64,000 nucleotides of DNA, taken from the NCBI GenBank assembly GCA_045808105.1, contig JBJMGC010000031.1:854-64853 (forward strand), in the 5' to 3' direction. This document shows positions 1 to 64,000 of the stretch, piece by piece. The notes under the pieces are model-generated. The model saw only the letters and a program-made list of their open reading frames with translations. It did no database searches and was not told where the DNA came from. The position numbers and the translations under genes were made by a program. Positions within the stretch are counted from its first letter, which is position 1. Each line of letters starts with the position of its first letter. Origin of the DNA: Acidobacteriaceae bacterium. GTDB lineage: Bacteria; Acidobacteriota; Terriglobia; Terriglobales; Acidobacteriaceae.

Positions 1-306
1 TACGGACTGGCGCTCGAGCGTCTGCTGAACCCGCCGCAGCAGATTGTCATCGTCGGCGAGGACGATCTGGCGCATGCGCTGGAATCTGCGGCGCGCAGCG
101 GCTATGCGGTTAACAAGACGGCGCTGCGGGCACCCGCAGCAGTGATGCGAGATGGCGCTTTGCCGCCCGTGCTCAAGGCAACAATAACGCAACTGCCGCA
201 GTTACAAGAACAAACTAGCTTTGCTGTGGTCTGCCAGGGAACGATGTGTCTTCCTCCGGTGCACACGGTGAAAGAGTTGCTTTCGGCGACTGCAACTCAG
301 GGTTAG
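1..306 (+). CDS. C-terminal fragment of thioredoxin-domain protein (YyaL/SSP411-like), 5' truncated by window
   Basis: Frame 1 is open from base 1 to TAG at 304-306. It ends ...QIVIVGE...FAVVCQGTMCLPPV..., matching the A-x-V-C-x4-C-x-P-P C-terminal motif of YyaL-type proteins. Confidence 0.7.
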   Translation, partial: YGLALERLLNPPQQIVIVGEDDLAHALESAARSGYAVNKTALRAPAAVMRDGALPPVLKATITQLPQLQEQTSFAVVCQGTMCLPPVHTVKELLSATATQG

Positions 307-309
307 CAG

Positions 310-1302
310 CTATCCACCTGAAAATGGGTTGATCTCATTCGGCTTGTTGGTGGTGGGATCAGGTGCCGGCGCGGCCTTCGCCTGCTCTCCGGGCATTGCA
401 ATGCCCTTGGCGCCGGGAACGCGGAAGGGACTGCCGGGCAGCATGTTGTGCTCTTCGAGCGCCAGCCGGAGCCGCTTCTGCATCTCGCGCACCGCATCGA
501 ATTGCTTTCTCGCCTGCGTCTTCACGCTGATGACATAGATCACTTCCGAGCCCTTGATCTGATCGACGCCGAGCACCTTCGGGTCTTCGAGGAAGATGTC
601 TTTGTACGCTGGCTCCTGGCGCACCTGGTCGATGATCTTGTTGAGCAACGTGATCACCTTGTCTGGATCGGCGGAAAAATCGACCGAGATGTTGAGCGTG
701 GTGGTGGTGTAGTCGCGACTCTGATTGGCCACGTTGGTGATCTGGCTGTTGGGAATGAGATAGAGGGTGCCGTCGCCGCCACGCACAGACGTTTTGCGCA
801 GCGACATCGATTCCACAGTGCCCGTCACGCCTGCGAGGGTGACCCAATCGCTAACGTTGTACTGATCCTCAACCAGAAACAGCATGCCGTTGATCATGTC
901 CTTGACGATGGTCTGCGCCGCGAGACCGATAGCCACGCCGGCTACGCCCGCAGAGGCTAGCAGCGGCGTCGGATTGAAGTCGAAGACTTCGCGCAGGATG
1001 CTGATCGTGGCGAAGAAACCGACGATACCGAAACCAGTGGCGCGCAGTACGGACGCAAGCGTGCGAACCTGCGAAGTGCGTGCGAGGCCGACGCCTGGAT
1101 GCCTCTCGGCCGCGCGGCGCATGCGGTCGGTGATGACTTTCACTAGCCAGACAGCAAGCCACGCGAAGAGCAGAATCGCGATCAGGTGTTTCAGGTCGTT
1201 GACCAGGAAGTCCTGCGCGCTGTCGACCCAGTTTTGCCACATGGATTGAAATGCCTCGCGCAGGGGCGGGCGGCGGTTCGGCGGCGCGAGCAAAAGGAGC
1301 AT
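310..1302 (-). CDS. Small-conductance mechanosensitive channel (MscS family)
   Basis: TM helices followed by LLASAGVAGVAIGLAAQ, GTVESMSLRKT and IPNSQI, which are MscS signatures. Confidence 0.92.
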   Translation of the reverse strand: MLLLLAPPNRRPPLREAFQSMWQNWVDSAQDFLVNDLKHLIAILLFAWLAVWLVKVITDRMRRAAERHPGVGLARTSQVRTLASVLRATGFGIVGFFATISILREVFDFNPTPLLASAGVAGVAIGLAAQTIVKDMINGMLFLVEDQYNVSDWVTLAGVTGTVESMSLRKTSVRGGDGTLYLIPNSQITNVANQSRDYTTTTLNISVDFSADPDKVITLLNKIIDQVRQEPAYKDIFLEDPKVLGVDQIKGSEVIYVISVKTQARKQFDAVREMQKRLRLALEEHNMLPGSPFRVPGAKGIAMPGEQAKAAPAPDPTTNKPNEINPFSGG

Positions 1303-1349
1303 GCAGGCCTTTCACGTCCAGATTTTGCAGTCGTTTCTATAATGAACGG

Positions 1350-1766
1350 ATGCGATGCTCATTTGCCAACTTGCGCTGGGGGGTAGGGGCCGCCGCCGCG
1401 CTCCTGCTGGCCGGGTCATGGGTAGCGGTCGTGGGAGCTGGACCTCATGTGATTTCAGCGGCGCAGTTGCAGCAACCGCAGACGCCAAACTTGCAGCAGC
1501 CAGCAGGAGGCCCTCCGAGCTTTGGCGAGCCGCCTAATCCCGGCGATCCCATGGAGCGCCTCCGTCAGGAAAAAATGGAGAAGGCGCGAAATAATGACCG
1601 GCAGAAGCAGCTGGAGAAGGACACAGACAAGCTGCTGTCATTGGCGAAAGAGCTGAAGGAACAAGTGGGCAAGTCCAACGCGGGCACGCTTTCCATAGAC
1701 GTGGTGAAAAAGGCGGCTGAGATTGAAAAGCTGGCCAAGAGCGTGAAGGAACGGATGCGCGGCTAG
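1350..1766 (+). CDS. Exported hypothetical protein with C-terminal helical hairpin/coiled coil
   Basis: In-frame ATG at 1350, signal-peptide-like N-terminus, Pro/Gln linker, then amphipathic helices (DTDKLLSLAKELK...KKAAEIEKLAKSVKERM). Confidence 0.7.
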   Translation: MRCSFANLRWGVGAAAALLLAGSWVAVVGAGPHVISAAQLQQPQTPNLQQPAGGPPSFGEPPNPGDPMERLRQEKMEKARNNDRQKQLEKDTDKLLSLAKELKEQVGKSNAGTLSIDVVKKAAEIEKLAKSVKERMRG

Positions 1767-1781
1767 ACCATCCGAGCGAAG

Positions 1782-2996
1782 CTAGCAATGCGCCAGACAA
1801 CGGACGATAAGCAATGTCTGATCGTCCTCCTGCTTCCCCCATGCGCTGACTGCCTGCAACACATCGCCGGCAAGCCGGGCTAAGGGCGCGTCAGGGTTTG
1901 GGATGATGCAGCTTTCCAGGCCGGCGATGCCGAACTCACGGCCTTCTGCATTGCCCGTCTTACAGGTTTCGAGGATGCCGTCGGTTGCGATGAGCAACAG
2001 ATCGCCCGGCGCGATGGTGATCTCAACGGCGGAGAAGTGGCTCCCAGGAATGAGCCCTAGCGGAAACTGCTCCAGGTTCAACTGGTCGAACGTGCTGAGT
2101 TCTTTCGAATAGTGAAGAACCGGGGGATGGCCGGCGATGGCATGGCGAACTTTCCCGAAGGCCCCGAGCTGCAGTGCGGCGAATGCTGCGTACATGTGGC
2201 TTTCCTTGACGGCGGGCAGAACGCTGTCGAGACGATCTAAGAGCATAGGAAGCCGTTCCGAAGAGGTCGTTGGCTCGAGCAGCGCGGTGCGGACCGCGGC
2301 TTTCAGCATGCCCATCAGGATGCCGGCCTGGAGCCCGTGACCGGCCACGTCGGCCACGTAGGCGATGTCGCCGTCGGTGGACGCGATGAGATCAACCAGA
2401 TCGCCACCGACTCGCTCGCTGGGACGGGTGACTCCATAGATTTCATAGAGACCGCTCACGCACTGGATGGGCGGAACGAGCGTCTGCTGGATGCTGTGCG
2501 CCAGATCGAGCTCGTTCTGGATGCGGATGGCTTCGGTTGCTTGCCTCCTGATGAAGTTCAGGAAGAGGAAGTAAGAAACGAAGACCAGCACCCAAATGAG
2601 ATTTGCCGCAATCCGCGGGGTGGCGGGGAAGCCCAACGGCCCATGAGAAAGCCAGGGCAATAGCCGAGCGATCAAAAAGCTTAACGCCGCACTTAAAAAG
2701 CTGTGGCAGAACCCGACAAGGATGGTCAGAGACCACGGCTTGTGAATGAGTATCCAGGGATAGAGGACCGAGTAAAGCCCGTTCACAATACCTGCAAACA
2801 AGACGAGAGAAATCGGGAGCGGATGCGCCGAAACGAGACTGAGATAGGGGCCGTATACAACAAATATGGTGAAAACGGCCATATAAAGAGACAGCAGCTG
2901 ACGAGAAGAAAAACGACTGAGTGCTGTCCAGCGCTGGGCGCGCCGCAGGTACCAGGGACGGAGACGCCTGTCGAGCAGAAGAGGCATGGCGCCCAC
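1782..2996 (-). CDS. Membrane-bound PP2C/SpoIIE-family (RsbU-like) Ser/Thr phosphatase
   Basis: About 4 N-terminal TM helices; ELDLAHSIQ, VGGD, VADVAGHG, AGHPP, TDGILE and EDDQT motifs. Confidence 0.9.
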   Translation of the reverse strand: MGAMPLLLDRRLRPWYLRRAQRWTALSRFSSRQLLSLYMAVFTIFVVYGPYLSLVSAHPLPISLVLFAGIVNGLYSVLYPWILIHKPWSLTILVGFCHSFLSAALSFLIARLLPWLSHGPLGFPATPRIAANLIWVLVFVSYFLFLNFIRRQATEAIRIQNELDLAHSIQQTLVPPIQCVSGLYEIYGVTRPSERVGGDLVDLIASTDGDIAYVADVAGHGLQAGILMGMLKAAVRTALLEPTTSSERLPMLLDRLDSVLPAVKESHMYAAFAALQLGAFGKVRHAIAGHPPVLHYSKELSTFDQLNLEQFPLGLIPGSHFSAVEITIAPGDLLLIATDGILETCKTGNAEGREFGIAGLESCIIPNPDAPLARLAGDVLQAVSAWGKQEDDQTLLIVRCLAHC

Positions 2997-3032
2997 CTTA
3001 TCAAAGTGAGCGCCGCGAAAAATGCGCGAGGA

Positions 3033-5297
3033 CTACAGAAACAGTGGCGCCAGCACCAGCGTTACGGTTGCGAGCAGCTTGATCAGCACGTGCAGCGATG
3101 GGCCTGCGGTGTCCTTGAAGGGATCGCCGACTGTATCGCCGACAACGGCTGCTTTGTGCGCTTCCGAGCGCTTGCCGCCATACTGACCGGTCTCAATGAA
3201 TTTTTTGGCGTTGTCCCATGCGCCGCCGCCGTTGTTCATTAGCATCGCGAGCAAAATGCCCGAGATGGTGCCCACCATCAGCAGGCCGGCCACGCTTTCC
3301 GCTCCCGTCAGATTGACAGGTTGGCCGTGCAGCATAAGGGTGTCAGCGCTGACATCGCGTACGCGGAAGCTATCACTCAGATGGCGGAAGATGAGACCGA
3401 CGGCCAGCGGCATGGCAACAGCAAGCGCGCCGGGCAGCACCATCTCCTTCAGCGCTGCTCCGGTCACGATGCGAACGCAGCGACCGTAGTCGGGCTTGGA
3501 GGTCCCCTCCATGATGCCGGGGTTCTCCTTGAACTGCGCGCGTACATCCTTGATGACGAACTGCGCAGTGCGGCCGACCGCTTTGATGGCCATCGAGGAG
3601 AAGAGATAGGTGAGCATGGCTCCCAGCAGCGCGCCGACGAAGACCGGAACGCTAGCGAGATTCACATGGGTGAATTGCCAGTTTGCAGGCAGCACTTGGC
3701 CAGCATCGGCGAAGCGGTGCGCGACGATGTCGTGGACGCTCTCCAGATAGGCAGAGAAGAGAAGGAAAGCCGCCAGCGCGGCAGAGCCGATCGCGTAGCC
3801 CTTGGTGAGCGCCTTGGTGGTGTTGCCGGCCGCGTCCAGCTTGTCCGTCTTCTCGCGTACGGCATCGGGCTGGTTGGACATTTCGATGATGCCGCCGGCG
3901 TTGTCAGTGATGGGGCCGAAGGTATCCATGGCGAGGATGTAGGCCGAGGCGGAGAGCATGCCCATGGTGGCGATGGCCGTGCCGTAAATGCCGCGGGCGT
4001 AGTTGGAAACTCCTGCGTGATCGGCCAGCCCGCGCACGCCGAAGTAGTAGCTGAGCAAGAGCGCGAGGCTGATAACGATGACCGGCATGGCCGGCGTCTC
4101 CATCCCGACAGCGAGGCCGCTGATGATGTTGGTGGCCGGACCGGTGAGTGACGCCTCTGCAATCGAGCGGACCGGACGATAGCGGGTTTCCGTGTAGTAC
4201 TCGGTGATGCGGACGAAGAGGAACGAGGTGATGATGCCGACGATGCCGGAACCGAGCAGCCACCAGCGCCCCTGCAGCATGAAATAGACCGCTGCCGCGA
4301 AGCCCAGCAGCGCAAGGAACGACGTGACGTAGTAGCCGCGATTCAGCGCGTGCATCGGGTCTTCGTCTTCGCGCGAGTGAACGATGCTGACCCCGATGAT
4401 GGAGGCGATGAGATTGATCGCCTGGATGATCAGCGGAAAGAGGATGCCCTTGATACCGAAGACAGGGAAGAGCGCCGCACCCAGAATCATCGCGCCAACA
4501 TTTTCAGCGGCGGTGGACTCGAAGATGTCCGCACCGCGGCCGGCGCAGTCGCCAACGTTGTCGCCAACGAGATCGGCGATAACGGCGGGGTTGCGCGGAT
4601 CGTCCTCCGGGATACCGGCCTCGACCTTGCCGACCAGGTCCGCGCCCACGTCGGCGGCCTTGGTGTAAATACCGCCGCCCAGCTGCGCAAACAGGGCGAC
4701 CAGCGATGCGCCGAAACCGAAGCCGACCAGTTCATAAGGCGTCGCTTCAGGATGCTCCAGGCCCCCGAACAGGAAAAACAGCACGCCGATGCCGAGCAGT
4801 GAGAGCGAAACGACGACAAGACCGGTCACAGCGCCGCCGCGCAGGGCGGTTTGCAGAGCGCGGCCCAGGCTGGTGCGGGCAGCACTCGCAGCGCGAATGT
4901 TAGTCCGAATGGAGACAAACATGCCCGTGAAGCCGGAGAGGCCGGAACAGATGGCGCCGATCAGAAAGCTGATGACGACCTTATTGGCAAACGGAGCGGT
5001 AAAAGGGGAGAGCCGGTATCCAATAAAGAGGAGTACGGCAAGCACTACCGCGATAATGGCAATAGTCCCGTACTGCCGGGACATGAACGCCTCAGCTCCT
5101 TCGCGGATGGCATTGGAGATCGCCTGCATCTCGCTGGTGCCTGCATCGATCGAAAGGACGGATCGGGAGAAGACAAATGCAACAAGGAGGCCCAGGACGC
5201 CGATTGCCAGCGCGCCCCACAAATAAATACTGCCGCTGTCTGGGGTGCTGGGGGAGCCTATCTGAAACCCCACGGCCCACAGGCCGACGTTCTGCAT
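3033..5297 (-). CDS. hppA: Membrane-bound ion-translocating pyrophosphatase, probably K+-independent H+-PPase
   Basis: GGGIYTKAADVGADLVGKVE, DNVGDCAG, GNTTKA and GDTVGDPFKDT motifs with many TM helices. Confidence 0.96.
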   Translation of the reverse strand: MQNVGLWAVGFQIGSPSTPDSGSIYLWGALAIGVLGLLVAFVFSRSVLSIDAGTSEMQAISNAIREGAEAFMSRQYGTIAIIAVVLAVLLFIGYRLSPFTAPFANKVVISFLIGAICSGLSGFTGMFVSIRTNIRAASAARTSLGRALQTALRGGAVTGLVVVSLSLLGIGVLFFLFGGLEHPEATPYELVGFGFGASLVALFAQLGGGIYTKAADVGADLVGKVEAGIPEDDPRNPAVIADLVGDNVGDCAGRGADIFESTAAENVGAMILGAALFPVFGIKGILFPLIIQAINLIASIIGVSIVHSREDEDPMHALNRGYYVTSFLALLGFAAAVYFMLQGRWWLLGSGIVGIITSFLFVRITEYYTETRYRPVRSIAEASLTGPATNIISGLAVGMETPAMPVIVISLALLLSYYFGVRGLADHAGVSNYARGIYGTAIATMGMLSASAYILAMDTFGPITDNAGGIIEMSNQPDAVREKTDKLDAAGNTTKALTKGYAIGSAALAAFLLFSAYLESVHDIVAHRFADAGQVLPANWQFTHVNLASVPVFVGALLGAMLTYLFSSMAIKAVGRTAQFVIKDVRAQFKENPGIMEGTSKPDYGRCVRIVTGAALKEMVLPGALAVAMPLAVGLIFRHLSDSFRVRDVSADTLMLHGQPVNLTGAESVAGLLMVGTISGILLAMLMNNGGGAWDNAKKFIETGQYGGKRSEAHKAAVVGDTVGDPFKDTAGPSLHVLIKLLATVTLVLAPLFL

Positions 5298-5386
5298 GCA
5301 AGTTCTCCGAAAGAATTGGGTTAGTGCGCGCCCGCCGTTGCCGCCGCAGCGCTCAGCCGGGAAAGCCTCAGCTTCGAGGAAGGCTG

Positions 5387-5416
5387 ATTAGAGCACGGGT
5401 GGAAAAAGTCAGTCAA
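5387..5416 (-). promoter_or_regulatory. Putative sigma70 promoter of hppA
   Basis: Minus strand TTGACT-N18-TCTAAT with TG-n extended -10, about 90 bp upstream of the hppA ATG. Confidence 0.4.
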
Positions 5417-5557
5417 ACCGCGGAGTTTGTCCAGGCCCGTCCTTTTGCCACGGCGAAACAAATCTGCGTCTCGTGCATCTTCTTAGCAAGCGTAAGGGCG
5501 CGCTGACAGGATACAATCGCCAGTCGTTTTGACTTGGGAAGGTAGTCAGGAGTGTGT

Positions 5558-7732
5558 ATGGGGAGTGTGGCGGCAGAGCGGCGCGTCAAGAGCGCCGGCG
5601 GCGAACTGAGCGGGTTGACGGGCACAGACTGGGTAGATGTCTACCGGCTGATGTACCTGTCGCGGCGTTTGGACGATCGCGAAATACTGTTGAAGAATCA
5701 GCAAAAGATATTCTTCCAGATCTCCGGCGCCGGCCATGAAGCGCTGCTGATCGCGGCGGGCAAGGCCTTGAAGCCCGGCTACGACTGGTTCTATCCCTAT
5801 TACCGCGATCGCGCGCTTTGCCTGACGCTGGGCGTGACGGCGGACGAGATGCTGCTGCAGGCGGTGGGGGCGGCAGCCGACCCGTCCAGCGGCGGACGGC
5901 AGATGCCGTCACACTGGGGCAACCAGCGGCTGAACATTGTCTCCCAAAGCTCTTCCGTGGCCACGCAGATGCTGCAGGCGGTGGGTTGCGCCGAAGCCGG
6001 CCGCTACCTGGCCAATCATCCAAGCGCACAGGAGCGCCAGGCGAACGACTACCGCGCTTTCCACAACGCAACCTTCCAGGGAGACGAAGTTGTGTTCGCC
6101 TCGATCGGTGAAGGCTCCACCAGCCAGGGTGAATTCTGGGAATCGGTGAGCACGGCATCACTGGAGAAGCTGCCACTGCTCTTCGTCGTGGAAGACAACG
6201 GCTACGCCATCTCAACCCCGGTAGAGGTGAATACGCCCGGCGGCAATATCTCAAAACTGGTGGCGAACTTCCCGAATTTCTTCTTCGCCGAGGTGGATGG
6301 CACTGATCCGGTAGAAAGTTATGCCGCGATGGCGAAGGCCGTGGCGCATTGCCGTGCGCGGAAGGGTCCCGCATTCGTGCACGGGCATGTGACGCGCCCC
6401 TATTCGCATTCGCTTTCCGACAACGACAAGCTGTACCGTCCGGCTGCCGAGCTAGAGGCGGAAAACCTTCGCGATCCGCTGCCCAAGCTGCAACTTAGGC
6501 TGCTGCGCGAAGGCGTGATCGATGCGGAAGGAATCACACGCCTGGAGAAGGCAATCGATGACGAGATACAAGCGGCAACCGACCGGGCGCTGCGCGCGCC
6601 CTTTGCCGCCGCGGACACGATTTACAACTACGTGTACTCGCCGCATATCGATCCGACGTCGGAGTCGTTTGCTGCGGAAAAGCCGCCGGAGTCCAGCGGT
6701 CCCGACCGGACCATGGCTGACCTGATCAATGCCTGCCTGAAAGACGAGATGAAGCGCGACCCCCGCATCATCGCCTTCGGCGAAGATGTTGCGGATTGCA
6801 GCCGTGAAGAGAACCTGAAGAGTGGAGCGGTGAAGGGAAAAGGCGGCGTCTTCAAGCTGACCGCCGGGCTGCAATGCGAGTACGGCAGCGATAGAGTGTT
6901 CAACTCTCCGCTAGCCGAAGCGAACATCGTAGGTCGCGCAGTTGGGGTGGCCACACGCGGCATGAAGCCGGTTGCGGAGATCCAGTTCTTCGATTACATC
7001 TGGCCCGCGATGCATCAGCTGCGCAACGAACTGGCGCCCATGCGCTGGCGGTCCAACAATGCGTTCTCGTCTCCGGCGGTCATCCGGGTCGCCATCGGCG
7101 GCTATCTGACGGGCGGCGCGCTCTATCACTCGCAGAGCGGCGAGGTGCTGTTTACCCATACGCCCGGAATGCGGGTGGTCTTTCCATCCAATGCGCTCGA
7201 TGCCAACGGGCTGCTGCGCACAGCCATCCGCTGCGACGATCCGGTGATGTTCCTGGAGCACAAGCGCCTCTACCGCGAGTCCTATGGACGTGCGCCGTAT
7301 CCCGGGCCGGATTACATGGTTCCATTCGGCAAGGCAAAGACGGTGCGGGAAGGCAAGCATGTGACACTGGTGACCTATGGAGCCCTGGTGCCTCGGTCAC
7401 TGCAGGCGGCACAGCGCGCCAGCCGCGAGCTGGGTATCGAAACCGAGGTCATCGATCTTCGGACGCTTAGTCCCTACGACTGGGAAGCGATTGCTGAAAG
7501 CGTTCGCCGCACAAATCGGGTCATCGTGGCGCACGAAGACGTGCTGAGCTGGGGCTACGGAGCGGAGATCGCCGCGCGCATTGCGGACGAGCTGTTCGAT
7601 GATCTGGATGCGCCGGTAAAGCGGGTGGCGGCGACGGATACCTTTGTGGCGTACCAGCCGCAACTGGAAAACGTCATCCTGCCGCAGCCGGAGGATGTGT
7701 TCCGCGCGATCGAGAAATTGGCGAAGTTCTAG
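5558..7732 (+). CDS. 2-oxoacid (probably branched-chain) dehydrogenase E1, fused alpha/beta subunit
   Basis: AGHEA, YYRD, TPP-binding [12 protein letters not shown]...[34 protein letters not shown] and DLRTL motifs. AGGAG RBS before the ATG at 5558. Confidence 0.92.
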
Positions 7733-7933
7733 TCCAGGGATCGGTTGGTCCTATGAACAAATCGGTCCCCATGGATTTGGTTCCTAAGTAAAATTGCCGA
7801 CTATCTCCCGCAGATATATTGAAGGGCCCAACAGAACCTCACGTTGCCTTTTGTCAAAGAAAGGCCACTCGGAGACGGTCTCGGCTATCTGAGTACCAGG
7901 GGAACTACTCTAACCGGCACCTTCAGGATCAGA

Positions 7934-8755
7934 ATGCAACGACGCTTACTCCTCGTAGATGACGAATCCGTTATCCGTATCACGCTGTCGGCCATACTTA
8001 GCAGATATGGCTTTGAGGTAAGCGCTGCGGCATCTGTTGCCGAGGCACTCCAGAAGATCACCTCGCAAAAATTCGACGTGCTCCTATCCGATCTGAATAT
8101 CGGCAATCCCGGAGATGGTCTGACTGTAGTGAGCGCCATGCGCAGGACGCAGCCAGAGGCGGTCACGATGATTCTTACCGGCTACCCTGCGTTTGAAACT
8201 GCGCTCGAAGCAATTCGCCAGCAAGTAGATGATTACATCGTAAAACCGGCCGATATTCCCGCGCTGGTGAACACGATCGAAAACAAATTGGCGAGCCCGC
8301 CGCGGCAACGCCACCTGCCGCCGCCCAAGCGCGTCGCGATGATCCTGCAGGAACGGCTTGAACGCATCGAGAAACTGTGGCTCTCAGCGGTTGAAAACGA
8401 TGCTGCGTTATCACGGATGGCTCAGAAGAAAGAGCAGCGGCTGGAGTATCTCAGAGGCATTCTGAATGAGCTCATTCGTGCGGCGCAGTCCTACTCCGGC
8501 GAAGAGATTCCGGAACACAAACGCTTGTCGGGCGGGTATCATCGCCGACGCGACTTAGACGGATATACCCCCAGCATGATGCTGGCCGAGTTCTGCCTGC
8601 TGCGGCGCGTTGTGGCCCAGGTAGTTCAAGAAAACCTGCTTGCAGTAAATCTCAGCTATCTCATTCCGGATCTCGCCCGAGTGAACGAGAGCCTGGATGA
8701 GCAGGCACGAGCAGCGCTCACGACCTGGTCGGAATATACAAAGACATCCGGCTAG
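7934..8755 (+). CDS. Response regulator (REC domain plus helical RsbRD_N-like C-terminal domain)
   Basis: LLVDDE, LLSDLNI (phospho-Asp), LTGY and YIVKP motifs. The C-terminal domain is all-helical with no obvious HTH. Confidence 0.85.
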   Translation: MQRRLLLVDDESVIRITLSAILSRYGFEVSAAASVAEALQKITSQKFDVLLSDLNIGNPGDGLTVVSAMRRTQPEAVTMILTGYPAFETALEAIRQQVDDYIVKPADIPALVNTIENKLASPPRQRHLPPPKRVAMILQERLERIEKLWLSAVENDAALSRMAQKKEQRLEYLRGILNELIRAAQSYSGEEIPEHKRLSGGYHRRRDLDGYTPSMMLAEFCLLRRVVAQVVQENLLAVNLSYLIPDLARVNESLDEQARAALTTWSEYTKTSG

Positions 8756-9657
8756 GGATTTCGGTCGCCGTTGGCTGATGCGAGAAATTGCTGAAGCGCG
8801 GCCGTACTCTCTGGATCTTCGAGCGTAGTGCTGTGCACCGTCCTCACGGGTGGCGCTGCCTTCGCAACGTAGCCGGGGCCAGCTGCGTTCGCAGGCAACA
8901 GCAACAGCTTGTCGACTGACGGGGATCGGAGAGCAGCCGCGGGATTGAAGTGGTCGCGTGCCAGCAGCCGTATGGGCAGGATGTGCGTCCAGCGCGGCGC
9001 TTCGAGCAGCCCCAACGTAGGCGGTTGAGGGTCGATCATGACCAGGCGATCCAGTTCCGGGTGCTGAAGCGTAAGATTCGCAGCTACCGTGCCTCCGAGC
9101 CCTCGGCCAATGACGATCAAGTGGCTCGGCCCGATGTGGCGCATGCTTGCGAGGTAATAAAGCGCGGCGTCGGCATCCTGTTTCCAATGCTTCTCGGACG
9201 GCTTTGCCCATTCGCTCTTTCCGAAGCCGCGCGGATCGAATGCGAAGACATCCTTGCCCAACGCATGCAACGCGAGAATGTCAGGCAGGGCGTCGGAAAG
9301 CGATCCGCTCGCGTCATGCAGATAAAGGATCGCCGTCGCCGTCGTCGGCGTAGTGGTGTTTGCCGGAACCCACCAGCCGTTCAGCCGGGTCTTCCCCGCC
9401 TCGGTGGCATCGAAGCGGATATCTTCGAACGCCACGTTGTGGTTCGCTGGCGTTCTGGCGACCCCATGCGTAGGGTGGAAGATGAGTTGCCATTGGCCCT
9501 GCCAGAAGAGCAGAGCGATCGCGAAATAAAGCGCGGCGAGCGAGGCCACCAGCATCACGCCGATGCCGCCCAGAATCCAGCGGTGCGCGACCAGCGGATT
9601 GCGCGGACGCAACGGGTCATCGAAATGTGGCGGCGTGGGACGGGTCGACGCAGACAT
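8752..9657 (-). CDS. Alpha/beta-hydrolase-fold membrane protein with degenerate nucleophile motif
   Basis: N-terminal TM, LNGWWVP, LYLHD, FDPRGFGKS and DADAAL. The nucleophile elbow reads GRGLGG instead of GxSxGG. Confidence 0.85.
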   Translation of the reverse strand: MSASTRPTPPHFDDPLRPRNPLVAHRWILGGIGVMLVASLAALYFAIALLFWQGQWQLIFHPTHGVARTPANHNVAFEDIRFDATEAGKTRLNGWWVPANTTTPTTATAILYLHDASGSLSDALPDILALHALGKDVFAFDPRGFGKSEWAKPSEKHWKQDADAALYYLASMRHIGPSHLIVIGRGLGGTVAANLTLQHPELDRLVMIDPQPPTLGLLEAPRWTHILPIRLLARDHFNPAAALRSPSVDKLLLLPANAAGPGYVAKAAPPVRTVHSTTLEDPESTAALQQFLASANGDRNP

Positions 9658-9662
9658 CTCGC

Positions 9663-9833
9663 TCAGCCGAACGCCAGCTCGTCTGCGGATTCCAGCGGCG
9701 TACCACAGACGCGGCAGATAACAGCGGAGCAGTCTCCGCAGGTAAGTGGATCACTCACGGGACGGGCGCAGGTGGGGCACCAGAGAGTAGCCGGGACAGA
9801 ATCCTGCGGGTGCGGTGGCTTCACATCAGGCAT
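9663..9833 (-). CDS. Small Cys-rich zinc-ribbon protein (56 aa)
   Basis: MPDVKPP...CPTC...CGDC...CRVCGTPLE (three CxxC). Its stop lies just upstream of the hydrolase start. Confidence 0.7.
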   Translation of the reverse strand: MPDVKPPHPQDSVPATLWCPTCARPVSDPLTCGDCSAVICRVCGTPLESADELAFG

Positions 9834-9933
9834 GCGATTCCAGCGTAGCAGCCGGGGTGCGACATCATCCAGCCGCGGCATCTTCCACCCAACGAGACCG
9901 TACACTTGATTTAACGAGGAGCAGGGTTCCAGC

Positions 9934-10248
9934 ATGACGCAATGGGTACGGATCGGCGCAGTCTCCGAGATGCCGGCCGAAGGCAGCGCCAAGGCATTCG
10001 AGGCTGCAGGTATACCGATCTGCGTGGCGCGGATTCGCGGGCAGCTCGCGGCGCTGCACAACGAGTGTCCGCATCATGGCGCGCTGCTCTCTGACGGCAC
10101 CATTGAGCACGGACGCGTCGTGTGTGCGTGGCATGGCTGGAGCTTCGATCCGAAGACCGGTGCGGAACTACGCAATCCGCTGGGCAGTGCGACGGTATTC
10201 CCGCTCCGCGTGGAGGGCGACGATGTGATGTGTGAGGTCAAAGCGTAG
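9934..10248 (+). CDS. Rieske [2Fe-2S] ferredoxin (NirD-like)
   Basis: CPHH...CAWHGWSFD Rieske ligands; GAGGAG RBS upstream. Confidence 0.92.
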   Translation: MTQWVRIGAVSEMPAEGSAKAFEAAGIPICVARIRGQLAALHNECPHHGALLSDGTIEHGRVVCAWHGWSFDPKTGAELRNPLGSATVFPLRVEGDDVMCEVKA

Positions 10249-10338
10249 CCTCTGGGCGGAACAGGTTTTCTTCATGGAAAAGCTGCGTCAGCATCTGATA
10301 AGAGTCCCAAAATGTTTCGTGAAAAGGTGTAGAGAGCG

Positions 10339-10665
10339 ATGCCACAGAAGAACGAATCGGCAAAAAACAATGCAGCGAAGAACCAGCTAACCATTCCGCC
10401 GGCAGCCGCCGATGATCCGAAGGCTTTTGAGCTGGTGCGCGCATGGGTGGCAGGCGGCGATCTGCACGTGAGTCTGCAGATGGGCGGCTGGGACGACCCC
10501 ACCGCATGGGGCGTGGTGCTGGCGGACCTGGTGCGGCACGTTGCGCGCTTTTATGCCGAGCAGAAGCAGCTGCAGCCGGAAGAGACCGTCGAGAGGGTGC
10601 GGGATGCCATGGATAGAGAATTGGACGGGGAAGAGGAATCTCCGGAAGGCGGCCGGGTGCAATGA
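10339..10665 (+). CDS. DUF5076-like protein
   Basis: ELVRAWVA...LHVSL...WDDPTAWGVVLADLVRHVA pattern. Confidence 0.75.
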   Translation: MPQKNESAKNNAAKNQLTIPPAAADDPKAFELVRAWVAGGDLHVSLQMGGWDDPTAWGVVLADLVRHVARFYAEQKQLQPEETVERVRDAMDRELDGEEESPEGGRVQ

Positions 10666-10746
10666 GGTCTTCTGCTTGAAACCTGCAATCCTGCTACGAA
10701 ATCCGCAAGCCGTCGTCTGCACGATCCCGAAGAGCGGCAAAGCCAC

Positions 10747-11694
10747 TCACCGCATATACGGCGTCAGGTTGCTGTCGATGGTCTCAAACTCCTGCTTCGA
10801 TAACGGCAGCTGCTGAAAGGCACGCAAGGCCTGCTCCGGCGTCATCCCGCCACCAAAGGCGCCATCGGAACCCCACAGAATCCGCTTCACGCCAACCTGC
10901 CGGATCCGTTGCGCAATGAGTTCCTTCTTGTCCTCCCAGTGGCCCATACCCGCCACCCCGCAGATGTCGAAGTACACATGCGCCATTCGGGGGTCACGCT
11001 TTCGAAGCGCATCGATGAATACCAGTAGCGCCTCATCCACTCCGGTATCGTCGTATCCTCCGGAGCCGGCCAGATGTGCAATCTGCACCGGTACGTGCGC
11101 GGCTGCCGGAAGAACCTCGTTGAGAAAAATCCGTGCCTCCTGCGCTCCATATGACCGGTGCCGCGTCACCGAGGAATGCATGTGAACCACAATCGCCATC
11201 CCATGCTCATCCGCAGCCTGGAAGACCGCGCGCACCTTGGCCACCTCTTCCGGCTGATCCATGTCCACATCGGAATTTCCAAAATGCAGTTTCAGTCCGA
11301 AGTGCAGATAGGGATCCTTTGCGCATCGCGCGATTTCCGCAAGCGCATAGTCCTTGAGGGGATCCACTCCGCAAAACGCTCGAAGCCGCCCCGGATATTG
11401 CGCCACCTGCTGCGCCGTCCAGTCGTTCTCAGCCCTCACCTTCGCGTACTCATCCTTCACCGCAGGCTTGTTTGGATTGCCATACTGATATGCCAGGGAC
11501 AAAATCAGTGCCCGTTGCACCCCAGCAGCGTCTAACAATGCAATGAGATCGCGCGCGGTAAATGGATTCGGTAACGACCCCAGACGAGCCGCAGCAGGAC
11601 TCAGCAGATGCTGGTGATAATCGATCGCGGGCCGCAGCGAATCATCCCGGATTCCCAGCAGGACCAACGAAACGATGAGGAAAGCGATTTTCAT
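10747..11694 (-). CDS. Amidohydrolase_2-family metallohydrolase with signal-peptide-like N-terminus
   Basis: IDYHQH, GLKLH, IVVHM, IAHLAG and ILWGSD motifs; hydrophobic N-terminus MKIAFLIVSLVLLG. Confidence 0.88.
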   Translation of the reverse strand: MKIAFLIVSLVLLGIRDDSLRPAIDYHQHLLSPAAARLGSLPNPFTARDLIALLDAAGVQRALILSLAYQYGNPNKPAVKDEYAKVRAENDWTAQQVAQYPGRLRAFCGVDPLKDYALAEIARCAKDPYLHFGLKLHFGNSDVDMDQPEEVAKVRAVFQAADEHGMAIVVHMHSSVTRHRSYGAQEARIFLNEVLPAAAHVPVQIAHLAGSGGYDDTGVDEALLVFIDALRKRDPRMAHVYFDICGVAGMGHWEDKKELIAQRIRQVGVKRILWGSDGAFGGGMTPEQALRAFQQLPLSKQEFETIDSNLTPYMR

Positions 11695-11759
11695 ATCCAG
11701 CTTGTCCCGGCGAAGATGATGAGCAGGCGATAATAGCAAGGACGGCCATACAGGAGCGC

Positions 11760-12377
11760 ATGATGCTGGCAGATCTCGGCCCCACTCCCCGGCGTTTGAA
11801 ACTCCAAGGCCCCGCGCTCTCCGTCGCCATTCATATCACCATCATCCTTGCAGCCGCCGCCTGGATCTATCGCACACCGCGGATCGCGCATTTCAAGTTG
11901 CCAGGTACCGCGCACGGATTGACGCTCCTCACCTATTACAGTCCCGGCAGCCGCAAACCTGCGGCATCAGACTCCGTCGTTCATAGCAAGCAAACCAAAG
12001 CAGGCAAAGCCCGCGGCCGCAAGGAAGTCGCTAAGCCAGCTCCGCCTGAGCCGCCGCATGCCGATCCCGGCACCGGCAACACCACCGAGAGCGGCATCGG
12101 CGAAGGTGATATCCGCATCGCTCTGCTGCAGCATTTCCCCTACCCCCAGCCGGACCTCTCCGCGCTTGCGCACGGAACCAAAGGCGACGTCGTCCTAGAC
12201 GCTGTGATCGATGAGCACGGCAGAGTCACCGGGCTCACCCTCCTGAAAGGTCTCGCACCTTCGATCGACCAGGAAGTCATCGCCGCGGTAAAGCAATGGC
12301 TCTTCACACCGGCGACCAAGGACGGCATGCCCGTCGCCAGCGAGCAGGAATTTCACTTCCACTACGAGCGCGGCTGA
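11760..12377 (+). CDS. Energy transducer TonB family protein
   Basis: TM anchor SVAIH, Pro/Lys linker and TonB_C domain (GDVVLDAVIDEHGRV...AVKQWLFTPATKDG). Confidence 0.9.
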   Translation: MMLADLGPTPRRLKLQGPALSVAIHITIILAAAAWIYRTPRIAHFKLPGTAHGLTLLTYYSPGSRKPAASDSVVHSKQTKAGKARGRKEVAKPAPPEPPHADPGTGNTTESGIGEGDIRIALLQHFPYPQPDLSALAHGTKGDVVLDAVIDEHGRVTGLTLLKGLAPSIDQEVIAAVKQWLFTPATKDGMPVASEQEFHFHYERG

Positions 12378-12492
12378 CAGCCATGCCTCGCGATCCGGGA
12401 AGGCTATAATCGCTCCCTGTTCTTAGCTTCCTCGTATACCGTCGGAGGAACTACGGCCGATCACGTCCTGAACATCTGTGCCGGATATTGCT

Positions 12493-13497
12493 ATGCGCAG
12501 CCGTTTGCTTCACCGCGTCCTTTTCATTGCCGGGCTGCTGTGCGTCACGTTGCTGATCGGCACCACCGGTTTCGTTCTCATCGAGCGCTATACATGGTTC
12601 GAGGGTTTCTACATGACTCTCACCACCATCACCACCATCGGCTATCAGGAACTGCGGCCTCTCAGCCATGCCGGGCGCATTTTTAATACCTTCCTCATTC
12701 TCTTTGGAGTCAGCGCGCTCTTCCTGTCGTTCGGCGCGATGACGCAAACCATCATCGAGCTCGAACTGCAGGATCTCTACAACAAACGTAGGAACAAACG
12801 CATGATCGACCGTCTGGAGAATCACTTCATCGTCTGCGGCTTCGGCCGCGTAGGCCGCAATGCCTCCTATGAAATGCAACGCGCGAAGGCTTCCTTCCTC
12901 GTCGTCGACCGGAGCGAGCAGCGCGTCGCCAAGGCGTCGAGCGCGGGAATGCTTGCTGTTGTCGCAGACGCAACGCGCGATGACGACCTGCGCGAAGCCG
13001 GCGTGCTCCGGGCCAAAGGGCTGATCGCTGCCTTACCCTCCGACGCCGAAAATCTTTTCATCATCCTCTCGGCGAAAACTCTCAATCCCAAACTCACTGT
13101 GGTCACTCGTGTTTCTGAAGAAGAGGCTGGTGAAAAGCTGCGCCGCGCCGGAGCGGACACGGTCTTTACTCCCTACGCCATGGCCGGCCGCCAGCTTGCC
13201 GATGCCTTGCTCCGCCCTCACGTCGTCGAGTTCCTCGACTTTGCCGCAACCAATATGGCATCGAAAGTTACGACAGAACAGATCTGTGTCGCCCCAAGGA
13301 CTGCACTCGCCGGCAAGACGCTCGGGCAATTAGCGGATTTCCCCAACTCCGGAGTGATCGTGCTCGCCATCCGCAAGCAGCATGGCGAAACGATCTTCAA
13401 CCCACCGGCCGAATCCGAGATCGCCGCCGGCGATTTTCTCATCGTCATGGGGGAGCAGCCCGGCTTGCAAAAACTCGAACAGATGCTCACCAGCTGA
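12493..13497 (+). CDS. 2TM cation (K+) channel with RCK/TrkA-N and TrkA-C domains (MthK-like)
   Basis: TM1, pore (TITTIGYQE) and TM2, followed by HFIVCGFGRVG Rossmann RCK domain and TrkA-C. Confidence 0.9.
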   Translation: MRSRLLHRVLFIAGLLCVTLLIGTTGFVLIERYTWFEGFYMTLTTITTIGYQELRPLSHAGRIFNTFLILFGVSALFLSFGAMTQTIIELELQDLYNKRRNKRMIDRLENHFIVCGFGRVGRNASYEMQRAKASFLVVDRSEQRVAKASSAGMLAVVADATRDDDLREAGVLRAKGLIAALPSDAENLFIILSAKTLNPKLTVVTRVSEEEAGEKLRRAGADTVFTPYAMAGRQLADALLRPHVVEFLDFAATNMASKVTTEQICVAPRTALAGKTLGQLADFPNSGVIVLAIRKQHGETIFNPPAESEIAAGDFLIVMGEQPGLQKLEQMLTS

Positions 13498-13834
13498 TCG
13501 GCGTGAGTAGCGAAGTTTAGGAATCTTTCAGGCAATATCTTGTGGGATGTGTCGCTCGCCAAAGCGGCGTAACCATCTCGCCGTTACTGGCCGATGGGTA
13601 CGGTCGAAATAGCGGACACCAGAGATTCGTAGACGCACCCGATCTTTTTGCGATACGTCTTAATAGAACAAGTCTGCGCCCCCTCGCAGACGGATTAGCC
13701 GGACAAATAATTTCCGGCGCAGCAAGGCAGGCATATGCCAACCACTCCAATAGAGAGCGGAGCCTTCTGATCCTTTTTCTGCTTTGGGCCCAGTTGTATT
13801 CAACCCGCTATTCCAATTAGCAAGGTACCCCGCA

Positions 13835-16300
13835 ATGAAGATGCGTCTCGACCGGTGTCTCTACAGGATAGCTCCGCCTTTGGCGACGCTATTGCTGCTT
13901 TCTTTTCTGCTGATATTTGCTGGATGCGGCGGGGCCAAGTCAGCCAGTTTGTCGAGCGATCCATCCACTCCGCCTGCTGCTCCGACTGTAAGTATCGCCG
14001 CCAGCCCTGCTTCGATTAACCCGGGAGCTTCCTCCAGCTTAACCGTGACAGCGACCAATGCGACTGCCGTCACTGTGAGCGGTTCGGACGGCAGCAGCTA
14101 CACACTCGGCGGGAGCGGCGGCACGCAAGCCGTCACTCCCGCAGCAACCGCGACCTACACCGCCACCGCGACCGGTACGGGCGGGAAGGCAACCGGAACA
14201 GCAACCGTCACAGTCGCCGCAGGCCTGCCAGCGCCCACCGTGACCATCGCGGCCAAGCCGACATCGATCATCGTGGGCAGTTCCTCCACACTGACTGTCA
14301 CCGCCGCGAACGCAACCGCTGTAATGGTAAGTGGCTCGGATGGCAGCAGCTATACGCTCGCCGCGACCGGCGGAACGCAAGCCGTCAGTCCGGCTGCGAC
14401 CACAATATATACAGCGAAGGCGAGCGGTTCGGGCGGCAACACCTCGGCAACCGCTACAGTCATGGTGACGGATCCATCGGCCATTGCCGTGAGCATCATG
14501 GCTGCCCCGACATCGATCAGCGCAAGCGGATCCTCAACCTTGACCGTGGTTGCCACCCACGCCACCGCTGTGGCAGTGACTGGCTCGGATGGCAGCAGCT
14601 ACACCATGGCCGCGAGCGGCGGAACACAAAAGGTTTCGCCTGCCGTGACCACGACCTACACCGCGGATGCGACCGGACCCACAGGACACGATTCTTCTAC
14701 TGCAACAGTGACAGTGATTCCGCCAGGCAGCAATTCGCCTATCAATCACGTCATCTTCATGATGCAGGAGAACCACACCTTCGATAACTACTTTGGGATG
14801 CTCAACCTCTATCGCCGCAGCAACAGTATGAACGTCGGCGATGACGGGAATGTGTACACCGTTGACGGCATCGACGATAAGTTGAATACCAGCAACGTGG
14901 ATGACGAAGGCGTCTCTCATCCGCTCTTCAAATTCAAGTCCTCCTGCATCGACGATGCCTCCTCGGCGTGGTTGGAAAGCTATGGTGATGTGAATCGCTA
15001 TAACTTCCTCGCCAGCCGGCCCCTGCTCGACGATGGCTTTGTCCACACCGCCGAGGGCTTCGCAAAGAGTTGTGCCCTTTCCGGCACATGTTCCGGCGAT
15101 TACACCGATACCGCCGGCCAGCGCGCCATGGGTTACTACGATCAGGATTTTCTGAACTACTACTACTACATGGCCTCGCAGTTCGCCGTCTCGGATCGCT
15201 GGTTCTCGCCGATCGCGAGTAAGAGTAATCCCAACCGCATTGCCACCTTCAGCGGCGGCACGACGCAGGGCCTCGCGTTCGATCCCGGCTACGACGACCA
15301 TGTGGGCTCGCTCAACCTGCCCAGCATCTTCAAGGCGCTCGACGACGCGCACGTGTCATGGAAGGTCTATTACTCTGATACCGCCGGTGAGTGCGGCGTC
15401 GGGGACAATGACTGCGGAACCGGCGGAGCAGCAAATTATCCCGCCACCGCGCTCGGCTATATCACTTACACCAAGAAGTATCTCTACCCCAACCTGACCA
15501 ACGCTGCCTGCACCGGCACTACCCAGCCTTCCAGCGTGGTCGGCGATCCCAACAATTATTTCTGCATCGATACCGCTCGCGTTGCACCGCTATCCACTTA
15601 CTTCAGCGATCTCACCAACGGCACGCTTCCCAGCTTTGCATTCATCGAGCCGGGTTACGGTATTAATGACGAACATCCCGGCTCCTTCCAGCCCATCCTG
15701 CTGGGACAGCAGCAGATGGCGAAGATCATCAATGCGTTCATGGCCAGCCCGGAGTGGAAAGACGGCGTCTTCTTCTTCAGTTACGACGAAGGTGGCGGTC
15801 CTTACGATCACGTTCCACCCGTGCCCCACCACACCAACGACAAGATCACAACAGCAGACAAGCCGAACTACCCGGTCGATATCGCCAGCATCTCGGTGAA
15901 TCCGGATAGCTTCAACCCATGCCAGCCCGCCACACCGCCGGCAACGGCTCACTGCGATCTGCGCGCCGACAGCCCCGGTGCCCATTCCGGTGACGCCGCA
16001 GCCATTAACGGCTTCGCCGCACAGATCGGCTTCCGCGTTCCCAACATCGTGATCTCGCCATTCACGCGGCGGCACTATGTCTCGCACGTGCCCATGGATC
16101 ACACGGCCATCATGAAGTTTGTGGAGAACCGCTTCATCGGCGGCGCCGCACACCTCACAGCCCGTGATGCCGCACAGCCCGATCTGCTCGACTTCTTCGA
16201 CTTCACCAAGAAGCCCTGGGCGACGCCACCAACGCCGCCTACCCCGGCATCCAACGTCACTCTCGGCAACATCAACACCTGCACCCCATCGAGTATGTAA
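13835..16300 (+). CDS. Lipoprotein phosphoesterase/phospholipase C (AcpA/PlcH family) with three Ig-like repeats
   Basis: Lipobox FAGC, three Thr/Ala-rich repeats, then HVIFMMQENHTFDNYFG, SNPNR, DEHP, YDEGGGPYDHV, GFRVP and MDHTA. Confidence 0.9.
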   Translation: MKMRLDRCLYRIAPPLATLLLLSFLLIFAGCGGAKSASLSSDPSTPPAAPTVSIAASPASINPGASSSLTVTATNATAVTVSGSDGSSYTLGGSGGTQAVTPAATATYTATATGTGGKATGTATVTVAAGLPAPTVTIAAKPTSIIVGSSSTLTVTAANATAVMVSGSDGSSYTLAATGGTQAVSPAATTIYTAKASGSGGNTSATATVMVTDPSAIAVSIMAAPTSISASGSSTLTVVATHATAVAVTGSDGSSYTMAASGGTQKVSPAVTTTYTADATGPTGHDSSTATVTVIPPGSNSPINHVIFMMQENHTFDNYFGMLNLYRRSNSMNVGDDGNVYTVDGIDDKLNTSNVDDEGVSHPLFKFKSSCIDDASSAWLESYGDVNRYNFLASRPLLDDGFVHTAEGFAKSCALSGTCSGDYTDTAGQRAMGYYDQDFLNYYYYMASQFAVSDRWFSPIASKSNPNRIATFSGGTTQGLAFDPGYDDHVGSLNLPSIFKALDDAHVSWKVYYSDTAGECGVGDNDCGTGGAANYPATALGYITYTKKYLYPNLTNAACTGTTQPSSVVGDPNNYFCIDTARVAPLSTYFSDLTNGTLPSFAFIEPGYGINDEHPGSFQPILLGQQQMAKIINAFMASPEWKDGVFFFSYDEGGGPYDHVPPVPHHTNDKITTADKPNYPVDIASISVNPDSFNPCQPATPPATAHCDLRADSPGAHSGDAAAINGFAAQIGFRVPNIVISPFTRRHYVSHVPMDHTAIMKFVENRFIGGAAHLTARDAAQPDLLDFFDFTKKPWATPPTPPTPASNVTLGNINTCTPSSM
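13982..14720 (+). repeat. Three intragenic ~250-bp tandem repeats encoding Ig-like modules
   Basis: Each repeat contains S-S-x-LTV-x-A-x-x-ATAV-x-V-x-GSDGSSYT-x4-GGTQ-x-V-x-PA-x-T-x-x-YTA; GGCAGCAGCTA occurs three times. Confidence 0.85.
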
Positions 16301-16317
16301 ACCTTTGCTGGCATCAC

Positions 16318-16349
16318 ATCCGGGCGGACCTTACCGCCCGGATTTTTTT
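16318..16349 (+). terminator. Intrinsic terminator after the phosphoesterase
   Basis: ATCCGGGCGG-loop-CCGCCCGGAT followed by a T-run. Confidence 0.85.
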
Positions 16350-16456
16350 ATGCGCAGAGTCGCTGCGCTCCTGAGCGAACGAGCGGTGCAGCTGGCGAAT
16401 GATCGTCTACACTGTGTTGTCTCGGCCGAGACCCATTGGGTTAAGAGGAATTTCGA

Positions 16457-18079
16457 ATGCGCGCCCTCTTCGTGTTCTTCATGGTGCTGGCTCCTTTGTG
16501 GCTAAGGGGTTTCGCCCAGACGCGCCAACCTGCCCCGGCGGAAAAACTTGGCACGGTCCACTTCAGCACCTCCTGCAGTGCCGCAGTTGCACCAGAGTTC
16601 AATCGAGCCGTGGCGCTCATGCACTCGTTTCAGTTTGCTCGCGCAATCGAAGCGTTTCACGCAATCGCGGTCAGCGATCCATCCTGTTCGATGGCGTATT
16701 GGGGAGTCGCTCTCAGCAGTTGGGGCAACCCTTTCGCTCCCGGTGTAAGGCCTCGCGCGCAATTGGAGCAGGGCTTGAGAGCCGTCATGCAGGCACAGGA
16801 TGCGAAGCCGAAAACTGCGCGTGAGCGTGCCTATGTGGAGGCTGTGGCACATCTCTATACGAACGCGGCGACGATCGATCAGCCGTCACGTGTTCTGGCC
16901 TACGAAACCGCGATGGGCGCCGTCAGCGCGAACTATTCTGAAGACACTGAGGCCGCGATATTTTACGCGCTGGCTATGGCCGCGGCCGCTGATCCGGCCG
17001 ACAAAACCTATGCCCGGCAACTGAAGGCCGGCCAGATGTTGGAGAGCTTGTACGCCAAGTACCCGGACCATCCCGGCCTGGCGCACTACATCATTCATGC
17101 GTATGACGTTCCTGCGCTGGCTGCCCGCGCGTCTGGGGCGGCGCAGCACTATAGCGAGATTGCTCCCTCCACCCCGCATGCTTTGCACATGCCGTCTCAC
17201 ACCTTTACACGATTGGGTGAGTGGCAGCGTTCCATTGATGCCAATATCGCCTCTAACTCATCTGCTCGAAACGCAGGCCAGCCAGCCGAGGAGTTGCATG
17301 CCTGCGACTACCTGATCTACGCGTATTTGCAGACCGCGCAGGACTCCGCCGCAAAACGCATCGTGGAGTCGGCGGTTAAAATATTTTCGCGCTTTGATCC
17401 CAACGTGCTAATTGGCGGAGCCGGCAGTCCGGCCGCCGCATACTACGCCCATGCCGCCATTCCTGCTCGCTTTGCACTGGAGCGCCGGGCCTGGGCCGAC
17501 GCTGCTCGGCTCGAGCCCACCCCCAGCCCATATCCGCAGACAGAGGCGATCACCTACTTTGCCCGAGGACTGGGAGCCGCGCGGTTGGCCGACGGCGTCT
17601 CAGCCCGCTCGGCAATCGGATCTCTGGAAGAGAGCCGCGACAAGCTCATTCAAATGAAAGAAACATACTGGGCAAATCAGGTCGAAATCCAGCGCCAGGA
17701 AGTCGTCGCCTGGTTGGCCTTTGCCGAGCGAAAGCCGCAGGACGCTGTCGCAGGTTTACGCTCAGCGGCGGCCTTGGAAGACCAGACCGAAAAGAGCGCG
17801 GTCACGCCCGGTCCTCTAGCCCCGGCGCGTGAACAACTGGGAGACTTGCTGCTGGAAATGAAGCAGCCCTCGGCCGCTCTCAAGGAATTCGAATCGACAC
17901 TGGTTAAAGAGCCCAATCGTTTTCGAAGCCTGTATGGGGCAGCCGAGGCGGCAAGGTTATCCGGCGATCGGCAGATGGAGCGAACCTATTTTCTGAAGCT
18001 GACCAAGGTTGCCGAACGCTCCGATCAACCTGGACGTCCGGAGCTTGCCGAAGCGCATCGGCAGATCGAGGCGCCGTAG
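16457..18079 (+). CDS. Exported TPR-like helical repeat protein
   Basis: Signal peptide, LGTVHFSTSCS, CSMAYWGVAL, PDHPGLAHYIIHAYD, HALHMPSHTF and EPNRFRSLYGAA. Confidence 0.8.
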   Translation: MRALFVFFMVLAPLWLRGFAQTRQPAPAEKLGTVHFSTSCSAAVAPEFNRAVALMHSFQFARAIEAFHAIAVSDPSCSMAYWGVALSSWGNPFAPGVRPRAQLEQGLRAVMQAQDAKPKTARERAYVEAVAHLYTNAATIDQPSRVLAYETAMGAVSANYSEDTEAAIFYALAMAAAADPADKTYARQLKAGQMLESLYAKYPDHPGLAHYIIHAYDVPALAARASGAAQHYSEIAPSTPHALHMPSHTFTRLGEWQRSIDANIASNSSARNAGQPAEELHACDYLIYAYLQTAQDSAAKRIVESAVKIFSRFDPNVLIGGAGSPAAAYYAHAAIPARFALERRAWADAARLEPTPSPYPQTEAITYFARGLGAARLADGVSARSAIGSLEESRDKLIQMKETYWANQVEIQRQEVVAWLAFAERKPQDAVAGLRSAAALEDQTEKSAVTPGPLAPAREQLGDLLLEMKQPSAALKEFESTLVKEPNRFRSLYGAAEAARLSGDRQMERTYFLKLTKVAERSDQPGRPELAEAHRQIEAP

Positions 18080-18168
18080 ACGTCCCTTGGTAGTGTGCAC
18101 CACGTCTCATTTGTGCAACCGCCGACGTGGCAAATAGGGAATGCCCAGCCTAGATCAATCGCCAGGGA

Positions 18169-19554
18169 TCAGCTCTTCCGCGAGCGCATCTTCTTCGCCC
18201 AGTCTGGCTTGATCGTCTGCCGCGCGCGGCCCAATGCCAGCGCATCCGGCGGAACATCTTCAGTAATGGTCGAGCCCGCCGCGATGTAACTTCCATCCGC
18301 AATCGCGAGGGGAGCCACCAGCGTCGAGTCGCTGCCGACGAAAGCATTCGCGCCAATCGTTGTCCGGTGCTTGCTCTTGCCGTCGTAGTTACAGGTGATC
18401 GTGCCCGCGCCGATGTTCGTGCCCGCCCCGATCTCCGCATCGCCGATGTAGCTCAGGTGGTTCGCCTTCGCGCCGGCTCCCATCCGCGACTTCTTGGTCT
18501 CCACAAAATTTCCCACGTGCGCGCCTTCGCCAATCTCCGACTCCGGCCGCAGATGCGAATACGGTCCGATCAGCGCGTTCTTCGCGATCACGGAAGAGCT
18601 GATGATCGACCCATTGCGTACCAGGACATCGTCGCCAATCGTCGAGTCCTCAATCACCGAGTACGAGCGGATGCGGCACCCGCTTCCGATCTTCGTCCGC
18701 CCCAGCAACTGCACGAATGGCTCCACAACCGTGTCCGGACCCACGCTCACTATGCTGTCGATCACCGATGTCTCCGGGCGGAAGATCGTCACGCCTTCGC
18801 CCATCAGCGCGCGCGCCGTGCGCAGCCGCATTTCGGCATCCAGCTCCATCATCTCCGCGATGGTGTTCGCGCCCAGCACCTCGTGCACGTCCGCCGTCTC
18901 CAGCGCGACCACGCGCTCCCTGGCCTTCACCAGCAGCGCCGCCATATCTGTCAGGTAGAACTCGCCATGTGCGTTATCGGTAGAGAGTTCGCCGATATGC
19001 TTGAACAGCGGCTCCGACCGAAACGTGTAAATCCCCGAGTTGATTTCCGGCGCCGAGCGCTGCTCCGGCGTCAGCGCCTTCTGCTCGACGATCGCCACCA
19101 CTTCCGGCTTGTCTGCACTCTTGCGGATCACGCGGCCGTATCCCGTCGGATCCTCCGGCCGCGTCGTCAGCACGGTCATCGCCGCCTGCTGCTCCAGGTG
19201 GAAGTCGCGCAGCCGCAGGATGGTCTCCGTTCGGATCATCGGCGCGTCTCCGGAGAGCACGATCAGGTTTTCGTATCCCTCCACCTCGGGCTTTGTTGTC
19301 TGGATCGCGTGTCCGGTGCCGCGCTGCTCCGCCTGCACCACAAAGCGCACGCCCGTATGCGCGAGTGCTGCGCGGACCGCTGCCGCCTCATGCCCGATGA
19401 CGACGTAGATATCCTTCGGCTGCACCACCTGCGCAGCGGCCGCCACTACGTGCTCCACCAGCGCGCGGCCGCCGATCTGGTGCAGCACCTTCGGGCGGCG
19501 CGACTTGAGCCGCGTGCCCTTGCCCGCGGCCATGATGACAATCGCCAGTTGCAT
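18169..19554 (-). CDS. glmU: Bifunctional UDP-GlcNAc pyrophosphorylase / glucosamine-1-phosphate acetyltransferase
   Basis: MAAGKGTRLKS-PKVLH, GTGHA, GYGRV, EINSGIY, GNFVETK, HLSYIGDA, NYDG and hexapeptide repeats. Confidence 0.97.
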   Translation of the reverse strand: MQLAIVIMAAGKGTRLKSRRPKVLHQIGGRALVEHVVAAAAQVVQPKDIYVVIGHEAAAVRAALAHTGVRFVVQAEQRGTGHAIQTTKPEVEGYENLIVLSGDAPMIRTETILRLRDFHLEQQAAMTVLTTRPEDPTGYGRVIRKSADKPEVVAIVEQKALTPEQRSAPEINSGIYTFRSEPLFKHIGELSTDNAHGEFYLTDMAALLVKARERVVALETADVHEVLGANTIAEMMELDAEMRLRTARALMGEGVTIFRPETSVIDSIVSVGPDTVVEPFVQLLGRTKIGSGCRIRSYSVIEDSTIGDDVLVRNGSIISSSVIAKNALIGPYSHLRPESEIGEGAHVGNFVETKKSRMGAGAKANHLSYIGDAEIGAGTNIGAGTITCNYDGKSKHRTTIGANAFVGSDSTLVAPLAIADGSYIAAGSTITEDVPPDALALGRARQTIKPDWAKKMRSRKS

Positions 19555-19604
19555 GGAAGTCCTTTGCGTGCGCTCGCTGCCCCAGACAGGAGCCCGAGAC
19601 AGGA

Positions 19605-21122
19605 TTAGTTGCCCGGTCCCGCAGGTCCGCCGGTTCCGCCCTGCATCCCCGGCGGCATCGGGATGGTTATGTCCACGGGATGCACCTGCCCCAGGTCGGA
19701 GAGCGGTTTGCCCGGCTGACCGGGAGTGCCGGTAGCGATCTGCTGCGTATTCCCCACCACCAGCACCGCGAGCTTTGAACGATCGACATATTTCTTTGCG
19801 ACCCGTTCAAGATCAGCGGTGGTTACCTTTTCGATGGCCGCGCGATACTTCTCCAGAAAATCCGCCGGATACCCATAGAACTCCAAGCTCGCTCTCTCGG
19901 TCAGCACCTTCTGCGGCGTGTCGTAGCGGAAGACGAATGAGTTCAGCAACTCATCCTTCGCCCGCCGCAGTTCGTCATCGGTAAACGGCTCGGTCTTCAG
20001 GTCCTCGATCTGATCCAGCATCGCCTTAGCCGCATCCACTGTGCTCGCACTCTTCGTCGCGGCCACGGTGTAGAAGAGACCCGGATGGTCGTAAGAGGCG
20101 CCATACGACCCACCGACGGAATACGCGAGTCCCATCCGTGTCCGCACGTTCTGGAAGAGCCGCGATCCGAATCCTCCGGAGAAGATCTGGTTCATCACGC
20201 TCAGTGCATAGTAATCAGGGTTGGAGCGCTCCGTGCCCAGGCCGACGATCCAGATATTGCTCTGGTTCACATCGTTCTTGTCTACCGAGTAGACGCCCGG
20301 CGTCGGTCCGCTAAAGTTCTCCTTCGACGGCGGCAACGGCGTGCCCTTCTTCAGGCCGCCGAAGGCGGCACGCAGTTTCTGCTCCATTGCTGCGCTGTCG
20401 AAGTCGCCACTCACCCCGATGATCATGCCGTTCGGGATCACCGTCTTCTCATGGAACTGCTCCAGGTCAGCCACGGTGACGCCCATCACTCCCGCCAGCT
20501 CCGGCGTGCGGCCGTATGGATTCGTCGCCCCATACACCAGCTTCGCCGCCTCGCGGCTCGCGATCGCAGAGGCTTCGTCGTTGCGGCGCACAATGCCCGC
20601 AGCCATCTCCTGTTTTGCCAGGTCGACCTTGCTGGGATCGAACTTCGGGTGCAGCAGTAAATCTGTTGTCAGTCCAAAGACAGTGTCGAAGTCCGTTTTC
20701 AGGCAGTTCCAGCTCACGCTCGTCGAGTCGACATCGCCATCCGTCTCCACCTTCGCAGCTTTGGCTTCCAGCAGATCGTCCATTGCGTCGCCGGAGATTT
20801 TCGCCGTGCCGCTGGTGCGCCATACCTCGCCATAAAGATCGACCAGGCCGGTCTTTGCAGCGGGAACATCGCGGCCACCGCCGCGCATCTCCACAAAGCC
20901 GTTGATGAACGGCAGCTCATGATCTTCCTGAAGAAAAATGATCGCGCCATTGTCGAGCACGATGCGTCGAGGTTGTTGCGGATGGAACGCCGGCAGCGTC
21001 GGAATCGGAATCTGCTTCCACGGCTGTGCCTGCTGTGTAGCCTGTGCTTGTCCGTTGGCGATGGCTGGCAAAGCAGCCATCGGAATCAGCGCGAGCAGAG
21101 CGACTGCACAGTGGCGCATCAC
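19605..21122 (-). CDS. M16B peptidase, non-catalytic partner subunit
   Basis: Signal peptide and M16 fold lacking HXXEH; GGGFGSRLFQNVRTRMGLAYSV (R/Y pair); 4-bp overlap with the upstream M16 gene. Confidence 0.9.
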   Translation of the reverse strand: MMRHCAVALLALIPMAALPAIANGQAQATQQAQPWKQIPIPTLPAFHPQQPRRIVLDNGAIIFLQEDHELPFINGFVEMRGGGRDVPAAKTGLVDLYGEVWRTSGTAKISGDAMDDLLEAKAAKVETDGDVDSTSVSWNCLKTDFDTVFGLTTDLLLHPKFDPSKVDLAKQEMAAGIVRRNDEASAIASREAAKLVYGATNPYGRTPELAGVMGVTVADLEQFHEKTVIPNGMIIGVSGDFDSAAMEQKLRAAFGGLKKGTPLPPSKENFSGPTPGVYSVDKNDVNQSNIWIVGLGTERSNPDYYALSVMNQIFSGGFGSRLFQNVRTRMGLAYSVGGSYGASYDHPGLFYTVAATKSASTVDAAKAMLDQIEDLKTEPFTDDELRRAKDELLNSFVFRYDTPQKVLTERASLEFYGYPADFLEKYRAAIEKVTTADLERVAKKYVDRSKLAVLVVGNTQQIATGTPGQPGKPLSDLGQVHPVDITIPMPPGMQGGTGGPAGPGN

Positions 21123-22795
21123 AGGCCACCCGCCTTCGGTGCCGCGCCATCGGGCTTCTGCTGCGGCATGGTCTCGATGATGGCGTAGGTGCGGTTGTTT
21201 TCCGTAAAGACTTTATTCGAGACTCTGCGAATGTCTGCCTTCGACACCTTGTCGATCTTATCCAGCTGGCGGAAGAGCTCGCGCCAGTCGCCATAGCGAA
21301 GCTGGTACGTAGCCAGGCTCTGCGCCAGGCCCTCATTATCGGCAAGCGAGCGCAGCAGATCGACACGTGCGCGCGTCTTGAACATGGCCAGCTCTTCGTC
21401 GGTCACGTCCTGGGTCTTCAACTTGTCGATCTCCTTATGGATGGCCGTACGCATCTCCTGCGGTGTGTGACCGGGCAGCGGCACGGCGTAGAACGCAAAG
21501 AGCCCTGGGAACTTTGTGCCGGGAAAGCCGCTGAAGCCTTCCGACTCGGCAGCGATGCGCTGATCGCGTACCAGCGAGCGATACAGGCGCGACACGCGGC
21601 CGTTCGAGAGGATATCGGTGATCGCGTCATACACCTGATCGTCGGGATCGAGATAATCGCTCCGGTGATAGCCCTCGATATAAAAAGGCTGCGTCGCCTC
21701 GCGAATAATGACGGACTTCTCCGAGTTCTGTGCCGGCTCGACCGTCGTCATCGCCTCGGGCTTCGGACCGGCCGGAATGGGAGCGAAGTACTTCTCCATG
21801 ATCGGCATTGCCGTCGACGCGTTCACATCGCCGGCTACGGCAATCACGATGTTTGATGGTGCGTAGTGCGTCTTGTGAAACGTCGCAGCCTCGGTGGCAT
21901 CGATCTGCGACAGCTCCGACTCCCAACCAACCCCCGGCCGTCCATACGGATGCGCGACATACGCGGTTGCTAGGAACTGCTCCACCATGCGGCCAATGGG
22001 ATTGGAGTCGGTGCGCATGCGCCGCTCCTCCATCACCACGTCGCGCTCCTTGTAAAACTCGCGCGGCACCGGATGGCCAAGCCGCCCGCTCTCCATATAC
22101 GCCCAGAGCTGGAGCCGGTTCGCCGGCATACTCCAGAAGTATTCCGTGGAATCCAAACCGGTGGAAGCGTTGATGCCGGTCGCGCCGTTCTCCTCGGCAA
22201 TCTGAGTGAACTGGTTGGGGATGACGTACTGCTGCGCATCCTTTTTCGCCGCGTCAAACGCTTCGCGCAGTTGCTTCAGCTTCGCGGGATCCTGGCCTAC
22301 ACGCTTGCGGTATTCGGTATCGTACGCAGCGTAGGTCTCCTCCACCTTCTTGAGCGCGACCTTTTCTGCGGGCCAGTTTGTCGTGCCGATCTCATCGGTT
22401 CCCTTGAAGGCAAGGTGCTCGAACATGTGGGCAAGACCGGACTGGCCAGTCGGATCGTTCGCATCGCCGGCATCCACTAGCGTGTAATAGGAAAACACTG
22501 GCGCTTCGGGCCGCTCAATCAGCAGCACGGTCAGCCCGTTGGGCAGGACCTTCGTCGTAACGCGCTTCTCAAAGTGTGCCAGCTCCTGCTGCGCCAGGTC
22601 GGTCGCTCCCGTGGTTGCCGCGGGACTGGTTTGCGCGAAAGCGGGCAGCAGGGAAGTGCAGGCAATGATGAAAAAAGGTGCGGGCCATCGTGGCATCCGG
22701 CGCGGTTGGGCAGGGTAACACTTAGTCAACAAGTACCTCCGCACCCGCTCCAAGGCGCGAGCCTCGTCTGTCCAGATGCGGGTAGCCAGTCTCAT
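21119..22795 (-). CDS. M16B zinc peptidase, catalytic subunit
   Basis: GLAHMFEHLAFKG (HXXEH), NAST and ERDVVMEERR motifs. The true start may be downstream (MPRWPAP...). Confidence 0.93.
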   Translation of the reverse strand: MRLATRIWTDEARALERVRRYLLTKCYPAQPRRMPRWPAPFFIIACTSLLPAFAQTSPAATTGATDLAQQELAHFEKRVTTKVLPNGLTVLLIERPEAPVFSYYTLVDAGDANDPTGQSGLAHMFEHLAFKGTDEIGTTNWPAEKVALKKVEETYAAYDTEYRKRVGQDPAKLKQLREAFDAAKKDAQQYVIPNQFTQIAEENGATGINASTGLDSTEYFWSMPANRLQLWAYMESGRLGHPVPREFYKERDVVMEERRMRTDSNPIGRMVEQFLATAYVAHPYGRPGVGWESELSQIDATEAATFHKTHYAPSNIVIAVAGDVNASTAMPIMEKYFAPIPAGPKPEAMTTVEPAQNSEKSVIIREATQPFYIEGYHRSDYLDPDDQVYDAITDILSNGRVSRLYRSLVRDQRIAAESEGFSGFPGTKFPGLFAFYAVPLPGHTPQEMRTAIHKEIDKLKTQDVTDEELAMFKTRARVDLLRSLADNEGLAQSLATYQLRYGDWRELFRQLDKIDKVSKADIRRVSNKVFTENNRTYAIIETMPQQKPDGAAPKAGGL

Positions 22796-23060
22796 TTGTA
22801 TCTGCCATCGAAGCTATCCGTGGCAGCCCGGCGAAGTCAAACCAACGTCCATTGCAAAAACCGCAGAGTAGTCGCAAGCACAACTTTCATGGCGCAGCCG
22901 GGTTTCGGCTGGCATAATAGGCAGCGCACTGCTCCGAAGCCGGTTCGAAGCGACCGACGAAACCCGGATCAGCACAACAGAAAGATGAACAGCAGGCGGT
23001 TGCCGATCACCAGCCAAGGCATCCCCCTCTCGCCCACTGGCGGCAAGGATTTGTTTAGGA

Positions 23061-26000
23061 ATGGCCATTATTCAGGTTTTGCAGCGTACCATTCGCCCCT
23101 TCATCTGTCTGGGTCTGCTCAGCGCATCTACTTGGAGCTTCGGTGCAGTCTCAGTGCCCCAGGCCGCAGTGCCCCAGATCACGCAAGCGGTCAATAACCG
23201 GCAGCGGATCACTTTGAAGGGCAACGTGCGTCCGATGCCAAGGCGTGCGCGTGACCTCGGCGCGGTCGACATCAACGCGCCGGCCGGCCGGGTGCTGCTG
23301 CTGCTGAAGCGTCCCGCGGAACAGGAAACGGCGCTCCAACAGTTCATTCAGGATGTCCATACACCCGGTTCGGCCAGCTATCATCACTGGCTCACGCCGG
23401 CGCAGCTCGGCAGCCAGTTTGGACCGGCAGAGTCCGACGTGCAGGCCGTGATCGCGTGGCTGCAGTCGCAGGGCTTCGCGGTAGCCAAGGTCTCGCAGGC
23501 CCGAACCACGATCGAGTTCTCCGGTACCGCCGGACAGATCGAGAGCGCCTTCGCAACCAAAATCCATTCCTTCCAGATCGACGGCGTGAGCCACATCGCG
23601 AATATCGCCGACCCGCAGATCCCGGCCGCGTTGGCGCCAGTCGTCGCCGGTATCTCGCCGCTCAACGACTTCCGGCCTAAGCCGATGCACACCGCGCCTG
23701 TCGCGCGCACTTTGGTCGCGGCCCCAACCAGCGCCAATCCCCATGCCATGACCAGCGTGGCACGGAACGCCCAGAGTCTCTCGGTCAGATCGAACTACAC
23801 GGACAACTCCAACGGTTCTTATGTTGTGACGCCGGCGGATTTTGCAACCATCTACAACACGCCCAACCAGACTTTGAACAAGAACTACGCCGCCAGCAAG
23901 AACCTGACCGGGACCGGAGTCACGATCGGCATCGCGGGGGACTCGAATGTCGATCTCAGCAATGTGGCGAATTATCGCAAACTCTTCGGCCTGCCCGCCC
24001 TCACGCCGACGGTGACCATCGATGGAAGCGATCCGGGAACGGGGAGTGGTGACGAAGTAGAAGCGTTGTTGGATCTTGAAGTGGCGAGTGCGGTGGCGCC
24101 AGGAGCAAACCTGACGTTGTATACCGCACAGGACACAACTTTTCAGTCCGGACTGATTCTCGCCATCCAGCGAGCGCTGGACGATAACGCGATCAATATC
24201 CTGAACGTGAGCTTCGGCGGCTGCGAGGCCTACCAGGGGACATCCGGCAATCAGCAGATTCTCAATCTCTGGCAGCAGGCGGCGGCTCAGGGTATCTCGG
24301 TTACGGTCTCCACAGGCGACAGCGGCTCTGCCGGGTGCGATGACGGCAATACGGAGTTGGCCGCGGCGCAGGGGCTCCAGGTGAACGCATTTGCCTCCAC
24401 CCCTTACAACATTGCTGTTGGCGGAACAGACTTCAACCAGGACCAGACCAACATTGGGCTGTACTGGAACGCGACAAATTCCTCCATCGGCGGCTCCGCG
24501 CTGAAATACATTCCGGAAATCCCATGGAACGATTCCACAACCACCATCGGGCCGCTGACCGGAAATGTGGCGTTCCAGGACACGAATGGAGATACGAATA
24601 TCGCGGGCGCCGGCAGTGGCGTGAGTGGCTGCTTGACGGCAACCGTCGACCAGAATGGAAATGTATCTGGGTGCACCGGCGCATATCCCAAGCCAGGCTG
24701 GCAGAGCGGCTTTGGCCCGGCAAGCGTACGTGAAACCCCCGATGTCTCGCTCTTCGCGTCGAACGGATTCGACTTCTCCATCTGGTTGCTCTGCGCCTCA
24801 GGCATCGGTGGCGATCAGCCCGGGGACCAGGACTGCACAACACCCGCCAGCGGATCCATAGAAAACGGCAGCTACACTTCTTATCAGGTGGTAGGCGGCA
24901 CGTCTGCATCCTCGCCGGCCTTCGCCGGAGTGCTTGCCCTCGTGGTGCAGAATCTGCAATCCGGCAGCACGCCGAACGTCCGCCTCGGTCAGGCGAACTA
25001 CACGCTCTACCCACTCTCCAAGCAACATGCCTCCGCGTTCAACGACGTAACCGTCGGCAACAATTCCGTGGTCTGCACAGCCGGCACGCCGGACTGCGGC
25101 ACAAACACTTTCCTAACCGGCTACGACGCAGGCAACGGCTATGATCTGGCGACCGGCCTCGGCAGCGTCGATGCGACGCAGATGATACAGAACTGGTCGA
25201 ACATCACCTTCACCCCCACCACCAGTTCGCTGACGGTGAACAGCTCGACCAGTCCGGTAAACATCGCGCATGGCAAGTCCGTGAATGTCGGTGTAACGGT
25301 GACCGGTTCCGGCGGCACTCCGACCGGCACTGTTGCACTGATAGCGGGCAGTGGCGCGACTGCGGGTGCAGCCGCGGTTCAGGGCGCAATCGCCTCGCCT
25401 TCCATCCTGACTCTGACCAACGGCGCCGCAAGCAACGCTGCCTACACCTACCTTCCCGGTGGCAGCTATACCCTCGCCGCGAACTATGCAGGCGATGGCA
25501 CCTTTGCCCCCAGCGCCTCGAACGGCATCGCTGTGACGGTGTCTCCAGAATCCAGCACGCTGGAACTCGCTGTGCAGGACTTTCCGTCGGACGGCACGAC
25601 CAACAGCATCAACGGCGGCAGCGTTCCCTATGGGTCGTACGTCTCGGTGAATGCGCAACCTGTTTCGTCCGCTCTGGCCCCATCGCTCACCAACCAAACC
25701 TACCTGCAGCCGGCAACTGGGACCGTTACCTTCGCCAGCACGCCGGCGTCATCGCTGCTGAACCGGACGGTGAACCTGAATAGCAATGGCTTCGCCGAAA
25801 TTCCGGGGCAGACATCGCTCGCCTATCCTCCGGGCACCTATAGCATCACCGCGAGCTACTCCGGCGATGCCAGCTATGGCGCCAGCTCAGCTCCGGCCCA
25901 GACCTTCACCATCTCCAAGAACAATGTCACGATCGCTTCGGCCAACGGCAGCACTAGCGCAACAGCGGTGGTTGAGATCGATCCGGCGGATAACGGTCTC

Positions 26001-26738
26001 TTCTTCAACGGCGGCGTTGTTTTGCCCACAGGCACCGTTACATTGACAAACGCCAGCGGCGCCACGGTCGGCACGGGCACCCTGGCCGTCGTCAACACTT
26101 CGAATGGTCAGGCGGCACAGGCCACCATCACGGTTACTGGCACCGCCACTACGGTCAGCTATCCAGGGGACACCAACTACAACTCCGGCACAGCGGCCTT
26201 TACGGGTGGCGGTGGCGCTTCGTTCTCATTGAGCAGCGCACCTGCGAGCATCACCATTCCCAGCGGCGGGTCTGCCGGCACAACGATCAGCATCACGCCG
26301 CAGGGCGGTTTCTCCGGCAAGGTCGCCGTCAGCTGCACAGTCACCGGCTCCGGCACTCCGCCGCCGACGTGTTCGCTGGCGCAGTCTTCCGTTGCTCTCA
26401 GTGGAAGCGCAGCGGTCACCGATGCACTCACCGTGACGACCGTATCTTCGAAATCAGCTATCCGCACCGCAGCCAACCCATCGGATCGCACCTGGTACGC
26501 CGCTGGTGGGGTCGCGCTTGCCGGCATTCTGCTGTTCGGCCTGCCAGGACGGCGCCGCAACTGGCAACGCATGCTCAGCCTGCTGCTGCTGGTGATTTCC
26601 ATGGGTGTCGTCGGTTGCGGAGGCGGTGGCGGTGGAGGCGGCGGTGGCACAACGCCGGCCGGCACCTATACCGTCACGGTGACAGCAACGAGCGGTTCCG
26701 CCGTACAGACATCCACCATCACGGCAACCGTTCAGTAG
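23061..26738 (+). CDS. S53 (sedolisin/kumamolisin) protease with pro-domain, Ig-like domains and a C-terminal membrane hairpin/internal lipobox
   Basis: Signal peptide, pro-domain (YHHWLTPAQ...FG), EALLD, STGDSG, GGTSASSP, GYDLATGLGS and Big_3-type repeats (YAGD/YSGD/YPGD). Confidence 0.93.
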   Translation: MAIIQVLQRTIRPFICLGLLSASTWSFGAVSVPQAAVPQITQAVNNRQRITLKGNVRPMPRRARDLGAVDINAPAGRVLLLLKRPAEQETALQQFIQDVHTPGSASYHHWLTPAQLGSQFGPAESDVQAVIAWLQSQGFAVAKVSQARTTIEFSGTAGQIESAFATKIHSFQIDGVSHIANIADPQIPAALAPVVAGISPLNDFRPKPMHTAPVARTLVAAPTSANPHAMTSVARNAQSLSVRSNYTDNSNGSYVVTPADFATIYNTPNQTLNKNYAASKNLTGTGVTIGIAGDSNVDLSNVANYRKLFGLPALTPTVTIDGSDPGTGSGDEVEALLDLEVASAVAPGANLTLYTAQDTTFQSGLILAIQRALDDNAINILNVSFGGCEAYQGTSGNQQILNLWQQAAAQGISVTVSTGDSGSAGCDDGNTELAAAQGLQVNAFASTPYNIAVGGTDFNQDQTNIGLYWNATNSSIGGSALKYIPEIPWNDSTTTIGPLTGNVAFQDTNGDTNIAGAGSGVSGCLTATVDQNGNVSGCTGAYPKPGWQSGFGPASVRETPDVSLFASNGFDFSIWLLCASGIGGDQPGDQDCTTPASGSIENGSYTSYQVVGGTSASSPAFAGVLALVVQNLQSGSTPNVRLGQANYTLYPLSKQHASAFNDVTVGNNSVVCTAGTPDCGTNTFLTGYDAGNGYDLATGLGSVDATQMIQNWSNITFTPTTSSLTVNSSTSPVNIAHGKSVNVGVTVTGSGGTPTGTVALIAGSGATAGAAAVQGAIASPSILTLTNGAASNAAYTYLPGGSYTLAANYAGDGTFAPSASNGIAVTVSPESSTLELAVQDFPSDGTTNSINGGSVPYGSYVSVNAQPVSSALAPSLTNQTYLQPATGTVTFASTPASSLLNRTVNLNSNGFAEIPGQTSLAYPPGTYSITASYSGDASYGASSAPAQTFTISKNNVTIASANGSTSATAVVEIDPADNGLFFNGGVVLPTGTVTLTNASGATVGTGTLAVVNTSNGQAAQATITVTGTATTVSYPGDTNYNSGTAAFTGGGGASFSLSSAPASITIPSGGSAGTTISITPQGGFSGKVAVSCTVTGSGTPPPTCSLAQSSVALSGSAAVTDALTVTTVSSKSAIRTAANPSDRTWYAAGGVALAGILLFGLPGRRRNWQRMLSLLLLVISMGVVGCGGGGGGGGGGTTPAGTYTVTVTATSGSAVQTSTITATVQ

Positions 26739-26749
26739 CCCAGAAGGAA

Positions 26750-26796
26750 GATGTAACAGAAGAGGCCGCTCCACCCGGAGCGGCCTCTCTACATCT
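26750..26796. terminator. Long hairpin between convergent genes (probable bidirectional terminator)
   Basis: AGAGGCCGCTCC-ACCC-GGAGCGGCCTCT perfect 12-bp stem, extended by AGATGTA/TACATCT. Confidence 0.7.
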
Positions 26797-26810
26797 GCAG
26801 CGAAGCTCTA

Positions 26811-27938
26811 CTACTGAGGCTGATTCGAGTCTGCGTTCGGGTCTGCATTCGGATCGTTGAAGGTGCGCACCGCCGAACCATTGGCAGAGCGCGACGTGCT
26901 GACGCTGATCGGCGACTGCAGCTTGAAGTTCACCAGCGTTTCGGCAGGAATCTTCACCTGCTCGCCGCGGGTGACAGCATTCACGCCCGCTCCCAGGCCG
27001 CCGCCGGACGCTGCGCCGATCGCCGCACCCTTGCCACCCCCGGCGATGGCGCCGATGATCGCGCCCAGCGCCGCCCCGCCGCCCGTCTTCATCGCTGTGT
27101 TCTTGCCACGACCCTTGCCTTGCTGGCTGAACGCGGAGGTGCTCACCGAGACCGGCTGGCCCTTCAACTCTATCTGCGTCAGCTCGACCGAGAGCAGCGA
27201 GCTACCGGAGAAGTGCGTTGCATCCTTCGCGTCCACCACCCGGCCGGTCACCGATGTCCCGCGCGGGATCGCCACCATGTTGTCCGCGATCACGTCGGCT
27301 GCCAGCGTGCCGTGAATGATTTGTCCAGTCTGGGTGGTGGCGCTGTCCAGTGCATCTGTCAGGCGGACAGGCAGCGAGGTCCCGCTTTGCACGGTCACCG
27401 TGCGGACAACGGGAGCGGCCGGCTTGGGCGGTGGCGGCGGTTCGGCCGGTCCTGCCTGCTGTGGCGGCGGTGCCGAAGAAGTTGGTTGATTCATCGCCCG
27501 GTCGGCCGGCGGCGCATTCCGCTCAGACCGGCGGCGCCGCTCCGGCTTCGGCGGTGGAGGCTGCTTTGCAACCTGCTGCGGAGCCACCGTCAAATTATTG
27601 ATGACCGTACGTACTCCCGCCGCGGCTCCGCTGTCCGCCGCGGCAAGCGCCCGCGCAGCATCGTTGTTCACCGTGCCGTTCAGGGTCGCGGTTCCTCCGT
27701 TGACGTTCACTTTGATGTTCTGGCCGTTCAACGCCGATTCGGCATCGATGCGGCTCTGGATGTCATTGGCAATCTCTTGATCGCTGCGGGGTTCCGGCGC
27801 CGGGGCTGCGGCAGGTGTCGGAGCCGCTTGAGGGGTTTCATTGGCGTTATGAGAGAGTTGCTTGCAGCCTGATGCCAGAAGCAGAGAACCGGTGAGCAGT
27901 CCCGCCTGCAGCGTCCGACGAGTGAACAAGTGGGTCAT
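26811..27938 (-). CDS. BON-domain lipoprotein with Pro-rich linker and glycine-zipper C-terminal domain
   Basis: Lipobox ASGC, BON domain (DQEIANDIQ...ATLNGTV...GVRTVINNL) and [24 protein letters not shown]. Confidence 0.88.
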
Positions 27939-28301
27939 CGCAATATCCTTTCCAGGGGACCCGGCCTATCTGCGCAGGTGTCCATGTACATCTCTATTCT
28001 GAACGCGGGCCGGGGGAATGTCCCGTCTCTTTTGACGAGCTCGCTCCGTGGGCCGACCACGCATGACAACATCGACGGAAATCGAAACCGCCATCGTGCA
28101 TTCCCCTGCCGGTGTCGGCAGCAGGAAAATGCTCACCAATACTTTATTCGTGAGACGATGAGTGGTTCGCTTTGGCAGCAGTTGCCACCTGCCGGGCATC
28201 TATTAGGTTAGTTAGGCAACGAGAACGAACGCAGGTCTGGGTGCTTGCCTGCACCCGGCAGTAGAGCCTGCGAGTACGATCGTGGAGCAAGGAGAGAGTA
28301 T

Positions 28302-28730
28302 ATGTCTGCTGATAAAGGTGGTTTTGGGTGGTTTCTCGTTGGCCTGGGAATCGGCGCCGCTGTCGGTGTGCTGTACGCGCCCAAGTCGGGTTCTGAGACC
28401 CGCGAAGATCTGGCTTCCTCTGCACGGGAAAGTTCAGAGTACGTGCGCCAGCGCTCGCGTCAGGCAGCCGACAAGGTGACTGACTTCGCCGACCGCGGAC
28501 GCGACCATTTAAACGAATACGTCGATCGCGGCAAGGATGCGGTGGATCGCGGACGCTCACAGTGGAACCAGTATGTCGATCGTGGGCGGCAGGCGGTAAG
28601 CGACCAGGTGGACAAGGTGAGTACCGCTGTCGAAGAAGGCAAGCGCGCTTACCAGAACACCTCCGGCGAAGATGCCGATCGGATATCGAATGCTGTGGAA
28701 GCGGGCCAGCAGGCGTATCGGACTACATAA
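28302..28730 (+). CDS. YtxH-domain general-stress protein
   Basis: FLVGLGIGAAVGVLYAPKSGSETRE signature; AAGGAGAG RBS. Confidence 0.9.
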   Translation: MSADKGGFGWFLVGLGIGAAVGVLYAPKSGSETREDLASSARESSEYVRQRSRQAADKVTDFADRGRDHLNEYVDRGKDAVDRGRSQWNQYVDRGRQAVSDQVDKVSTAVEEGKRAYQNTSGEDADRISNAVEAGQQAYRTT

Positions 28731-28820
28731 GCGGGCAGGCATCTTGGCCGGCTCCAGAGACGGGCGCGAGCGTTATACGTCCGCCGCCCTTTTTCTGGTC
28801 GCACTTACGTTGAGGAGCAC

Positions 28821-29363
28821 ATGAACGACGCACTCAGTGGTGTATTGCTGGCGCTCACCATTGTCATTGGCGTGGGCGTCCTGGCCTTTATCGTGGTCGT
28901 GGCCGTCCTCGCCGGAACTCTTCTGCGCACACGCAAGCGCGTCCACCAGATGCTCGATCAGTACGAGACTTCGGTTGCACCGCACATCGGTCCAATGGTG
29001 AAGTCCGCGCGCGAGCTCGTCGACGAGCTCTCACCCAAGCTGAAGCACATTACCTCAAACTTGGTGGAAGTCAGCGACATCATGCGCAGTGAGGCGCAGC
29101 ACATCACCGTGTCTGTCAGCGATATGGTGGAGCGCACGCATCAGCAGGCGGCGCGCGTCGACCACATCGTCTCCAGCACGCTTAACGGTATCGGCCACGC
29201 GACTGCGGCGGTGCAGGAAGGCATCGCGGCTCCCATTCGTCATCTCAGCGGCGTGCTGGATGGCTTGCGCGCCGGCTTCGGCTCGCTCCGCCGCAAGCGG
29301 ACCCACTCCAACGGCACCGCCGCCACCGTGATCGTCCGCAAGGTCGAGCAAGACCCATACTAG
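28821..29363 (+). CDS. DUF948/YtxG-like membrane-anchored coiled-coil protein
   Basis: N-terminal TM followed by long amphipathic helices; adjacent to ytxH; GAGGAG RBS. Confidence 0.7.
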   Translation: MNDALSGVLLALTIVIGVGVLAFIVVVAVLAGTLLRTRKRVHQMLDQYETSVAPHIGPMVKSARELVDELSPKLKHITSNLVEVSDIMRSEAQHITVSVSDMVERTHQQAARVDHIVSSTLNGIGHATAAVQEGIAAPIRHLSGVLDGLRAGFGSLRRKRTHSNGTAATVIVRKVEQDPY

Positions 29364-29419
29364 GCATGGCGACCCGGGTTCAATCGGAACCGAGTGCAGC
29401 AGCGAATGGACGCAAGTAT

Positions 29420-29468
29420 TGTCATCTCGACCGGAGCGCCACAGGCGCGCAGTCGAGAGATCCGCTGT
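29420..29468. repeat. REP-like palindromic intergenic element
   Basis: TGTCATCTCGACCGGAGCGCC-ACA-GGCGCGCAGTCGAGAGATCCGCTGT with nested stems TCTCGAC/GTCGAGA and GCGCC/GGCGC, between convergent genes. Confidence 0.7.
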
Positions 29469-29488
29469 CTCCCAACCGCACCAGAAAT

Positions 29489-30361
29489 TCAAGTACTCGC
29501 CACCAACAGCGCCTCTGATCCCGGCCGAAGGCCATCACTCCTGCTGGCAAAGTAGCGCTGGGCCAGATCGCTCCCCGCCACGTGCCGCACTTCTCGAAAG
29601 CCGGCTTCGCGCGCCAGTGTCAGCATCTCCTGCGGAGTAAAAAAGCTGATGAAGGGTGTCCCACTTGCTCGCGCTCCCCTCGCCGCTGCCTCGTACCCCG
29701 GGCGCTCCTCCGGGTCAGCGAGTTCCAACGGCAGAATGAAGGTCATGGCCAGCGTGGAGCCGGGAGCGAGTGACGCGATCTGGCGCAGCGTAGCCGCGAT
29801 CGCCTCCTTCGACAGATACAAGCTGACGCCGGTAGATGCCACAAACGCCGGCCCGCTCGCGTCAAAGCCGGAAATGGTGAGCTCCTCCCACCACGAACCG
29901 CCCGCCTCGAAGTCGACCGGCACCAGCCGCAGCCACTCCGGAATGCCGAAGCCGAGCTCGATCAGGCGCTGTCTCTTCCAGGCCTGAGGACCAGGCTGGT
30001 CAACTTCGAATACCTTCAACCGCGAGGCGATCTCCGGCCTTCGCTGCGCAAAGCTGTCCAGACCGGCTCCAAGGATCACGTATTGACGAACGCCGCTCTG
30101 TGCCTGCTCCACTGCCAGATCTTCGATAAAGCGCGCACGGGCCACGATCGAGGCGCGGAAAACTCTCGTCCCTTGTGGGTCCATGTCCGGGCGCTTGTGC
30201 CAACTCTCGTCCGGACCTGCCAGCTTGAGGCCAATCTCGTCTTCAAACACATGCGGCGCCGGGTCGACCTGGACGTGCAGGGCCCGCCACAAGGCGACCC
30301 GCACCGCCGTACTGTCGGGAGCCGCCGCGCTGTTTGGAGCCAGGGTTTGCTGATCCTGCAT
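29489..30361 (-). CDS. SAM-dependent methyltransferase (leucine carboxyl methyltransferase-like family)
   Basis: TAVRVALWRA, RARFIED, QYVILGAGLDS, FEVDQP, VPVDFE and GVSLYL motifs. Confidence 0.9.
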   Translation of the reverse strand: MQDQQTLAPNSAAAPDSTAVRVALWRALHVQVDPAPHVFEDEIGLKLAGPDESWHKRPDMDPQGTRVFRASIVARARFIEDLAVEQAQSGVRQYVILGAGLDSFAQRRPEIASRLKVFEVDQPGPQAWKRQRLIELGFGIPEWLRLVPVDFEAGGSWWEELTISGFDASGPAFVASTGVSLYLSKEAIAATLRQIASLAPGSTLAMTFILPLELADPEERPGYEAAARGARASGTPFISFFTPQEMLTLAREAGFREVRHVAGSDLAQRYFASRSDGLRPGSEALLVAST

Positions 30362-30500
30362 GATGCTTTTCCTCTCCGATCCTTTTTCCTTTTAGATGAG
30401 CGGTGAATCCAGATACTGATCTAACTATTTTGGGAACAGTCCCAGAAATCTGCCACTTCATCTGATACAGATTGCTACAATGGAAATAGATCAGCCCAAG

Positions 30501-30537
30501 AAAAGCCCGCGCACATTCGCCGCGGGCTTTTGCTTTT
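30501..30537. terminator. Intrinsic terminator (bidirectional type) downstream of mnmA
   Basis: AAAAGCCCGCG-N9-CGCGGGCTTTT with A/T tracts on both sides. Confidence 0.75.
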
Positions 30538-30564
30538 GCTGAACGCTTTTCCGTCATCCGGTTT

Positions 30565-30699
30565 TAAGTTCTTTGCTTAGATGAATTTACCGATAACTTC
30601 TCTGGAATGGCGATTTTAGCTGGCGGGAGAGGCTTTAAGTCCAATAGCAACAGGAGCTTACAGGGCACCCACCCGGAGCGGGACGGGGGTGGGGCTGGG
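30565..30699. repeat. Three 25-bp imperfect palindromes TAA-N19-TTA followed by a G4-like tract
   Basis: Boxes at 30565-30589, 30594-30618 and 30636-30660; GGG-AC-GGGGG-T-GGGG-CT-GGG at 30680-30699. Confidence 0.6.
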
Positions 30700-30717
30700 A
30701 GTAACGTGACGTTCCAA

Positions 30718-31881
30718 TCAGCGGTCGGCGACAATCCAGCCGCCACCCACCACGACATCGTTCTGATAGAAAACCGCAGCCTGGCCCGGCGTCACCGCGC
30801 GTACCGGCTCGTCGAAGGTGGCGGTCACTTCATCCGGCCCGGTCTTCTCGATGATTGCAGCCGCCGGCTCATGACGATGCCGCACCTTCACACTGACGCG
30901 CATCGGCGCGGCGAGATCGGCAACCGAGATCCAATTGAGCTGGCGAGCGACCAGCGTGCGGCTGAGCAGATCGTCCTCGTTGCCGATGGTGACGCGGTGG
31001 CTCTCCGGATGGATCGAGAGCACATACAGCGGCGATGGTGACGCAACCCCCAGACCCTTGCGCTGGCCGATGGTGAACTGGTGGATGCCCTCGTGATGCC
31101 CAGCAATCGTGCCGGTCCGAGTGACGAGTTCGCCGCTTGAATCCGGCATCGTCTCGCCCTGCTCGTTCAGATACGCATCAATGAAGCGCTTGTAGTCACC
31201 GCCGGGAATGAAGCAAATCTCCTGCGAGTCCGGCTTAGTGGCGATGCCCAGGTCGTAAGCGCGTGCCTGCTCCCGCACCTCCGGCTTGGTATAGCCGCCG
31301 AGCGGAAACAGCGTGTGCGCAAGCTGCTCCTGCGTAAGTCCGAAGAGAAAGTAGGTCTGATCCTTGCCGGCATCGGCAGGCCGCTTCAGCAGCCAGCGGC
31401 CGCTGGCCTCGTCGTACTCGTTGCGCGCGTAATGGCCGGTGGCGATCAGATCGGCGCCAATCTGCCGCGCCGTCAGCAGCAACTGGTCGAACTTGAGGTG
31501 GTTATTGCACAGGCTGCAGGGAATCGGTGTGCGCCCGGCCAGGTACTCGGCGACGAAAGGCTTCACCACGTCGCGCTCGAACCGCTCCTGCTGGTTCACG
31601 AGATAGTAAGGGATCTCCAGCCGCTCGGCCACACGGCGCGCATCGTAGACATCGTCTACGGAGCAGCAGCGGCCCTGCACCTCCTCCGGCATGCCCTCGC
31701 GGCCGGCAAGGCGGCGCTGGTTCCAGAGCTGCAACGTGAGTCCCACGAGCGTGTGGCCCTCGGCCTGCAGTATGGCAGCGACAGTCGAAGAGTCCACGCC
31801 ACCCGACATCGCAACCGCGATCACTCGCGGCTGCGCGGCGGCAGACTTCGCCTGGTTCGAATTGGCTACAGTCTCGGTCAC
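30718..31881 (-). CDS. mnmA: tRNA 2-thiouridylase
   Basis: AMSGGVDS, GRCCS, PIPCSLCN, ATGHYAR, KDQTYFL, DSQEICF, FTIGQRKG and TPGQAAVFY. GTG start at 31881 is inferred. Confidence 0.97.
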   Translation of the reverse strand: MTETVANSNQAKSAAAQPRVIAVAMSGGVDSSTVAAILQAEGHTLVGLTLQLWNQRRLAGREGMPEEVQGRCCSVDDVYDARRVAERLEIPYYLVNQQERFERDVVKPFVAEYLAGRTPIPCSLCNNHLKFDQLLLTARQIGADLIATGHYARNEYDEASGRWLLKRPADAGKDQTYFLFGLTQEQLAHTLFPLGGYTKPEVREQARAYDLGIATKPDSQEICFIPGGDYKRFIDAYLNEQGETMPDSSGELVTRTGTIAGHHEGIHQFTIGQRKGLGVASPSPLYVLSIHPESHRVTIGNEDDLLSRTLVARQLNWISVADLAAPMRVSVKVRHRHEPAAAIIEKTGPDEVTATFDEPVRAVTPGQAAVFYQNDVVVGGGWIVADR

Positions 31882-31894
31882 AAAATCCTGTCTG

Positions 31895-33097
31895 CTAAAT
31901 CGAGCTTCCCGCTTGGGCAGGTGCAACTACCGCGGACGCTTTCACCGGCGCTTTGTAGAACGGCGAAAGTTCCCGCAGCCGCTCCACCGCCGCCGGCACC
32001 AGCTCCAGCGCGAAGTCGATGTCTTCCTCCGTCGCGCTCGTGTCCAGGCTGAAGCGCAGGCTGGCGCGCGCGCGCCCCGACGGCACACCCATCGCGGTCA
32101 TCACATGCGAAGGATCCATCGCGCCAGATGTGCAGGCCGAACCGCCGGAAACTGCCAGGCCCTTCAGGTCGAGGGCAATCACCAGCGCTTCACCCTCCAG
32201 ATGATCGAACCAGATGTTCGTCGTATTCGGCACTCTCGGGACATCTCCGCCATAGATACCGGCCTCGTCCACTCGCGCCAGCACGCCCTGCTCCAGCCGG
32301 TCGCGAAGCGCGGCGAGACGTGACGGACCATCGCTCGCGACGAAGGCATGCGCCATCTCCGCGGCACGTCCCAGTCCGACGATGCCCGCAAGGTTCTCCG
32401 TGCCGGCCCGCCGCTGGTGCTCCTGCGGACCCCCGAATATCAGCGGCTCGGGATGCGTGCCCCGCCGGACATAAAGTGCGCCGGTGCCCTGCGGGCCATG
32501 GAACTTGTGGCCCGAGATGGTCAGCAGGTCGCAGCCGATCGCCGTCACATCGATGGGGAGCTTGCCCACCGCCTGCACCGCGTCGGTATGGAAGTACACA
32601 TCCGCTTCTCGGGCGATGGCGCCGATCTCCGTCACCGGCTGCCGCGTTCCGATCTCGTTATTGGCCATCATTACGCTGATGAGCTGGGTATTCGGGCGCA
32701 GGGCACGGCGCACGTCTGCGGGATCCACCACTCCGGATGCACTGACGGGCAGAATCGTGACCTCGACACCGCGCTCGCGCAGCCGCTCGGCGGTGTGGAG
32801 CACGGCATGATGCTCGATGGCGGTGGTGATCAGGTGGTCGCCCGGCTTCAGCACCCCGGTCAGCCCCAGGTTGTCGCTCTCCGTGCCGCCGCTGGTGAAG
32901 ACGACTTCCGCCGCCCGGCAACCCAGCAGGCCGGCGACTTGTTCGCGGGCACGCTCCACGGCGGCCCGGGCCCGCTGCCCGTGAAAGTGGATAGAGGAGG
33001 CATTGCCAAACTGCTCGGTAAACCAGGGGCGCATGACTGCGAACACCTCCGGAGCGAGAGGCGTGGTGGCATTGGCATCCATGTAGACACGATTCAT
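31895..33097 (-). CDS. iscS: Cysteine desulfurase (IscS/NifS group I)
   Basis: YMDANATTP, GNASSIH, FTSGGTES, HTDAVQ, SGHKFHGPQG and SGGSACTSG motifs; directly upstream of mnmA. Confidence 0.93.
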   Translation of the reverse strand: MNRVYMDANATTPLAPEVFAVMRPWFTEQFGNASSIHFHGQRARAAVERAREQVAGLLGCRAAEVVFTSGGTESDNLGLTGVLKPGDHLITTAIEHHAVLHTAERLRERGVEVTILPVSASGVVDPADVRRALRPNTQLISVMMANNEIGTRQPVTEIGAIAREADVYFHTDAVQAVGKLPIDVTAIGCDLLTISGHKFHGPQGTGALYVRRGTHPEPLIFGGPQEHQRRAGTENLAGIVGLGRAAEMAHAFVASDGPSRLAALRDRLEQGVLARVDEAGIYGGDVPRVPNTTNIWFDHLEGEALVIALDLKGLAVSGGSACTSGAMDPSHVMTAMGVPSGRARASLRFSLDTSATEEDIDFALELVPAAVERLRELSPFYKAPVKASAVVAPAQAGSSI

Positions 33098-33277
33098 AGT
33101 TAGCTTCCAGTTTACGCTGCTGTGACGGCAGACAGTCGTGACGGCCGACAGTGTTGTTCGTCCCCGCGTCCCGGTATTGCGGCGGCGGCCCCGAGTTGGC
33201 CTAACCCATTCCCATCGCGCAGGTTCACGTTGTTCTGCTAGGCTTCTGGCCGTGCCGAGAGCACGGGAGGCTTTGGA

Positions 33278-33901
33278 ATGAACTGTAGAACCATCCGAGT
33301 GTTGGGTATGGCTGCCGCGTTGTTCGCCGGCGGCATCATGATGCAGGCCACTGCGCAGGCGCAAACAGGCGCGGCACACAAGGCCAAGATGAAAGCGGAG
33401 GACGCGGCGGGAGGCATGCAATCGCCGTCGGAACTTTATGGCAAGATGCTGAAGATGTTATCGAGCGAGGTCATCAGCGCCGCGGAGGCGATGCCAGCGG
33501 ATAAGTATGACTTTGCGCCGACAGCAGGCAAGTTCGATGGGGTGCGTACCTTTGGCTCGCAGGTGCAGCATATCGCGGAATCCAACTATTACTTCTTCTC
33601 AGCCTTCGGTCTCAGCGGCGCGCCGGACGATGCCAAGCTGAAGTCCCTGAAGAGCAAGGACGAACTGGTACAGGCCCTGAAGGACTCCTACGAGTATGCA
33701 CAAAAGGGAATCGATACCATCACGCCGCAGAATGCCTTTGAACCCGTGAGCGCGGGACAGATGAAGATGGGGCGAGCGGGTTTCGCAACCGTCTGCCTGG
33801 CCCACTCCATGGACCACTACGGCCAGATGGTGGAATACCTGCGCATGAACGGCATCGTTCCCCCGGCCAGCCAGAAACAGGGACAGGGCGGCGGAATGTA
33901 G
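33278..33901 (+). CDS. Exported DinB/YfiT-family protein
   Basis: Signal peptide, AEAMPADKYDFAP, RTFGSQVQHIA and HSMDHYGQMVEYLRMNGIVPP. Confidence 0.88.
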   Translation: MNCRTIRVLGMAAALFAGGIMMQATAQAQTGAAHKAKMKAEDAAGGMQSPSELYGKMLKMLSSEVISAAEAMPADKYDFAPTAGKFDGVRTFGSQVQHIAESNYYFFSAFGLSGAPDDAKLKSLKSKDELVQALKDSYEYAQKGIDTITPQNAFEPVSAGQMKMGRAGFATVCLAHSMDHYGQMVEYLRMNGIVPPASQKQGQGGGM

Positions 33902-33936
33902 TGGCGAAACACAGCGGCGAAACACCGTTACGTAAC

Positions 33937-33966
33937 AAGGGCGCAGCCCGGAGGCTGCGCCTTTTT
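33937..33966. terminator. Bidirectional intrinsic terminator
   Basis: AAGGGCGCAGCC-CGGA-GGCTGCGCCTTTTT between convergent genes. Confidence 0.8.
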
Positions 33967-33977
33967 GCCGTTCAGCT

Positions 33978-35111
33978 TTACCGTTTTTCCAGCGGCGTGT
34001 ACTCGGCCGGATATTCAGCGCCGATGTAGTCGGCGCGGGGACGGATCAGGCGATTGTCGTCGTGCTGCTCAATCACATGCGCAGCCCAGCCCGAGATGCG
34101 GCTTACGGCGAAGATGGGCGTGAAGAGATCGATGTCGATACCGAGTGTGGTGTAGGTCGACGCGGAGTAAAAGTCCACGTTCGCGTTTAGCTTCTTCTCC
34201 GCGTTGATGTACTTCTCGATGGCGCGTGACATGTCGAACCACTTCGTGTTGTTCGCGGACTTACCCAGCGCCTCGCTCATGCTGCGCAGGTGCGTCGCGC
34301 GCGGGTCTTCTGTGTGATACACGCGGTGGCCGAAGCCGGAGATCTTCTTCTTCGCCGCCAGCATCGCCTTGACGTGCTCCACCGCGTCCTCGCCGTTTTT
34401 GTCGATATCGAAGAGCATGCGCATGACGGCCTCGTTCGCGCCGCCGTGCAGCGGGCCCTTGAGTGCGCCGATCGCGCCGGTGATGGCGGAGTGAATGTCG
34501 GAGAGGGTGGCCGCGATGACGCGGGCGGCAAATGTGGAAGCGTTCAACTCATGGTCGGCATGCAGGATCAGTGCGACATCCATTGTGCGAGTTGCGGTAT
34601 CAGAGGGCTTTTCGCCGTTTAGCATCCACAGGAAGTTGCCGGCATGGGAGAGCGATGGATCGGCTTCCACCAGCGGTTTGCCTTTGCGGATGCGGTCGTA
34701 GAGCGCCACCAGCATGGCGATCTGCGATGTGAGCCGAAAGCTTTTCCGGATGTTCGCATCATGCGAGTTATCCCGCTCGTCCGGGTCGTAGCAGCTGAGC
34801 GCGGAGACGGCGGTGCGCAGCACCTCCATCGGCGTGACGTCTTTGGGGAAGGTGCGCAGCATTTCGACGATCTTCGGATCGAGCACCCGCGCCTTGGCCA
34901 ACTCCTTGCGGAAGGTGTCGAGCTCGGCCGCTTTGGGCAGCCGCCCATTCCACAGCAGATACGTGGTCTCTTCAAAGTTGGATTGCTCGGCCAGCTTGTG
35001 GATGTCGATGCCGCGGTAGGCGAGCACTCCGGCATCGCCATCAATCCAGCAAATGCTGGAGGTGGTGGCTACAATGCCCTCCAGGCCTTTCGCAGCAACA
35101 GCAGTCCCCAT
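33978..35111 (-). CDS. Citrate synthase / 2-methylcitrate synthase (short dimeric type)
   Basis: KGLEG, LAYRG, HADHELNASTF, GPLHGGAN, GFGHRVY, DPR, NVDF and RLIRPR motifs. Confidence 0.95.
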   Translation of the reverse strand: MGTAVAAKGLEGIVATTSSICWIDGDAGVLAYRGIDIHKLAEQSNFEETTYLLWNGRLPKAAELDTFRKELAKARVLDPKIVEMLRTFPKDVTPMEVLRTAVSALSCYDPDERDNSHDANIRKSFRLTSQIAMLVALYDRIRKGKPLVEADPSLSHAGNFLWMLNGEKPSDTATRTMDVALILHADHELNASTFAARVIAATLSDIHSAITGAIGALKGPLHGGANEAVMRMLFDIDKNGEDAVEHVKAMLAAKKKISGFGHRVYHTEDPRATHLRSMSEALGKSANNTKWFDMSRAIEKYINAEKKLNANVDFYSASTYTTLGIDIDLFTPIFAVSRISGWAAHVIEQHDDNRLIRPRADYIGAEYPAEYTPLEKR

Positions 35112-35205
35112 CCGTAAATCTCCTTCGCCGTCGATGCGGCGTTTCCTATTTCTTTGATGCTCAGCGCTGCACACGACAGATTGCAGCCAAGTGCCGAACT
35201 AATCG

Positions 35206-36291
35206 TTATAGCGCAGCCGCAAAGTGCTTGTCACATGATGCAGAGATAGACGCGCGATGCGGAGAAAATGGCGCGAGGTCGATCTCCGGCGCACTGCCGC
35301 AAATGAGGTCTGCGATGACACGCGCTGTTCCGGGAGCGAGCAGGATGCCGTTGCGGAAGTGACCGGTCGCCAAAAACTGTACTGCGCCGTGTTCCGGATG
35401 ACGGCCAATCAGCGGCAGGCCATCCGGGGAACCGGGACGCAGGCCGGCCCAGCTTTCGACGTACGGCGCATCCATGGCCGGTGACCAGACTGCCGCGGCA
35501 CGCTTGCGCAGAATCGCTAATGCATCCGGCTCTACCTGCTTCGAATAGCCGGCATCTTCCACAGTCGCACCAATGACGATGCGGTGATCGTTGCGGGGGA
35601 TCAGATAGACCTCCGGAGAACGGAGCACGCGGGTGAGCCGCGGGCCCTCGGGCTGCGCGATGACCAGCATCTGGCCCTTGGATGGAGCGACCCCGGAGGA
35701 TGGTTCCAGCGCACCAGCCCAGGCGCCGCAGCAGTTGATGAAGGCGTCGGCGCGTACAGTACCGCGTTCTGTGGTCAGGAGCACGCCACCGCTCTCCGCC
35801 TCGACCGACAGAACACGCTCATACTCCCGAAGGACCACTCCCGCGGCGCGCACGGCGAGCGGAAGAGCGGCACACAGGTCGCGCGGATCGAGGCTCGCCT
35901 CGTCAAAAAGGCAGGCTGGCGCCGTACTGGCGAGCCCAGGCACGAGGCGCTGTGCCTCGTCGTGCGATAAGAATGTACCGGCTGTGCCTGCGTGGGCACT
36001 TTCCAGAAGCTGTACAGTCTCGCGTGTGCGGAAGGGAACCGGTTCTCCGGACAGCGCCCGAATTTCCTCCAGGAACTCCTCATATAGGCTGCGGCTGTAG
36101 CGGGAAAGGGGCAGGAGCGCGGGAGGGTTCTCGGGATCTTCGACGGCGAGCATACCACCGGCAGCCCACGAGGCCTCCTTCATCGCCGTACCTGCTTCCA
36201 ACACAGTGACCTGCAGGCCTCGGCGTCGCAGCGCCAGCGAGCAGGCAAGACCGATGACTCCCCCGCCGGCGATGGCGATATGTCCCTGCAT
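35206..36291 (-). CDS. thiO: FAD-dependent glycine oxidase / D-amino acid oxidase (ThiO-like)
   Basis: IAGGGVIG, ASWAAGGML, KGQM, YLIPR, WAGLRP and TGHFRNGILLAP motifs. Confidence 0.85.
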   Translation of the reverse strand: MQGHIAIAGGGVIGLACSLALRRRGLQVTVLEAGTAMKEASWAAGGMLAVEDPENPPALLPLSRYSRSLYEEFLEEIRALSGEPVPFRTRETVQLLESAHAGTAGTFLSHDEAQRLVPGLASTAPACLFDEASLDPRDLCAALPLAVRAAGVVLREYERVLSVEAESGGVLLTTERGTVRADAFINCCGAWAGALEPSSGVAPSKGQMLVIAQPEGPRLTRVLRSPEVYLIPRNDHRIVIGATVEDAGYSKQVEPDALAILRKRAAAVWSPAMDAPYVESWAGLRPGSPDGLPLIGRHPEHGAVQFLATGHFRNGILLAPGTARVIADLICGSAPEIDLAPFSPHRASISASCDKHFAAAL

Positions 36292-36473
36292 GATTCGATT
36301 GTAGCGGGCCCAGGTGAGGTAATCTTTGAGTAATCCATCGTGTTGAAATCCTCGTTTTGATTCCATTTTGCTTCCCCGGCAGCGGTTGGGGGAGCGGGGC
36401 ATCTTGGGCGCAGGAGCGCGATTCTAACTGGGTATCTCATCCAGTCAATTAAGAAGCAGGAGGGCTTGTCTGA

Positions 36474-38261
36474 ATGCGACAACTGGGCGCACGTCTACCG
36501 GTACCACCGGAGGAGACGGATGTTGTCGAGACGCCACAGAGTGTGCCTTCGGCCAGGCCAGCGGATCGTTCGGTGCCCCATGCGCCTTCGGAAACCGAAG
36601 CGCCGCAGGCTGAGCCGTATCCGGTGGAACGGCACCGGATCGAGCCGCAAAGGGTGGATTCCGGCCCTGCTGTGACACCACCGCCGCCGGCACATCCCCG
36701 GCAGACCGAGCCGACGGGCGTGCGTTCGGAGAAAGATTGGGCGGAGAGGCCTCACGGCGCGCAGGCGGACAACCCTGTTCAGCAAGCCGCCAATCCCGCC
36801 GGGCGGGCAGCCAACCGGGCTGGACACGCGGTCGATTCTGCCAGGGTGGCGGACAACGCAGCTGCATCGGCAGCCTACCGTGCCAGACTGGCGGACAGCG
36901 CTGCATCGTTGCCAGACAGCCCCGCCGCACGCTGGGCGGAGTTCCATGACTTTCGCCGTCCGGAGCCGGGTCGCGGCGGGCGGCTCAACTTCGAGTCGAT
37001 GCTGCAGCAGGACGATCAGTCATGGGTCCGGCCAAGAATGCGTCAGGAGCGCGAACATCATTTTCCGTTCCTAACGCTGGCGGTACCAGGTATTGCGGCA
37101 ATCCTCGCGGTGGGAGCGCTGTTGTGGAGCGGCTCGCTGAGAGACCGGGTACGCCAGCAGGATGCCGCGATGAATGCGCTGCAGGAGCAGAACCACAAGC
37201 TGGCTGACACCCTGGCGCAGATGAACGTGGATCAGAAGACGACCAGCGCGCTGGACGGTAATGCCGATCTCCCGCATGCGCCGGTGGACGCGCAGAATGA
37301 CGCCAATGGCGCGACTGCCGCCTCGCAGCAAAGCCCGCAACAGCCCACGACGCCAGCGACAAGCCCTCAGCCGTCAGAGGCTGAGTCACAGCCCACGAGC
37401 GATAGTGGCGCGGCCGGTACACCGGTTGCAAAACAGAGCAATGGTGAAACGAAGAATCGGGGAGCAGGGAACCGGCAGGGCGTCTCGACTCCGCCGCCGA
37501 TGGGGCAGGGGGGCCGGACGCCGCGGCAGCAAAATGGATCGCGCAATCGGCCGGTCGACGCGGCATATACGCCGGAGCTGGTTCCGCCGTATCCGACGCA
37601 CTTCCAGCCGCAGAACGTGGCCGCCAATGCGGCAGCGAGCCAACCGGTGCCGAGTGCAGGAGTATCCAATGGGTCGTCGCCCCCCTCGTCTGGGACAACT
37701 TCTTCGGGGACAACTACAGGACAGGGAACTTCAACACGGACAGGGCAGGCTGCCCCGTCGAGCTATGTGCCGCCCGTTTCTGTACCTTCGTCTCCGAGAG
37801 CATCTGTACCGCAGCCATCTGGATCGCAAACTGGCGTAACGCAACTAGCTAAGTCGAACGTAGGCCGAGGGGCGGCGCCTCCTCCTGCTGCATCACCCGC
37901 CCCACCCGCCACCTCGTACAACGCCACGGCAGATGGCTCGTATGTGAGTCCGCTGGCGCAGAACATCGAGACGGTGGAGGGATTGCAGCGGCATAGCCCG
38001 GTGCCGCTCCGTGAATTCCACGCGGATCAAGGAAGAATTGCCAAGGTGACGCCGAACCTGGGCGTGTCCGTGCGGCGCCCGGATCCGAGACGTGGGACTT
38101 ATGCTCTGGTTGTCGACGAGGGTGGGAAACACTACCAGGTCACGGGGCAGGTGAACAGTCCGCTGACCTTGAGCGATAGCGCTGCCCACCGCGAATACAC
38201 ACTGGTGGTGTTGCACATCGACAATCAACAGGTGTACGGCTATCTACGTCCCATGCAATAA
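36474..38261 (+). CDS. Hypothetical bitopic membrane protein with long disordered Pro/Ser/Thr regions
   Basis: 595-aa ORF with AGGAGG RBS, one TM (FPFLTLAVPGIAAILAVGALLW), a coiled coil and a C-terminal beta-rich domain. Confidence 0.7.
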   Translation: MRQLGARLPVPPEETDVVETPQSVPSARPADRSVPHAPSETEAPQAEPYPVERHRIEPQRVDSGPAVTPPPPAHPRQTEPTGVRSEKDWAERPHGAQADNPVQQAANPAGRAANRAGHAVDSARVADNAAASAAYRARLADSAASLPDSPAARWAEFHDFRRPEPGRGGRLNFESMLQQDDQSWVRPRMRQEREHHFPFLTLAVPGIAAILAVGALLWSGSLRDRVRQQDAAMNALQEQNHKLADTLAQMNVDQKTTSALDGNADLPHAPVDAQNDANGATAASQQSPQQPTTPATSPQPSEAESQPTSDSGAAGTPVAKQSNGETKNRGAGNRQGVSTPPPMGQGGRTPRQQNGSRNRPVDAAYTPELVPPYPTHFQPQNVAANAAASQPVPSAGVSNGSSPPSSGTTSSGTTTGQGTSTRTGQAAPSSYVPPVSVPSSPRASVPQPSGSQTGVTQLAKSNVGRGAAPPPAASPAPPATSYNATADGSYVSPLAQNIETVEGLQRHSPVPLREFHADQGRIAKVTPNLGVSVRRPDPRRGTYALVVDEGGKHYQVTGQVNSPLTLSDSAAHREYTLVVLHIDNQQVYGYLRPMQ

Positions 38262-38315
38262 ACAGCAGATTCAGTTTCGACGAGGTCAGCGGCGGATCTC
38301 TCGATCAAGCTTTAT

Positions 38316-38930
38316 TTAACTTGGCGGAGCGGGAAGAGTGATGTCTTTCGCGCCGTTAAAAGAGACGGTTACCTGCATTGACTTGCGGGCGTCCCATTGC
38401 TCTTTCGAGAGGGGATAACTGAATACCATCAGGCCGTCAACGGACTGCCCAGGCGGAATCTGGATGTCCCGGCGGAGTGGATCCATACGCAGGGGTGCAA
38501 GCTGTGGATACGCTTGAAAGACCTTCTCGAAATCAGGACCGCTCGCTCCGAGGCTGCGGCGCGTCTCGCCGTTCGGCAGGGTGACCACCGCCCAATCGTC
38601 CTCAAGCGTGATCGGCGTCGTGTTCGGATTGTGCAGGCGAACGTGGGCAAAGACCAGCAACTGATTGATGATCTCGTCCTGACCTTGCTGGCCGGGAGTG
38701 CCAGCATTGCCTCCCGTGATTTTTGCCTGTACCGGATAGATGGCCAGGCGAGCGATGTCGCCGGTGGCAACGGGCGTCTTGCGTCCGAATTGAATCCAGA
38801 TCAGGACGGCAAGCGAGGAAATGACCAGCGCAATGACAATGCGCGTCGCAAGGCGGCCATAGTTCGTCGGCTCGTCGACTTGCGTGAGGTGGAAGCCGCC
38901 GGAGGGCGGATTTTCAAACTGATCAGTCAC
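38316..38930 (-). CDS. Hypothetical membrane-anchored beta-rich protein
   Basis: Single N-terminal TM followed by an Ig-like pattern (VRLHNP...IPPGQSVDGLMVFSYP). Confidence 0.7.
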   Translation of the reverse strand: MTDQFENPPSGGFHLTQVDEPTNYGRLATRIVIALVISSLAVLIWIQFGRKTPVATGDIARLAIYPVQAKITGGNAGTPGQQGQDEIINQLLVFAHVRLHNPNTTPITLEDDWAVVTLPNGETRRSLGASGPDFEKVFQAYPQLAPLRMDPLRRDIQIPPGQSVDGLMVFSYPLSKEQWDARKSMQVTVSFNGAKDITLPAPPS

Positions 38931-39141
38931 GGTGGTGCCTGCATTCTATAGGAATAGGTGCGTCGTGAAGCTGAGACCGTGGATGCCGATGTCAAGATAC
39001 GATGAAACCACAATCCCGGCACAGTCCTAGCACACAAAGTGTGTAGGACAGGGGCTCAAAGACGGATGGTAGGATCGGCTTCGAGCCTGTCAGCAACTGA
39101 TGACGTGCGAGGACGGCCGGCAGTTTCGCAGAAAGACAGGT

Positions 39142-40365
39142 ATGTTCACACGAGGAAGACCACTGCGTCTGGCCTACTTCGTCAGCCATCCCATCCAGTA
39201 CCAGGCGCCGCTGCTGCGACGGATCGCCCAGGAGCCGGACATCGAGCTGGAAGTCTTCTTCTCGAGCGACCACACGGTCCGCGGCTATGTAGACGAAGGA
39301 TTTGGCGTAAAGGTCGAGTGGGATGTCCCGCTCCTTGACGGATACCGCTCGTCGTTTCTGCCACGCTGGCGGGATGCAGGCAAGGAGCCTGGATTCGCGC
39401 GTCCGTTGAGCCGCGGAATATTTGCGGCACTGGAGCACGGACACTTTGACGCTGCCTGGAGCCATGGCTACAGCACGGCAAACAGTCTGCGGGTGATTGC
39501 CAGTGCTTCCATGCTCCGCATCCCCTTACTGCTTCGCGCCGAGTCGACGCTGCATGACCGTCCCCGCAACCGCGCGAAGCTTCTGGCGAAGGATCTTTTC
39601 TTCTGCGGACTACGACCCCAGGTGAGTGCGGTATTGGCCATTGGAGAAGCGAATGCCCGCTATTGGCGGCGCTATCTGGGCGAGGAGGTGCCGATCTTCC
39701 GTATGCCGTATGCCGTGGACAATGCCTTCTTCCAGCGCCGTGCGCACGAGGTCGCCCGGAGCCGCGATGCGCTGCGGACGGAACTGGGGCTTGAACCCGG
39801 GCGCGCTTTGATTCTGTTTGCTTCGAAGCTGCAGGAACGCAAGCGCTGCGCGGACCTGGTGGCGGCGCACAGGATGCTGAACGAACCGCGGCCATATCTA
39901 TTAATCGTCGGCGACGGCGAAGAAAGAGAAAATTTGGAGCGCCAGGCAAATGGCGATCCCGATGTGCGCTTTCTTGGATTCCGCAACCAGACGGAGCTGC
40001 CTCGATTTTTCCATCTGTGCAATGTCTTTGTGCTGCCATCGAGACATGAGCCGTGGGGTCTGGTGGTGAACGAGGCAATGAACGCCGGCAGGGCCGTCGT
40101 GGTCTCAGATGACGTGGGATGCCAGGAGGACCTTGTGCGGAATGGCGAAACGGGCGCGGTCTTTCCTGCAGGGGACGTTTCCGCGCTTGCTGCAGCGCTG
40201 CAGCGTGTGCTCGGTACGCCTGGGCTGGCAGCGAGAATGGGGGCTGCTGCGCGGGGGCGCATTGATCAATTCAGCTTCGAGCAAGACGTCGCCGGTCTGC
40301 GCCAGGCGCTGTCCTGGTGTGTCCCCGGCTTCCAGGCGGTTGCCGCGCAGGAGGAATCGATTTGA
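39142..40365 (+). CDS. Glycosyltransferase family 4
   Basis: HPIQYQ, LFASKL, LIVGDG, FVLPSRHEPWGLVVNEAM motifs. Confidence 0.93.
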   Translation: MFTRGRPLRLAYFVSHPIQYQAPLLRRIAQEPDIELEVFFSSDHTVRGYVDEGFGVKVEWDVPLLDGYRSSFLPRWRDAGKEPGFARPLSRGIFAALEHGHFDAAWSHGYSTANSLRVIASASMLRIPLLLRAESTLHDRPRNRAKLLAKDLFFCGLRPQVSAVLAIGEANARYWRRYLGEEVPIFRMPYAVDNAFFQRRAHEVARSRDALRTELGLEPGRALILFASKLQERKRCADLVAAHRMLNEPRPYLLIVGDGEERENLERQANGDPDVRFLGFRNQTELPRFFHLCNVFVLPSRHEPWGLVVNEAMNAGRAVVVSDDVGCQEDLVRNGETGAVFPAGDVSALAAALQRVLGTPGLAARMGAAARGRIDQFSFEQDVAGLRQALSWCVPGFQAVAAQEESI

Positions 40366-41207
40366 AGCGCGTCTCGGTTCTCATCCCAACGCTCAACGAG
40401 GAGCAGGATCTACCGGGCGCACTGGCTTCCGTTTCCTGGTCGGATGATGTGCATGTCTTCGATTCCTTCAGCACGGACGCGACCGTCTCGATCGCGGAGG
40501 GACTGGGGGCCAAGGTGTCCCAGCGGGCTTTCGACAACTATGCCGCGCATCGCAACGCCGCCTTGAATCAGACCCGCTTTCGCCACCCGTGGGTATTGCT
40601 GATGGATTCGGATGAGCGCTGCACGCCGGCTTTGGCCGAGGAGGTGCAGCGGGTGGCGGCCACCGATGATCCTGATATCGCTGCGTACCGTATTCGCCGC
40701 CGCGACTACTTCCAGAACCGCTGGCTGCGGCACGCGCAGATTTCTCCCTGGTACGTTCGCCTGGTCCGCCCCGAATTTGCCCACTACACGCGGGAGATCA
40801 ACGAGGTGCTCGAAATCGCTGGGATTGTTGGCGAACTCGATTCCGCCCTCGATCACTATCCCTTCTCAAAAGGTATGAGCCATTGGTTGCGCAAGCACGA
40901 TCTCTATTCGAGCATGGAGGCGCGGCTAATCGTCGACGGAGGCGGATTACAGAACCCGTCACTCCGGACAGCCCTGACGGGCAGAGACTTTCTAGAGAGA
41001 CGCCTGCATCAGAAGGCGCTCTTCTACCGTATGCCGGGCAGGCCGCTGTTGAAATGGCTCTACATGGTGTTTGCGCGACGCGCGTTCCTGGATGGACGGC
41101 CCGGGCTAACATATGCGCGCCTCCAGGCCATCTACGAGTACATGATCGTGCTGAAGACCCGCGAGCTGCGCGACCAGGCGGCCCTCGAAAGCGGCTCTCG
41201 CGATTGA
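40362..41207 (+). CDS. Glycosyltransferase family 2
   Basis: TTG start overlapping the upstream stop; SVLIPTLNEE, DSFSTD and MDSDE (DxD). Confidence 0.92.
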   Translation: MKRVSVLIPTLNEEQDLPGALASVSWSDDVHVFDSFSTDATVSIAEGLGAKVSQRAFDNYAAHRNAALNQTRFRHPWVLLMDSDERCTPALAEEVQRVAATDDPDIAAYRIRRRDYFQNRWLRHAQISPWYVRLVRPEFAHYTREINEVLEIAGIVGELDSALDHYPFSKGMSHWLRKHDLYSSMEARLIVDGGGLQNPSLRTALTGRDFLERRLHQKALFYRMPGRPLLKWLYMVFARRAFLDGRPGLTYARLQAIYEYMIVLKTRELRDQAALESGSRD

Positions 41208-41295
41208 TGCTAATGGGTGGATGCTATGCCCCTTTCGTGGTGCAAGAACTCTCTTGGGACTGCCCCGCGTACTGAGGTAGTATCGGAGGCACTGC

Positions 41296-41404
41296 TAGAG
41301 CATTTTTGGCTATGTGTGTCATCCGCGAGCGGCTCTCGGAGCGCCTTTCTTCACCGAAGGCTCAGAGAACACAGGCGGTTTACATCTGTTGCAGAAGTGA
41401 TCTA
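41296..41404. mobile_element. Degenerate MITE-like element with TAGAGCA-type terminal inverted repeats
   Basis: The left end TAGAGCATTTTT and the right end AGAAGTGATCTA match at 9/12 positions as an inverted repeat. Resembles the element at 59476-59621. Confidence 0.4.
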
Positions 41405-41536
41405 AGCCCGCAGCCATTTCCCGTACTCGCATTCCACGAACTTGCCTGGCGTGCTGGGGGCGATGCAGGCCCGCTGCAGTGGACGAACCGGGCGTGCCCG
41501 GCGAAGAGTTGAAGGGACGCCGGAGAGACGCCGCAA

Positions 41537-43780
41537 ATGGTGGATGCCTCGCATCAAGTAGCGCCGATCACAGTAGAGGCAGAAGGTCCGCTGGCGGCCG
41601 GTGGCGCCAAGGAAGGGCTCTCCCTATCTGAAATCGGGCGCATCCTTTTCAAATGGAAATGGCTGGTTCTTGCTTTCCTGCTTGTCGCCATTCTTCTGGG
41701 CTATGTGTATTCGAAGACCCGGGTGCCGCTGTATGAAGGCACCGCCACGATCGATCTCAATCCTTCCCAGACCAACATGGGTCTGAGCGACCTGATCCAG
41801 GAAAGCCTCTCCTCAGAGGATGTCCGCATACCGACGGAAGTTGCGCGCATGCAGAGCAATCTGGTGGTGTTTTACGCCATCCGGGAATTGGCGCAGCAGC
41901 ACCGCGGACCTTTTCCGAACGCCTTCGATCACCTGCCGCCGGACGCTGGCATGGATGCCTTTTCTCCGGTGCAGCTCCAGATCATGATCGGCTCGGTGAG
42001 GGGATCGCTGCGGATCGCTGCGGTCACCGGGACAGACATCATCTCGATCACGTATTACGATCCGCGTCCGCAGGTCGCTAAGGACGTGCCGAACACGCTC
42101 ATCGAGGTATATCTGAAGCGCAACCTCGACGATCACATGGAAGGCACGGGCCGTGTAACGCGGTGGCTCGCAAACGAAATGGAGGGCCTGAAACAGGAAG
42201 CTACCAACGCGCAGGCACGCCTTGGGCAGTATCAGAAAGAGCACAACCTGATCGACACAGGATCGGGTTCCGGTCCAAGCTCAGGACAGACCGAGAGCCT
42301 GGAACTGGACCGGCTGCGCGTCAGCAACAGCCAGGTCGCCAACGCACAGGCGGACCGTATCGTGCAAGAGGCTAAGCTGCGGCTGGCAGAGTCGAACGAT
42401 CCGGACTTGGTTGCCAGCGTCGCGCCCAGCTCTACGCTGATGACGCTCCGCGCTGAGCTGCTGAGCCTGACCGCGCAGTACAACCAACTAACGACGCGAT
42501 ATGGGCCCAATTACCCGCGTGTGCACGAACTGCACAACCAGATCGTCAGTGTGCAGAACCAGGTCGATAGCGAAATGCGCAACGTCCAGCAGCGCATCCG
42601 CGAGGAATACAACACCTCCACGCACGCGGCGGACCTGATGCGAGGGCAGCTCGATAAGCAGATGCAGCAAGCGTACAAGCTGAACGAGAGTGCAGCCCAA
42701 TACGCGTTGCTGCGCCAAGACGCGGAGTCCAGCCGGCAGCTTTACGATCAACTGCAGCTGAAGCTAAAGGAATCGAACCTCGCTGCGGGATTGAACACAG
42801 CTTCGGTAACGGTGATCGACGAAGCAATGCTGCCGCTGGGGCCGGTCTCGCCTGACGTGCGGACGAATGTCATGATTTCTGCTGCATTCGGGCTTCTGGT
42901 GGGAGTGCTTGTCGCCTTTATCTTGGATTCTCTTGACGACACCTTGCGGACCACAGACGATGTGGAACTGTTCTCGGGACTGCTTTCGATCGGAGCCATT
43001 CCTCACTTCCAGGCGGCGGCGAAAGCGGGACGGCCCGAAGATCTTGCCGAGGAGCCGGGCGAGCGGCGCCGGCTTGTCTCCATCACTGCTCCCGCTTCAC
43101 CCACGGCGGAAGCGTATCGCGCGTTGCGGTCTTCGATTCTGTTAAGCGCGATCGACAACCCGTTGCGCACGCTCGTGATCACCAGCGCATTTATGTCGGA
43201 AGGGAAGTCAACGCTTGCGGCAAACATCGCCGTGATGCTGGCACAGCGGGGTGAGCGCGTACTGATTGTCGACGCCGATCTGCGGCGCAGCACGTTGCAT
43301 CTGTTGTTCGGATTGCGGCGGCCACCGCAGGGGCTAACTAACCTGCTCAGCCGGCAGAGCGATGAGTCTGTGATTCTGCATCCAGTGTCTCAGGTGCCGA
43401 CGCTCGCCTATCTTCCTGCTGGCGCCGTGCCGCCCAATCCGGCGGAGCTGCTGGCTTCGCATCGCATGGCGGAGATGATGCGCCAGTGGTCGGAACAATA
43501 TGACCGGGTCATCATCGATACTGCGCCGATTCTGGCGATCTCGGATTCACTTGCACCCGCGGCGCGCGCAGATTCGGTGCTGCTGGTGGTCCGAGCCGGG
43601 GTGACCCGTAAGAAAGCGCTGATGCGCACGCGCGAGCTGCTGCGACGGGTGAACGCGCACCTGCTGGGCGCGGTCGTGAACGATATCGACATGCGCAAAG
43701 ACAGCTATTACAACTACTCCGGACCCTACACCTACGGTTATGGGTACACGAGCGAATCAGTGCATGAAGAGGTCAAGTAA
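41537..43780 (+). CDS. wzc: Polysaccharide co-polymerase / BY-kinase (Wzc/GumC)
   Basis: Two TMs flank a coiled-coil periplasmic domain; EAYRALR, Walker A SEGKST, IVDADLR, IIDTAP and a C-terminal Tyr cluster YYNYSGPYTYGYGY. Confidence 0.93.
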   Translation: MVDASHQVAPITVEAEGPLAAGGAKEGLSLSEIGRILFKWKWLVLAFLLVAILLGYVYSKTRVPLYEGTATIDLNPSQTNMGLSDLIQESLSSEDVRIPTEVARMQSNLVVFYAIRELAQQHRGPFPNAFDHLPPDAGMDAFSPVQLQIMIGSVRGSLRIAAVTGTDIISITYYDPRPQVAKDVPNTLIEVYLKRNLDDHMEGTGRVTRWLANEMEGLKQEATNAQARLGQYQKEHNLIDTGSGSGPSSGQTESLELDRLRVSNSQVANAQADRIVQEAKLRLAESNDPDLVASVAPSSTLMTLRAELLSLTAQYNQLTTRYGPNYPRVHELHNQIVSVQNQVDSEMRNVQQRIREEYNTSTHAADLMRGQLDKQMQQAYKLNESAAQYALLRQDAESSRQLYDQLQLKLKESNLAAGLNTASVTVIDEAMLPLGPVSPDVRTNVMISAAFGLLVGVLVAFILDSLDDTLRTTDDVELFSGLLSIGAIPHFQAAAKAGRPEDLAEEPGERRRLVSITAPASPTAEAYRALRSSILLSAIDNPLRTLVITSAFMSEGKSTLAANIAVMLAQRGERVLIVDADLRRSTLHLLFGLRRPPQGLTNLLSRQSDESVILHPVSQVPTLAYLPAGAVPPNPAELLASHRMAEMMRQWSEQYDRVIIDTAPILAISDSLAPAARADSVLLVVRAGVTRKKALMRTRELLRRVNAHLLGAVVNDIDMRKDSYYNYSGPYTYGYGYTSESVHEEVK

Positions 43781-44951
43781 ATTGCTGTTTCGAAGCTGGC
43801 GGTGTGCCGTGCTGGCGGCCATCTCTTTGGGGCTAGCGGCCGGTCCTGGCACACCTGTGATGTCTGGCCAAACGTTGGGTCAGCAGGTTGCGCCACAGCC
43901 GCTGGGCAGCAATGGCGGCGGGCAGTCTACCGGGGCAAGCGGTGCCGGTAACATTTACGGCCAACCCGGTTCTGGCCAGACCAACGGCGGACCGTCTACG
44001 AACAGTGGCTATGGCCAGCAAGCGCCGGGCGTGCCGATGAACCCGCCCGGCACCGGGCCGATGAACCAGGGCAGCGCGGGCGTGTTCGGGACGGGCATGG
44101 ATATTCCGCAGACCAGTCCGACGACGCAGATCACCGAAGGCGACCTGCTGGACATCGTGATCTTCGAGACTCCGGAGCTCTCCGGCCGCTTCCGAGTGAA
44201 TTTGAAAGGGGACATTCTGTTGCCGCTGGCAGGCACGCTGCACGTTGCGGGTCTGACACTCGCGGAGATCACGGACGCGGTGACCCAGCGCTACAAAGAT
44301 GCAAAAATCCTGGTCGCGCCGGAAGTGACTGTGTTCGTCGCGGAGTTCACTCGGCGCGCGATCACGATCAGCGGAGAGGTTCGTTCACCTGGCGTCTATT
44401 CGATCGCGGCGCCGCGCACGCTGGCCGATACAATAGCCATGGCTGGTGGCCTGAATGAATCGGCTTCCCGCACCGTGAGCGTCGTCCATGCGTCGGGTCC
44501 CAAGCAGATCATCCACGTTACGTTGAATGTTGGGGCGCAGACACCGGAGTCGATCGAGGAAGGGCAGATGGAAATTCTGCCCGGAGATCGCATCTTCGTG
44601 GCACGTTCGGGGGTGGTTTATCTGGTCGGCGAACTGCTGCGCCCGGGCGGATATCAAGTCGAGCACAACAATCGCCTCACATTGCTGGAGGCGCTCGCGC
44701 TGGCGGGGGGTGTGACGCGCACTGCAAAAGCGAGCCAGTCACGCCTGATCCGCCGCTCGCCGACGGGCCGGGAAGAGATGACAGTGGATCTGCAGAAGGT
44801 GCTCTACGGCGGAGGGCCAGACATGTTACTGACCGATGGCGACATTGTGTTTGTTCCTACTAGCATTCGTAAGACATACACGCAGCAGATCCTCACTGCA
44901 GCCATCGGCGCGGCGACCTCTTACGCCATTTATCGGATTGCGACGTACTAG
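43764..44951 (+). CDS. wza: Polysaccharide export protein (Wza/OPX; Poly_export plus SLBB domains)
   Basis: ITEGDLLDIVIF, GDILLPLAG, ISGEVRSPGVY, ILPGDRIFV, LTDGDIVFVP and a C-terminal helix. Confidence 0.88.
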   Translation: MKRSSKLLFRSWRCAVLAAISLGLAAGPGTPVMSGQTLGQQVAPQPLGSNGGGQSTGASGAGNIYGQPGSGQTNGGPSTNSGYGQQAPGVPMNPPGTGPMNQGSAGVFGTGMDIPQTSPTTQITEGDLLDIVIFETPELSGRFRVNLKGDILLPLAGTLHVAGLTLAEITDAVTQRYKDAKILVAPEVTVFVAEFTRRAITISGEVRSPGVYSIAAPRTLADTIAMAGGLNESASRTVSVVHASGPKQIIHVTLNVGAQTPESIEEGQMEILPGDRIFVARSGVVYLVGELLRPGGYQVEHNNRLTLLEALALAGGVTRTAKASQSRLIRRSPTGREEMTVDLQKVLYGGGPDMLLTDGDIVFVPTSIRKTYTQQILTAAIGAATSYAIYRIATY

Positions 44952-44993
44952 GCCGGCGATGACCTCTAATGATTTTTGAAAGACAACAGTGAC

Positions 44994-45884
44994 ATGCGCG
45001 TACTTCTGTTTGGAGGCAATGGGCAGGTGGGTCATGCATTCCAGAGGTGCTGGCCACCTTGCGACGAAACCGACGAGCTTGTTGTTTCGACGCGGGGGGA
45101 CTGCAACCTTGCGGACCAGGAGAGCGTGCGCGCACTGGTGCGCCGCGTTCGGCCGGATGTGATCGTGAACGCTGCGGCGTACACCGCTGTTGACAAAGCG
45201 GAGAGCGATCGTGAAATGTGCTTTGCCGTGAATGCGGCTGCGCCCATGGCTATGGCGGTGGAGGCAGTAGCAATAGGTGCCAAGCTGGTCCACTACTCGA
45301 CCGATTACGTTTTTGATGGAAGCAAGATGGACGGAAACAAGCCGGTACCCTACGTGGAAACGGATCCGACTGGCCCGCGAAATGTCTATGGCGCATCGAA
45401 GCTGGCGGGCGAACGGGGCATTGCCGAAGCCGGGGGCAAGTTCGTTATCCTGCGCACCAGCTGGGTGTATAGCAATCATGGAGCGAATTTTCTGAAGACC
45501 ATGCTTCGCGTGGGTGCTGAGCGGCCGGAGCTCCGGGTCGTCGCAGACCAACATGGCGCGCCCACATCGGCTTGGGCAATCGCGGATGCGACGCTGCGGA
45601 TTCTTAACCATGCCGACGCGGCAAACTGGACAAACGGGACATTTCATATGACGGCAGCGGGAGCGACGACGTGGTACGGATTTGCGAAGGCGATCTTTGC
45701 GCGTGCGGCGGGCCCAATGCCTTCGCTGGTGGCGATTGGGACTGCAGACTATCCGACACCCGCAACACGGCCGGCGAATTCCATACTCTCGAATGAGAAG
45801 TTCGCCCGCACGTTCGACTTTCGCCTTCCCGATTGGGAGCAGCAACTGGACGTGGTGATGAGCGCGGGAGCGATTGCCGGCTGA
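44994..45884 (+). CDS. rfbD: dTDP-4-dehydrorhamnose reductase
   Basis: GGNGQVG, NAAAYTAVDKAE, STDYVFDG, YGASK, RTSWVY and DQHGAPT motifs. Confidence 0.96.
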   Translation: MRVLLFGGNGQVGHAFQRCWPPCDETDELVVSTRGDCNLADQESVRALVRRVRPDVIVNAAAYTAVDKAESDREMCFAVNAAAPMAMAVEAVAIGAKLVHYSTDYVFDGSKMDGNKPVPYVETDPTGPRNVYGASKLAGERGIAEAGGKFVILRTSWVYSNHGANFLKTMLRVGAERPELRVVADQHGAPTSAWAIADATLRILNHADAANWTNGTFHMTAAGATTWYGFAKAIFARAAGPMPSLVAIGTADYPTPATRPANSILSNEKFARTFDFRLPDWEQQLDVVMSAGAIAG

Positions 45885-45885
45885 C

Positions 45886-46428
45886 ATGCAGATTCGTCCA
45901 ACAAATCTGGCTGGAGTGAAACTTCTCGAGCCGCGCGTCTTTGCCGATAGCCGGGGCTTTTTTCTGGAGAGTTACAACCGGCGGAGCTTCGCGGAGCTGG
46001 GAATCCACGAAGATTTCGTGCAGGACAATCATTCGCGATCGGAGCGGGGTGTTTTGCGCGGGCTGCACTACCAGCTGATCCAGCCTCAGGGCAAGCTGGT
46101 CCGGGCGGTGCGGGGGGAAATATTCGATGTCGCCGTTGATTTGCGGCGCAGCTCTCCTACCTTCGGTCAATGGACGGGACATCTGCTGAGCGAAGAGAAT
46201 AAGCAGATGCTCTGGATCCCGGCGGGTTTCGGCCATGGGTTCCTGGTGCTGTCGGCGATTGCCGAGGTGCTGTACAAGGCGACGGATTTTTATGCGCCGC
46301 AGGGTGAGCGCAGCGTGCTGTGGAACGACCCGCGGATCGGGATTCAATGGCCGGACGTGGGAACACCGGTGCTCTCGGCAAAGGACGCGGCGGGCAAGCC
46401 GCTGATGGATTCCGAGGTCTTCGTGTAG
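45886..46428 (+). CDS. rfbC: dTDP-4-dehydrorhamnose 3,5-epimerase
   Basis: DSRGFF, QDNHSRS, GVLRGLHYQ, DVAVDLR and GFGHGF motifs. Confidence 0.96.
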   Translation: MQIRPTNLAGVKLLEPRVFADSRGFFLESYNRRSFAELGIHEDFVQDNHSRSERGVLRGLHYQLIQPQGKLVRAVRGEIFDVAVDLRRSSPTFGQWTGHLLSEENKQMLWIPAGFGHGFLVLSAIAEVLYKATDFYAPQGERSVLWNDPRIGIQWPDVGTPVLSAKDAAGKPLMDSEVFV

Positions 46429-46489
46429 TGAAGTAAATAGTTGCAGTATCGCTCGTAAGTGACTGGAGAGTAATGATCAGGAGTTTTGC

Positions 46490-47584
46490 ATGAGTAGCCG
46501 TCTTCTGGTGACGGGCGGCGCCGGGTTCATTGGTGCGAATTTTGTGTTGGCCCGCATTGCGGCGGGCGACCAGGTGTTGAATCTGGACAAGCTGACCTAT
46601 GCCGGGAACCTGCAAAGCCTGGGGCCGGTGGAAACGGCTTCGGGCTACACGTTCGTGCGCGGCGACATTGCGGATCGCGAGTTGGTGGGGCGGCTGCTGG
46701 CGGAGTACCGGCCGGATGCCGTGGTGCACTTCGCCGCGGAGAGCCATGTGGACCGGTCGATTCTGGGACCCGAGGCGTTCGTGATGACCAACGTCGTCGG
46801 GAGTTTCCGCTTGCTGGACGCGACGCTTGAGCATTGGCGCTCGCTCGACGCCGCGGCAGGGGAGAGGTTCCGATTCCTGCACGTTTCGACGGACGAGGTG
46901 TATGGTTCGCTTGCGCCCTCCGACCCTGCGTTCCACGAGAACACACCGTACAGCCCAAACAGCCCGTATTCGGCATCCAAGGCAGCCAGCGATCACCTCG
47001 TACGCGCCTACTTTCACACCTACGGACTGCCGACGCTGACCACGAACTGCTCGAATAATTATGGCCCGCTGCAGTTTCCAGAAAAGCTGATTCCGCTGAT
47101 GGTGCTGAACGCGCTGCGCGGCAAGCCGCTGCCGGTCTATGGGGACGGGCTGAATGTGCGCGACTGGCTCTACGTAGGCGACCACTGCTCGGCCATTGCG
47201 GCGGTGCTGGCCAAGGGGCGGCCGGGCGAGACCTACAACATCGGCGGGCTGAACGAAATGGCGAACATCGTCGTCGTCCAGACGATTTGCGACATTCTCG
47301 ATGAGGTGCGGCCCGGAGCAGGTTCGCGGCGCGAATTGATCACGTATGTAAAAGACCGTCCCGGCCATGACCGCCGTTATGCGATCGACTGCGGGAAGAT
47401 CACTGCCGAGCTTGGCTGGAAGCCCGAGGAGAGCTTTTCGAGCGGAATTCGCAAGACCATCGCCTGGTATCTCGAGAACATGCCATGGGTGGAAGCGATC
47501 ACCAGCGGCGCCTATCGCGAATGGATTGACCGAAACTACGCCGGGCGTGAGACGCAGACCGCTACAGCCGGGAGTGCACAGTGA
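46490..47584 (+). CDS. rfbB: dTDP-glucose 4,6-dehydratase
   Basis: [42 protein letters not shown] and DRPGHDRRY motifs. Confidence 0.97.
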
Positions 47585-48468
47585 AGGGCATCATTCTGGC
47601 TGGCGGATCGGGTACCCGGCTGTATCCGGTGACGCTTGCGGTCTCCAAGCAGCTTGTCCCGGTCTATGACAAGCCGATGATTTATTTCCCGCTGAGCACG
47701 CTGATGCTTGCGGGCATTCGGGAGATTCTGGTGATCTCCACTCCGCACGATCTACCCAGCTTCCGGAATCTGCTGCGGGACGGCAGCCAATGGGGACTCT
47801 CGATCTCTTATGCGGAGCAGCCGAAGCCGGACGGGCTGGCGCAGGCCTTTCTGATTGGCGAGGCATTCGTTGCGGGAGAGCCGTGCGCGCTCGTGTTGGG
47901 CGACAATATTTTCCATGGCCACGATCTGGCCACCATGGTGCAGGAGGCTGCGAAGACGAGGGATGGCGCGGTAGTGTTCGCGTATCCGGTACAGAATCCG
48001 GAGGCGTACGGAGTGGTGGAGTTCGACGGTCAGGGAAATGCCATAAGCCTCGAAGAGAAGCCGGCAAAACCGAAGTCGCGCCATGCGGTGACGGGACTGT
48101 ACTTTTACGATGGCAAGGTGGTGGAGTATGCGAAGACGCTGAAGCCGTCGGCACGTGGCGAGCTCGAAATCACCGATTTGAATCGTGTTTACATGCAGAA
48201 GGGCAAGCTGCGGGTGCGATGTTTTGGCCGCGGTATGGCGTGGCTGGACACTGGCACCCATGATTCGATGCTGGATGCGTCGATGTTCATCGCGACGCTG
48301 GAGAAGCGACAGGGACTGAAGATTGCATGTCCAGAGGAAGTGGCCTACCGGATGGGATACATCTCGGCCGCCGAGCTAGCGTCCCTGGCAACCCCGCTGT
48401 TGAAAAGCGGTTACGGAACGTATCTCTTGCAGATCTTGAATGAGGCAGCGACGCCGGTGATGGATTAG
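47581..48468 (+). CDS. rfbA: Glucose-1-phosphate thymidylyltransferase
   Basis: [36 protein letters not shown] and WLDTGT motifs. Confidence 0.97.
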
Positions 48469-48475
48469 CCGGCGG

Positions 48476-49168
48476 ATGGAAGGTAGCATTGCAATGATGA
48501 GCGACTCACCGACAGCAACGGACGTCCTTGGGGCCTCAGACGGCGCGCTGGATAGGGCGGGTCGTGGAATGGAGAATGCGGGAATGGAGCATGCCGGATT
48601 CTCCCGTGCCGGGGTGGACCTTTCGAGCTACCGGAAGATCGGGCGGCCGGGCGAGTTGATTCGCCGCGCGCTGTGGGAGTGTGCGCAACTGCCCTTCTAT
48701 CCGCTGCGCCCTCGTGCCCTGAGCGGGTTGCGCGTGGCGCTGCTGCGGATGTTCGGAGCAAAGATCGGAAAGAATGTGCTGATCTGCGGTGGCGTGCGGG
48801 TGCACGTGCCCTGGAACCTGGAGTTGGGCGATTACGTCGCGATTGGCGACAAGGTGGAGATTTACAATCTGGCGCCGATTCGTATCGGTGAGCACACCAC
48901 AGTCTCCCAGCACGCATATCTGTGCGGCTCCAGCCACGATTACACGCAGTCGGACTTTCCGCTTTACTCGCGGCCGATCACCATCGGTGCGCAGGCATGG
49001 ATAGCGGCGGGAGCTTTTATCGCGCCTGGAGTGACAGTTGGCGAGGGCAGCGTGATTGGAGCGCGGTCGGTGGTTCTGCGGGATATTCCGCCGTGGACGG
49101 TAGCCGCGGGGAACCCATGCAGGCTCATCAAGCCGCGCGAAATTCGTCGCGGCGGTGATTCTGGCTGA
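48476..49168 (+). CDS. WcaF-like polysaccharide O-acetyltransferase (hexapeptide repeat)
   Basis: LLRMFGAKIG, PWNLELGD, SQHAYLCGSSHDY and GNPC motifs. The start may be further downstream. Confidence 0.88.
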   Translation: MEGSIAMMSDSPTATDVLGASDGALDRAGRGMENAGMEHAGFSRAGVDLSSYRKIGRPGELIRRALWECAQLPFYPLRPRALSGLRVALLRMFGAKIGKNVLICGGVRVHVPWNLELGDYVAIGDKVEIYNLAPIRIGEHTTVSQHAYLCGSSHDYTQSDFPLYSRPITIGAQAWIAAGAFIAPGVTVGEGSVIGARSVVLRDIPPWTVAAGNPCRLIKPREIRRGGDSG

Positions 49169-49198
49169 TGGCAATTCTATCCATCCGGTGAACGCGCG

Positions 49199-50335
49199 AT
49201 GAAGGTACTGCTGGTCGGCAATTATGCGCCCGACCGCCAGGACAGCATGCAGATTTACGCTTCCATGCTTGAGCAAGGTCTGCGCGCGCGGGGACATGAG
49301 GTTCGCCTGCTGCGGCCTCCGGCGGTGCTGGGAGGGCGGGTTGCAGAGAGCTCGCCGATGTTCAAGTGGCTGGGCTACACGGATAAGTTTCTTCTCTTCC
49401 GGCGCGAGCTACGGCGCGCTGCGTCCACCGCCGATGTCGTTCACCTGTGCGATCACTCAAATGCTATGTACGTGACTGGGCTGGCGCATCGACCTCATGT
49501 GGTCACCTGCCATGACCTGCTGGCGATCCGCAGTGCGATGGGTCATTTTCCGGAGAACCGGGTCAGCCTGACGGGCAGGATCTTCCAACGGCTGATCGCA
49601 CGCGGCTTGGGTCGGACGCGGGCGCTTCTGTGTGTGTCCGCAAAGACGCGGGATGATCTGCGGCAGTATCTCTCAATACCGAAGGCCCGGCTGCACGTGG
49701 TCCCGAACGCGCTGCACTGGCCGTACAAGCCGCTGAGCGCCGATGCCTGTGCGCCGTTGTTGGCTTCCATTGGCCTGCGGCCGGGTGAGCGGTACTTCTT
49801 CCACATCGGCGGAAATCATTGGTACAAGAATCGTGGCGCGGCGATCGAGATATTTGCTGAGCTGCGCAAACTGCCGCAGTACGGGGCTGCGCGGCTGGTG
49901 ATGGCTGGGGGCGCGATCAAGCCGGAGCTGCGGGCGATAGCGCAGAAGCATGAACTGGGCGATGCGCTGGTCGAAGCTGCGGGCGTAAGCCAGGAGCAGC
50001 TTCAGGCCTTGTACAGTTCCGCGCTGGCGACGCTCTTTCCCTCGTTGGAGGAAGGGTTTGGCTGGCCGATTCTGGAGGCGCAGGCCTGTGGATGCCCGGT
50101 GGTAACGACAGACCGGCGGCCGATGAACGAAGTCGGCGGTGATGCCGCAATCCTGATTGATCCGGCGGAGCCGGAAAGCTCCGCGCAGACGATTGCTCGC
50201 GCGTTGCAGGATACGGAGAGAATCCGCGCCGCGGGTCTGGGAAATGCGGCATCGTACACAACCGACCGAATGTTGGAAGGATGTGAGGTCTTATATCGCG
50301 AGGCGATGACTGCTGTATCGCTGGGAATGGAATGA
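49199..50335 (+). CDS. Glycosyltransferase family 4
   Basis: TCHDL, WYKN and FPSLEEGFGWPILEAQACGCPV motifs. Confidence 0.93.
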   Translation: MKVLLVGNYAPDRQDSMQIYASMLEQGLRARGHEVRLLRPPAVLGGRVAESSPMFKWLGYTDKFLLFRRELRRAASTADVVHLCDHSNAMYVTGLAHRPHVVTCHDLLAIRSAMGHFPENRVSLTGRIFQRLIARGLGRTRALLCVSAKTRDDLRQYLSIPKARLHVVPNALHWPYKPLSADACAPLLASIGLRPGERYFFHIGGNHWYKNRGAAIEIFAELRKLPQYGAARLVMAGGAIKPELRAIAQKHELGDALVEAAGVSQEQLQALYSSALATLFPSLEEGFGWPILEAQACGCPVVTTDRRPMNEVGGDAAILIDPAEPESSAQTIARALQDTERIRAAGLGNAASYTTDRMLEGCEVLYREAMTAVSLGME

Positions 50336-50420
50336 GTATGTGCCGTGAAACGAGAAGGGCAGATTCATCACGGTATACTTTGAGGGATCAATAGACAGAC
50401 ATAAGGGAGAGACAAGCGAA

Positions 50421-51839
50421 GTGACGGCCAAGCCGGTGTCGATAGCTGTGGTGGGTTCAGGTTACGTGGGCCTGGTCGCGGCCGTGTGTTTTGCGGAGAT
50501 CGGCCACTCAGTGGTTTGCGTGGATAACGACGAGCAGAAGGTCGCCACATTGCGTGCGGGAGAGGTCCCCATCCACGAGGATTATCTGGCGGAGCTTCTC
50601 GCCCGTCATCGCAACACGCGTCTGCAGTTCACGACCGATCTTTCCACGGCCGCGCAAGAGGCGCAGGCCATTTTCATAGCGGTAGGGACGCCGCAGTCAG
50701 ATTCCGGCAACGCGGATCTGTCCTACGTGGACGCCGTGGCGACGCAGATTGCGCGCTCGATCGACAGCTACAAGGTGATTGTCGAGAAGAGCACGGTCCC
50801 GGTGTATACGAATGAATGGATTCGCCGGGTGGTGGAGCGCAACGGCACATCGAGCGCGAACTTCGACGTGGCGTCAAATCCGGAGTTTCTACGCGAGGGG
50901 ACCGCGGTATCCGACTTCTTGCACCCCGACCGGATCGTGATCGGCGCCGACAGCGACCAGGCGGCTGAGATATTGAAGGCTATTTATGCACCCTTAACCT
51001 CGGGAGATTACTACCGCAGCGAGCGCGCGGTGATCGGGCATCGGACGATCTCCGATCCGCCACCGGTGCTGTTGACCTCCACCAAGGCGGCGGAGTTGAT
51101 CAAGCATGCCTCCAATGCCTTCCTGGCGATGAAGATTTCCTTCATCAACGCAGTGGCGAATGTGTGCGAGGCGGTGGATGCGAACGTGGAAGAGGTGGCC
51201 CGCGGGATGGGACTGGATAAGCGCATTGGTGGCCAGTTTTTGCGCGCCGGCATAGGATACGGGGGTTCGTGCTTCCCTAAGGATGTGGCGGCCTTCCGCT
51301 ATGTCGCGGAACAGTTGAGCGTCGATTTCGGCATCCTCTCCGAAGTGGAGAAGATCAACGACGAGCAGAAGCGGCGCTTCTTCAACAAGGTGCGGTCGGC
51401 GTTGTGGACCTTCCGCGGCAAACGGCTCGCGGTGCTCGGCCTGGCGTTCAAAGGCGGCACAGATGATGTGCGTGAGTCACCGGCATTCGACATCATCCGG
51501 ATGTTGCTGGCCGAAGGCTGCACTATCGTGGCCTACGATCCGGCGGCGACGGAGCGGGCGAAGTCCGAGCTGCCGCCCGGGCCTTCGATGCAATATGCAG
51601 AAGACTTGTATACGGCGGCCAAGGGTGCGGACGCCCTTTTGATCCTGAGCGACTGGGCCCAATTCGGCGAGCTAGATCTGGAACGGCTGCAGACATTGCT
51701 GCGCTATCCGATCGTGATCGACGGCAGGAATCTCTACGACCCGCGGGAGATGCTGGAGCGCGGCTTTACGTACCTGAGTGTTGGGCGGCCAGCCGTGTAT
51801 CCGGCGCGAGAGAGCATGGGCGCACGGGTCCTGCGGTGA
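50421..51839 (+). CDS. ugd: UDP-glucose 6-dehydrogenase
   Basis: [41 protein letters not shown] and DGRN motifs. Confidence 0.95.
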
Positions 51840-51894
51840 GCGACGGCATAGTCTGCGGGGAGTTACGTTCGAGGAGCAACGGCCTTTGAGCAAG

Positions 51895-52854
51895 ATGCGA
51901 ATCCTGGTTACCGGCGCGGCGGGTTTTCTTGGTTCGCACCTTACTGACGTGCTGCTGGCGGACGGACATACCGTCATCGGCGTCGATAACCTGGCGACCG
52001 GAAGACTGGATAATCTGGAGCATCTGCAGGGTGAGCCGCGCTTTTCTCTGCTGGAGCGCGATATCTGTCAGCCCTTTGAACCTGGTCAGGTGGATGCGAT
52101 CTTCAACATGGCGTCTCCCGCGAGTCCTGCCGACTACATGCGGCTGGGCATTGAGACCCTGCGGGTCGGCGCTCACGGCGTGTTCAACACGCTGGATATT
52201 GCGCGCCGCTATCGCGCGCTCTTTCTGCATGCGTCCACGTCGGAGTGCTACGGCGATCCCGAAGTACATCCACAACCAGAGAGCTACTGGGGCAATGTAA
52301 ATCCAATCGGGCCTCGCTCTGTCTACGACGAGGCGAAGCGCTTTGCCGAGGCAACGGTGATGGCCTACCACCGCTACCGTGGCGTGAACACGAGGATGGT
52401 GCGCATCTTTAACACCTATGGACCGCGCCTGCAGCCGAACGATGGACGCGTGATCTCGAATTTCATAATGCAGGCGTTGCGCGGTGAGGACTTGACCATC
52501 TACGGCGACGGGTCGCAGACACGCTCGTTCTGCTATGTAACCGATCTGATCGACGGTATCGTGCGGCTCGCGCAGAGCGAGGAGCACCAACCCGTCAACA
52601 TCGGCAATCCGGAGGAATGGACGATTGCCGAGTGTGCGCGTGAGGTCATCGCCGTGACGGGCTCGAAGAGCAAGCTGCGCAGCCTGGAATTGCCGGTCGA
52701 TGATCCGGCACGCCGCCGCCCCGATCTTACCCGCGCCCGCACAGTGCTAGGCTGGGAGCCCAAAGTGCAATTGCGGGAGGGGCTGAAACTTTGCATCCCA
52801 TATTTCACGCGCGCGGTACAGGAAAGCGTCGATACGCAGCCATCTGCTGGCTGA
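51895..52854 (+). CDS. UDP-glucuronate decarboxylase (UDP-xylose synthase)
   Basis: [54 protein letters not shown] and DGRVISNF motifs. Confidence 0.93.
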
Positions 52855-55628
52855 GCCGTGCGAATTTTTATTCGCTCTTCTGCATATTTTTCGTCCTTAC
52901 CTTTGCGGCCAGTTCACCGGCTCGCGCGCAGCAGGCAGGCGGGCCTTTGCTGCGGCTGCATGAGGGATGGTGGCTTGCCTCCGGATGCGAGATCTCCTCG
53001 ACGGGCGACCGGATAGGCCAGCAATTCTCGTCTGCTTCCTACAAAGCCACACATGAATGGAGAGCGGCCGCTGTGCCGTCGACCGTATTGGCTGCGCAGA
53101 TCGCCGCAGGCGAGTTTCACGATCCTTACTATGCTCGCAACCTGCGCGCGATTCCGGGGACGGATTATCCGATTGGCGCGATCTTTTCGAGATTGCCGAT
53201 GTCGCCGAGCAGCCCGTATGCATGTCCGTGGTGGTATCGCACACGATTCACTGTGCCTGCGACAACTCGCGGGAAGGTGCTGTGGCTGCGTTTTGGGGGT
53301 ATCAACTATCGCGCGAACATCTGGGTGAACGGCCAGAAGCTAGCCGCGTCGAGCGAAGTCGCAGGCGCGTATCGCACGTATGAGTTCGATGTGACGCGAT
53401 TGCTGAAACCGGGCACGGAAAACGCAATTGCGGTTGAGACATTCGCTCCGACGGAGAACGACCTTGCGATCAACTGGGTGGACTGGAGCCCCTGCCCGCC
53501 GGACAAGGACATGGGTTTGACAGGGGACGTAGCGCTCTACACGAGCGGCCCGGTGAGTGTGCGGTCGCCAATGATCACTACGCATCTCTCGAGTTCTTCT
53601 GATACCGCAGAGCTGACAGTATATGGCGAAGTCCATAACGCGAGCGCGGAGCGAGTCAGCGGTACCGCGACAGTCTCCGTGCTTGGCATTGAGGCAGAAG
53701 AGCCGGTGAGCCTCGATCCGGGCGAGACGCGGACCATCGTCTTTGCACCTGAGCAATTTCCAAAGCTGCGGGTGCAGCATCCGCGGCTATGGTGGCCGTA
53801 TCAGATGGGAGAGCCGCATCTGGAGATGCTGCGGATGAGCTTCCGAAGCGGCGGCAGAGTCTCCGACGAGGCAGTTGCGCGAGTCGGAATTCGCGAAATC
53901 ACCTCCGAGCTGACCGACACTGGCGCGCGCCTGTTTCGTGTGAATGGACGGCCGGTGCTGATACGCGGTGGAGGCTGGTCCGGGGACATGCTGCTGCGTG
54001 AGGAGCCAAGGCGGTTGGAGCAACAGTTTGAGATGGTGCGGGACCTGCACCTGAACGCGATTCGACTGGAGGGCAAGCTCGAGACCGAGGCGTTCTATCG
54101 GCTGGCCGATGAGAACGGCATCCTGGTGATAGCCGGCTGGTGCTGTTGCGATCGATGGGAGCGATGGCCGCAGTGGACGCCGGAGAACTACACGGTGGCT
54201 GCAGCATCACTGAGAGCGCAGATGCTGCGCATCCGCAGTCATCCCAGTCTGCTGGTGTGGCTGAACGGCAGTGATAATCCGCCGCCGCCGAAGGTGGAGC
54301 AGATGTACCTGGATATCGAGCGGGAAACGCACTGGCCCAATCCCACGCTCTCTTCGGCTACAGCGCGGCCTACCACGGTTACAGGCGCAACCGGTGTGAA
54401 AATGAGTGGTCCTTACGACTACGTCGCTCCGTCCTACTGGCTAACGGACCCGAAGAAACGAGGCGGAGCGTGGGGCTTCAACACCGAGACGAGTCCGGGG
54501 CCTGCGATTCCGGTTGTCTCCAGCCTGCGGCGATTTCTTCCCGCCAGCAATCTTTGGCCGCCGAGCGACGACTGGCAGTATCACAACGGCAGTGGCGGCT
54601 TCGCAAAAACGGCGGTCTTCGATAATGCAATGAAGCAGAGCTATGGGGAGCCACATTCTTTGGCCGAGTACGAGCAGATGGCACACGCGATGGCCTATGA
54701 CGGCGAGCGCGCTATGTTCGAGGCCTATGCACGTAACAAGTACACATCGACGGGAGTGGTGCAGTGGATGCTGAACAATGCATGGCCCTCGATGATCTGG
54801 CACCTGTACGACTACTATCTCGACGCCGGAGGCGGCTATTATGGCGCACGCAAGGCGTGCGAGCCGCTGCATGTGCAGTATTCCTATGACGATCACAGTG
54901 TTGTCGTCGTGAACAGTACGTATGCAGCCGTGCCTGGGCTTCACGTCAAGGCCGCGGTGTACGATCTGCAACTTCATCCAATCTATGAACATGAAGCTGC
55001 GCTGGCGGCGGGTCCTGACAGCTCCGACCGAGCATTCGATATTCCGGCCGAGTCGCTCACGGCCAGCGGCAATCTTCATTTCGTGCGGCTGACCCTGAGT
55101 GACGCAGCTGGACGGGAGATCAGTCAGAACTTTTACTGGATTCCGTCGAACCTGGCGGAGTTCGACTGGGAGCACACTGATTATCGCTACACGCCTGCAT
55201 TGCGCGAGCCGGACCTTACCGCGTTGAAGGAACTGCCGCTCGCGCATGTTGCCGTGGAGGCCGTGAAGTTAGAGCGTGACGGTTCCGTGGCGCTTCGGTT
55301 GAGAAACGATTCCTCCGCGCTTGCCTTCCAGCTGGCGCTGCGCGCGCTGGATGAGCACAACGTGCCGGTCGTGCCGGCATTCTGGTCGGACAACTACTTT
55401 TCGCTGCTGCCTGGCGAATCGAGAACGTTGACCGTTCGCGCGTCAGCGCATCGAGGTGGGCGAATCTCCGCGATCAAGGTGACAGGATGGAACGTCAGCG
55501 ATCACCGAGTGTCGCTGAGACGAGGTGCCCGTTCTGATCAGGAGACGGTAGCGTTGCCGTTCGCGCGTGCCTCTGCCTCCGCCAGCCAGCCCCGCCTGAG
55601 CGACTCCGCAGGAATGCTCGACAGATAA
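52791..55628 (+). CDS. GH2 glycosidase, exo-beta-D-glucosaminidase (CsxA-like)
   Basis: Signal peptide; WVDWSP, IRGGGW, RLEGK, GWCCCD, WLNGSD (Asp acid/base instead of NE), GPYDY, ETSPG and QWMLN. The start is uncertain. Confidence 0.85.
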
Positions 55629-56002
55629 GGCTTGATGTCGAGGATTGGGGTGCCGTCCAGCATGTCGACCCCACGGACGTACAAATCTGCATTGTGGCGG
55701 CGGAGCAATTCCAGCACCGTGAGTCCGATCGGGTTGGGGCGGCGAGGCGATCGCGTGGCGAAGACGCCGTGCTTGCGGTTGTCCGAAGGCGGCGTGCCGA
55801 CCAGCTCAAAGGGTTGCGAGCGATCGAATTCCCAGATCACAAACAAATGGGAAAAGCCTTCAATGTCCGTGAGGCCGAGCTCGAAGTCGGGCAGAATCGT
55901 GATCACGCCTTCTGCTTCATGGCTGGCGCCAAGTCCTTTTGGTATATCGCCGGCCTGCTTATAGGGAGTGCTGACAAATCCGATGGGCCAAGGCGTAAAC
56001 AT
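55538..56002 (-). CDS. trmO: tRNA (t6A37)-N6-methyltransferase TrmO/TsaA (SAM-binding domain only)
   Basis: PIGFV, GFSHLFVIW, GVFATRSPRRPNPIGLT and [14 protein letters not shown] motifs. Confidence 0.9.
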   Translation of the reverse strand: MFTPWPIGFVSTPYKQAGDIPKGLGASHEAEGVITILPDFELGLTDIEGFSHLFVIWEFDRSQPFELVGTPPSDNRKHGVFATRSPRRPNPIGLTVLELLRRHNADLYVRGVDMLDGTPILDIKPYLSSIPAESLRRGWLAEAEARANGNATVS

Positions 56003-56086
56003 ATGAAGTTAAACCTCCATCCTGTGTGCATGCCGCCGCAAACCAGTCAGCTTGCGTCTCTATTGCATTGGACGCGCCGGGTGCAT

Positions 56087-56115
56087 TTGACGTAACAGGC
56101 CGTCCGAGTTAGCCT
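56087..56115 (+). promoter_or_regulatory. Sigma70-type promoter of the leader/sulfite reductase operon
   Basis: TTGACG (56087-56092)-N17-TAGCCT (56110-56115). The predicted +1 falls on or next to the GTG at 56123. Confidence 0.7.
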
Positions 56116-56122
56116 CAATGTA

Positions 56123-56200
56123 GTGTCACTCGTTCACATCCCGGCTGCTTGTTGCTGCAACTGTTGTTGCGCACGCGGCGGCGTGGGTGTGTTTCGATAA
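56123..56200 (+). CDS. Poly-cysteine leader peptide (25 aa, MSLVHIPAACCCNCCCARGGVGVFR)
   Basis: GTG...TGT TGC TGC AAC TGT TGT TGC...TAA, i.e. six Cys codons in seven, immediately upstream of a terminator and a sulfur-assimilation operon. Not in the supplied ORF track. Confidence 0.8.
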   Translation: MSLVHIPAACCCNCCCARGGVGVFR

Positions 56201-56236
56201 GCCAGTGATCTAACTCCATCACTCCAAGCGAATCCG

Positions 56237-56280
56237 AAGCCCCAACCGCAGCCACTCTGCAGTTGGGGCTTTTTCTTTTT
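56237..56280 (+). terminator. Attenuator terminator in the 5' leader of the sulfite reductase gene
   Basis: AAGCCCCAAC-C-GCAG-CCACT-CTGC-A-GTTGGGGCTT followed by TTTCTTTTT, about 35 bp before the ATG. Confidence 0.85.
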
Positions 56281-56313
56281 CTATCCGATCGAGCGCACAA
56301 GAAGGGAAACGGC

Positions 56314-58026
56314 ATGACCCAGGCAAGTCCCCCCAAAGAAACCCCGATGAAAGAGACAAAGGCGCAGAAGACCGAACGCCTGAAGCTCGAGAAGAATCCG
56401 TGGGAGGCGTTCGACGAGATCCAGCGATTTGCCGCGGAGGGCCGAGGCAGCGTGCTGCCGGAGTGGGCGAGCCTGTATTTCAAATGGTGGGGGATCTATA
56501 CGCAGGGGGACGGAGCCGGAGCGCTGGGCGGAAAAGGTGGTGAAGGCAAGACAAGCGAATATTTCATGCTGCGTATCCCCGTTTCAAATGGCATCCTCTC
56601 TTCCAAGCAATTGGCTGCAATTGCCGAGATAGCGCAGCGGCACGGCCGCAACCTGGCGGATATAACGGTGCGACAGGCGATTCAGCTCCACTGGCTGACG
56701 ATCGAGAGCCTGCCTGAGATTATCGAGCGGCTGGATGCGGTGGGGCTTTCGCCACGTGGTGCTTGCGGGGATGTGGTTCGCAACGTGACTGGATGTCCAC
56801 TGGCCGGTCTGGCGGCGGATCAGGTTTTCGATGCATCGCCGATTGCGCTTGCGGTGGCGCGCGCTCTGGCGGGCAATACGGAGTTCTACAATCTGCCGCG
56901 CAAGTTCAAGATTTCCGTGACCGGCTGCAGCTCGTGGTGTTCGTATCCCGAGATCAACGACATCGGCCTGTCGGCGGTCCGCCGCGGCAGTCAGGTGGGT
57001 TTCTCGGTGCGGGTTGGCGGGGGACTCTCGGCGGACCCACATCTTGGCGTGCGACTGGATGCCTTTGTGCATCCTGAGCAGGCAGTCCAGGTGGTAACTG
57101 CTATTGCGACAATATTCCGGGAACAGCAGAGTTTGCGCGAGAGCCGGGATCGTGCGCGTTTGAAGCATCTGTTTCTGAAGGAGGGATGGACGGCGGAGAA
57201 GTTTCTCAACGAGCTGCAGTTGCGGCTGCCGTTCCGGCTTGATCCGGGGGTTGAGGAGGCGGTCCCGCCGGATGTCCTGCGGGACCATGTGGGCGTTCAC
57301 CGGCAGCGGCAGGCGGACCTCTACTACGTCGGGGCTGCCGTATTGCGTGGGCGATTGACCGGCGACCAGCTTGCCGCGGCGGCAAAGCTGGCTGAGCGAT
57401 ATGGCTCAGGCGAGCTGCGAACAACCGTCATGCAGAATCTGCTGTTCGTGAACGTGCCGAAGCGGAATGTGAGTGCTCTGGTGAATGAGCTTGCGGCGAT
57501 TGATCTGCGAGTCGAGGGCTCGCAGTTCTGGCGCGGCGCCATTGCCTGCACGGGCACGGAGTTCTGCAAGCTGGCCATCACGGAAACCAAAGGCTTTGCG
57601 CGGTGGCTGGTGGAGGAGATGGAGGCGCGGCTGCCGGAATTCGATCAGCAGTTGAAGTTGCACGTGACCGGCTGCCCAAATGGTTGCGGGCAACACTGGA
57701 TTGCTGACGTGGGGATTGAGGGCAAGAAGATAAAACACAACGGTGCCCTGGTGGACGCTTACTACTTCTGCGTGGGGGGAGGTGCCGGCGGAGATGCGGC
57801 AATTGCGCGTCCGGTGGGTTATCGCTGCCCGGCAACTCTGGTGCCGGAGTCGCTGGAGCGTCTGTTGCGGGGATATTTGGAAGACCGCGATTCCAATGAG
57901 ACTCTGCGGGCTTTCTTTACCAGACAGAGTAATGACCATTTGCGCGCGCTGCTGGCGGGCGAAGTGGTTGCTGCAGTGGAGCGGGACCGGCCAGAGGGCC
58001 GAGTTCCGGTGGGGGTGGGCGAATGA
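56314..58026 (+). CDS. Ferredoxin-type sulfite(/nitrite) reductase hemoprotein (SirA-like)
   Basis: WWGIYTQ, FMLRIP, TVRQAIQLH, GDVVRNVTGCP, LPRKFK, ACTGTEFCK and TGCPNGCG (siroheme/[4Fe-4S] ligands). The Cys leader favours sulfite as substrate. Confidence 0.92.
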   Translation: MTQASPPKETPMKETKAQKTERLKLEKNPWEAFDEIQRFAAEGRGSVLPEWASLYFKWWGIYTQGDGAGALGGKGGEGKTSEYFMLRIPVSNGILSSKQLAAIAEIAQRHGRNLADITVRQAIQLHWLTIESLPEIIERLDAVGLSPRGACGDVVRNVTGCPLAGLAADQVFDASPIALAVARALAGNTEFYNLPRKFKISVTGCSSWCSYPEINDIGLSAVRRGSQVGFSVRVGGGLSADPHLGVRLDAFVHPEQAVQVVTAIATIFREQQSLRESRDRARLKHLFLKEGWTAEKFLNELQLRLPFRLDPGVEEAVPPDVLRDHVGVHRQRQADLYYVGAAVLRGRLTGDQLAAAAKLAERYGSGELRTTVMQNLLFVNVPKRNVSALVNELAAIDLRVEGSQFWRGAIACTGTEFCKLAITETKGFARWLVEEMEARLPEFDQQLKLHVTGCPNGCGQHWIADVGIEGKKIKHNGALVDAYYFCVGGGAGGDAAIARPVGYRCPATLVPESLERLLRGYLEDRDSNETLRAFFTRQSNDHLRALLAGEVVAAVERDRPEGRVPVGVGE

Positions 58027-58670
58027 GCACGCCGCTGTTGCCGGTTTTCGTGAAGCTTGAGGGGCGTCCATGCCTGGTGGTGGGCGGGGGAGCGATCGGG
58101 CTGCAGAAGGTGCGCAGTTTGGTGGAGTGTGGGGCTCATGTAACGGTGGTTGCTCCAGAGGTGCGCGATGAGCTCCGTGATCTGGACGAGCAGGGGAAGA
58201 TCGTCTGGCATCGCCGGCGCTACGTTGTGGAAGACATTCCCGGGAAGCAATTAGTGATTGCGGCGACAAGCGATCCTGAGGTGAACCACGTCGTTTATGG
58301 CGATGCCGTCGCCGCCGGAGTGCTCGCGAACGCGGTGGACGATCCGCCGTTCTGTGATTTTTATTTTGGTTCGGTGGTGCGCCGAGGCCCATTGCAGATC
58401 GGCATATCGACGGCGGGGGAGAGTCCCGCGCTGGCACAGCGATTGCGGCACAAGTTGGAGACGCTGCTCGACGAAGGGACGGGGCCGTGGCTGGAACGCC
58501 TGGGCGCGCTGAGGCGTCAGGTACTGGCCGTGCATCCGGCAGGGGAGAAGCGTAACGAGTTGCTGCGTACACTAGCGACACGCGAGGTGTGCGATGCGTC
58601 TTACTGCCCGTCGCGCACGATGGCGTTGGAGACACCACGCGAGGAACGAGGGTCCTGGTGGCTGACATGA
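58023..58670 (+). CDS. Precorrin-2 dehydrogenase / sirohydrochlorin ferrochelatase (CysG N-terminal/SirC-like)
   Basis: LPVFVKLEGRPCLVVGGG, NAVDDPPFCDF and ISTAGESPALA motifs; ATGA overlap. Confidence 0.92.
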   Translation: MSTPLLPVFVKLEGRPCLVVGGGAIGLQKVRSLVECGAHVTVVAPEVRDELRDLDEQGKIVWHRRRYVVEDIPGKQLVIAATSDPEVNHVVYGDAVAAGVLANAVDDPPFCDFYFGSVVRRGPLQIGISTAGESPALAQRLRHKLETLLDEGTGPWLERLGALRRQVLAVHPAGEKRNELLRTLATREVCDASYCPSRTMALETPREERGSWWLT

Positions 58671-59452
58671 GGGTGGCGGAAAAGGGAACTGTCTATCTGG
58701 TCGGCGCAGGACCGGGCGATCCGGAGTTGCTGACGATGAGGGCAGCCGCACTGTTGCGCTCTGCGGACCTAGTGCTGCACGACGATCTGGTGCCCGCTGC
58801 GGTGATCGCCATGGCGGGCGGACAGGCATTGGCGGTCAGCGTGGGCAAGCGTTGCGGTGTAAAGCATGTGCAGCAGCCAGAGATCCACACGCTGATGATC
58901 GATGCGGCTCGCCGGCAACTGAGCGTGGTGCGGCTGAAGAGTGGTGATCCGCTGGTGTTTGGGCGTGCCGCGGAGGAGATGGATGCGCTGCGTGCCGCGG
59001 GCGTGCCATTCGAGGTGGTGCCCGGCATTACGGCGGCGTTCGCGGCAGCGGCGCAGATTGGTTGCTCATTGACGGACCGGCGTAGTGCGTCCAGCGTAGA
59101 GCTCCACACCGGGCACAAGGCTGCCGATACAGATCAGAATGCGTTGCCGGAGTCGACGACTCGCGTGGTGTATATGCCGGGCCGTAGCTTTCGCGCAATC
59201 TCAGAGGAGCGGTTGGCGGCGGGTGATGCTGTGGCGTTGCCTTGCTGCGTGATCAGCCGCGCGGCGCAGCCTGACCAAAGCATTCAGTGGAGCACGCTAG
59301 GCGAGCTGGCAGAGGTGGTGCCCGGGCCTGCGCCGGTACTGCTTATGACAGGCTGGGCGCTGGCTGCTGCGGCTGCACGGCATGCCGACGATCCCCAAAG
59401 GGACCACGAGCCGGTGGCAGTGCCCGAGTATTCATCCGAACAGAATCTGTAA
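58667..59452 (+). CDS. cobA: Uroporphyrinogen-III C-methyltransferase
   Basis: VYLVGAGPGDPELLT, VGKRCG, VRLKSGDPLVFGR and VVPGITA motifs; ATGA overlap. Confidence 0.94.
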   Translation: MRVAEKGTVYLVGAGPGDPELLTMRAAALLRSADLVLHDDLVPAAVIAMAGGQALAVSVGKRCGVKHVQQPEIHTLMIDAARRQLSVVRLKSGDPLVFGRAAEEMDALRAAGVPFEVVPGITAAFAAAAQIGCSLTDRRSASSVELHTGHKAADTDQNALPESTTRVVYMPGRSFRAISEERLAAGDAVALPCCVISRAAQPDQSIQWSTLGELAEVVPGPAPVLLMTGWALAAAAARHADDPQRDHEPVAVPEYSSEQNL

Positions 59453-59475
59453 ATCGTGAACCTGAAAATCCGCCG

Positions 59476-59621
59476 TGGAGCATTTCTCGTATTGGTCCGG
59501 TAGCCATGGACGTTTCGAGAGGAGCCTTCTGTGGCTTTTTCGTTAACGAAAGCCATACCTGATCAAGAAAGGCCACGAGGGGGATTTTTTCGGAGCAACA
59601 CATAATGCGAGAAATGCTCTA
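59476..59621. mobile_element. MITE-like non-coding element (~145 bp) with 16-bp terminal inverted repeats
   Basis: GAGCATTTCTCGTATT (59478-59493) and AATGCGAGAAATGCTC (59604-59619) match at 15/16; internal hairpins are present. Confidence 0.65.
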
Positions 59622-59642
59622 GAGTGGTGGGCATCCCGGAGG

Positions 59643-62312
59643 ATGTCCTTGAGAACGATTCCGTCACTCACTGTGTTGTGCGCGGGTGCACTTTTTGCTG
59701 TCCCATCCAGCTTCGCGCAGCAGAGCGCGCCGTTTCCTTTCCAGAATCCCTCGTTGCCGATCGCGCAACGGGTGGGTGATCTTGTTGGGCGGATGACGCT
59801 GGAGGAGAAGGCCTCGCAGATGCGCCATGCCGCGCCGGCGATCCCGCGGCTGGGTATTCCCGCATACGACTGGTGGAGTGAAGGGCTCCATGGCATTGCA
59901 CGCTCTGGGTACGCGACGGTATTCCCTCAGGCGATCGGGATGGCCGCGACGTGGGATCCCGGGCTGATTCATCGCGTGTCCTCCGTGATTGCCGATGAGG
60001 CGCGAGCCAAGAATGTCGACGCGCTGAAGCACGACAACCATTCGATCTTCTTTGGCCTGACGATCTGGTCGCCGAACATCAACATCTTTCGCGATCCGCG
60101 ATGGGGCCGCGGGCAGGAGACTTATGGCGAAGATCCGTATCTGACCTCGCGGCTCGGCGTTGCATTCGTCGAGGGCTTGCAGGGGAACGATCCGAAATAC
60201 TTTGAGGCGATCGCCACACCAAAGCACTATGCGGTCCACAGCGGACCGGAGTCGGAGCGGCACCGCTTCAACGCGACGCCATCTGCCTTCGATCTTGAGG
60301 ACACCTACCTACCTGCGTTTCGCGCCACCATCACGCAGGCGAAGGCCGACTCGATCATGTGTGCGTACAACGCGCTGTACGGCTTTCCTGCGTGCGCAAG
60401 TCCACTGCTGTTGAAGCAGAAGCTGCGCGGTGCCTGGAAGTTCGATGGCTTCGTGACGTCTGATTGCGGCGCTATCGGCGACTTCTACAGCACCGGGCAA
60501 CAGGGCTTCAGTGGTACGGCGGGTCATCACTTCAGCCCCGATGCGGCGCATGCCAGCGCAACCGCTGTCCTGGCGGGGACGGACACAAGCTGCGGCGACG
60601 AGTATGACGCGCTGCCGCAGGCGGTGAAGCAAGGCCTTCTACCGGAGAGTGCGATGGACACTGCTCTCAAGCGGCTCTTCACCGCGCGGATTCGCCTCGG
60701 CCTCTTCGATCCGCCATCGAAGGTGGAGTATGCAAGACTGCCTTTTTCGCACGTGGACTCGGAAGAGCATCGTGCGTTGGCACGCGAGGTTGCGGAGAAG
60801 GCGATGGTACTGCTCAAGAACGAGCATGGCACATTGCCGCTGCGGAATGTGAAGACTCTTGCAGTGGTAGGGCCGAATGCGGAATCGCTGATCGCGCTCG
60901 AAGGAAACTACAACGGAGTACCCTCGCACCCAGTGCTGCCGCTGGACGGTATCACCACCGAGTTCGCGGGTGCGCATGTGCTGTATGCGCAGGGTGCGCC
61001 GTATGTGGAGGGCGTCGCGCTGCCGGTGCCGCGAACTGCTCTGAAGGTAAAGGGGGAATATTTCGCCAACGCGAACTTCAGCGGGCCGCCGGTGTTGACC
61101 AGGGATGATCCCACAATCAATTTCGACTGGAATGCCTCAGCGCCTGCTTCGGGTGTTCCCGCCACGGCCTTCAGCGTGCGCTGGACGGGAACGCTTTCGG
61201 CGCCCGCTCCGGGTGACTATGCATTCAGCGTCGATATCGGCGATTGCTACCCATGCCGCGACCGCGAGAGCTACAAGGTCACCTTCGACGGGAAGGTGGT
61301 TGCAAATGAGGACTCCGGGGTGGCGAAGGAGTCCCGCGGCCGCAGGAGCCCGGATTTCATGCTGCACTTTACGGATACGCAGCCGCATGCAATCCAGCTT
61401 GAATACGGCCATCAGTCGCCGCTCTTTGGCGCCGGCATCTCGCTGCGCTGGAAACCTGCCGTCGCTCCGCTACGGGAGCAGGCAGTCGCCGCGGCGACGC
61501 AGGCGGATGCGGTGATCGCGTTCGTTGGGTTGACGTCGGAGCTTGAGGGCGAAGAGATGCCGGTCCATGTGCCGGGATTTGCAGGCGGCGATCGTACGGA
61601 GATCGAGTTGCCTGCGGTACAGAAGGAGCTTCTGGAGTCGTTGGCCGCGACAGGCAAGCCGCTGGTCGTTGTGCTGTTGAATGGCAGCGCTCTGGCCGTG
61701 AACTGGGCGCAGCAGCATGCCGCCGCGATTCTCGAAGCGTGGTATCCCGGTGAAGAGGGTGGTACCGCGATTGCCGAGACGCTTTCCGGAAAGAATAATC
61801 CGGCGGGCCGCTTGCCGTTGACCTTCTATGCTTCGACGGACCAGTTGCCGCCGTTTGATGATTATTCAATGCAGAACCGCACCTATCGCTACTTCAAAGG
61901 CAAGCCGCTGTATGGCTTCGGGTATGGGCTGAGCTACACGCAATTTGCCTACTCGGACGTGAAGCTGGCGGAAACGAATGTGAAGGCAGGTGAACCGCTG
62001 AGGGCGCAGGTCACGGTGAAGAACGATGGCGAAGTTGCCGGCGACGAGGTGGCGGAGCTTTACCTTGCGCGACCTTCGGCACAGGGAAATCCGGTGCTTC
62101 GGGGAATGGCGCGAGTGCATCTCGCCGCGGGTGCAAGCCAGACAATTTCGTTTACGCTGGCACCGCGCGACCTGAGCACGGTGGATCAGCAGGGCAAGCG
62201 CGCGGTTCAGCCGGGCGAGTATTCGGTGATGATCGGCGGTGCGCAGCCATCCGCCGCCGAGCACGTGACCGGGAGCTTCGCGGTGACTGGGTCCGAGGTG
62301 ATGCCGGAGTAG
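59643..62312 (+). CDS. GH3 beta-glucosidase/beta-xylosidase with PA14 and Fn3-like domains
   Basis: Signal peptide, WWSEGLHG, WSPNINIFRDPRWGRGQETYGED, KHY, VTSDC (nucleophile), a PA14 insert, LEGEE and FGYGLSY. Confidence 0.95.
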   Translation: MSLRTIPSLTVLCAGALFAVPSSFAQQSAPFPFQNPSLPIAQRVGDLVGRMTLEEKASQMRHAAPAIPRLGIPAYDWWSEGLHGIARSGYATVFPQAIGMAATWDPGLIHRVSSVIADEARAKNVDALKHDNHSIFFGLTIWSPNINIFRDPRWGRGQETYGEDPYLTSRLGVAFVEGLQGNDPKYFEAIATPKHYAVHSGPESERHRFNATPSAFDLEDTYLPAFRATITQAKADSIMCAYNALYGFPACASPLLLKQKLRGAWKFDGFVTSDCGAIGDFYSTGQQGFSGTAGHHFSPDAAHASATAVLAGTDTSCGDEYDALPQAVKQGLLPESAMDTALKRLFTARIRLGLFDPPSKVEYARLPFSHVDSEEHRALAREVAEKAMVLLKNEHGTLPLRNVKTLAVVGPNAESLIALEGNYNGVPSHPVLPLDGITTEFAGAHVLYAQGAPYVEGVALPVPRTALKVKGEYFANANFSGPPVLTRDDPTINFDWNASAPASGVPATAFSVRWTGTLSAPAPGDYAFSVDIGDCYPCRDRESYKVTFDGKVVANEDSGVAKESRGRRSPDFMLHFTDTQPHAIQLEYGHQSPLFGAGISLRWKPAVAPLREQAVAAATQADAVIAFVGLTSELEGEEMPVHVPGFAGGDRTEIELPAVQKELLESLAATGKPLVVVLLNGSALAVNWAQQHAAAILEAWYPGEEGGTAIAETLSGKNNPAGRLPLTFYASTDQLPPFDDYSMQNRTYRYFKGKPLYGFGYGLSYTQFAYSDVKLAETNVKAGEPLRAQVTVKNDGEVAGDEVAELYLARPSAQGNPVLRGMARVHLAAGASQTISFTLAPRDLSTVDQQGKRAVQPGEYSVMIGGAQPSAAEHVTGSFAVTGSEVMPE

Positions 62313-62322
62313 TTCCCCGAAT

Positions 62323-63456
62323 TCAACGGACGAGGACGCCGGCGGACTGCACGATCAGGTCGCCGGCCCGCGTTGAGACGACCGGCAGATCCGGCGTGCC
62401 GGTGAGCAGTTCGATGCCGCCGTCGCGGAGCAGGACAGTGTCCTCGACCTTGCCGCCGGCGACGGATGGATTCCAGGCAAAAGCCTGCCTGTTCACCACA
62501 TGCTCGTTACCTGCCGGGGTGGCGAGCCACTCGCGTTCGCCATAGCCGCTAGCGCCCCCTTGATGATGAAGCTGCTCCTCACCGGGATGTCCGAGTGAGG
62601 TATATGCATCCGCCGCGGTGGCGAATAGCGCGGCCGATGTAGTGCCCGCTTTGGTGGCGGCCAGCAGACGGGCGTTCACCTCGGCGGCTACGGCGAAGGC
62701 ATCCACGAGTTGCTGCGGCATCGGACCGAAATGAATGAAACGGGTGATGGAGATGCAGAGCCCCCAACGGCGGGCGCAAAGATTCAGCATGCCGAAACGT
62801 TCGAGCCGTGCGTTCTGCGCCACCGCATGTTTGTAGCGGAGGACGCGATCGTCGGCCGCCATCAGAAGTACGGAAGGCTCAATACCGCGTTCGATGAGAC
62901 CGGCAGAAATGCGTGCAGCCATTGTGCGTTCGGTGACGCCTGGCTCGAGCGATTGCAATACCGCGGCCGTGACCTCGGCAGTATGGCGGCCGAGCCAGCG
63001 ATAGCGCTCGATCTCCGTATCGTGGAGAGAGGCGCGTTCTTGAAGCAGGAGCGCGGCGCCTTCGGCTGCGGTGTCAGCCGCGATTTGGCCGTGGCCGCCG
63101 GCCAGCGACTGAACCTTGTCAGCGAAATCGGCGGCGTGCCACGGAGCAGTGATGGGAGTGAAGGGAAGTCCCGCAAAGTCTTCTTCCGCGAGGCGGAGGG
63201 CTTCGTTGTCAGGCGCGAGGTAGAACGCTTCCCCGTTTCGCAACAGAAGAATGGTGGCGGTGCCGAGGGCGGAGGGAAGAAGAACGCGGCGATCGACGCG
63301 GCCGGCGGTAAGCCAGGCTATGTTCTCCGTACGCTGCAACTGCAGCGCAGCGAGCCCCGAAGAGGTCATATGGTCTGCGAGCCGCCGACGCTTGGCTTCG
63401 AACTCGGTGAGAAGCGCCTCCGGCGACTGCATGAGTTCCTGAGCTGCTTCAGGCAT
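62323..63456 (-). CDS. M24 (pita-bread fold) peptidase-like protein with non-canonical metal ligands
   Basis: Creatinase-like N-domain; HHQGG, ERE, AWNPS and KVEDT motifs; overlaps the xylB stop. Confidence 0.8.
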   Translation of the reverse strand: MPEAAQELMQSPEALLTEFEAKRRRLADHMTSSGLAALQLQRTENIAWLTAGRVDRRVLLPSALGTATILLLRNGEAFYLAPDNEALRLAEEDFAGLPFTPITAPWHAADFADKVQSLAGGHGQIAADTAAEGAALLLQERASLHDTEIERYRWLGRHTAEVTAAVLQSLEPGVTERTMAARISAGLIERGIEPSVLLMAADDRVLRYKHAVAQNARLERFGMLNLCARRWGLCISITRFIHFGPMPQQLVDAFAVAAEVNARLLAATKAGTTSAALFATAADAYTSLGHPGEEQLHHQGGASGYGEREWLATPAGNEHVVNRQAFAWNPSVAGGKVEDTVLLRDGGIELLTGTPDLPVVSTRAGDLIVQSAGVLVR

Positions 63457-64000
63457 TCGTCTTCACCTCGACTGTTGTTCTGTGCAATCCGTGAAAGATG
63501 GGCTGCAGCGAAGGATAAAGCATGCGGTAGAGGGGATAGAGTTCCTGAAGCTTCGCGCTATCGGAGGTGTGGGGCACAATGCGTTGAGCAACCCGGACGA
63601 CAGCGTCGCATGCTGCGTCTGCCGACGGCCACACGCCGGCACCCACGCCCGCGAGCAATGCCGCACCGTATGCCGCGCCCTCCTCGGCTGCGACGATCTC
63701 GACAGGCTGACCGTAGACGTCGGCCTGGATCTGTCTCCAGATCGGCGAGCGAGCCCCGCCGCCGCCGAGACGTATCGCACGCGCCGGCACGCCGATCTCG
63801 GCAAAGATGCTCATCGTGTCCTTCAGGCTGAAAGCGACGCCCTCCATGATGGCGCGGACGATGTGCGCGCGGCCGTGCGATGCCGTAAGCCCGACGAGCG
63901 CACCGCGCGCCTCCGGATCGAGATGCGGCGTGCGTTCCCCCATCAGATACGGAGCCCAGAGAAGGCCATCCGCACCGGCGGAGACCGTTGCAGCGGATTC
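63449..64000 (-). CDS. xylB: Xylulokinase (FGGY kinase) C-terminal part, 5' end beyond the window
   Basis: PYLMGERTPH, RAIMEGVAFS, GGGARSPIWRQIQADV and EGAAYGAA motifs; frame open to the window edge. Confidence 0.85.
   Translation of the reverse strand, partial: ESAATVSAGADGLLWAPYLMGERTPHLDPEARGALVGLTASHGRAHIVRAIMEGVAFSLKDTMSIFAEIGVPARAIRLGGGGARSPIWRQIQADVYGQPVEIVAAEEGAAYGAALLAGVGAGVWPSADAACDAVVRVAQRIVPHTSDSAKLQELYPLYRMLYPSLQPIFHGLHRTTVEVKTNA

Follow-up and report, generated by a model that had tools for sequence, protein, structure and literature searches.

Does a short cysteine-rich reading frame ahead of the sulfite reductase and siroheme genes of an acidobacterium couple their transcription to the supply of charged cysteine tRNA? 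We addressed this question in a 64,000-nucleotide stretch of DNA (the window) from an Acidobacteriaceae bacterium, for which a preliminary description had suggested cysteine attenuation of the trp, his and leu kind. We consider it highly probable, judging from sequence and structure models, that the unit listed in Table 1 is a trp-type transcription attenuator that senses Cys-tRNA. The suggestion is supported by conserved Cys runs, a terminator, a covarying antiterminator and a fold that switches when a ribosome footprint is masked.

Table 1. Features of the leader unit and of the genes that follow it (window positions)
Feature	Position	Strand	Basis
Putative sigma-70-type promoter	56087..56115	+	sequence; -35 TTGACG 56087-56092, 17-nt spacer, -10 TAGCCT 56110-56115
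Predicted transcription start, A	56122	+	inference from -10/start-codon spacing classes in relatives
Leader ORF, 25 codons, (V/M)SLVHIPAACCCNCCCARGGVGVFR*, without Shine-Dalgarno	56123..56200	+	sequence
Six Cys control codons in seven (3 TGT, 3 TGC)	56150..56170	+	sequence
Segment 1, pairs with 56166-56191 (protector hairpin) if untranslated	56135..56161	+	predicted, MFE fold; cognate 1:2 favoured in relatives
Segment 2, antiterminator 5' strand, within ORF past Cys run	56177..56198	+	predicted, masked folds; covariation in relatives
Small spacer hairpin AGTGAT/ATCACT, caps antiterminator	56204..56223	+	folds; present in close relatives
Segment 3, partner of segment 2 (antiterminator) or segment 4 (terminator)	56232..56253	+	predicted, folds
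Intrinsic terminator, hairpin 56236-56272 and U tract 56270-56280	56236..56280	+	-24.3 kcal/mol; alignment of relatives
Shine-Dalgarno-like AGAAGGGA of reductase gene, outside terminator stem	56300..56307	+	sequence
NirA/SirA-type siroheme reductase, 570 aa	56314..58026	+	NCBIfam NirA family E 9.5e-111, under curated cut-off
Siroheme synthase N-terminal domain protein (CysG-N)	58023..58670	+	TIGR01470 above cut-off
Uroporphyrinogen-III C-methyltransferase (CobA/CysG-C)	58667..59452	+	TIGR01469 above cut-off

The leader unit and its operon

As previously described, the promoter ends 7 nt before the GTG start codon at 56123, and the 25-codon ORF has six Cys codons in seven (TGT TGC TGC AAC TGT TGT TGC), here placed at codons 10-16, and stops at TAA 56198. 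The promoter has 8 of 12 consensus matches, and a generic promoter/terminator scan listed neither it nor the terminator. No Shine-Dalgarno sequence precedes the ORF, again as reported, and the median anti-Shine-Dalgarno duplex energy in relatives is +0.2 kcal/mol. The mRNA had also been proposed to be leaderless. The part of this proposal that stands is a start close to the GTG, predicted 0-1 nt ahead of it; a 1-nt leader, with A56122 as the first base, is more likely in the window than a strictly leaderless transcript. Units with 6-nt spacing mostly have a pyrimidine just ahead of the start codon (17 of 21), those with 7-nt spacing a purine (18 of 24). In 44 of the 89 promoter-bearing relatives the -10 box and the start codon are 8-15 nt apart, and no fixed signal marks the start site. 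An ATG-TAG at 56118-56123, upstream of the predicted start, was set aside.

We rejected the Cys run alone as evidence, because 86 reading frames with at least five Cys within eight codons occur in the 3.55 Mb genome to which the window belongs. Unlike the run by itself, the combination of elements in the unit, together with its conservation, exceeds chance.

The sulfite reductase ATG at 56314 and the siroheme genes after it were confirmed by sequence and profile matches. The best solved relative of the reductase is 1zj8, and its assignment as a sulfite reductase, probable from gene context, draws on orthologues that adjoin PF01507, CysN-like GTPase, TauE and PF03601 genes.

Conservation of the leader across related loci

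The preliminary description had proposed looking for Cys runs upstream of orthologues. Of 150 orthologous loci, 127 carry the unit, as do 66 of the 70 that make up the family sample; one carrier is a cultured isolate, Acidobacteriaceae bacterium KBS 83 (L072). Structural and mask tests were run on 103 non-redundant units, 89 of which match the promoter pattern TTG..-N16-19-.A...T. When loci were chosen by promoter, with the Cys criterion not used, an ORF of up to 40 aa with at least three Cys was found at 80 of 85 loci, compared with 7 of 127 genome-wide under the same rule. For nine more remote homologues of the reductase (L245-L253, at 36-43% identity), no promoter with a Cys sORF was found within 1.5 kb. 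At two loci, L091 and L092, the leader is separated from the reductase downstream by 3.7 kb and heads PF01507 and CysN-like genes, suggesting that it stays with the head of the operon.

The run might be recognized as RNA and not as codons, with UGUUGY repeats forming the binding site of a TRAP-like regulatory protein and the reading frame being incidental. TGT, a rare codon, does predominate (396 TGT to 219 TGC in leaders, 70 to 610 in reductase genes), making up 64% of Cys codons in leaders against 10% in reductase genes and 24% in the long ORFs of the window genome, a bias that counts in favour of attenuation too; TGTTGT recurs, and the 1:2 hairpin involves numerous TGT codons as well. We nevertheless regard a protein-binding site as very improbable, given that the frame of the promoter-proximal start codon is the richest in Cys at 77 of 85 loci (frame means 5.9, 2.1 and 0.9), TGT and TGC replace one another, an in-frame stop always comes ahead of the terminator, and one relative changes the leader stop from TAA to TGA.

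The leaders have a median of 28 aa and 6 Cys. The median distance from the last Cys is 12 codons to the stop and 65 nt to the terminator arm, and the three stop codons are used evenly (35/34/34). As far as these sequences tell, leader geometry is preserved while the peptide sequence drifts. This bears on whether the peptide itself is functional, as a tiny metal- or thiol-binding or arrest peptide, with the terminator a leaky gene end. Such a role, which would suit the high share of Cys (23% of leader residues, in CC and CxC clusters), seems to us hardly credible: leaders have anywhere between 2 and 11 Cys, different clades have no further residue in common, and the conserved RNA-level pairing of the 3' part of the ORF with the terminator would be unneeded by a plain gene end.

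Predicted competing helices and the position of the ribosome

The strong intrinsic terminator that had been noted between the leader ORF and the reductase ATG is borne out as a predicted structure. Its stem (56236-56251 / 56257-56272) contains one C-A mismatch, and TTTTTCTTTTT occupies the U tract. In alignment A1 of 57 relatives, 92.3% of terminator cells are paired, 8 of 11 pairs show two-sided changes. The U tract that follows the stem hardly varies among relatives. For the antiterminator, 83.9% of cells are paired in the 57 aligned relatives, against 24-62% in slid controls, and two-sided changes occur in 9 of 12 pairs (shuffled mean 5.6, 1/500, the relatives not being independent); the count of further pair types in the same 57 was not above shuffle (93/500). 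The search for covarying stems that had been called for thus found two-sided changes in both structures. Of the antiterminator pairing originally drawn, TGGG:CCCA and GTTTCG:CGAAGC hold, and GCGG:CCGC is replaced by the conserved register of the top helix, 56177-56183 : 56247-56253, which includes a G56180-A56250 mismatch in the folds. This mismatch, at a position that is T in close relatives, accounts for the weak score of the window 2:3 duplex against shuffles (z = -0.5).

Across relatives, median 2:3 duplex energies, computed for segments and a structure defined from the same sequences as were tested, were -25.1 kcal/mol for cognate, -19.2 for distant non-cognate and -18.0 for shuffled pairs. 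Of 103 nearest-neighbour swaps, 68 favoured the cognate and 33 the neighbour; pairing with near kin (at least 70% alike) equalled that of cognates (-26.1 kcal/mol). Cognate 1:2 duplexes were likewise favoured (-24.0 versus -17.5 kcal/mol; 74 swaps better, 27 worse), and the control pairings 1:3 and upstream:3 were null across relatives. Pairing of segment 2 with only the spacer upstream of the stem was also tried and gave no signal (median z -0.36), so that the conserved antiterminator requires the terminator arm.

We then consider the folds with and without a ribosome mask that the preliminary description had recommended. With the footprint masked and the transcript ended at the terminator loop, the terminator arm was scored as upstream-paired at a mean probability above 0.4. 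A mask on the middle Cys left 97 of the 103 units so paired, a mask on the stop 13. The structure thus switches in silico, in the window too (0.60-0.71 with the ribosome on Cys versus 0.08 on the stop), although the antiterminator evidence as a whole is weaker for the window than for relatives. At the loop stage without a ribosome, 70 of 103 units still pair the arm upstream, despite the conserved 1:2 pairing. Once the transcript is complete, equilibrium favours the terminator whatever the state of the ribosome (96-103 of 103 units); the choice made by the ribosome must therefore be kinetic, and antitermination, as modelled, would depend on that kinetic argument.

The proposed sequence of events is as follows. 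The transcript would begin at the GTG or one base ahead of it, and a ribosome would load without a Shine-Dalgarno sequence. With ample cysteine, it would reach the stop codon and cover segment 2, the 3:4 terminator would form, and transcription would consequently end at about 56277. When cysteine is scarce, the ribosome would stall on the Cys codons, breaking the 1:2 hairpin and exposing segment 2; 2:3 could then form before segment 4 exits the polymerase, and transcription would continue into the sulfite reductase and siroheme genes.

Could the leader control translation rather than transcription termination? In 25 of 100 units the 3' arm of the terminator (often GGCGGTGGG) ends no more than 16 nt before the reductase start, where it could act as a Shine-Dalgarno sequence; the MFE fold of the window pairs the U tract with the Shine-Dalgarno sequence of the reductase gene; and the mycobacterial leader Ms5788A is described as working on translation, not termination (10.1101/834739). 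However, the stem ends 45 nt ahead of the ATG in the window and more than 25 nt ahead in 54 of 100 units, the U-tract pairing is largely gone in the centroid, and a nearly invariant U tract argues for termination. Purely translational control is, in our judgement, improbable.

Known systems and a possible family

In classical attenuators, such as those described for E. coli trp, Salmonella his and M. tuberculosis ilvB1 (PMC13236596), competing helices set termination before the first gene. The window unit shares with them a short ORF whose control codons specify the pathway product, predicted 1:2, 2:3 and 3:4 helices and an intrinsic terminator; it differs in its Cys codons, its sulfur-assimilation target and an ORF near the 5' end without a Shine-Dalgarno sequence. 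Against Rfam families (T-box, S-box and leader families) there was no match above gathering score, an Rfam search of 55800-56600 giving three matches, all far below cut-off (best 19.5 bits versus 43).

A comparable motif is uORFC-8-2 upstream of cysS in Rhodobacterales, for which Brewer et al. 2021 (PMC8632094) predict ribosome-mediated Cys attenuation with an intrinsic terminator; the word 'antiterminator' is absent from the main text of that paper. Compared by its description, uORFC-8-2 has a pair of adjacent Cys codons near positions 14-15, mostly UGC, targets a tRNA synthetase and is given for Rhodobacterales only, whereas the window unit has six Cys codons and precedes a sulfite reductase. 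Like the window unit, which is predicted to be leaderless or nearly so, the Deinococcus deserti cysS leader is a leaderless Cys-containing peptide with a proposed role in transcription attenuation; as described, it has ten residues, two of them Cys, and the account consulted mentions no RNA switch (PMC4007540).

Mycobacterial Cys leaders, predicted earlier in PMC1262725, form the 'Cys ribulon' of Canestrari et al. (10.1101/834739), whose account bears out the earlier statement that poly-Cys leaderless sORFs regulate mycobacterial cysteine genes, by a translational mechanism: they act by hiding the Shine-Dalgarno sequence. As in the window genome, poly-Cys sORFs there precede several cysteine-related operons. 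In that account, however, the Cys tract pairs with the Shine-Dalgarno sequence and no conserved terminator hairpin is present, whereas the acidobacterial conserved core is a terminator with a covarying antiterminator, and in folds of the window the Cys tract pairs inside the leader, not with the downstream Shine-Dalgarno sequence, with the strong terminator following. According to that 2020 paper, cysteine still lacked a described case of uORF attenuation; the paper itself then demonstrates the translational one. A terminator-type Cys attenuator has thus already been predicted in print, at Rhodobacterales cysS. For Acidobacteriota, the preliminary description knew of none, and our search of full-text literature, with subscription papers outside its scope, found none; in the PMC2965389 supplement, no acidobacterial entry occurs among 8 'sulfite', 11 'peroxi' and 1 'phosphosulfate' rows, the acidobacterial rows checked being 15 of 63 and 15 of 77.

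Similar Cys leaders precede 1-Cys peroxiredoxin and YeiH-type transporter (PF03601) genes, and it is likely that the same device controls both here, as a small ribosome-run cysteine regulon. In the window genome, the peroxiredoxin unit did not switch under the ribosome mask (0.31 versus 0.27), and the U tract of the transporter unit is poor. The 1-Cys peroxiredoxin LsfA of Pseudomonas is reported to be induced in low sulfate (PMC4199769). In the window genome assembly (G000, 85% complete) cysH (PF01507) had no match with the query used, the two best cysK matches sit at contig ends with their upstream sequence missing, and the cysS contig C17 yielded no unit of this kind. The single tRNA-Cys identified lies behind another tRNA-like gene, and no leader is visible ahead of it. 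Seven soil metatranscriptome runs contain 5-19% of sampled words. A contig from one of them, X1 (92% alike), spans 56150-56274 and continues some 20 bases beyond the start of the U tract; it may derive from DNA, since cover elsewhere in the window is scattered, and it was not counted as evidence of expression, as contigs show no strand, ends or level.

For the family as a whole, we lean towards a reading in which these Acidobacteriota carry multi-locus, near-leaderless, TGT-biased poly-Cys transcription attenuators over sulfur assimilation and part of thiol defence, with the terminator of one clade doubling as a ribosome-binding-site lock. The set would cover sulfite reductase or whole cysDNH operons, 1-Cys peroxiredoxin and the YeiH-type transporter, and would supply for cysteine the terminator-based equivalent, missing so far, of attenuation at trp and his.

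The attenuation logic itself is textbook, which limits the surprise. Cysteine is, however, a gap among proven transcription attenuators, the terminator type being only predicted, at cysS. More than 100 natural variants with covarying helices, together with the cultured carrier KBS 83, make the question directly testable. If the proposal is true, leaderless initiation can drive kinetic coupling to a terminator, and the leaders would show how sulfur assimilation is controlled in an abundant, little-studied group of soil bacteria.

Leader element and the genes behind it

Re-reading the sequence confirmed the element where the preliminary description had placed it (see table). The window's leader has a more stable fold than 198 of its 200 shuffles (z -2.88). 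A generic scanner run on the window listed neither the promoter nor the terminator, Rfam gave no match to the leader, and in the window's genome 86 reading frames have at least 5 Cys within 8 codons; evidence therefore had to be sought in relatives. The reductase scores under every NCBIfam sulfite/nitrite reductase cut-off, so the label 'sulfite' rests on gene context: its orthologues adjoin PF01507, CysN-like, TauE and PF03601 genes. Its best solved relative is 1zj8, which we take to be a sulfite reductase despite the title of the structure. The trmO gene lies upstream, divergent from the leader promoter, an arrangement repeated in L002, the closest relative.

Features of the leader element and neighbouring genes in the window
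Feature	Position	Strand	Details	Basis
trmO (tRNA m6t6A37 methyltransferase)	55538-56002	-		TIGR00104 above cut-off
Promoter	TTGACG 56087-56092; TAGCCT 56110-56115	+	17-nt gap	sequence
Leader ORF	GTG 56123; TAA 56198-56200	+	25 codons; GTG 7 nt past TAGCCT	sequence
Cys run	56150-56170	+	TGT TGC TGC AAC TGT TGT TGC	sequence
Terminator hairpin	56236-56272	+	-24.3 kcal/mol, then TTTTTCTTTTT	sequence and folding
NirA/SirA-type reductase		+	570 aa; downstream of leader	NCBIfam family comparison
Siroheme synthase N-terminal protein			downstream of leader, with reductase	profile match
Uroporphyrinogen methyltransferase			downstream of leader, with reductase	profile match

Conservation of the leader and its start

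The reductase is present in 79 of 151 family genomes (a tally including the window's genome and the unpublished genome G025, which enters no other result). We read the upstream DNA of 70 of these 79 loci and of 80 loci from named records, mostly Acidobacteriota; of the 150, 14 had no candidate and 9 were removed by eye (L057, L079, L103, L127, L131, L135, L141, L143 and L148). Units of promoter, Cys-rich leader ORF and terminator stand at 127 of the 150 loci and at 66 of the 70 family loci, a recurrence upstream of orthologues on which the preliminary description had made its reading depend. The four family loci without a unit have, respectively, 14 bases upstream only, an operon-internal reductase, a reductase directly after another gene, and a decayed leader. 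In the decayed reductase leader of L011 (genome G048) the promoter is kept, one TGT is followed by TGA and the terminator was not found; the same genome retains peroxiredoxin and PF03601 units (L198, L212). A sample of the phylum gave the reductase in 52 of 301 genomes, with close matches limited to the family, and nine distant homologues have no unit within 1.5 kb.

The start codons of three units were assigned by hand, and removal of units at least 85% alike left 103. Medians for their leader ORFs are 28 codons and 6 Cys (from 2 to 11 Cys), with the last clustered Cys 12 codons from the stop and 65 nt from the terminator arm; no Shine-Dalgarno sequence lies upstream of these ORFs. L090 and L094 carry a reduced form (promoter, 14-codon single-Cys ORF and terminator-like hairpin) some 130 nt ahead of the reductase. 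At L127, L141, L143 and L148 the reductase is preceded by a short ORF bearing two CxxC-like motifs, then by a strong hairpin (-32 to -35 kcal/mol) with a run of U; this may be a further Cys-linked leader or the gene of a zinc-ribbon protein. Units closely resembling acidobacterial ones also occur in L087, L096 and L106, whose records bear the titles Verrucomicrobiia, Dormiibacterota and Methylomirabilota, the L096 leader peptide being identical to that of L098; these may be mislabelled bins or transfers.

Since the first units had been chosen on Cys content, the search was redone by promoter alone at 126 loci. Six of these offered too little sequence, a strict promoter match was lacking at 32 and a start codon at 3. 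Among the 85 remaining, 80 yield an ORF of at most 40 codons with at least 3 Cys, and in 77 the frame set by the start codon is the richest in Cys. The same rule across the window's genome gives 127 sites, only 7 with at least 3 Cys. The only Cys-free match of the genome scan (contig C202, + strand, 83) has a promoter, a 10-codon ORF with four Ser, a -22.3 kcal/mol hairpin and a U run. TGT makes up 396 of 615 Cys codons in leaders, 70 of 680 in reductase genes and 2058 of 8677 in long ORFs of the window's genome. The one tRNA-Cys found in that genome is GCA, so TGT would be read by wobble, which we infer sharpens cysteine sensing; pairing constraints could contribute to the bias.

Where 6 nt separate the -10 box from the start codon, a pyrimidine directly precedes that codon in 17 of 21 units; where 7 nt do, a purine precedes it in 18 of 24. 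This fits transcription starting at the seventh base past the -10 box, which in the window would be A56122, one base before the GTG. No such signal accompanies the 8-15-nt spacing of 44 of 89 units, and the proposal that the mRNA is leaderless is better worded as leaderless or nearly so. For three Acidobacteria, about 13% of genes are predicted to be leaderless (PMC3160421).

Predicted pairing of the antiterminator and terminator

The predicted switch opposes an antiterminator, formed by segment 2 (after the last Cys codon, inside the ORF) and segment 3 (the terminator 5' arm), to the terminator (3:4). Segment 2 pairs with its own arm at a median of -25.1 kcal/mol, with distant partners at -19.2 and with shuffles at -18.0. 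Exchanging partners with the nearest relative weakened 2:3 in 68 of 103 units and strengthened it in 33; the 1:2 pairing, the putative protector, showed a similar trend (74 vs 27). Two control pairings in the duplex test were null. The core helix covaries between clades (CTGGCG/CGCCAG, GGCTGCG/CGCAGCC, GCTGAGC/GCTCAGC, TCTGACGC/GCGTCAGA, TCTGGCA/TGCCAGA). The covarying stems sought since the preliminary description appear when 57 of the 103 units are aligned. In the antiterminator 83.9% of cells are paired, and both sides have changed in 9 of its 12 pairs (1 of 500 shuffles); the terminator reaches 92.3% and 8 of 11. These counts overstate significance because kin are not independent and the structure was named from the same sequences. 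A second alignment, of 24 units including the window's clade, served for inspection alone.

Folding under a ribosome mask, which extended 12 nt counted from the first A-site base in RNA ending just past the terminator loop, also followed the stalling scheme. The arm found an upstream partner in 95 of 103 units with the ribosome at the first Cys, in 97 at the middle and in 84 at the last, against 13 at the stop; in RNA without ribosome it did so in 70. When the hairpin is complete, the terminator prevails in 96-103 of 103 units whatever the ribosome state, and control must therefore be kinetic. The trp leader has the same equilibrium imbalance towards its terminator.

For the window, the antiterminator pairings TGGG:CCCA and GTTTCG:CGAAGC proposed at the outset stood, the top helix being 56177-56183:56247-56253 rather than GCGG:CCGC. 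The masked fold of the window's antiterminator reaches -26.9 kcal/mol, with G56180 mismatched with A56250; the relatives L089 and L002 have T at this mismatch and fold at -31.6 and -32.3 kcal/mol. By this modelling the window's allele could be a tighter variant that is less readily induced. Among 100 units, 25 (the L028-L070 clade) have a terminator stem ending at most 16 nt before the reductase start codon, and GGCGGTGGG in the 3' arm of that stem may double as a Shine-Dalgarno sequence.

Further units and known systems

At L091 and L092 the unit lies 3.7 kb upstream of the reductase and heads a PF01507, CysN-like, PF01507 run; the unit thus tracks the operon 5' end. In the window's genome, contig C64 (- strand, 13279; L151) carries a leader of 29 codons, 7 of them Cys, and a hairpin of -20.5 kcal/mol upstream of a 1-Cys peroxiredoxin gene. 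Contig C264 (- strand, 9999; L152) has a 26-codon leader with CCC and a strong hairpin whose U tract is poor; a short ORF and then a PF03601 (YeiH-type) transporter gene follow. Among 10 near-complete family genomes searched by pattern, at least 6 have the peroxiredoxin unit (Pfam identification covering 3 of these peroxiredoxins) and at least 2 the transporter unit. Mask folding of 10 such units gave 7 clear switches (gap at least 0.57) and 2 weak ones; the peroxiredoxin unit of the window's genome gave none. LsfA, a 1-Cys peroxiredoxin of Pseudomonas aeruginosa, was named for its induction in low sulfate (PMC4199769), an analogy that would agree with a Cys leader before such a gene.

Mycobacterial leaderless poly-Cys ORFs are described by Canestrari et al. 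as cysteine-responsive, acting on translation and not termination (10.1101/834739); Seliverstov et al. predicted the same leaders and found no terminators (PMC1262725). A predicted Cys-codon uORF and intrinsic terminator precede Rhodobacterales cysS (Brewer et al., PMC8632094), a leaderless two-Cys leader was proposed for Deinococcus cysS (De Groot et al., PMC4007540), and leaderless leaders with terminators are described for Streptomyces trp, ilv and leu genes (PMC8079986). Full-text searches of the literature turned up no Cys leader with terminator on acidobacterial sulfur-assimilation genes, and looking up terms in PMC4833913, PMC2965389, PMC13236596 and PMC11109978 (main text) gave nothing on the element. 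Each ingredient has precedent; their union on such genes in Acidobacteriota appears unreported. Of the computable features of a classical attenuator, the Cys-rich ORF, the intrinsic terminator and the predicted mutually exclusive antiterminator are present, and the interpretation first offered for this leader is supported. On sequence and folding models, the window element very probably works like a classical leader-peptide attenuator, with predicted cysteine-dependent read-through.
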